A program made the translations under genes and the position numbers. From Gammaproteobacteria bacterium (GTDB taxonomy: Bacteria > Pseudomonadota > Gammaproteobacteria > Arenicellales > DRJH01), in NCBI GenBank assembly GCA_011052285.1, contig DRJH01000455.1:1-29310 (forward strand): a DNA stretch of 29,310 nt, in the 5' to 3' direction. Under the pieces are notes generated by a model. The model was given only the letters and a program-made list of their open reading frames with translations. It did not search any database and was not told the DNA's origin. Below, one piece after another: positions 1 through 29,310 of this stretch. Positions within the stretch are counted from its first letter, which is position 1. Each line of letters begins with the position of its first letter.

Positions 1-461
1 ATCGTTGCCTGACAGTAAGTTTCATCAGGAAAAGCAATTCTTAGTTGGCTAATATCACCCGGAGCAATGGCATTCGGCATGTTCACAACCGTTCCTTGCC
101 CTTTTTTAAAACCAACAGGGCCATATCCAAGATAGAGAGATGAGCCAACAGAAAACTTAACTTCGGGATATTTGACCTTACTATCCTGCAACGAGAAGCT
201 ACCATTTCCATTCCGCCACTGCCCCAGCCTTAATCGCACCTTGCTTTGGCCAGTACATTCATTTTCTGACGCACTACCAAACAGCCCCGCTTCACGCTCA
301 CGTAATTTATTCACGTCATAGCCGCAATCCTCCGCAGCGGCGACCCGCCACCACTGCCTCAGCAGCGCCTTAAAGGGTGGAGTGCGCCATTGCCCCTGCT
401 GTTGGGCATTGCCCAAAAAGGCCGGGGTGGTAAAAGACACCTGCAGTTCCAGCTTCTTCAT
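1..461 (-). CDS. cmr1: Type III-B CRISPR RAMP protein Cmr1 (N-terminal part; runs off the left edge)
   Basis: Manual translation from ATG at 461 gives MKKLELQVSFTTPAFLGNAQQQGQWRTPPFKALLRQWWRVAAA...LREREAGLFGSAS...SKVRLRL...LYLGYGP, open to base 1. The TP-FLG, 'K-LLR-WWR', 'E--LFGS' and 'YLGYG' motifs are typical of Cmr1. ATGA overlap with the cas6 stop. Absent from the ORF track. Confidence 0.88.
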   Translation of the reverse strand, partial: MKKLELQVSFTTPAFLGNAQQQGQWRTPPFKALLRQWWRVAAAEDCGYDVNKLREREAGLFGSASENECTGQSKVRLRLGQWRNGNGSFSLQDSKVKYPEVKFSVGSSLYLGYGPVGFKKGQGTVVNMPNAIAPGDISQLRIAFPDETYCQAT

Positions 462-1348
462 CCCGCTTCCCCTTGGTTTGTTGACGTGAGCGCATACCGT
501 CCCAGGCCCATGGTGGCCAGTTTGCCGATATGCACCCATTGACCCAACCAGAGCAGGGACCAGATCCCCTGCACCTGTTCATTAGTTAACGTAAAATTGC
601 CCATCACACCGCCGATTTTCATTGCAGTTTTCTGACGGCTTGAATACCGTTCCATTTCCTGCCAGCGGCAATCCGTTGCTTGCCATTGTCCCACCGTACT
701 GACCTCACACAATGCCCGCATGGAGTTCTCTTCACCCCAGAATGACGCCAGACTGATGAGTCGCCGCCGCAATGCAGTGATCCAGTGTTCCAGATTGAGC
801 GTTTTCGGGGTGATGAAATGACCCTGATACTTGAATCTTGCCGGGGTCAAGAGTTGCAAAGACATGGCCCCCGGCTGGCATTCCGGGATTTGGACTAATG
901 ATTCAGCTGGCAGCTGCAGTTTCTGCCATTGGGTGCCATTGAAATATTCGTTGGTCGCGAGGGTGAACGGAATCTGTGCCACTCGACTCGCACCCGCCTG
1001 ACGCAGCGCCTGCAGGATAAAGGGCAGGAAACCCAGGGCACGGCTCCCGATCACCGTCATATAGAGCGACATTTTTCCATCCTCAAGGGCGGGGAACATG
1101 GTGTACGGTGCGGGCACACCGCCACTGGCCGCTTTGGGGTCAAAGATCCACTTCGATTCGAAAACCGTGGTATAGGCACAGGTTTTTTTTACCGGGCAGT
1201 TTTCACAATGGCCCTGACTGAACAGGCAAACCAGTTTTTTCAGCGCATGGCCGAATGCACCACGCCAGGCGGAGCCCAGATAGTGTCCGGGATGTGCAGT
1301 GCCCGGCATCGAAAACCGAAGGCGCAGCGGGACGAGCGCAAGTGCCAT
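458..1348 (-). CDS. cas6: CRISPR pre-crRNA processing endoribonuclease Cas6
   Basis: GSAWRGAFGHALK motif, N-terminal Cys cluster (C-x6-CxxC-x5-C), C-terminal G-rich loop GQWVHIGKLATMGLGRY. Start placed at ATG 1348 (MALALVPL), 5 nt after the upstream stop; the ORF-track start at 1447 overlaps the upstream gene. Confidence 0.92.
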   Translation of the reverse strand: MALALVPLRLRFSMPGTAHPGHYLGSAWRGAFGHALKKLVCLFSQGHCENCPVKKTCAYTTVFESKWIFDPKAASGGVPAPYTMFPALEDGKMSLYMTVIGSRALGFLPFILQALRQAGASRVAQIPFTLATNEYFNGTQWQKLQLPAESLVQIPECQPGAMSLQLLTPARFKYQGHFITPKTLNLEHWITALRRRLISLASFWGEENSMRALCEVSTVGQWQATDCRWQEMERYSSRQKTAMKIGGVMGNFTLTNEQVQGIWSLLWLGQWVHIGKLATMGLGRYALTSTNQGEAG

Positions 1349-1352
1349 GGGA

Positions 1353-1661
1353 TCATGCGAAGACAATCTGCGCCGCCTTGAGCTGGAACAAGCCAAACCG
1401 GTAATGACCGGGGGATCCGGTGCGGATAATTTCGTAAGGGGACGCATTGACGCCCAATCCCTGGCGTATTGCCTTGTTGATCAGCGACTTTCGTTGCTCA
1501 AAGTACGACTTGGTCATCCCATGTCGAAGTGCCTCCCGGGTTCTGTCGTGACCTTGCAGGCCATTGTTTGTGATCTGTAGGTAATTGTCAATAAAAGCTT
1601 TTCCGCTGTCCACATCGGGGCAGCCATCTGCAGGACAGGCGATCGCAGCCGATCCTTGCAT
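1353..1661 (-). pseudogene. C-terminal remnant of an NE0113/Csx14-like CRISPR-associated CARF protein
   Basis: The 102-aa frame (AFIDNYLQI...EALRHGMTKSYFEQRKSLINKAIRQGLG...PYEI...YRFGL) resembles my recollection of the NE0113-family C-terminal domain. It sits directly upstream of cas6. In-frame TAG/TAA immediately precede the ATG, there is no SD and no CARF domain. Confidence 0.55.
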
Positions 1662-1790
1662 TTATCGCTGCTACAAAAAATAGTCAAAAAAAGCAAACCA
1701 TGAGCCATGTTTCAATAAGAAAGCTATTGTCTCCTTCCGTAATTATGTGGGTAGATTCACAAAACTCAGATTCCAACCGGTATTGGTTAA

Positions 1791-1809
1791 CCACCACATG
1801 TAGTGGTGG
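1791..1809. promoter_or_regulatory. Inverted repeat CCACCAC-ATGTA-GTGGTGG; resembles a single NrdR-type box
   Basis: Perfect 7-bp arms seen directly. CCACCACATGTAGTG loosely matches the NrdR consensus acaCwAtATaTwGtg, but no nrd gene is nearby. Confidence 0.25.
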
Positions 1810-1878
1810 GCAGATAAGTAAACGAAGGAGAGTGACTACCACGAAGACTGTTGGAACAATTATGATATGATATACTAT

Positions 1879-1898
1879 CCATAAGTTTTAACTTATGG
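1879..1898. promoter_or_regulatory. Candidate CbbR/LysR operator CCATAAGTT-TT-AACTTATGG
   Basis: Perfect 9-bp inverted repeat 10 nt upstream of the cbbR ATG. It contains TAA-N8-TTA, matching the TNA-N7/8-TNA sites described for CbbR. Confidence 0.65.
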
Positions 1899-1908
1899 AA
1901 TATCTGCC

Positions 1909-2835
1909 ATGCATGTTACCCTGCGTCAACTCACCGTATTTGAGTCCGTGGCCCGGAACTTAAGTTTCACCCAGGCGGCAGAAGAGCTGTTTCTAAGCCA
2001 ACCGGCCGTGTCGATGCAAATCAAGCAACTGGAGCAGAATCTAGAGGTCATGCTGTTGGATCGGGTGGGCAAGCGGACTTACCTCACCGAGAGTGGGCGA
2101 GAAGTCAAGGCCACCTGCAAACGAATCACCCACCTGCTCAATGAGTTGGAAACCGTACTCGATAATCTCAAAAACCTCAAAGCCGGCAAACTGCACTTAA
2201 CCGTCGCGTCGACAGCAAATTATTTTCTTCCCGCCATACTTGCAGTATTCAAACAACGACTGCCGCAGATCAGTATTGCCTTGAATGTCACCAATCGCAA
2301 GAATCTGCTGGAAGCGCTGGATGATAATGATGTGGACCTGGTGATCATGGGCCAACCACCGGAAGACAGGGATCTCGAAGCAGGCGTATTCGCCCTCAAT
2401 CCTCTGGTTATCGTAGCCAACTCCGACCATGAACTAGCCGCTCAGTCACGGGTGCCATTGCAGCGACTTAAAGATGAGATATTTCTGGTCAGGGAACAAG
2501 GCTCGGGAACCCGTATTGCCATGGAACGCTTCTTCCATGAACAGGGCATTCGCATGAAAACCGGCATGGTGGCCGATAGCAACGAAGCGATCAAGCAAAG
2601 CGTCGCTGCCGGCTTGGGACTCGGCCTGTTGTCACACGATACTCTGGCGATGGAACTACAGCTGAATTACTTGACTATTCTCGATGTCATCGATATGCCC
2701 ATCATCCGCAAATGGCATATCGTTCATCGAGCCGGCAAACGCCTGAGCCGTTCTGCAGCGGTATTCAAGGATTTCCTGCTCGACGAAGGCGAAACCATCC
2801 TCGGCGGGCCTGATCGGTTTGCCTCCCAAACCTAA
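1909..2835 (+). CDS. cbbR: LysR-family regulator, CbbR (RuBisCO operon regulator) type
   Basis: MHVTLRQL..F..VAR..SFT.AAEEL.LSQPAVSMQIKQLE HTH; REQGSGTR and SNEAIKQSVAAGLGL motifs characteristic of the CbbR subfamily. Confidence 0.85.
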   Translation: MHVTLRQLTVFESVARNLSFTQAAEELFLSQPAVSMQIKQLEQNLEVMLLDRVGKRTYLTESGREVKATCKRITHLLNELETVLDNLKNLKAGKLHLTVASTANYFLPAILAVFKQRLPQISIALNVTNRKNLLEALDDNDVDLVIMGQPPEDRDLEAGVFALNPLVIVANSDHELAAQSRVPLQRLKDEIFLVREQGSGTRIAMERFFHEQGIRMKTGMVADSNEAIKQSVAAGLGLGLLSHDTLAMELQLNYLTILDVIDMPIIRKWHIVHRAGKRLSRSAAVFKDFLLDEGETILGGPDRFASQT

Positions 2836-4163
2836 CCCCCAACATCAAACAGGGAACGGTCAATAATATCGAGCATCTGATCCACCTGTTCGGCTGAAAT
2901 CGACAGCGGTGGAGCAATCCGCAGAACATTCCCGTACAGGCCACCATGACCCAGTAGTAGGCCTTTTTCCTTGCAACGATCCATTAACGCCACCGTTTCC
3001 TTGACTGCGTGGACCTTGGTGTTCTTGTCTTCGACCAGTTCCATACCCAGCAGCAGCCCGCGACCGCGAACATCACCAATCAATGCGTGGTGCGTTTGCA
3101 TCTGCTTGAGCCCGTCTACTACCCGCTGACCCATATCCCGGGCATTGGCGATCAGATTTTCTTCCTTAATGATTTCAAGTGCCAGCCTGGCTTGCATGGT
3201 CTGATAGGGATCACCACCAAAAGTATTAAAATACAATTTACCAGCCAGAGATTCAGTATCCGCAGTTTTCATCAACGCGGCACCAATGGCCGCACCATTA
3301 CCCAGGCCCTTGGCCATGGTAATCATGTCGGCATCGATACCGAGTTCGCGGGTTAACAGATAACTTCCGCCACAGCGGCCTGCTCCGGTCTGCACTTCAT
3401 CACTGATGTACTTGCCACCATAGTTATGCACAATCCGGGTGACTTCAGCAAAATAATCTGCTGGTGGTGTAATAAAACCACCCACTCCCATTACCGGCTC
3501 CACAATCATGGCGGCAATACGCCCGTGGGTACTGGTTTGAATGGTGGTCTCTACATTCTTCGCACATTCCAGCTCACAGCTTTCCGGCTTTTGCTTGAAT
3601 GGACATCGGTAGCAATAAGGTTCCAATGCGCTGGCCGTAGCAGCACTTGGCTGGGCTCGAAATCGCCAGTTGTGATGGCCACATTGTGCCAGAGTACCTG
3701 AGGTGCCGCCGTGGTAGCCGTGACGCAAATTAACAACAATCGATTCGCCGGTGGCATGCCGGGCCGTCATGAATGCCAACTCGTTAGCCTCGGATCCGGA
3801 ATTAGTGAATGAAGCACGATCAATGCCCTCCGGGGCTTCGGCCAGCAGCGCCTCGGCCAACTCAACCGAAAACCGACTCAAATACAGCAGAGTCGTATGC
3901 TGGATCTGGTCAGATTCAATCATCTCAATGATTTTCTGTTTGATCCGGGGATGATTATGGCCAACGGAGATACAGATAATGCCTCCAATTGCATCCAGGT
4001 AGCGGTTGCCCGCTTCATCCCACACATGCACACCACGGGCTTTGACCAGGTGCAGGGGTTGTTCATGGTAGAGATGGGCGGTTGGCAGGAAGTGTTGCTT
4101 GCGACGCTCGATCAAAAAAGCATTACTGGGAAAAGAGGCGTTGCCGGGGGCTTGGTTGCGCAT
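2832..4163 (-). CDS. Class III PLP aminotransferase (AGXT2-like / GabT superfamily)
   Basis: YLDAIGGI..SVGHNHP, FTNSGSEANE, YHGGT, IVEPVMGVGG, DEVQTG, MAKGLGNG (PLP lysine), DVRGRGLLLG. Confidence 0.9.
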   Translation of the reverse strand: MRNQAPGNASFPSNAFLIERRKQHFLPTAHLYHEQPLHLVKARGVHVWDEAGNRYLDAIGGIICISVGHNHPRIKQKIIEMIESDQIQHTTLLYLSRFSVELAEALLAEAPEGIDRASFTNSGSEANELAFMTARHATGESIVVNLRHGYHGGTSGTLAQCGHHNWRFRAQPSAATASALEPYCYRCPFKQKPESCELECAKNVETTIQTSTHGRIAAMIVEPVMGVGGFITPPADYFAEVTRIVHNYGGKYISDEVQTGAGRCGGSYLLTRELGIDADMITMAKGLGNGAAIGAALMKTADTESLAGKLYFNTFGGDPYQTMQARLALEIIKEENLIANARDMGQRVVDGLKQMQTHHALIGDVRGRGLLLGMELVEDKNTKVHAVKETVALMDRCKEKGLLLGHGGLYGNVLRIAPPLSISAEQVDQMLDIIDRSLFDVGG

Positions 4164-4239
4164 AATTTCAGACCTTTTTGAAAGTATTCAAAGGGCGCAC
4201 GCATTGGCGCTGTACAGACACAGATTGATGATCAGCACG

Positions 4240-4935
4240 CTACTTCGATCGGTCCTGCCTGTCAATATTTTTTGGGTTCCCAGGTGGTATTGTAGTACCA
4301 TCATCGGGTGGTCGAAACTGCTGCAGACGGCCGCGAAATACAAACCACATCAGCACGGCTGCAATCGCAAACAACACCCACAGTGGCCAGGTGATGTGTT
4401 CGATATGGTAACCGAACAGGACCAGAATAATCAGCACCGGCAATATACCAATACCGGTAGCCAACAAAAATTTGCCCCAACTGATGGCGGTGAGACCAGC
4501 CAGATAGTTGACCAGATTAAAAGCAATGATCGGCACGAAACGACTGATTAATACAAAGCTGAAACCCTGCTCCGATATCCAGGCATCGAACTTATGCCAA
4601 TCCTTGCGGGCGATCATTTTCTCGGCAAAAGGCCGCCCTAACCAACGCACCAGAGCAAAGGCCAGGGCAGCACCAAGCATAGCACCAACCCAGGAAATGA
4701 CCGCACCCCAGACCGGGCCATAAACCATGCCATTGGCAATGGTCAAAAACTCGGCAGGAAATGGTACAAAGGTGTGCAACACCATTAGGCCAATAGAACC
4801 GGCTACACCCCAACCACGCAGTTCCAAAATTGTGGTCTCCAGCGCCTGCACCGAAAAACCCACATCAAACAGAGCATAGACAGTGCCGACGATGATCAGA
4901 ACCAGTATCAATCCCGGCAGGATGAGCGATTTCAT
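4240..4935 (-). CDS. TVP38/TMEM64 (DedA, VTT domain) membrane protein
   Basis: PFPAEFLTIANGMVYG, G..LGA..AF.L.R, SRFVPIIAFNLVNY.AG; several TM helices. Confidence 0.88.
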   Translation of the reverse strand: MKSLILPGLILVLIIVGTVYALFDVGFSVQALETTILELRGWGVAGSIGLMVLHTFVPFPAEFLTIANGMVYGPVWGAVISWVGAMLGAALAFALVRWLGRPFAEKMIARKDWHKFDAWISEQGFSFVLISRFVPIIAFNLVNYLAGLTAISWGKFLLATGIGILPVLIILVLFGYHIEHITWPLWVLFAIAAVLMWFVFRGRLQQFRPPDDGTTIPPGNPKNIDRQDRSK

Positions 4936-4977
4936 CGAGCAAGTGGCTTGCTTAGGAGAACATTCTGAAGGATATGT

Positions 4978-6204
4978 TCACGCTTTGGCCGTACTAACAG
5001 CACCAGCAATACGCCGACCAAACACTACTTCCTGTCCGGGCATCGGCTGTGTTGGGATATTGAACGCCAGAAGCAAAGATATGACCGCAATACCCGTACC
5101 GGTAAAAAAGACCGCTGCCGGAGAGATCATCCAGACCACGCCGAGGAGTACGGGTAAAATCACAGCTGCGATATGATTTATCGAGAAGGCCACCCCCGCT
5201 GTTGAGGCGATATCCGCTGGATCGGCGATTTTCTGAAAATAGGTTTTGATGCTGATGGCCATGGCAAAAAACAGGTGATCCAGTACATACAGAATCATTG
5301 CCAGCCAGGCAGTTTCAACCACCGCATAAGCATAGAACACGATGATCAGGCCGATATATTCACAAATCAAGGCGCGACGTTCACCCCAACGGACAATCAT
5401 CCTGCCAATCTTCGGCGCCAAAAAAATATTCAGGGTGGCATTGAGTAAAAACAGCAGCGATATCGTCCCAACACTGAGACCAAATTTTTCCACCATCAAG
5501 AACCCGGCAAACACCACAAAAATCTGCCGTCGCGCACCTGCCATGAACGTTAATGCGTAATAAAGCCAATAACGACGCCGTACAATCAATTTCTTATTCT
5601 GTACGATATGGGCTTGAAAGTGCGGAAAAAAGGCGGCTGTACCCAACACAATAAGCAGGCTAATACCCGCACCGGCCAGGTAAATCCAGTGATACTCCAG
5701 CGCCAGTTTTTCAGATAAGAGCCAAACCATCGCAAAACTGAGAATAGCCGCAAATGAACGGGTGGAAATAATGCGTCCCAGGATCTCCGGTGCATTATTT
5801 TTCGGCAACCATTGCAGAGACAACGAGGACTGCAGCGTCTCTTGATAATGGAACCCCAGCGACATCAGCACCGTGGTAAGGTAAAGACCCAACACGGACG
5901 GAAAGAAGCCGGTAACAGCGGTACCGGCTGCCATCAATACGACCATCCAGTAAAAAAGCCGCTGTTCCCGCACCAGTAACAACAACAAGACGACTGCAAA
6001 AGCCAGTAATCCAGGGATTTCACGAATGCCTTGCAGCAGCCCCATATCGGCACCGGTAAAAGCGGCCCGTTCAATAGCAAAATTGTTCAGCAAGGCCTGC
6101 CAGGTTGCAAAGCTGAAGGGGATCGCCGCAGCCAGGCACATCAGCATGACTTCCGGGCGCTGGCGCAACGCCAGAATTTTTTGTCGCATCATGTCAGTGC
6201 GCAC
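4978..6204 (-). CDS. MFS transporter
   Basis: About 12 hydrophobic segments in 408 aa, with G-x3-x-RWG-R-type loop (GRMIVRWGERR). Start could be ATG 6192. Confidence 0.85.
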   Translation of the reverse strand: MRTDMMRQKILALRQRPEVMLMCLAAAIPFSFATWQALLNNFAIERAAFTGADMGLLQGIREIPGLLAFAVVLLLLLVREQRLFYWMVVLMAAGTAVTGFFPSVLGLYLTTVLMSLGFHYQETLQSSLSLQWLPKNNAPEILGRIISTRSFAAILSFAMVWLLSEKLALEYHWIYLAGAGISLLIVLGTAAFFPHFQAHIVQNKKLIVRRRYWLYYALTFMAGARRQIFVVFAGFLMVEKFGLSVGTISLLFLLNATLNIFLAPKIGRMIVRWGERRALICEYIGLIIVFYAYAVVETAWLAMILYVLDHLFFAMAISIKTYFQKIADPADIASTAGVAFSINHIAAVILPVLLGVVWMISPAAVFFTGTGIAVISLLLAFNIPTQPMPGQEVVFGRRIAGAVSTAKA

Positions 6205-6225
6205 AGCACCGTGAATTTCCCAATC

Positions 6226-6621
6226 CTAACCACCCTTCACGCGCTCGGCCTTAAGTAATTTTAGAATCAGACTGGCCATGGCATTACCGACATAAATCCG
6301 CGAATCGGAGGCACAGGTATCGTGAACCCAACCGATCACACTGTTGATAGAGATGTTATTCAAAATATCCACCGGGCGCTTCTCGGTGAGACTATCCACC
6401 ATACTGTAACTGGACATATAGCCCTGGATCCAACTGACCATAAGCAGATAATCCTGATCCATCGCACCCCGCCGCTCAGCCTGCAGAAAAAACTTACAGG
6501 ATTTATTGCCATAACCAAAGGTAAAAGCAGTGCCGGCTTGTGCACTCCGGGCCACTGTCAGGCTCAAGAATCCCACTACAATCAGCACCGCAATGCTGCA
6601 ACGATAGTGTTCTAACTTCAT
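6226..6621 (-). CDS. Small secreted protein, possibly HdeA/HdeB- or Rap1a-like helical fold
   Basis: Start at ATG 6621 (GAGG upstream); signal peptide ending SAQA; mature part has SC..FL, W-I-Q-G-Y and a second Cys (DTC). The fold call is tentative. Confidence 0.6.
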   Translation of the reverse strand: MKLEHYRCSIAVLIVVGFLSLTVARSAQAGTAFTFGYGNKSCKFFLQAERRGAMDQDYLLMVSWIQGYMSSYSMVDSLTEKRPVDILNNISINSVIGWVHDTCASDSRIYVGNAMASLILKLLKAERVKGG

Positions 6622-6668
6622 AGCCTCTACGCCCCCGTTTGTCTGCAGACAGTATACTGGATGCGATA

Positions 6669-6709
6669 CGGTTTCTCCACAGAAACCGGAATCACAGAAA
6701 CCGGAATCA
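6669..6709. repeat. 15-bp tandem duplication (CACAGAAACCGGAAT x2) with overlapping 8-bp hairpin
   Basis: Copies at 6678-6692 and 6693-6707. CGGTTTCT (6669-6676) is complementary to AGAAACCG in both copies. Confidence 0.85.
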
Positions 6710-6720
6710 TCCATGCAGAG

Positions 6721-9516
6721 TCAGCCGGTATTGCGCATCCCGGTTGCAATGGCATTAATGCTGCGTAGTAGTGGGATCAGCCATTGGTCATGCTGCTCGG
6801 CACTCTTGGCCGCACGACTGCAACGTAGCAGATGCACCTGTATGTGGTTGATGGGGTCGAGATAGGGGTCACGTCGTGACAGTGACAACTTGAGACTGGG
6901 GTTTTCATCCAGTAGCGAACCAATCCTGGCGATTTTTAGAATCATGCTGCAAGCCAGGCGGTATTCGGCAAGAATTTTTGGGTAAATTTGCTCTGCAGTG
7001 GCAGGTTGTTTGCAAAGCCCGGCATATTCGCGGGCGATATCCATCTGGCTTTTCGTTAACGCCATCTGGGAATTGCTTAAAAGGGCACGAAAATAGGGCC
7101 AGCTGGCATACATTTGCCGCAAGATTTGTATCCCTTCGGGCTGGCTGTTGCAAAATTCAGCCAATGCTGTGCCCAGGCCATACCAGCCGGGGAAGGTCTG
7201 CCGCGACTGCGCCCAGCCGAAAACCCAGGAAATCGCTCGAACCGAGGATTTAGAACGATCCTGCTTATGCCGATGGGAAGGTCTGGAACCGATATTCAGC
7301 AAAGAGATTTCAGCAACCGGAGTAGATTCATAAAAATAGTCGATCAGCCCTGGCGCCGTATCGGTCAAAGCCCGGTAGTGGGTTTCGGCTTGCCTTGCCA
7401 TTGCGTGCATACAATCGCCATAGGGCTCTCCCGCATCCTGCACTGACATCAACAAACTTCGACTGGCCTTCATCAGGCCGGTACAACCCATCGTCAGTTC
7501 GTAGATTGCGGTTTCCGGGTGCTGGTAACGAAAAGAAAGTACCTCACCCTGCTCAGTAAATTTTATCCTGCCACCGACCGTCCCTTGTGGCTGTGACAGA
7601 ATGGCTTCATGAGTTGGGCCACCGCCACGACCCACTGTGCCACCACGGCCGTGAAACAGCCGGATCTGCAGTCCATGATGGTCCGCGAGTGTTTTCACCT
7701 GCTGCTGGGCCTGATACAAGCCCCAGGAAGAAGCGAGAATCCCCCCGTCCTTGCACGAATCCGAATACCCCAGCATCACTTCCTGAAGATTACCACCGGC
7801 TGTAAGATACTCCTGATACAGGGTATTGGCGAACAGCGCGCCGAGCACATCCTGAATCCGACCAAGATCCTCGATGGTCTCAAACAACGGTGAGACCAGC
7901 AAATGACAGTACCGCCGACCCTGCGTAGTTCGGCCCACCAGACTCGTTTGCAGACCCAGAAACAACACTTCGAGCACATGACTGGCCTGGTGTGTCATGG
8001 AAACCACGTAACTACCGATGGCGCGTGGGCTGATTTCCTCGCGGATTTCGCGAATGACATGAAATACTTCCAGAACCCGGGCACTATTCGGACGTAGCTG
8101 CCGTTCATCGAAATTGAGCGCCTGCCCTCGCTCCAACTGCTGCTGCAGCGCAGTAATACGGGACGCTTCATCCAGTGCCAGATAATCGGACTGCCGGCGA
8201 CTTAACTGCAAAATCTCGGCCACAACCTGAGAATGCCGACTCGATTCTTCCCGAACATCAAGCCGTGCCAGATGAAAACCGAAGCAACGCACCAGGCGAA
8301 TCAAGTCCAGCAGCTCACCGCGGGCCATGGCAACATCGCCATGGCTACATAAGGATTGATAAATCAACTGCAGATCGTCAAGAAAGACTCGCGATTGTGG
8401 ATAAGCAAAATCGACTTCCCCATCAAGATATCCAGCGAGGCGCTGCTCCATTTTGCGCAAGCTGCAACGCAAACGATAGGCCATCATCGCCAATTTTCGC
8501 CGGTACGGCTCCTGGTGGAAAGCATCCGGCTCATCACGAAATACATATCGTGCCAATACCCGCTGCCGTTCAAGACTGCCACGAAATTCTTCAGAAACCT
8601 CGACCAGCTGACTGGAATGGGTCAAAACCTGAATTAAGGCTTCAACCCGTCGCAAGTATTCACGCAAAATCTCCCGGGCCTGCAAGCGTGACGCCTGGCG
8701 TGTGACCGCGGGGGTAATATAGGGATTGCCATCACGGTCACCACCGATCCAGGAGCCGAATCGCACCATATTCGGCACTTCAAGATCCTCGCTTTCTGCA
8801 CCATAGACCTCACTGAGGGTACGTTCCAAATTCCTATACAAACGTGGCAGGGCATGAAAAATTGAGGATCGAAAATAATACAGACCTGTCTTGATTTCCT
8901 GATCCGGAGTCGGTTTCAAGGCCCGTACTTCGTTGGTTTTCCACAATGACTGAATTTGTGCCTTAAGATCAGCAATCAACTCTTCACGGGATGCGCTCTG
9001 ATATTGCGGATTATCCAGTGCATTGCAGGTCAGAAACATACGCCGAAAAATTTGCAACACGGTACGACGCTTGGCCTCAGTGGGATGGGCGGTAAAAACC
9101 GGATAAAACTCCAATTGATTGAGAAGCTCCTGCAGCTGCTCCGCAGTAACCCCTTGTTGCTGGAATGTACGGATACATTCATCGAACGAGCCCACCCACA
9201 AGGGCTCTCCACTAATGGCCTGCAAACGACGTTGGCGATGGTTAAAGGTTTCCTCGGCCAGATTGACAAGGCTGAAATAGGTATTGAAGGCTCGCAAAAT
9301 ATGGGTCAATGTGGTGGGATCCTGGCGCTCGATAAAACGCATCAGACGTTTGCGACTTTGTGGATTTTCGTGTTTACGCAGATTGATAAAACCACGACGC
9401 AGTTTCTCTACCGCCGCCAACACGTCCGGTCCTTCTTGTTCTTCGAGCACTTCTCCAAGCAATCCACCCAGGAGTTTTACCCGCGAACGCAGTTCCCGAT
9501 CACTCAGCTTTTCCAT
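6721..9516 (-). CDS. ppc: Phosphoenolpyruvate carboxylase
   Basis: VFTAHPTE, FGSWIGGDRDGNP, QEVMLGYSDSCKDGG, FHGRGGTVGRGGGP and C-terminal MRNTG; 931 aa. Confidence 0.98.
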   Translation of the reverse strand: MEKLSDRELRSRVKLLGGLLGEVLEEQEGPDVLAAVEKLRRGFINLRKHENPQSRKRLMRFIERQDPTTLTHILRAFNTYFSLVNLAEETFNHRQRRLQAISGEPLWVGSFDECIRTFQQQGVTAEQLQELLNQLEFYPVFTAHPTEAKRRTVLQIFRRMFLTCNALDNPQYQSASREELIADLKAQIQSLWKTNEVRALKPTPDQEIKTGLYYFRSSIFHALPRLYRNLERTLSEVYGAESEDLEVPNMVRFGSWIGGDRDGNPYITPAVTRQASRLQAREILREYLRRVEALIQVLTHSSQLVEVSEEFRGSLERQRVLARYVFRDEPDAFHQEPYRRKLAMMAYRLRCSLRKMEQRLAGYLDGEVDFAYPQSRVFLDDLQLIYQSLCSHGDVAMARGELLDLIRLVRCFGFHLARLDVREESSRHSQVVAEILQLSRRQSDYLALDEASRITALQQQLERGQALNFDERQLRPNSARVLEVFHVIREIREEISPRAIGSYVVSMTHQASHVLEVLFLGLQTSLVGRTTQGRRYCHLLVSPLFETIEDLGRIQDVLGALFANTLYQEYLTAGGNLQEVMLGYSDSCKDGGILASSWGLYQAQQQVKTLADHHGLQIRLFHGRGGTVGRGGGPTHEAILSQPQGTVGGRIKFTEQGEVLSFRYQHPETAIYELTMGCTGLMKASRSLLMSVQDAGEPYGDCMHAMARQAETHYRALTDTAPGLIDYFYESTPVAEISLLNIGSRPSHRHKQDRSKSSVRAISWVFGWAQSRQTFPGWYGLGTALAEFCNSQPEGIQILRQMYASWPYFRALLSNSQMALTKSQMDIAREYAGLCKQPATAEQIYPKILAEYRLACSMILKIARIGSLLDENPSLKLSLSRRDPYLDPINHIQVHLLRCSRAAKSAEQHDQWLIPLLRSINAIATGMRNTG

Positions 9517-9788
9517 TACAGTGCCTGCCCTCCTATAATCAAATTACGATCAACTCGCAAATTACCATCAACCCGAAGGATATCAATCCACACCCATGAC
9601 CACAGCAAAGCACTCACCCTCCAACACAAAACACAACCAGGGTATCGGTGTCGTACAGGTATTGTCACGATAAGATCTGTCGGCTATTGTACCTGCAAGG
9701 CCCGAGCGTGATACCATCACAGCGATTTGTTTCCAAACAGTCAGGTCTGCAAAGCAGGATCACCCACCACCTCAATCTGCGAGATCAC

Positions 9789-10094
9789 GTGAATCAGAAC
9801 AACCAGGAAATCTCTGCCACACCTGCAGCGGCCACCAGTAAAAAACTTTACCTCTACCACTACGATGGCTGTCTGTTCTGCTGGCGAGTGAAACGGGTAA
9901 TCAACAAACTCGGCATTGATGTCGAGCTGCGTGATATTTGGGAGTCGAACGATTATCGCCAGCAACTGGTCAAAGCCTGTGGGCGTCAAACCGTCCCGGT
10001 GTTACTGGAAGTTACCGCCGACGGCAGAGAACAATGGATTCCCGAATCACGGGATATCATCAAACATTTGAACAAAATTCAACAACCGCACTGA
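9789..10094 (+). CDS. Glutaredoxin-like (GST N-terminal type) protein
   Basis: LYLYHYDGCLFCWRV (CxxC), GRQTVPVL (cis-Pro motif), ES.DII..L. Probable start GTG 9789; the ORF-track extension to 9648 looks non-coding. Confidence 0.85.
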   Translation: MNQNNQEISATPAAATSKKLYLYHYDGCLFCWRVKRVINKLGIDVELRDIWESNDYRQQLVKACGRQTVPVLLEVTADGREQWIPESRDIIKHLNKIQQPH

Positions 10095-10102
10095 GTCACA
10101 CC

Positions 10103-10729
10103 GTGGACACCGTAAAACCCGAAACGTTTGAGCCACACCTGGTAAGAGGCGTATCCATTAAACCCCCATTCCCCGAACCTATGCAACAGGCAATATTCGG
10201 CATGGGCTGTTTCTGGGGAGCGGAAAAAATTTTCTGGTCACGCCCTGGTATCTACGTTACCGCAGTCGGTTACAGTGGAGGAACTGTACCGCAACCGGAC
10301 TATCCGCAAGTTTGCCAGGGCGATAGTGGACACGCTGAAGTCGTGTTGGTGGTGTTCGACCCAGACCATATATCCTTCCACAAGCTATTGACCTTATTTT
10401 GGGAAAACCACGATCCCACCCAGGGCAACCGCCAGGGTAATGATATCGGCAGCCAATACCGCTCGGTGATTTATACCTTCGATGACCAACAGCGGCAACT
10501 CGCCATACAAAGCCGGCAGGACTATACTAAGGTACTGGAGCATGCCAACTATCCGGGCATTACCACCGAAATCAAGGCGGCCGGAGAATTCTTCTATGCC
10601 GAATCTTATCATCAACAATATCTGATAAAAAATCCACAGGGCTATTGCGTTCATACCAGCACTGGCATTCGCTGTCCACATACGGCCCGTCCCTTTACAC
10701 CAAACTCTGGAGACCCGATTGCACCGTGA
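10103..10729 (+). CDS. msrA: Peptide-methionine (S)-S-oxide reductase MsrA
   Basis: FGMGCFWGAE, GYSGG, GHAEVV, HDPTQGNRQGNDIGSQYRS, AESYHQQYL, GYC. Probable start GTG 10103, after the glutaredoxin stop. Confidence 0.95.
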   Translation: MDTVKPETFEPHLVRGVSIKPPFPEPMQQAIFGMGCFWGAEKIFWSRPGIYVTAVGYSGGTVPQPDYPQVCQGDSGHAEVVLVVFDPDHISFHKLLTLFWENHDPTQGNRQGNDIGSQYRSVIYTFDDQQRQLAIQSRQDYTKVLEHANYPGITTEIKAAGEFFYAESYHQQYLIKNPQGYCVHTSTGIRCPHTARPFTPNSGDPIAP

Positions 10730-11328
10730 CCATTACGACTCCCATTTTGATCGGTAGCCTCGTCCTCGCCTGTCTGGTAGGCATCCTGCTTGGCTACCTG
10801 GTAGCAGGCAACAAGCGCGATAGTCGCAAAGACAGGGCTCGAATTGCCGAGCTGGAATCCTCGCTGCAGGAATACAAGGATCAGGTACAGCAACATTTTT
10901 CCACAACAGCCAGCCTGTTTCAGGATCTGGGCCACAATTATCGCAATCTTTACAACTATATGGCAGAAAGTGCCAATGCATTGTGCCCGGAAATTCCGGA
11001 TACCGCGGCACTGCAGTTCGATGCAACAGATCTGTTGCCCGAACAAGAACAAGCCACGGTTGAAGAAACTACACAGGTGGCCTCTGCAGCGGCGGTTGCA
11101 GACAGCCCGCAGTCAGAACAAAAACCAGCAACACCCACAGACGATCCCGCAGTGGCTGACAAGAATTCGAATGCTGCAACACCACAGGTTGAATCAGATA
11201 CCATAACCGCCCCTGCAACACCATCAGCTGCCGTGAACACGGCCCCGACGCAAAATGAGACAGACACTCAAGACCCTGAGACGCCACAAACCGCCGGGGT
11301 GGTGCAAGCGAAAATATCGAACCCCTGA
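10726..11328 (+). CDS. YhcB/ZapG (DUF1043) family membrane-anchored protein
   Basis: GTGA overlap with the msrA stop; N-terminal TM helix, coiled coil, then QHFSTTASLFQDLGHNYRNLYNYMAESANAL; long Pro/Thr/Ala/Gln tail. Confidence 0.8.
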   Translation: MTITTPILIGSLVLACLVGILLGYLVAGNKRDSRKDRARIAELESSLQEYKDQVQQHFSTTASLFQDLGHNYRNLYNYMAESANALCPEIPDTAALQFDATDLLPEQEQATVEETTQVASAAAVADSPQSEQKPATPTDDPAVADKNSNAATPQVESDTITAPATPSAAVNTAPTQNETDTQDPETPQTAGVVQAKISNP

Positions 11329-11349
11329 AAGTACAATACACTCCTCGCA

Positions 11350-12081
11350 ATGGGCGCATTAACCTTCGAACATCGGACACAAAGCAGATCATCCACCCAG
11401 AGTTTTTCAAGAGGCTCTTACTACTATTTTCTGGCCGCTTTGGTGATGTTAACGATGAGCTCCCAAACGCTGGCCGCAGGGCAACAAAAAATTCCAGATT
11501 ACGAAACAGCCCGTGGGATTTTCTGGAACCAGCTCTACAACAAGGGAGGAATATCCCTGTATTGTGGCCGACAATTTAAGGGCCGTCGCCATCGCGGCTT
11601 AAACATTGAGCACGTCTTTCCCATGTCCTGGGTCACCAAAGCCTTGCGCTGTGGTGACCGCCAGCAGTGCCGCAATCGAAATCGGCAGTTCAACCGTATC
11701 GAAGGTGACTTACATAACCTCTACCCTGCCCTGATCTACATCAACAAGGCCCGTAGCAGCTTTCCCTTTGCGATGATTGCCGGAGAAAAACGCCGCTTTC
11801 GACGCTGCGATTTTGAAGTCAATGAATACAAACGTGTTGCCGAACCGCGACCTGCAGTCAGGGGCAATATCGCCCGAGCTATTTTTTACATGAGCTATAC
11901 CTACCGCCTGCCTTTATACCGCAAACAAATGAATCTACTGTTAAAGTGGCATCAGCAGGATCCACCAGATCGTGAAGAGAAACGACGTAATATGGTAATA
12001 GGGAAACTTGAAGGGGTGCGCAATCCATTTATCGATCGCCCGGCGGCTGCCCGTAGAATGATTACCAATGTTCGTTACTAA
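11350..12081 (+). CDS. Secreted endonuclease I family (EndA/Vvn-like) DNase
   Basis: LYCG, NIEHVFPMSW, DLHNLYPA..N..RS, EP....RGNIARAIFYM, W..QDPPD..E..RN..I...EG.RNPFI; hydrophobic leader. Confidence 0.9.
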   Translation: MGALTFEHRTQSRSSTQSFSRGSYYYFLAALVMLTMSSQTLAAGQQKIPDYETARGIFWNQLYNKGGISLYCGRQFKGRRHRGLNIEHVFPMSWVTKALRCGDRQQCRNRNRQFNRIEGDLHNLYPALIYINKARSSFPFAMIAGEKRRFRRCDFEVNEYKRVAEPRPAVRGNIARAIFYMSYTYRLPLYRKQMNLLLKWHQQDPPDREEKRRNMVIGKLEGVRNPFIDRPAAARRMITNVRY

Positions 12082-12100
12082 GAAACTGTAAATAAATAAC

Positions 12101-12346
12101 ATGGTCATGGTGCACCCTTCCTGCAGACTACGCCGGTCAGCCCTGTTCGTTCCTGCCGACAAGATCCGGGCAATTGAAAAGTCCCGCACCCAAGCAGCTG
12201 ATGCGCTGCTATTCGACCTCGAAGATGCAGTAGCACCGGCCAACAAGCAACAGGCTCGGGACCAGCTCACCAGAACGCTCAACATCGGATGCTGGCAGTG
12301 TTTGGAAAAAATTGTCCGCATCAATAGCGATGGAAACACTTTATGA
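12101..12346 (+). pseudogene. Truncated HpcH/HpaI aldolase / citrate lyase beta subunit (CitE-like)
   Basis: RRSALFVPADK...A.DALLFDLEDAVAPANKQQAR...VRIN then a stop at 81 aa, against roughly 290 aa for the family. No recognisable downstream half. Confidence 0.8.
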
Positions 12347-12413
12347 TAGATTATTTCATGATGAGACGAGCACTCATCATCTGTTGGCCCGGTCTGTTGG
12401 CCTGAGGTATTGG

Positions 12414-12605
12414 CTATCGATACTCTTTGGCGGCTGTAGTTACGTGGTTGCCACCATCAGCATAGCCTGCCGCATAGGCGGCGGTCACGTGCTGTTCTTC
12501 CCGCTTTGGATTCCCCAGATAACCACTTGCCCAACCTTGAATATACTCAGGGTCCGCGCCTGCCTCTTCGATCTGTTTGATAGTCTTGTAGTACATGTCG
12601 TCCAT
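12414..12605 (-). CDS. Alvin_2107-like small protein linked to sulfur-globule oxidation
   Basis: MYYKTIKQIEEAGADPEYIQGWASGYLGNPKREEQHVTAAYAAGYADG matches my recollection of this family (YIQGW-GGYL-NP-REEQR--EAY-AGY-DG). GAGGAG SD precedes ATG 12605. Confidence 0.7.
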   Translation of the reverse strand: MDDMYYKTIKQIEEAGADPEYIQGWASGYLGNPKREEQHVTAAYAAGYADGGNHVTTAAKEYR

Positions 12606-12648
12606 GGTCTCCTCACTGTTAATTTTCACATTGCTTATGATGGTCCGA

Positions 12649-12678
12649 AGTATAAGTATATGATGAATTTCTTGTCAA
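12649..12678 (-). promoter_or_regulatory. Sigma70-type promoter for the Alvin_2107-like gene
   Basis: Minus strand TTGACA (12678-12673), 18-nt spacer, TATACT (12654-12649). Confidence 0.65.
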
Positions 12679-12983
12679 TAAAATCGCTCCACAGGTGATG
12701 CCGAATTGTAACTCACCCGTGACCGCCTTGATCTTCTTGATATCCCCGGCATCCTGAGCAGGTCGAAAACTGCGAGTCATTCACCGTCGCGTCCTTCGTG
12801 CAGCAATTTTCTCTTCTCACCGTCAAATGAGTCCTGCAATCCATAATGCCTCCTGATGATCCAGTTCGCGTAATTGTATCGTCACTTGCACCTTTAGCAC
12901 AGTACCGCACAAGAAACTGAACCAGCAGCTGTCGGTTGACGACCAAGTCAATGTACGGTGTAATAGTACTTGATGAGGGAGTC

Positions 12984-15900
12984 ATGATGATACGCAACAA
13001 AACGATCGTAACTTTGTTTTTGATTGTGATGGCACTCGGTCTGAGCTCCAATCAGGCTGTGACAGCACAAGTTCAGACACATCTTCAAGGGCCAACTTCT
13101 CCAACAGCGTCCCAGATACGGGCCTTTTGCAAACAATATCGTGTGGCCGGGACAAAATACAAGGCACGCTACAAGGCACAATTTAGCCAGTATTGTGCAA
13201 ACACGAGCAACCTGCCTGCATCACCCCAAACGTCTTTCAACAAGCCTGCTGCCAATCCACCAGCCGCACATATTAATCAGCTCTGGATGCCGAAATGTTT
13301 GGCCAAAAACAGCCAAATTCGTGTCACTGGACAAAATTTCAGCACCAACACTGTTTCCTGCACCACGGAGCCTGCATTGGCCCTGCGCTTGTTTTCACAA
13401 ACGATTTCCACACTACGGTTTCAGGTCAAAACCACGCCCCAAGCCAAATCTTCCTACCGCATCCGCTGTACAGCAGGGCAACAGACACTCACCAGCCGGT
13501 GGGTCAACACTTGTCTTCAAAAGAACCACACCGCAAAGACCAATAGGGTTCGAAATATGGCTGATCAGCAACTGCCCGACCTGGCTGGCACACTGGCACT
13601 CCTGCCACCGACAGGAACGATAGGCAATCAACAACAAGGCATCAGGATCGAATATCGCAACCTCGGCAAAGGCAGAAACAGCAGTCGGTTCGCGATCGAG
13701 ATAACACTTTCGTCAATCCAACAAAAACATTTGAATACCAAGACAGCGGTCCTATTCAGTCGTAAAGCATTGGTCCGTCAGACCTTGCAAAGCAATACCG
13801 TACCCGCGCCCGGCGACAGGCATGCTGTCTTCGCCTCGATGCGACTGCCAAAGATACTTTTACCCGGAGACTATCGCTGGTGTGTTCGACTGGATACCCG
13901 TACCAGAATACCTGAAAGCAATGAGAACAATAACCGCTTCTGCCTGCGACAAAGACTTGGCAAATCGCCAACCCCAAGCACAAAACGCTCCAACATCTTC
14001 GGAAACAAACGTCCCAAGGCTCCGATCCAGGCAGGTCTGCAACCCCCATTTCGTGGTGGTACCAAACCACCACTACAGCCCGTACGTCAATTCCTGCAGA
14101 CTCTGCCAGAAGGTCTGCGCACTCTGGATGGTGGAATCCCTTTGCTGGTATTGAACCGCCGAATACTGGGGCCGGTATCTATTCCAATAACCGGAACAGC
14201 TGAGCTTAGCTGGGTGATTCCAGAAGCGGCCGGTGACCAGATGTTTCTTGTGATTAGCGAAAATAACCGCTATGTCTGTCCTGCAGGCCCGCTGGATACT
14301 CATCGTACAGAACTGGAGGCTCTCTCACTATCACCAGATGCCGGAGTAAAATCCCGGGAAGATGAAACTACGCTCAATCTTGGTGCCTATGGCAGACCAC
14401 GCACCTACTATCTTTGGGGTTGTGTAATTCAAAGTGGAACGTTGACGGGAATAAAAACCAATATCATCAGTATGCGGTTTGGCTTTTCCTCCGCAACTGT
14501 GGCGGGCCGTCATCTTCTACCCCGGCCAATACCGCCAGGGAGTATGAGTATTCCGGCTCAACCTACCGCTCGCACTGACCTGACGATCCGGGAGATCAGA
14601 AAGGTGTCCGATCGCCGCCTGTTTTTCTGGGTCGGTGCTACAAGACCCGGGATAATGAATCCACCGTTACAGGCCTTTGCGTGGAAAATTACTATCATCA
14701 ATCTGGCTCAGTTTCTCAGTATAACTTCTTCAGAGACACTGGCCACACTTGAGGGTGATGACCGCAACGTATTCATCTTTCAGGGTGAGGGGCGTATACG
14801 TGAGATGGGCCTGCTTGGTATTGGTGACATGATCACTACCAATGTAAACAATTTCAGCTCCCGATCATGGGCAGTTCTGCTACAAATCAATCCCGGACCA
14901 CATCGGCCAGATGACCCGGATCGCGTGGCACTGATAGTTGATGCCGACCGTCCCGACTATCGCGAATCAAATTACCAAAACAATAATAAAACCATGATCA
15001 TCGGCAATTTGCATACAAATTCTTTGGGCATCCTCGGACTCAATGTAGTCAATAGCGGCCCGGGCTGGGCAATTTTTTCCCTGCACTATCTCAAACGGAC
15101 ATTCGATGCAATCGTCGTGAAGTTACTGTTACGCAATCGCGACGCAGATCCTCGTCATGACCTCAAGATCGATTGTACCAATGGCCCGGAAGGTTATTCA
15201 TTCATCACCGCCGAATTTGGTGAGCGTATTGCTTATTTTCACTGTCGACGACCCGACGGAGCACCTGTCAGCTTCGTTTATTCACAAGCTATCGCACGAC
15301 TGGATGCCGCCTATCCACCCCCCCACACCACACGTCGCTATGCATATCGAACCTATAACATCGACCTGGACTGGAGCCAGCCAAATCGCCCCGGTCCCAG
15401 TCTCTCCGACCTGGTGGCGGGCATCAACCGGGTAGAAACCGGTGTTGCCGGTTTTGGCGGAACCATTGAAGTATCGATCACGAATCACGGAGTGGTAACA
15501 GCGCGCAATGTGAGCAGCCGTTTTGGTCTCTCGACAATTGATGGTCTTAGGCGATATGCCAGGTGGCTCATTTTTCCAGAGATACGCGTCGGGCAAACCT
15601 TAACACAAACCATTCAGATCCCCGGCCGGATTGAACATGTGTCCGGGAACATTGCCGGATGGGTTGTCGACCCGGACAACCGTGAAGTAGAGAGCAACGA
15701 AACCAATAATATCCTAGACAGGACAATGCCTGGCGCACGCAGAATAGGCCAGGTCAGTCTCACATCATCCTCTGTGGCGACCGGCAAGTTCACCGGATTG
15801 CAGGACCGCCGCGGTGTCTGTCCTGATGCCGTAGGCGGTCATACCTGGCCGACTCAGCTGCGTGCTTCACCCCGCAACCAGGTGGTTCTTGTCGGTTATC

Positions 15901-16355
15901 GGATCGAATACGATGATGGGGTATTTTGTGATAGTACCTGGATGTTTGCAGCACATGGCTTTGTCGATTTTCCGGTTGATCGCTATCGTACGATCGGTAC
16001 TATGCTGAGTTCTGCCGTTCTATATTTTCAGCCGCTAGGCTTTCCTCCCGTTCGGAACACTTGCAGACAACCACAGGTTCGTGTTTCAGCAGCAAACAAT
16101 GCCTGGCAGCGTCTGGGAACCGTATTTACGTACCGGGCTTCTCCCGTAGCAACCACAGTCCGTTCAAATCTCGGAACCGGGGGTCGATATGCAGCGGACG
16201 TCAGCCGAATTGTGAGACGTTGGCTAACCGATGGTGGCGCACATTTCGGATTCAGACTCACTCCGGATCTGGGGCGCCACAATGTCAATACCTCATCCAA
16301 CTGTACCGGCTACTACGGAAATTTTGAACTGGTTCTGGTATTTGGGGATTTCTGA
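12984..16355 (+). CDS. Large secreted multidomain protein with three CARDB-like repeats and a DNRLRE-like C-terminal domain
   Basis: GAGGGA SD before ATG 12984; Sec signal peptide; three 'DL...D....E-SN--NN' units (about 13572-13944, 14574-14995, 15405-15712); C-terminal ADVSRIVRRWLTDGGAHFGFRL. Confidence 0.75.
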   Translation: MMIRNKTIVTLFLIVMALGLSSNQAVTAQVQTHLQGPTSPTASQIRAFCKQYRVAGTKYKARYKAQFSQYCANTSNLPASPQTSFNKPAANPPAAHINQLWMPKCLAKNSQIRVTGQNFSTNTVSCTTEPALALRLFSQTISTLRFQVKTTPQAKSSYRIRCTAGQQTLTSRWVNTCLQKNHTAKTNRVRNMADQQLPDLAGTLALLPPTGTIGNQQQGIRIEYRNLGKGRNSSRFAIEITLSSIQQKHLNTKTAVLFSRKALVRQTLQSNTVPAPGDRHAVFASMRLPKILLPGDYRWCVRLDTRTRIPESNENNNRFCLRQRLGKSPTPSTKRSNIFGNKRPKAPIQAGLQPPFRGGTKPPLQPVRQFLQTLPEGLRTLDGGIPLLVLNRRILGPVSIPITGTAELSWVIPEAAGDQMFLVISENNRYVCPAGPLDTHRTELEALSLSPDAGVKSREDETTLNLGAYGRPRTYYLWGCVIQSGTLTGIKTNIISMRFGFSSATVAGRHLLPRPIPPGSMSIPAQPTARTDLTIREIRKVSDRRLFFWVGATRPGIMNPPLQAFAWKITIINLAQFLSITSSETLATLEGDDRNVFIFQGEGRIREMGLLGIGDMITTNVNNFSSRSWAVLLQINPGPHRPDDPDRVALIVDADRPDYRESNYQNNNKTMIIGNLHTNSLGILGLNVVNSGPGWAIFSLHYLKRTFDAIVVKLLLRNRDADPRHDLKIDCTNGPEGYSFITAEFGERIAYFHCRRPDGAPVSFVYSQAIARLDAAYPPPHTTRRYAYRTYNIDLDWSQPNRPGPSLSDLVAGINRVETGVAGFGGTIEVSITNHGVVTARNVSSRFGLSTIDGLRRYARWLIFPEIRVGQTLTQTIQIPGRIEHVSGNIAGWVVDPDNREVESNETNNILDRTMPGARRIGQVSLTSSSVATGKFTGLQDRRGVCPDAVGGHTWPTQLRASPRNQVVLVGYRIEYDDGVFCDSTWMFAAHGFVDFPVDRYRTIGTMLSSAVLYFQPLGFPPVRNTCRQPQVRVSAANNAWQRLGTVFTYRASPVATTVRSNLGTGGRYAADVSRIVRRWLTDGGAHFGFRLTPDLGRHNVNTSSNCTGYYGNFELVLVFGDF

Positions 16356-16356
16356 C

Positions 16357-17349
16357 CTAGCAGGCTGCCCGATGTACCACTGCACTGGCTTCTGCAAAAT
16401 GGCAGGCCACCTGGCGGCCATCGAATAATCGTGATTCCGGGACTTGTTGTTGGCAGAGCTTTTGGGCATGTGCACAGCGCCCGTGAAATGTACAACCGGA
16501 GGGAGGGTCGAGTGGTGAAGGAATCTCACCGCTTAAGACCACGCGTTTGGCACGCCGGGCTGGATCAACAAAGGGGGTACTGGCCAACAGGGCCTGCGTG
16601 TAGGGATGTACCGGCCTGGAGAATATCACCTCACTTAACCCCTGTTCGACGGTACGCCCCAAATACATTACCATGACTTCATCAGCGATATGTTCGACTA
16701 CGCTAAGGCCATGGGAGATGAAAAGATACGCCAGATTGAATTCATCCTGCAAATCCATCATCAAATTCAGGATCTGGGCCTGAATGGAGACATCCAGTGC
16801 CGATACCGGCTCATCCGCCACCACCACCTTCGGTTGCAGCATCAGCGCCCGGGCGATGGCAATGCGCTGACGTTGCCCACCGGAGAACATATGTGGATAA
16901 CGGCCATAATATTCAGCCCGCAAGCCAACTCGTTGTAGCATGGAGAGCGCTTTATCACGACGTTCGCTGGCCGATAGGTCAGTATTAATCTGCAGTGGCT
17001 CTTCCAGAATACTGCCAACCTGCTGACGGGGATTAAGGGAGCCATAAGGGTCCTGAAAAACAATTTGCACCGTAGAACGCAGCTGCTGCAACTGTGATTT
17101 CCCGGCACCGATAATATCCGTCCCGGTAATACGCAAAGAACCCGACGTCGGTGGCTCAATCATGGTAATCAGTCGTGCCAGCGTCGACTTGCCACAGCCG
17201 GACTCACCAACCACCGCCAGGGTTTGACCCGCTTCGACAGTGAAACTGGCACCATCAAGTGCTTTTAGTGTGCGAGGTGCAGTCAACAAACCGCCACGCA
17301 CCTTGTAATACCGTGCCAGATTCTCAGCCTGGACGACAGAGACGGTCAC
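16357..17349 (-). CDS. dppF: Dipeptide ABC transporter ATP-binding protein DppF
   Basis: [26 protein letters not shown]-terminal oligo_HPY Cys motif; GTG start overlapping the dppD stop (GTGA). Confidence 0.93.
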
Positions 17350-18305
17350 TTCGTTGCTCCCTGTAACGGAAAATGGCAACGTACTCTAGCCTGACCGGTG
17401 GTTAGCAACGGTGGGATTTTCTGATAGCACAGATCTTGTGCAAACTGGCAACGTGGGCTAAACAGGCAGCCCCGTGGACGATCAAAGGGGCCAGGCACCA
17501 CCCCAGCTATGGTAGGCAAGCGTCGACAACCTCGACTGCGCTCGGGCAAAGCATCCAACAAAGCACGCGTGTAGGGATGTGATGGCAGGGTGAACAGCTG
17601 ATTGACTCCCTGTTCCTCGACGACCTGTCCGGCATACATTACGATGACCCGTTGCGCGGTTTCTGCAATCACCCCCATATCATGAGTGATCAATAGCAGG
17701 CCCATTTTGGTCTGCTGCTGCAATTCCAGCAACAGATCGAGAATCTGCGCCTGGATAGTGACATCAAGCGCAGTAGTTGGCTCGTCGGCAATCAGCAACC
17801 GAGGATTACAGGCGATCGCCATCGCAATCATTACCCGTTGATTCATACCACCCGACATCTGATGTGGAAACGATGACAGTCGCGACTTGGGTGAGGGAAT
17901 CCCGACTTGCTCGAACAGGTCGATGCAACGTTCGATGCGTTGCTTGCGATCCCCCGGTTCATGCACCTTCAATGCCTCCATAATCTGAAAACCGACCGTA
18001 AAACAGGGATTAAGACTGGTCATGGGCTCCTGAAAGATCATGGCCACTTCTTTACCGGTCATTTTACGCCGTGCCTTGTCGGACAGTTGCAACATATCCT
18101 GGGAATCGAAATTAAGCTGCCGGGCACTGACTACACCCGGAAAAGGAATCAGTCCCATGACTGCAAGCATAGAGACGCTTTTACCGGAGCCGGATTCACC
18201 CACTACGCCCAGTACTTCACCAGAGTCAAGCTTGAGACTGACCTGATCGACCGCTTGAAAATCACCAAAGCGGACACTTAAATGCTCAATCTCCAGCAAG
18301 GCCAT
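17346..18305 (-). CDS. dppD: Dipeptide ABC transporter ATP-binding protein DppD
   Basis: [40 protein letters not shown]. Confidence 0.93.
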
Positions 18306-18307
18306 TA

Positions 18308-19222
18308 TTAAAGCTTCAGCTTGGGGTCGAGGGCATCACGCAGACCATCACCCATGAGATTAAAGGCCAGTACCACCAGCAAAATGGCCAAACCGGGAAA
18401 AGTAACCACCCACCAGGCCCGTTGAATAAACTGCAGGGCATTGGATAACATGGTCCCCCACTCCGGTGTAGGTGGTTGCGCACCCATGCCAAGAAAACCC
18501 AGGGCGGCCAGGTCCAGTACTGCGTTGGAAAAACCCAACGTGCCCTGCACAATTAACGGCGCCATACAATTGGGCAAAACGGTCACGAACATCAATCGCA
18601 AGGTGCCGGCACCACTGACCCGGGCCGCCGTCACATAATCGCGGGTGGTTTCGTTGATCACCTGAGCTCGGGTCAGGCGTACAAAATGCGGCAGTTGCAC
18701 GATCACAACAGCCATTGCGGCATTGACCAGACTAGGCCCGAGGATCGCCACGATAACGATGGCCATCAACAGGCTTGGCAGCGTCAACATGATGTCCATG
18801 ATGCGCATGATGATGATTTCACTGATGCCGCGAAAAAAACCGGCGACCAGACCCAACACAATCCCACTAAGCAGGGCCACAATAACCACCATAAAACCAA
18901 CCGAGAGGCTCAACCGGGCGCCATACATAATCCGGGCCAGAATATCACGGCCGATATCGTCGGTGCCCAGCAAAAACCGGGTCGAACCCCCATCGGCCCA
19001 GGATGGTGGTACCAGCAAGGCATCACGGTATTGTTCATCCGGTGGATGTGGAGAGATCCAGCCCGCCAGTACCGCCATGGCCACCAATAAAATAATGACC
19101 ACCAGTCCGATCAAGGCACCGCGGTTACTGGCAAAGGAACGCCAGAACACCAGCAATGGGTGTGGTGGCTGTTGCTGCTGCTGTTGATTGGCCAGCGACA
19201 GGTCAGATACCGGCATGGTCAT
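18308..19222 (-). CDS. dppC: Dipeptide ABC transporter permease DppC
   Basis: [26 protein letters not shown]-like loop [18 protein letters not shown]. Confidence 0.93.
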
Positions 19223-20226
19223 TTGCGTCGAATCCGCGGATTGATCAGACCATAGAGCATATCGACCAGCAGGTTGATGGTCATCACCACGGTAGCAATC
19301 AACAACACCCCGCCTTGCAGTACCGGGTAATCACGTCGTCGCACCGATTCCACCAACCACTTACCCACTCCGGGCCAGGCAAAAATGGTTTCGGTCAGGA
19401 TCGCACCTGCAAATAATACACCCACCTGTAGACCGATCACGGTCACGACCGGGATCAGGGCATTACGCAAACCATGCAGGCCAATCACACGCAAGGGACT
19501 CAAGCCTTTGGCCCGTGCAGTGCGAATATAGTCTTCGCTCAACACCTCCAGCATCGAGGATCGGGTCATTCTGGCGATTACGGCCAGGGGGATGGTGCCC
19601 AGTGCCAATGCCGGCAATATCAGGTGACTGACCGCAGAGGTGAAGGCACCCCGATCATCGGACAACAAACTATCAATGAGCATAAAACCGGTCACCGGTT
19701 CAACATCAAACATTACCGAAATTCGACCCGATACCGGGGTCCAACCCAGGTAGACCGAAAAATACAACATCAGCAGCAGTGCCCACCAGAAGATGGGCAT
19801 GGAATAGCCGGCAAGTGAGATACCCATGGTTGAATAATCGAATATCGAACCCCGTTTGACCGCCGCCAGCACACCCATTGGCATACCGATCAGAACAGCA
19901 AAAAAGATTGCGAATAATGACAGCTCGACGGTAGCCGGAAACAGGGTAAAGAACTCTTTGATAACCGGCTCCTTGGTCACAATCGATCGTCCCAGATCAC
20001 CGTGCAGGACATTGGTGATGTAGATACCGTACTGGGTCAATAGTGGTTTATCCAGGCCCAAATCAGCACGTAACATGGCATGACGTGCAGGGTCGATGCC
20101 GCGCTCACCCACCAATAGTTCAATCGGGTCCCCCGGCACCAGACGGATCAGCGCAAAACTCAACAGGGTGACCCCAATAAAGGTCGGAATCACCAGGCTG
20201 ACCCGGGTCAGAAAAAATTTAAACAT
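19219..20226 (-). CDS. dppB: Dipeptide ABC transporter permease DppB
   Basis: LVPGDP, FPATVELS, RMTRSSMLEVLSEDYIRTARAKGL, RDYPVLQG. Confidence 0.94.
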   Translation of the reverse strand: MFKFFLTRVSLVIPTFIGVTLLSFALIRLVPGDPIELLVGERGIDPARHAMLRADLGLDKPLLTQYGIYITNVLHGDLGRSIVTKEPVIKEFFTLFPATVELSLFAIFFAVLIGMPMGVLAAVKRGSIFDYSTMGISLAGYSMPIFWWALLLMLYFSVYLGWTPVSGRISVMFDVEPVTGFMLIDSLLSDDRGAFTSAVSHLILPALALGTIPLAVIARMTRSSMLEVLSEDYIRTARAKGLSPLRVIGLHGLRNALIPVVTVIGLQVGVLFAGAILTETIFAWPGVGKWLVESVRRRDYPVLQGGVLLIATVVMTINLLVDMLYGLINPRIRRK

Positions 20227-20246
20227 GGGATGGAAACTTTATGCAG

Positions 20247-20281
20247 AAAAATGGCCACCAGGAAGGCTCTCCCGGTGACCA
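20247..20281 (-). terminator. Intrinsic terminator/attenuator between dppA and dppB
   Basis: On the minus strand TGGTCACCGGGA-(6 nt)-TCCTGGTGGCCA forms a 12-bp stem with two G-U pairs, followed by T5. Confidence 0.7.
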
Positions 20282-20324
20282 CTTTTGTGTCAGTGGATTT
20301 CTGAAAATTGTGGGTTTCTGTAGA

Positions 20325-21920
20325 TTATTTCAGATCCACGCCATAGAACTCATGACCACCAAAGGGGTCAATCTTGTAACCCACCACCTTATTGCTCATC
20401 GGCATATAGACGATGGAATGGGCTATCGTGATCCATGGGGCCTGTTCCTTAAATACCACCTGGGCTTTTTTGTACAATTCGGTGCGCTTGGCGATATCCG
20501 TTGTACGCTTGGCCTGTATCAACAGGTCATTAAAGGGCTTGTAGCACCAGCGTGCACGGTTGGCGCCATTGTTGGCTGCTGCACAACCTAACAATACATA
20601 CATGAAATTGTCCGGATCACCGTTATCACCGGTCCAACCCAACAGTACCGTCTGATGCTCGCCGGCCTTGGAGCGCTTCAGGTATTCACCCCATTCATAG
20701 GTTACGATCTTGGCCTTGACCCCGACCTTGGCCCAATCGGCCTGGATAATTTCAGCCATGCGCCGAGCATTGGGATTGTAGGGGCGTTGTACCGGCATGG
20801 CCCAGATGTCCGTTGTAAAGCCATTCGGGTATCCCGCCTCTGCGAGCAGGGCTTTGGCCTTGGCCGGGTCATATGGATAGTCCTTGACGGCATCGTTATA
20901 GGACCAGATGGTCGGTGGAATCGGATTCTTGGCAATCTTGCCGGCACCCTGGAACACCGCGTCGATGATAGCCTGTTTGTTGGTGGCCATATTCAAAGCC
21001 TGACGAACTCTGACATCGGTAAACGGCTTTTTCTCGGTATTGAATGCCAGATAACCGACATTCAGACCTTCTTGCTGCAGCAGGGTGATGTTAGGATCTT
21101 TCTTGATGGAAGCGATATCCGCCGGATTGGGATACGGCATGACTTGGCATTCACCAGCCTTGAGTTTGGCGTAGCGAACTGCCGCATCCGGAGTGATCGC
21201 GAATACCAGCTTATCAATACTGGCCTTACCAGCCCAATAATCCGGATTTGCCTTGTAACGAATAATCGCATCTTTCTGATAGCTGGTCAGTTGAAATGGG
21301 CCGGTACCCACCGGATCCTGATCTATTTTATTTGGCGTCCCGGCGGCACGCATCTTTGCTGCATATTCGGCGGACATAATCGAAGCAAAATCCATGGCCA
21401 TATCCGCCAGGAAAGGTGCTTCCGGAGTATTTAGGGTAAATTTAACGGTATAGTCATCGACTTTTTTAATGCTCTTCAATAACTTGGGCATGTCCATGCC
21501 ATTGAAATATTCATAAGTACCACCGGACAGCTTATAGTCGGGGTTGGTTTTGAGCCACTGCCGGTTAAAACTGTAGAGCACATCATCGGCATTAAAATCA
21601 CGACTGGGTGTGAAATTTTTAGTGGTCTGAAATTTCACGCCCTTACGCAAATGGAAGGTGTAGCTGAGACCATCAGCCGAAGCCTCCCAGGAGGAAGCCA
21701 GTCCCGGCTCAATCTGGGTGGTGCCACGCTTGAACTGCACCAGCCTGTCAAAGATAGTGTGTGAAGACGCATCAAACGTGGTGCCTGATGTGTAGAGGGA
21801 GGGATTGAAGCCTTCCGGACTGCCCTCGGAACAATAGACCAGCGTTTTTGCCGCCACAGAAGCTGCAAAGCCCATAGATACCGCAGTGCTAACTGCCAGG
21901 ATAAGTGATCGATGTCGCAT
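20325..21920 (-). CDS. dppA: Dipeptide ABC transporter substrate-binding protein DppA
   Basis: KTLVYCSEGSPEGFNP, PVGTGPF, WAMPVQRPYNPNARRMAE, GWTGDNGDPDNF; start at ATG 21920 (GAGGG SD), with signal peptide. Confidence 0.95.
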   Translation of the reverse strand: MRHRSLILAVSTAVSMGFAASVAAKTLVYCSEGSPEGFNPSLYTSGTTFDASSHTIFDRLVQFKRGTTQIEPGLASSWEASADGLSYTFHLRKGVKFQTTKNFTPSRDFNADDVLYSFNRQWLKTNPDYKLSGGTYEYFNGMDMPKLLKSIKKVDDYTVKFTLNTPEAPFLADMAMDFASIMSAEYAAKMRAAGTPNKIDQDPVGTGPFQLTSYQKDAIIRYKANPDYWAGKASIDKLVFAITPDAAVRYAKLKAGECQVMPYPNPADIASIKKDPNITLLQQEGLNVGYLAFNTEKKPFTDVRVRQALNMATNKQAIIDAVFQGAGKIAKNPIPPTIWSYNDAVKDYPYDPAKAKALLAEAGYPNGFTTDIWAMPVQRPYNPNARRMAEIIQADWAKVGVKAKIVTYEWGEYLKRSKAGEHQTVLLGWTGDNGDPDNFMYVLLGCAAANNGANRARWCYKPFNDLLIQAKRTTDIAKRTELYKKAQVVFKEQAPWITIAHSIVYMPMSNKVVGYKIDPFGGHEFYGVDLK

Positions 21921-22092
21921 AAAATAACCCTCGTTCATTGCTGTTTTTTAATTTCTCAACGCAGGCCACCGACAAAGCCTCGGCACCTGCTCATCACTGA
22001 GCAAACCTTAACACTGAAAATACGGCAAGCCAACAGTTTTAGACTATAATCGGGCCACATTCTTTCCATCGACACGGTTTATTAGAAACACC

Positions 22093-24309
22093 ATGAATTT
22101 GTTTACCCGTCTACACCCCGCAGCAGCAAGCATAAAATATGGCTTACGCCCTCTCAAGCTGTTGCTCACCGTGCTACTTCTGATCACCACAGTCACTGCC
22201 ACGGCTGCAACTTTAGCCAATATCAAATTGGTCGATGCCAAAGACCTGTACCCTTCTGCTGATGAGGCACTGGCTGCACATTTTGTGGTATATTTTTTAC
22301 GCCAGGGGCATTACCGAAAAGTTCCTCTCGATGATGCTATGTCCGGAAAAATTCTTAAGCGGTACATCGGTGCGCTGGATCCATCACGCAGTTTCTTTTC
22401 TGCGGCTGACATTCGTTCCTTTGCCCGCTACCGAAATAGTCTTGACGATGCGTTGAAACGCGGCCAACTCAATCCTCCGTTTAAAATTTTCAAAAAATTC
22501 CGAAAACGCGTCAAGCAACGTGTGACCTATGCCTTGTCCCTCCTGCAACAAAACCTGCCCATGGATGGCACTGACACCCTACTACTGGACCGTAGCAAAG
22601 CTGCTTGGCCAAATGACGCTGTGGCACTGGACAGGATCTGGAGAAAACGGGTTATCAACGATATCATCGCCCTGAAACTGGCTGATAAGAAAAAGAAATC
22701 CATCACTGAAACCCTAAAGAAACGCTATCAGCGCCTGCAGCGACGCACCTTTCAATTGACCCGGGATGATGTTTTTCAACTTTTTATCAACAGTTACACC
22801 CAATCATTGGAGCCTCATACCGGTTTTCTTTCGCCCCGCTCTTCGGAAAATTTTCGAATTCGCATGAGCCTGTCGCTGGAAGGTATCGGCGCGGTGCTGG
22901 CGGCGGACAAGGATTACACGGTAGTTCGTCGTATTGTCAAAGGCGGTGCCGCCGATCTGGGCAATGAATTACACCCCGGCGACCGGATTATCGGCGTCGG
23001 CCAGGGGCCCCAGGGCAGCATAACTGACATCATTGGCTGGCGGCTCGACGATGTCGTCGATAAGATTCGCGGCCCTCGAAATACAGTAGTTCGCCTTGAA
23101 ATTCTGCCGGCAGAAACCGGTCTTGGCGGCAAATCAAAAACAATTGCCATTACCCGTGACCGGATCAAACTCGAAGAACAGGCCGCTCAGAAATCACTTA
23201 TCACCGTATCCGACTCATCTAGTGAGTCAAAACGCTTCGGCGTCATCACCCTACCAACATTTTATCTGGACTTTGCAGCCAAGGCCCGAGGTGAAAAGAA
23301 TTATCGCAGCACCACTCGTGATGTCAGTCGCTTGATTCGCGAACTGGAACGGGAGGCTATCGATGGTCTGATCATCGACCTGCGCGGCAATAGCGGCGGT
23401 TCATTATCTGAAGTCACCAGTCTCACCGGCTTGTTTATCCCGACCGGCCCTGTGGTACAGATTCGTGATGCCCGCGGTAATATTCAGGTCGATAATGATC
23501 CTGATGCTTCAATCCTGTACAAAGGGCCGTTGGCAGTATTGGTTGACCATGGCAGCGCCTCCGCTTCTGAAATTTTTGCCGGGGCGATACAGGATTATGA
23601 TCGTGGTATTATTATCGGCGAAACATCGTTTGGTAAGGGTACCGTACAAAACCTGATATCACTGGATCGCTACGCACCGGGAAATCACAAACTGGGGCAG
23701 TTAAAAATGACCACAGCGCAATTTTTTCGTATCGATGGTGGAAGCACCCAGCTGCGTGGCGTAGAACCGGATGTGCGCATGCCGATCACCTCTTCCCACA
23801 GTAGGTTTGGAGAACGAACCCTGGATAATGCCCTACCCTGGATCACTATTCCTGGGACTCGTTACCAACCATGGAATGACCGATTATTGGCCAAAACTTT
23901 TCCCTTGATCCGACAAAAACACCAACAGCGTATGCGGTCAAATCCTGCGCTGATTCTGATCAGCCGGGAAATCGCCAGTATCAACACCTTAAACCAACAA
24001 AAGACCCTGTCATTATCCTTGCAAAAGCGCCGCCAGAAAATGAAACAGGACGAAGCAGAGCGTAAAGTTCGCAATGAAAAACTTAAAAAACTTTTTTCAG
24101 CTTCCAATTTGAAAAATCTGATTACCAACGATCAACTGATAAATGAGCGTGACAATAGTGCGCCCACCACACCAGAAATAACCGCTGCCTTCATACTGCA
24201 AGAAGCTGCCAGAACACTATCGGACAGCCTTTTTGTAGCGACTTCCTCCCTCCCCGCCGTAGCCAGTCAAAGCAATAATCAAACATCAGGCAACACAGTG
24301 GCACAATAA
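22093..24309 (+). CDS. prc: Carboxy-terminal processing (tail-specific) protease Prc, S41A
   Basis: PDZ segment (LEGIGAVL...GG.A), [49 protein letters not shown]. Confidence 0.93.
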
Positions 24310-24350
24310 TTCGTGGCATCATCTTTCTAACTTCGCATACCCCTCTTACT

Positions 24351-25634
24351 ATGAAATTTTCTGATTTCGGGACCAAATTTGTTGAGCACTGTGGTATCCG
24401 CCAACTCATGGATGATCTGGGCAATGCCATGCGCCATGGCCAGGATATTATGATGCTAGGTGGCGGCAACCCAGCCTATATTCCAGCGGTGCAGCAACGC
24501 TTTCGACAAGCTATGGGACACATTCTGGAACGTGGCGATCGTTTTGAACACATGATTGGCGATTACGATGCCCCACAGGGTAATGCGGATTTCGTCCGCG
24601 CGCTGGTAAACTTATTCAACCGTCATTACGACTGGGGTCTTGGGCCGGAGAATATTGCCATCACTAATGGCAGTCAACATGCTTTTTTTCTGCTGTTCAA
24701 TCTCTTCGGAGGCCTGCGTCAGGGTCAGAATCGACGTATTCTGTTGCCGATGACGCCTGAATACATCGGGTACAGTGATCTGGGTCTTTCAGAACAACTC
24801 TTTACGGCTCGCAAACCCAATATCGTACACGGTGAAGATCGTTTTTTTAAATACCACATTGATCCATCGCAGCTGAACGTAGATCAGGATACCGCCGCAA
24901 TCTGTGTATCGCGACCCACCAATCCTACCGGCAATGTGCTGACCAATGCGGAGGTACGGATTCTTTCTGATCTGGCTAAAAAACATGGCCTACCGCTCAT
25001 TATCGACAATGCGTACGGTATGCCCTTCCCCAGTATCATCTTTGATGATGTTTCACCGGTCTGGGAACCCCATATCGTCCTTAGCATGAGCTTGTCCAAG
25101 CTGGGATTACCTGGCGTTCGGACCGGGATTGTTATCGCCAACAAAACCATCATTAACGCCATCACTAACCTCAATGCCGTACTGGCTCTGTCGATCGGTA
25201 GTATCGGCCCGACCCTGGCCTGTGACCTGATTGAAAGCGGAGAAATTCTCACCCTAAGCCAACAGGTGATACGCCCCTTCTATCAGCAGCGGGCGGAACA
25301 AGCTGTTCGCTGGGTAGATGAGGCCATGGGGGACTGCCCTTGTTTGATTCATCAACCGGAAGGAGCCATTTTTCTGTGGCTATGGTTCCCGGACTTGCCC
25401 ATCAGTTGCCAAGCGCTCTATGAGCGACTGAAACAACGTAATGTACTGGTCATACCCGGCCATCACTTCTTTCCCGGCCTGGAAGAACAATGGCAACATC
25501 GTCACGAGTGTATCCGCATCACCTACTCCCAGGACCCGGAAATGGTCAAACAGGGTATTCGTATAATCAGCGAAGAAGTCAAACGCGCCTACGACGAGGC
25601 ATCGGTGGACTGGCCATCGCGGCGTTCCTTGTAA
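24351..25634 (+). CDS. avtA: Valine--pyruvate transaminase
   Basis: MKFS.FG.KF....[57 protein letters not shown]. Confidence 0.92.
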
Positions 25635-25882
25635 ATGAAGTACAGGTTGCGGGCATAAATAAATAGTCCTGTGAACTGACCCACAATAAATACCGGGTCA
25701 CGGCGATAAATGGCATAGGTCAGAAGAACGACACCGCCGGATAGGCTGAAATACCAGAATGCCAATGGAATGACAGAGCGGCGAAGCTTCTCACTGTGCA
25801 ACCACTGTATTAAAAAGCGCATGGAAAAGAGGCCTTGACCAAGAAAGCCCACGGCCAGCCACCAGGAATTCATTGTACCCAT
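25589..25882 (-). CDS. Lipid A biosynthesis N-terminal domain (LAB_N) membrane protein
   Basis: [46 protein letters not shown] signature. Confidence 0.88.
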
Positions 25883-25884
25883 GT

Positions 25885-26634
25885 TTACTCCAACTCTTCG
25901 ACTGCAGTGATCCGGGAACGACGCTTGAGCCAGTACACCCCGGCAAGATCAACAAGCCCGGCCCACAAGCGATTGTTGAGTCCATATTTAGACACTCCAC
26001 GCTGGCGGCTGCGGTGGGCTACCGGTACAGACACCACTTCAAACCCGGCCCGACGAACCAGCGCCGGCAAAAAGCGGTGCATATGATCGAAATACGGCAG
26101 ACCAAGGAACAACTGCCGCTGAAACAGTTTTAGCCCACAACCGGTATCCGGTGTGGCATCACCCAGGATCGAGGAGCGAACCACATTGGCAATCCGTGAT
26201 GACAGCCGTTTGATCCAATCGTCATGACGTGATTTTCGCCAGCCTGCCAGCATTCCAACCTGCTCTGATTGGCGTTGCGGATGTTGCCAAAGGGTGGCAA
26301 TCTCGGCCGGTGGATTCTGACCATCACCGTCCAGGGTCACGATCCACTCTCCCCTCGCAGCCATAATTCCCGAACAAATAGCCGTGCTCTGGCCACTACG
26401 TTGTTGATGCCGTAGCACGCGCAAACGTGGATAACGCGTCAATAATTGTCGCAATAGAACTTCACTGCCATCGACACTGCAGTCATCTACGTAGAGTACC
26501 TCGTAACCGATATCAAACGGCTCTATAACCGTGATGATTTCCTGCAACAGTGGCTCGATATTGTCCTGCTCGTTGTAGACCGGCACGACCACCGAAAGAA
26601 CAATGGCACTGCCTGGCTCGTTGCTCGAACCCAT
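25885..26634 (-). CDS. Glycosyltransferase family 2 (ArnC/polyprenol-phosphate glycosyltransferase-like)
   Basis: LSVVVPVYNE, VDDCSVD, LDGDGQNPP (DxD), DTGCGLKLF, HRFLPAL, HRSRQRGVSKYG. Start probably ATG 26634 (GAGG SD). Confidence 0.9.
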   Translation of the reverse strand: MGSSNEPGSAIVLSVVVPVYNEQDNIEPLLQEIITVIEPFDIGYEVLYVDDCSVDGSEVLLRQLLTRYPRLRVLRHQQRSGQSTAICSGIMAARGEWIVTLDGDGQNPPAEIATLWQHPQRQSEQVGMLAGWRKSRHDDWIKRLSSRIANVVRSSILGDATPDTGCGLKLFQRQLFLGLPYFDHMHRFLPALVRRAGFEVVSVPVAHRSRQRGVSKYGLNNRLWAGLVDLAGVYWLKRRSRITAVEELE

Positions 26635-26855
26635 TAGAACCTCAGGTGTGAAAGACAGAAAATGAATTCCCAAACTACGCAGTGTAGACAATTACACCGG
26701 CATATGGGTGACAAGCGGCGGGATTCTAGCAAATTTATGTTCGTACGTCCTGATATCTCGGCCATCAATTATGACTGTCACCATGAAAGCTCTGCTACAT
26801 CCACACACGCAAAGACCAAATAGCAGGAATATACCACCCAGGAACATGTCGCCGA

Positions 26856-26907
26856 TTGACAAAATAACTAAAAGTGGCTGTATAATATCTAAAATATATT
26901 CAGGAGG
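26856..26907 (+). promoter_or_regulatory. Sigma70-like promoter (19-nt spacer) and SD for the solute-binding protein gene
   Basis: TTGACA 26856-26861, TATAAT 26881-26886, AGGAGG 26902-26907. Confidence 0.65.
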
Positions 26908-26912
26908 GTTAA

Positions 26913-27701
26913 ATGTTTAAAATAGGAAAAATACTTCTCGCAGTTATTCTGTCATCATTTGCCGCACAAGGCTTTGCGAAGGACTACAGAATCAGTGTCG
27001 CTAAACTTCCTTTGTATTCTGAAAGCCCAACCAAAGGGATATTGATCGACGTTCTGAAAGCTATGGGTAAAGAATATCAGGGTGGAAAATTCATTATCGA
27101 AGTCTATCCATTTGAACGCTCAATCAATAACGTCATAAATGGTCAAGCAGATCTTCATTTTCCAACAATAGGTCCTACCATTTGGGGTCGAGAGAATGAT
27201 CGTTACGAAAAGAAACTCAATAAAATGGGACTGCGGCGTTCCACTTCCAGTCTAACAAAAACACATTTTGCGCTTTACAGCAATAGTGACAAACCTCCAA
27301 TTGACCTGACCAGGCTAGAAACCTACAGAATTGAGACTGATCTTGGCCATACGACATTTTTTTACCCGGGAATTCAGGGTACCACATGCCTGCCCTGTAG
27401 CGTTAAAAAACTAAGTGCAGGCCGTATAGATGGCCTAATATTTGCCGCCAGGGAGATTGATTTTTTTATCAAGAAAGCAGGTATCACCAATATCAGACGA
27501 CAAAACTATCGGATCTTTGGTTCAAAATTTATCTTGCCTATCGGTAAAAAGGGTGATGAAATTGACCAACTGCTCTCAAAATTAATCATCAAAATGATCA
27601 AAGACGGCAGCCTCGCTAGAGCTGCTGCTCCGTACCTTGGCTATTTCAAAAAAGAATTTGGCGGGCTATATATACCTCAGTTAAGTGATATTCCTAATTA
27701 A
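26913..27701 (+). CDS. Periplasmic solute-binding protein, family 3-like
   Basis: Signal peptide ending GFA; LP.YS...GILIDVL, YPFERSI..V..G.AD.., L.AGRID pattern of amino-acid-type binding proteins. Confidence 0.75.
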   Translation: MFKIGKILLAVILSSFAAQGFAKDYRISVAKLPLYSESPTKGILIDVLKAMGKEYQGGKFIIEVYPFERSINNVINGQADLHFPTIGPTIWGRENDRYEKKLNKMGLRRSTSSLTKTHFALYSNSDKPPIDLTRLETYRIETDLGHTTFFYPGIQGTTCLPCSVKKLSAGRIDGLIFAAREIDFFIKKAGITNIRRQNYRIFGSKFILPIGKKGDEIDQLLSKLIIKMIKDGSLARAAAPYLGYFKKEFGGLYIPQLSDIPN

Positions 27702-27743
27702 TTCATTGTGATATTATAATTTGTCATTTGGACAATAAAGCTC

Positions 27744-29087
27744 TTGCGAATTCCCAACCGCACAGAGACACCGATTGCCTACAAGCTATTGCTACTTATC
27801 CTGGTGAGTAGCTCTCTGGTTACACTGTTGATTACATCGATACAACTGGTCTTTGATTATCAAGCAGATATTGGAGAAATAAACAGCCGACTGCATGATA
27901 TTAAAATAAGTTATATGGAATCTATAGCCCAAAGTGTCTGGAACTTTAATAAAAAACAATATGATATTCAATTGCGTGGCATTCTAAATCTTAAAGATGT
28001 TGTCTATACCGAAATCCGTGATCCAAATGGCAAGATTATTGCGTTCCAAGGTAAGAATACATCCTCACAAATTATAAAAAAGACATTTGTATTACAAACA
28101 ACAGACTTTGGGAAAAGTGTTTCTCCAGGGGTTCTTGTTGTTGTTGCTTCACTAGCCCGCGTGTACCGACATCTACTACACAAGACCTTATTAATCTTAA
28201 TAAGCCAGGGTATAAAAACACTATTAATCTCTTCGGTTATTATTTTGGCATTTTATACACTGGTGACAAAACATTTATGGAAAATTTCCGAGTTCACAAA
28301 AACTTTTGATCTAAATTCCAATGATTATTTGGCCCTCAATAAATTAACCGGCGATAGCCCTGATGAGCTGGATTTGGTCGTTAATGCACTTAACGAAATG
28401 AAAACAAATTTATCTAAACAACAAAAACAAATTAATGATCTCAATAAAGACCTTGAAATTAAAGTTACAGAACGTACTGCTGAGCTTGAAAAATCCAACC
28501 AGCTACTAGTAAAGAAGAACCTGGAGCTTAACAACAAAGAATCACTCTTGTTAAAACAACAAGAGGAACTTGTTTTACTAGCCACTCATGACCCTCTTAC
28601 CTCACTTTATAATCGTCGAAAACTACAACAAGATCTTGAAAAACTATGGAGAGTAGCCTACCGCGAGCATTCCTTACTTGCCGTAGCGATGTTGGATATC
28701 GATCATTTCAAAACGTACAATGATCACTACGGTCATACTCTTGGTGACCAGGCATTGGTCAAAATTGCTCGAGCATGCTCTAAATCCCTACTAAGGCCTT
28801 TCGACTGCATCTACCGATATGGTGGGGAAGAATTTATTATTCTTCTTCCACAAATAGATATGACCGGAGCCAGATATGTTATATCAAGGATATTTCAGTC
28901 CCTGGAACGTCTTCGGCTCCCACATGAATATTCTGCAACTGCGGACCACATCACGGTCTCAATTGGCTGTGTTCTTGGCATTCCCAGCGAATCCAATAGC
29001 ATTGATACGTTTATTAATCGCTCTGATCAACTACTCTACAAAGCCAAGTCAGCCGGCAGAAATCAGGCTGCATGGGCATCCATTTAA
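27744..29087 (+). CDS. Membrane diguanylate cyclase: TM - periplasmic CHASE-type sensor - TM - HAMP/coiled coil - GGDEF
   Basis: HDPLTSLYNRR, DIDHFK.YND.YGH..GD, RYGGEEF with intact RxxD I-site (RPFD); sensor with 'S..QSVWN....L.G' (CHASE5-like); DELDLVVNALNEM HAMP. The TTG start is uncertain. Confidence 0.88.
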   Translation: MRIPNRTETPIAYKLLLLILVSSSLVTLLITSIQLVFDYQADIGEINSRLHDIKISYMESIAQSVWNFNKKQYDIQLRGILNLKDVVYTEIRDPNGKIIAFQGKNTSSQIIKKTFVLQTTDFGKSVSPGVLVVVASLARVYRHLLHKTLLILISQGIKTLLISSVIILAFYTLVTKHLWKISEFTKTFDLNSNDYLALNKLTGDSPDELDLVVNALNEMKTNLSKQQKQINDLNKDLEIKVTERTAELEKSNQLLVKKNLELNNKESLLLKQQEELVLLATHDPLTSLYNRRKLQQDLEKLWRVAYREHSLLAVAMLDIDHFKTYNDHYGHTLGDQALVKIARACSKSLLRPFDCIYRYGGEEFIILLPQIDMTGARYVISRIFQSLERLRLPHEYSATADHITVSIGCVLGIPSESNSIDTFINRSDQLLYKAKSAGRNQAAWASI

Positions 29088-29092
29088 CGCAC

Positions 29093-29310
29093 CTATATTT
29101 GAGAACGGTGTCCAATCAGTGCCAACTGACGACCGCTAGCGGCTTGTCGCTGTCGGCTTGCATAGCGATGGCTGAAATAATCGTTGTGCGCTTGATAACT
29201 ATCCACGGCGATTCGGTCCACAGTGACATGCAACGCTTCCAGCTGTGCTTGCAACAGCGCGGATAAATCAAACAAGAAGAACCCGGTTCGCAGTGAAGGA
29301 GTGAAAAATA
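29093..29310 (-). CDS. pgeF: C-terminus of PgeF/YfiH (laccase-domain / purine nucleoside phosphorylase) protein, partial
   Basis: The frame is open to the window edge: FFTPSLRTGFFLFDLSALLQAQL...SY...DYFSHR......GRQLALI, matching the YfiH C-terminal 'DL....L ... FFS.R ... GR' pattern. Confidence 0.7.
   Translation of the reverse strand, partial: FFTPSLRTGFFLFDLSALLQAQLEALHVTVDRIAVDSYQAHNDYFSHRYASRQRQAASGRQLALIGHRSQI

Follow-up and report, generated by a model that had tools for sequence, protein, structure and literature searches.

The window, a stretch of 29,310 nucleotides from contig DRJH01000455.1 of a gammaproteobacterial genome (GCA_011052285.1), carries near one end an orphan cbbR gene whose promoter-operator is compact and self-contained; this gene has probably been brought by rearrangement beside the decapitated front of a type III-B-like cas operon. 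The cbbR gene is not divergently adjacent to any cbb operon; its neighbour is the block of csx14 remnant, cas6 and cmr1. The features of the region are the following.

3-461, minus strand: cmr1, N-terminal 153 codons (PADLOC Cmr1 PDLC00976, E 2e-9); the contig end at base 1 cuts the gene.
458-1348, minus strand: cas6, 296 aa from the ATG at 1348 (Pfam PF10040, E 1.4e-13; PADLOC Cas6 PDLC01477, E 1.2e-67).
1353-1697, minus strand: NE0113/Csx14-type CARF gene, 5'-truncated and decayed (tblastn with the protein P0063).
1563-1591, minus strand: promoter-like site inside the csx14 remnant, TTGACA-17-AACAAT (consensus scan, 10/12 matches).
1728-1818, no strand assigned: copy of a dispersed repeat of about 90 bp (blastn and nhmmer copies on other contigs).
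1860-1908, plus strand: conserved 5' control region of cbbR with extended -10 and CbbR box (homology with the sister species G001).
1879-1898, no strand assigned: CbbR recognition box (a box type common among cbbR relatives).
1909-2835, plus strand: cbbR, LysR-type regulator of the CbbR clade (domains and tree; no cbb gene linked here).

An earlier note on this DNA had described a Csx14-like fragment, cas6 and cmr1 that face away from cbbR across about 250 bp, with neither cbbL nor cbbM beside the regulator. This layout is borne out. The domain and PADLOC matches agree for cas6 and cmr1 and the tblastn match for the fragment, the gap between the 102-aa ORF (1353-1661) and cbbR is 247 bp (1662-1908), and the window contains no RuBisCO gene, the single form II gene of the genome being found on contig C482.

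The junction between cbbR and the cas genes is real and is present in two assemblies. An independent metagenome contig, L137 (VAOU01072956.1), matches window positions 5-3912 with 99.8% identity, 8 mismatches and no gaps, has no mismatch within 699-2942 and ends at window base 5. It spans the whole junction, and the possibility of an assembly artefact, raised in the earlier note, is thereby excluded. That an assembler joined cas and cbbR segments of different places or organisms across the dispersed repeat is extremely improbable, although the genome, a metagenome bin of 494 contigs (N50 7.9 kb), is fragmented, the repeat lies at the join and the cas end coincides with the contig end. Besides the second contig with its 8 base differences, there are records of the exact LysR on a contig of 61,651 bp and of a Cas6 with 99.7% identity, likewise on a contig of that length. 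The repeat copies, found on contigs C488, C77, C118, C125 and C109 with blastn and nhmmer, have a longest common exact word of at most 14 nt and are too diverged for merging assembly paths. The G+C content is uniform over the join, the cas genes having that of the genome, and the in-frame stops in the csx14 remnant indicate evolutionary decay rather than an abrupt cut. The chimera reading is thus largely refuted already.

The csx14 gene is a 5'-truncated pseudogene. Residues 260-371 of P0063, an NE0113-family CARF protein of 371 aa, match 1694-1356 at 81% identity through two stops in tblastn. Only the last approximately 112 codons are left, with the two in-frame stops at 1662-1675 and the 102-aa ORF downstream of them still open; about 777 bp of the gene are lost, plus whatever stood upstream. 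A tblastn search with five full-length relatives showed no trace of the N-terminal CARF domain (PF09623) in the window. Such full-length relatives carry PF09623, pass TIGR02584 and match Csx14 (TIGR03642) weakly, and the family-specific C-terminal domain has 62 library matches, mostly at the C-terminal end of proteins of 350-400 aa.

The PADLOC match of cas6 begins at residue 35 of a 329-aa ORF and another record calls the 296-aa form; the true start is probably 1348, the longer ORF from 1447 not being used. The ATG of cmr1 at 461-459, its likely true start, overlaps the cas6 stop at 460-458 as ATGA. This tight packing with overlaps of a few bases is that of type III-B (Cmr) loci with an NE0113/Csx14-type CARF gene, cas6 and cmr1. 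The CARF gene is adjacent in 8 of 11 sampled gammaproteobacterial loci with the same Cas6 type, but in those eight it follows cas6, whereas the remnant in the window precedes it. In further contrast to such loci, the CARF domain is deleted here, there is no adjacent array, and searches of the genome, which is 92% complete, with TIGR02577, PF03787 and TIGR02580 brought up neither cas10/cmr2 nor cmr3-6; the contig ends inside cmr1 and these genes are possibly unassembled. Matches to PF22335 in the genome look like ordinary nucleotide cyclase domains, judging from their scores and from an E. coli control that also matched. No CRISPR array is present in the window or next to the G001 cbbR. Elsewhere in the genome, arrays lie at the ends of contigs C312, which also has csx1-csx16, a CARF nuclease, cas1 and cas2, and C454, which has type I-G genes.

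The regulator encoded at 1909-2835 (+) has 308 aa with an HTH_1 (PF00126, E 1.9e-21) and a LysR_substrate domain (PF03466, E 2.4e-51). Its best NCBIfam match is CbbR (NF045990, 278.7 bits); the cut-off of 450 is not reached, as is expected for distant CbbRs with this Rhodobacter-type equivalog. In a quick maximum likelihood tree of 105 rows, the cbbR genes of the window genome (G000) and of G001 (support 100) nest with three form-I-linked CbbRs (support 96), and LysR paralogues split off at 100. The window LysR belongs to the CbbR clade, and the phylogeny thus agrees with the CbbR-type identity first proposed from the letters of the sequence. In four related families, orthologues with 54-61% identity lie divergently to cbbLSQO. 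RuBisCO is divergent within 1 kb at 49 of 99 CbbR-clade loci, and found elsewhere in the fetched flank at 12 more, which upholds the claim that the usual divergent partner has been lost here. In domain architecture and clade the regulator is like the CbbR of Nitrosomonas, Acidithiobacillus, Cupriavidus and Rhodobacter, the LysR-type activator of Calvin-cycle cbb operons. It differs from these in being divergent from no cbb gene, in the loss of the regulated half of the ancestral intergenic region and in its long branch and sub-threshold NCBIfam score.

The sequence at 1879-1898 is CCATAAGTT-TT-AACTTATGG. The palindrome that was called perfect has perfect 9-bp arms, but it is interrupted by a 2-nt centre. 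Its core ATAAG-N6-CTTAT at 1881-1896 (ATAAGTTTTAACTTAT) is an inverted repeat of the T-N11-A type; it is found once in the window against 0.64 expected, which is not significant alone. Of 79 relatives, 43 have the same box at 10-55 bp before the cbbR start; it is near-identical in Acidithiobacillus (L099) and stands near the regulator's own start codon, as in known CbbR systems. By its sequence, 1879-1898 is a conserved CbbR box. The strict form ATAAG-N5-7-CTTAT shows no enrichment over the whole genome (5 sites against 8.6 expected), so the regulon is not callable from the motif alone.

Upstream of cbbR the sister species shares only 49 bp (1860-1908), comprising the box and an extended -10, TGATATACT, read by eye at 1868-1876. 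These 49 bp would hold an extended -10 promoter for cbbR, promoter calls here being consensus matches only. The start site would fall in the box, which would let CbbR repress its own gene there. Autoregulation explains the box, since it is kept in G001, where no divergent cas operon is present at cbbR.

The three species of the genus (G000, G001 and G002) have one form II RuBisCO gene each. In the window genome it is cbbM on C482, with no LysR gene beside it. RuBisCO and cbbR are on different contigs both here and in G001, the two genomes whose contigs allowed the comparison, and no close cbbR orthologue was found in G002. Upstream of cbbM there is a box ATAACCATATAATTAT followed by 27 nt, TTTATG, 12 nt and TATAGT, with the same layout in G001 and the box centre about 65 bp upstream of the predicted start; the presence of RuBisCO with a matching box at roughly this distance is shared with known CbbR systems. 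This box is the likely trans target of CbbR, as judged from layout and conservation in two species only, with a loose box pattern that occurs 55 times in the genome. CbbR would then act in trans on the single form II gene. The idea that an ancestral cbbR-RuBisCO intergenic region was split between cbbR and cbbM is unsupported; cbbM has its own box and the CbbR groups with form-I-linked regulators.

The comparison of neighbourhoods bears on how the locus arose. The cbbR of G001 is 89% identical to that of the window, with no RuBisCO there and quite different neighbours on both sides, and homology at the DNA level is limited to 1860-2831 (81%). Of the rearrangement proposed earlier, the removal of the front of the cas operon and the loss of the divergent RuBisCO partner stand, but not a single event that swapped RuBisCO for cas genes. 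The dispersed repeat lies precisely where the csx14 remnant gives way to the cbbR control region and may mark how the deletion or rearrangement came about. The two species of the genus with this cbbR each carry a cas6 gene within 2 kb of it. These cas6 genes belong to unrelated families, and the pattern hints at an adjacency older than assumed.

In RuBisCO-linked relatives the sequence reading away from cbbR consists of the box, about 27 nt, a (C/T)TTAT(G/A) half-site, about 11-12 nt and a -10 hexamer. On the cas side, CAACAG stands where the half-site would be and GTCACT where the -10 would be, both elements having been replaced by unrelated DNA that includes the dispersed repeat. The operator described as intact is therefore so in its recognition box, but not in the half-site and -10. 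The layout of a CbbR-activated divergent promoter is not seen on this side, where only a -35-like TTGTTC (1859-1854) resembles the relatives. Its distance to the box is that of the -35 of the Nitrosomonas cbbL promoter, and an activator-dependent leftward promoter using it with a poor -10 is possible. Another promoter-like site that reads leftward, TTAAAA-18-TATCAT (1891-1862), overlaps the box and may respond to CbbR, with repression the most likely mode. The site at 1563-1591 (-) is a candidate CbbR-independent promoter for cas6-cmr1; these genes, if expressed at all, would most likely use a promoter within the csx14 remnant or weak read-through.

These sites bear on the proposal that cas6-cmr come under a CbbR-controlled promoter, so that immunity is tied to CO2 fixation. 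According to it, CbbR bound at 1879-1898 controls, by activation or repression, a leftward transcript that crosses the csx14 remnant and continues into cas6-cmr1, and immunity follows carbon-fixation status; this is quite improbable. The intact box does face the cas genes over the 247 bp, with the TTGTTC at canonical distance and the leftward site overlapping it. With the csx14 promoter gone, cas6-cmr1 needs another, the tract 699-2942 is identical between two populations, and LysR-type control of cas operons is already known. Against this, the cas side lacks the half-site and -10 that RuBisCO-linked relatives and the cbbM upstream region have, and the box is equally conserved in G001 without a divergent cas operon. 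Pseudogene and repeat would make up the first 475 nt of the transcript, the better promoter-like site lies inside the csx14 remnant, none of the other 98 CbbR-clade loci has cas genes nearby, and the genome yielded none of the effector genes cas10 and cmr3-6. Since nothing but the regulator's own binding site survives, immunity is unlikely to be under CO2 control, and CO2-linked cas expression is an unsupported possibility and not the likely reading. Its fullest form is a long shot as well: that the box with TTGTTC, or the overlapping site, puts cas6-cmr1 under CbbR, that the immunity of this uncultured sulfur-oxidiser-like gammaproteobacterium follows Calvin-cycle metabolite status, and that the cas6 genes of unrelated families next to cbbR in the two sister species reflect a long-standing association.

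A changed function of the regulator, which after losing a form I RuBisCO partner would have gained a new effector or regulon and no longer report carbon-fixation status, is unlikely. The long stem of the window and G001 genes (0.62 changes per site against 0.19-0.27 for the nearest relatives), the NCBIfam score far under the cut-off and the different flanks of the gene in the sister species would fit such a change. However, the canonical box upstream of the gene suggests an unchanged DNA specificity, a matching box stands upstream of cbbM in the canonical layout in both species, the genome keeps RuBisCO and encodes no close CbbR homologue besides this one, and the NCBIfam model is specific to Rhodobacter-type CbbR.

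The orphan cbbR beside a decapitated cas operon can be set against known cases of regulation. The LysR-type regulators LeuO (PMC6698644), LrhA (PMC12968389) and PigU (PMC10810281) control CRISPR-Cas systems and RpaB controls the type III-Dv system of Synechocystis (10.1101/2023.12.07.570523), showing that metabolic or environmental regulators can set CRISPR-Cas expression. As with LeuO, LrhA and PigU, a LysR-type regulator stands next to cas genes in the window. The four published cases rest on binding and expression data, whereas that of the window rests on adjacency, with the promoter parts for activation missing. No paper linking CbbR to CRISPR was found in a literature search. If true, CbbR control would extend these examples and offer a natural instance in which autotrophic carbon status sets the antiviral readiness of a type III system. 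On the present evidence the locus serves better as a worked example of regulatory decay, in which a divergent pair has parted and the regulator has kept the 49 bp it needs, the target-side promoter parts being seen instead at the unlinked RuBisCO gene. Unless the other promoter parts are checked against relatives, an operator that is intact and faces a new neighbour is poor evidence of rewiring.

The dispersed repeat was also considered as an RNA gene. Its minus strand folds better than shuffles (z -2.75), but the main hairpin is not kept in the C488 copy and Rfam gave no match for 1500-2000, and this candidate was rejected. In a confident structure model (pLDDT 89.8), the 102-aa remnant forms three helices and a hairpin. 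Matches in the PDB are weak (Foldseek E at least 1, best Z 3.4) and mostly to winged-helix DNA-binding domains, among them the wHTH of Csa3 at Z 2.7, so that a winged-helix assignment of the modelled remnant is only suggestive.

The window is an entire contig, the longest in a fragmented metagenome-assembled genome (G000; 494 contigs, 3.41 Mb, N50 7.9 kb, 92% complete). The anatomy given for its left end in the earlier note (cmr1, cas6, a Csx14-like fragment, a palindrome and a LysR-type gene) is correct, with a gap of 247 bp between the csx14 remnant ORF and the LysR-type gene. The features are:

3-461, minus: cmr1, running past the contig end
458-1348, minus: cas6
1353-1661, minus: 102-aa ORF, csx14 remnant
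1662-1697: decayed csx14
1728-1818: dispersed repeat copy, about 90 bp
1860-1908: the only upstream stretch in common with the sister species G001
1909-2835, plus: LysR-type gene, cbbR
C488:6500-6590; C77:43-132; C118:13033-13127; C125:9050-9139; C109:3517-3604: further repeat copies on other G000 contigs

The remaining genes are those of an ordinary chromosome, among them a class III aminotransferase, a DedA-type protein, an MFS transporter, PEP carboxylase, MsrA, endonuclease I, an Opp/Dpp-type ABC transporter and a tail-specific protease. There are no cbb genes among them.

The junction between the cas genes and cbbR is real. A metagenome contig of 3,908 bp (VAOU01072956.1) aligns gap-free to window positions 5-3912, with 8 mismatches. 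It runs from cmr1 through cas6, the csx14 remnant, the gap and cbbR into the aminotransferase gene. In cluster records, a Cas6 with 99.7% identity and the exact LysR are each assigned to a contig 61,651 bp long, and the cas genes have the same G+C as the genome. As VAOU01072956.1 spans the join, the worry about an assembly chimera is removed, and this explanation is very improbable. Both assemblies stop inside cmr1, at most 5 bases apart (window 1-5), which suggests a repeat, an insertion or a strain-variable break there; cmr1 itself may be interrupted at this position. The two sequences differ at 154, 468, 514, 698, 2943, 3279, 3372 and 3747. None of the eight differences is in the central 2,244 bp (699-2942; cas6, remnant, gap and cbbR), with p about 0.001 if they were evenly spread.

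Judged from its phylogeny, the protein of 1909-2835 is a true member of the CbbR clade, as had been proposed. A 105-row maximum-likelihood tree pairs it with the G001 orthologue (support 100), nests the pair with three form-I-linked regulators (support 96) and separates the LysR paralogues from the CbbR clade (support 100). In four related families, orthologues with 54-61% identity are transcribed divergently from cbbL-cbbS-cbbQ-cbbO, and in most of 80 relatives from species-representative genomes the divergent neighbour, at 110-210 bp, is a RuBisCO gene of form I or form II. The window and G001 pair has a long stem, 0.62 changes per site, and the window regulator scores under the cut-off of the NCBI CbbR model, which is Rhodobacter-type. 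A regulator with changed function is an unlikely reading.

The palindrome, CCATAAGTT-TT-AACTTATGG, has arms of 9 bp and a centre of 2 nt and is, taken alone, within chance expectation. In 43 of 79 relatives ATAAG-N5/6-CTTAT precedes the cbbR start by 10-55 bp, and Acidithiobacillus carries a near-identical copy of the window box. By this likeness the palindrome is a CbbR box, and the operator claimed for it holds only as a recognition box. If TGATATACT (1868-1876) is read as an extended -10, its predicted transcription start would fall inside the box, and the 49 bp of 1860-1908 would be a self-contained, autorepressed cbbR promoter.

The comparison with G001 is weighed as decisive for the reading of the locus. 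Its cbbR shows 89% protein identity, and 81% DNA identity over 1860-2831, to that of the window, and both flanks are unlike those of the window. Its upstream neighbours comprise one small divergent ORF and two unknown ones, together with a Cmx6-type Cas6 and sulfite-reductase-like genes; conservation of the 49 bp extends to this locus, which has no divergent cas operon. Form II RuBisCO is present once per genome in all three species of the genus (G000, G001, G002), on a contig other than that of cbbR in G000 and G001; a close cbbR orthologue was not found in G002. The differing G001 flanks and the unlinked RuBisCO in both genomes indicate that cbbR had lost its RuBisCO partner before it came to lie beside the present cas genes. 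The lone Cmx6-type Cas6 of G001 (L024:11717-12721 on contig C9, 1.7 kb upstream of cbbR; TIGR02807, 115.7 bits) has no sequence relation to the window Cas6. A further 98 CbbR-clade loci show no cas genes nearby, and the presence of cas6 near cbbR in both species is due to chance or is a relic of an old hotspot for defence genes next to cbbR in this genus.

Here cbbR is probably an orphan that regulates its own expression and acts on cbbM in trans, next to a cas locus in decay. Relatives linked to RuBisCO have, in this order away from cbbR, a box, about 27 nt, a (C/T)TTAT(G/A) half-site, about 11-12 nt and a -10 such as TATAGT. Exactly this order is found upstream of G000 cbbM (C482, locus L002; ATG at 5525), with box ATAACCATATAATTAT at 5638-5653, 27 nt, TTTATG, 12 nt and TATAGT; the predicted start lies about 65 bp downstream of the box centre. 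The layout recurs at G001 cbbM, where the box is ATAAGGGCAATATTAT and a 35-nt block is identical to G000. The cbbM box is probably what the orphan CbbR targets in trans.

The cas side keeps only a -35-like TTGTTC (1859-1854), with CAACAG at the half-site position and GTCACT at the -10 position. A leftward promoter-like site at 1891-1862 overlaps the CbbR box, and a better one, TTGACA-17-AACAAT, lies inside the csx14 remnant (1591-1563). The suggestion that CbbR controls cas6-cmr1 and so links immunity to CO2 was not upheld and is quite unlikely, because the promoter parts needed for it are missing and the box is accounted for without any cas control. Among LysR-type regulators, LeuO (PMC6698644), LrhA (PMC12968389) and PigU (PMC10810281) are already known to control CRISPR-Cas, and in Synechocystis RpaB couples light and redox conditions to a type III-Dv system (10.1101/2023.12.07.570523). 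The literature search found no paper with a CbbR-CRISPR link.

The cas side of the junction is broken. The 102-aa ORF corresponds to residues 260-371 of P0063, a 371-aa NE0113-family CARF protein (81% identity); homology extends past the ORF to about 1697, across two in-frame stops, and then ceases. The gene has lost about 777 bp, and all DNA upstream of it is gone as well. One repeat copy is located exactly at the csx14/cbbR join and two at contig ends. The repeat has at least six copies in G000, 78-88% alike with exact shared words of at most 14 nt, was not found in G001 or G002, has no Rfam match and is possibly MITE- or REP-like.

Full-length relatives of the remnant pass TIGR02584 and match Csx14 (TIGR03642) weakly. 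NE0113-type CARF proteins were predicted as transcription regulators by Makarova et al. (PMC4012209), and Csx14 was grouped with Crn1 ring nucleases by Hoikkala et al. (PMC12409355). In eight of 11 gammaproteobacterial loci sampled (L126-L136, Cas6 homologues) the NE0113/Csx14-type gene immediately follows cas6 and shares its strand, whereas in the window the CARF remnant precedes cas6, the reverse of this tight pairing. Searches of the rest of G000 turned up no cas10, cmr4 or RAMP genes. Two G000 contigs each end in a CRISPR array: C312 (L115) with a csx1-csx16 fusion, a CARF-PD-(D/E)xK nuclease gene, cas2, cas1, a diverged cas1 and cas2 (repeat ending in ATTACGAC), and C454 (L116) with the type I-G genes cas8g, cas4-cas1 and cas2 (repeat ending in ATTGAAGC). 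C312 and the window cas genes may be part of one type III locus.

The remnant could still yield a small protein. The surviving C-terminal domain (1353-1661, minus) is open for 102 codons, and stand-alone short homologues of 94-120 aa are present in the protein library. Its confidently predicted fold has three helices and a hairpin (pLDDT 89.8), and the PDB matches of the model are weak and largely winged-helix.
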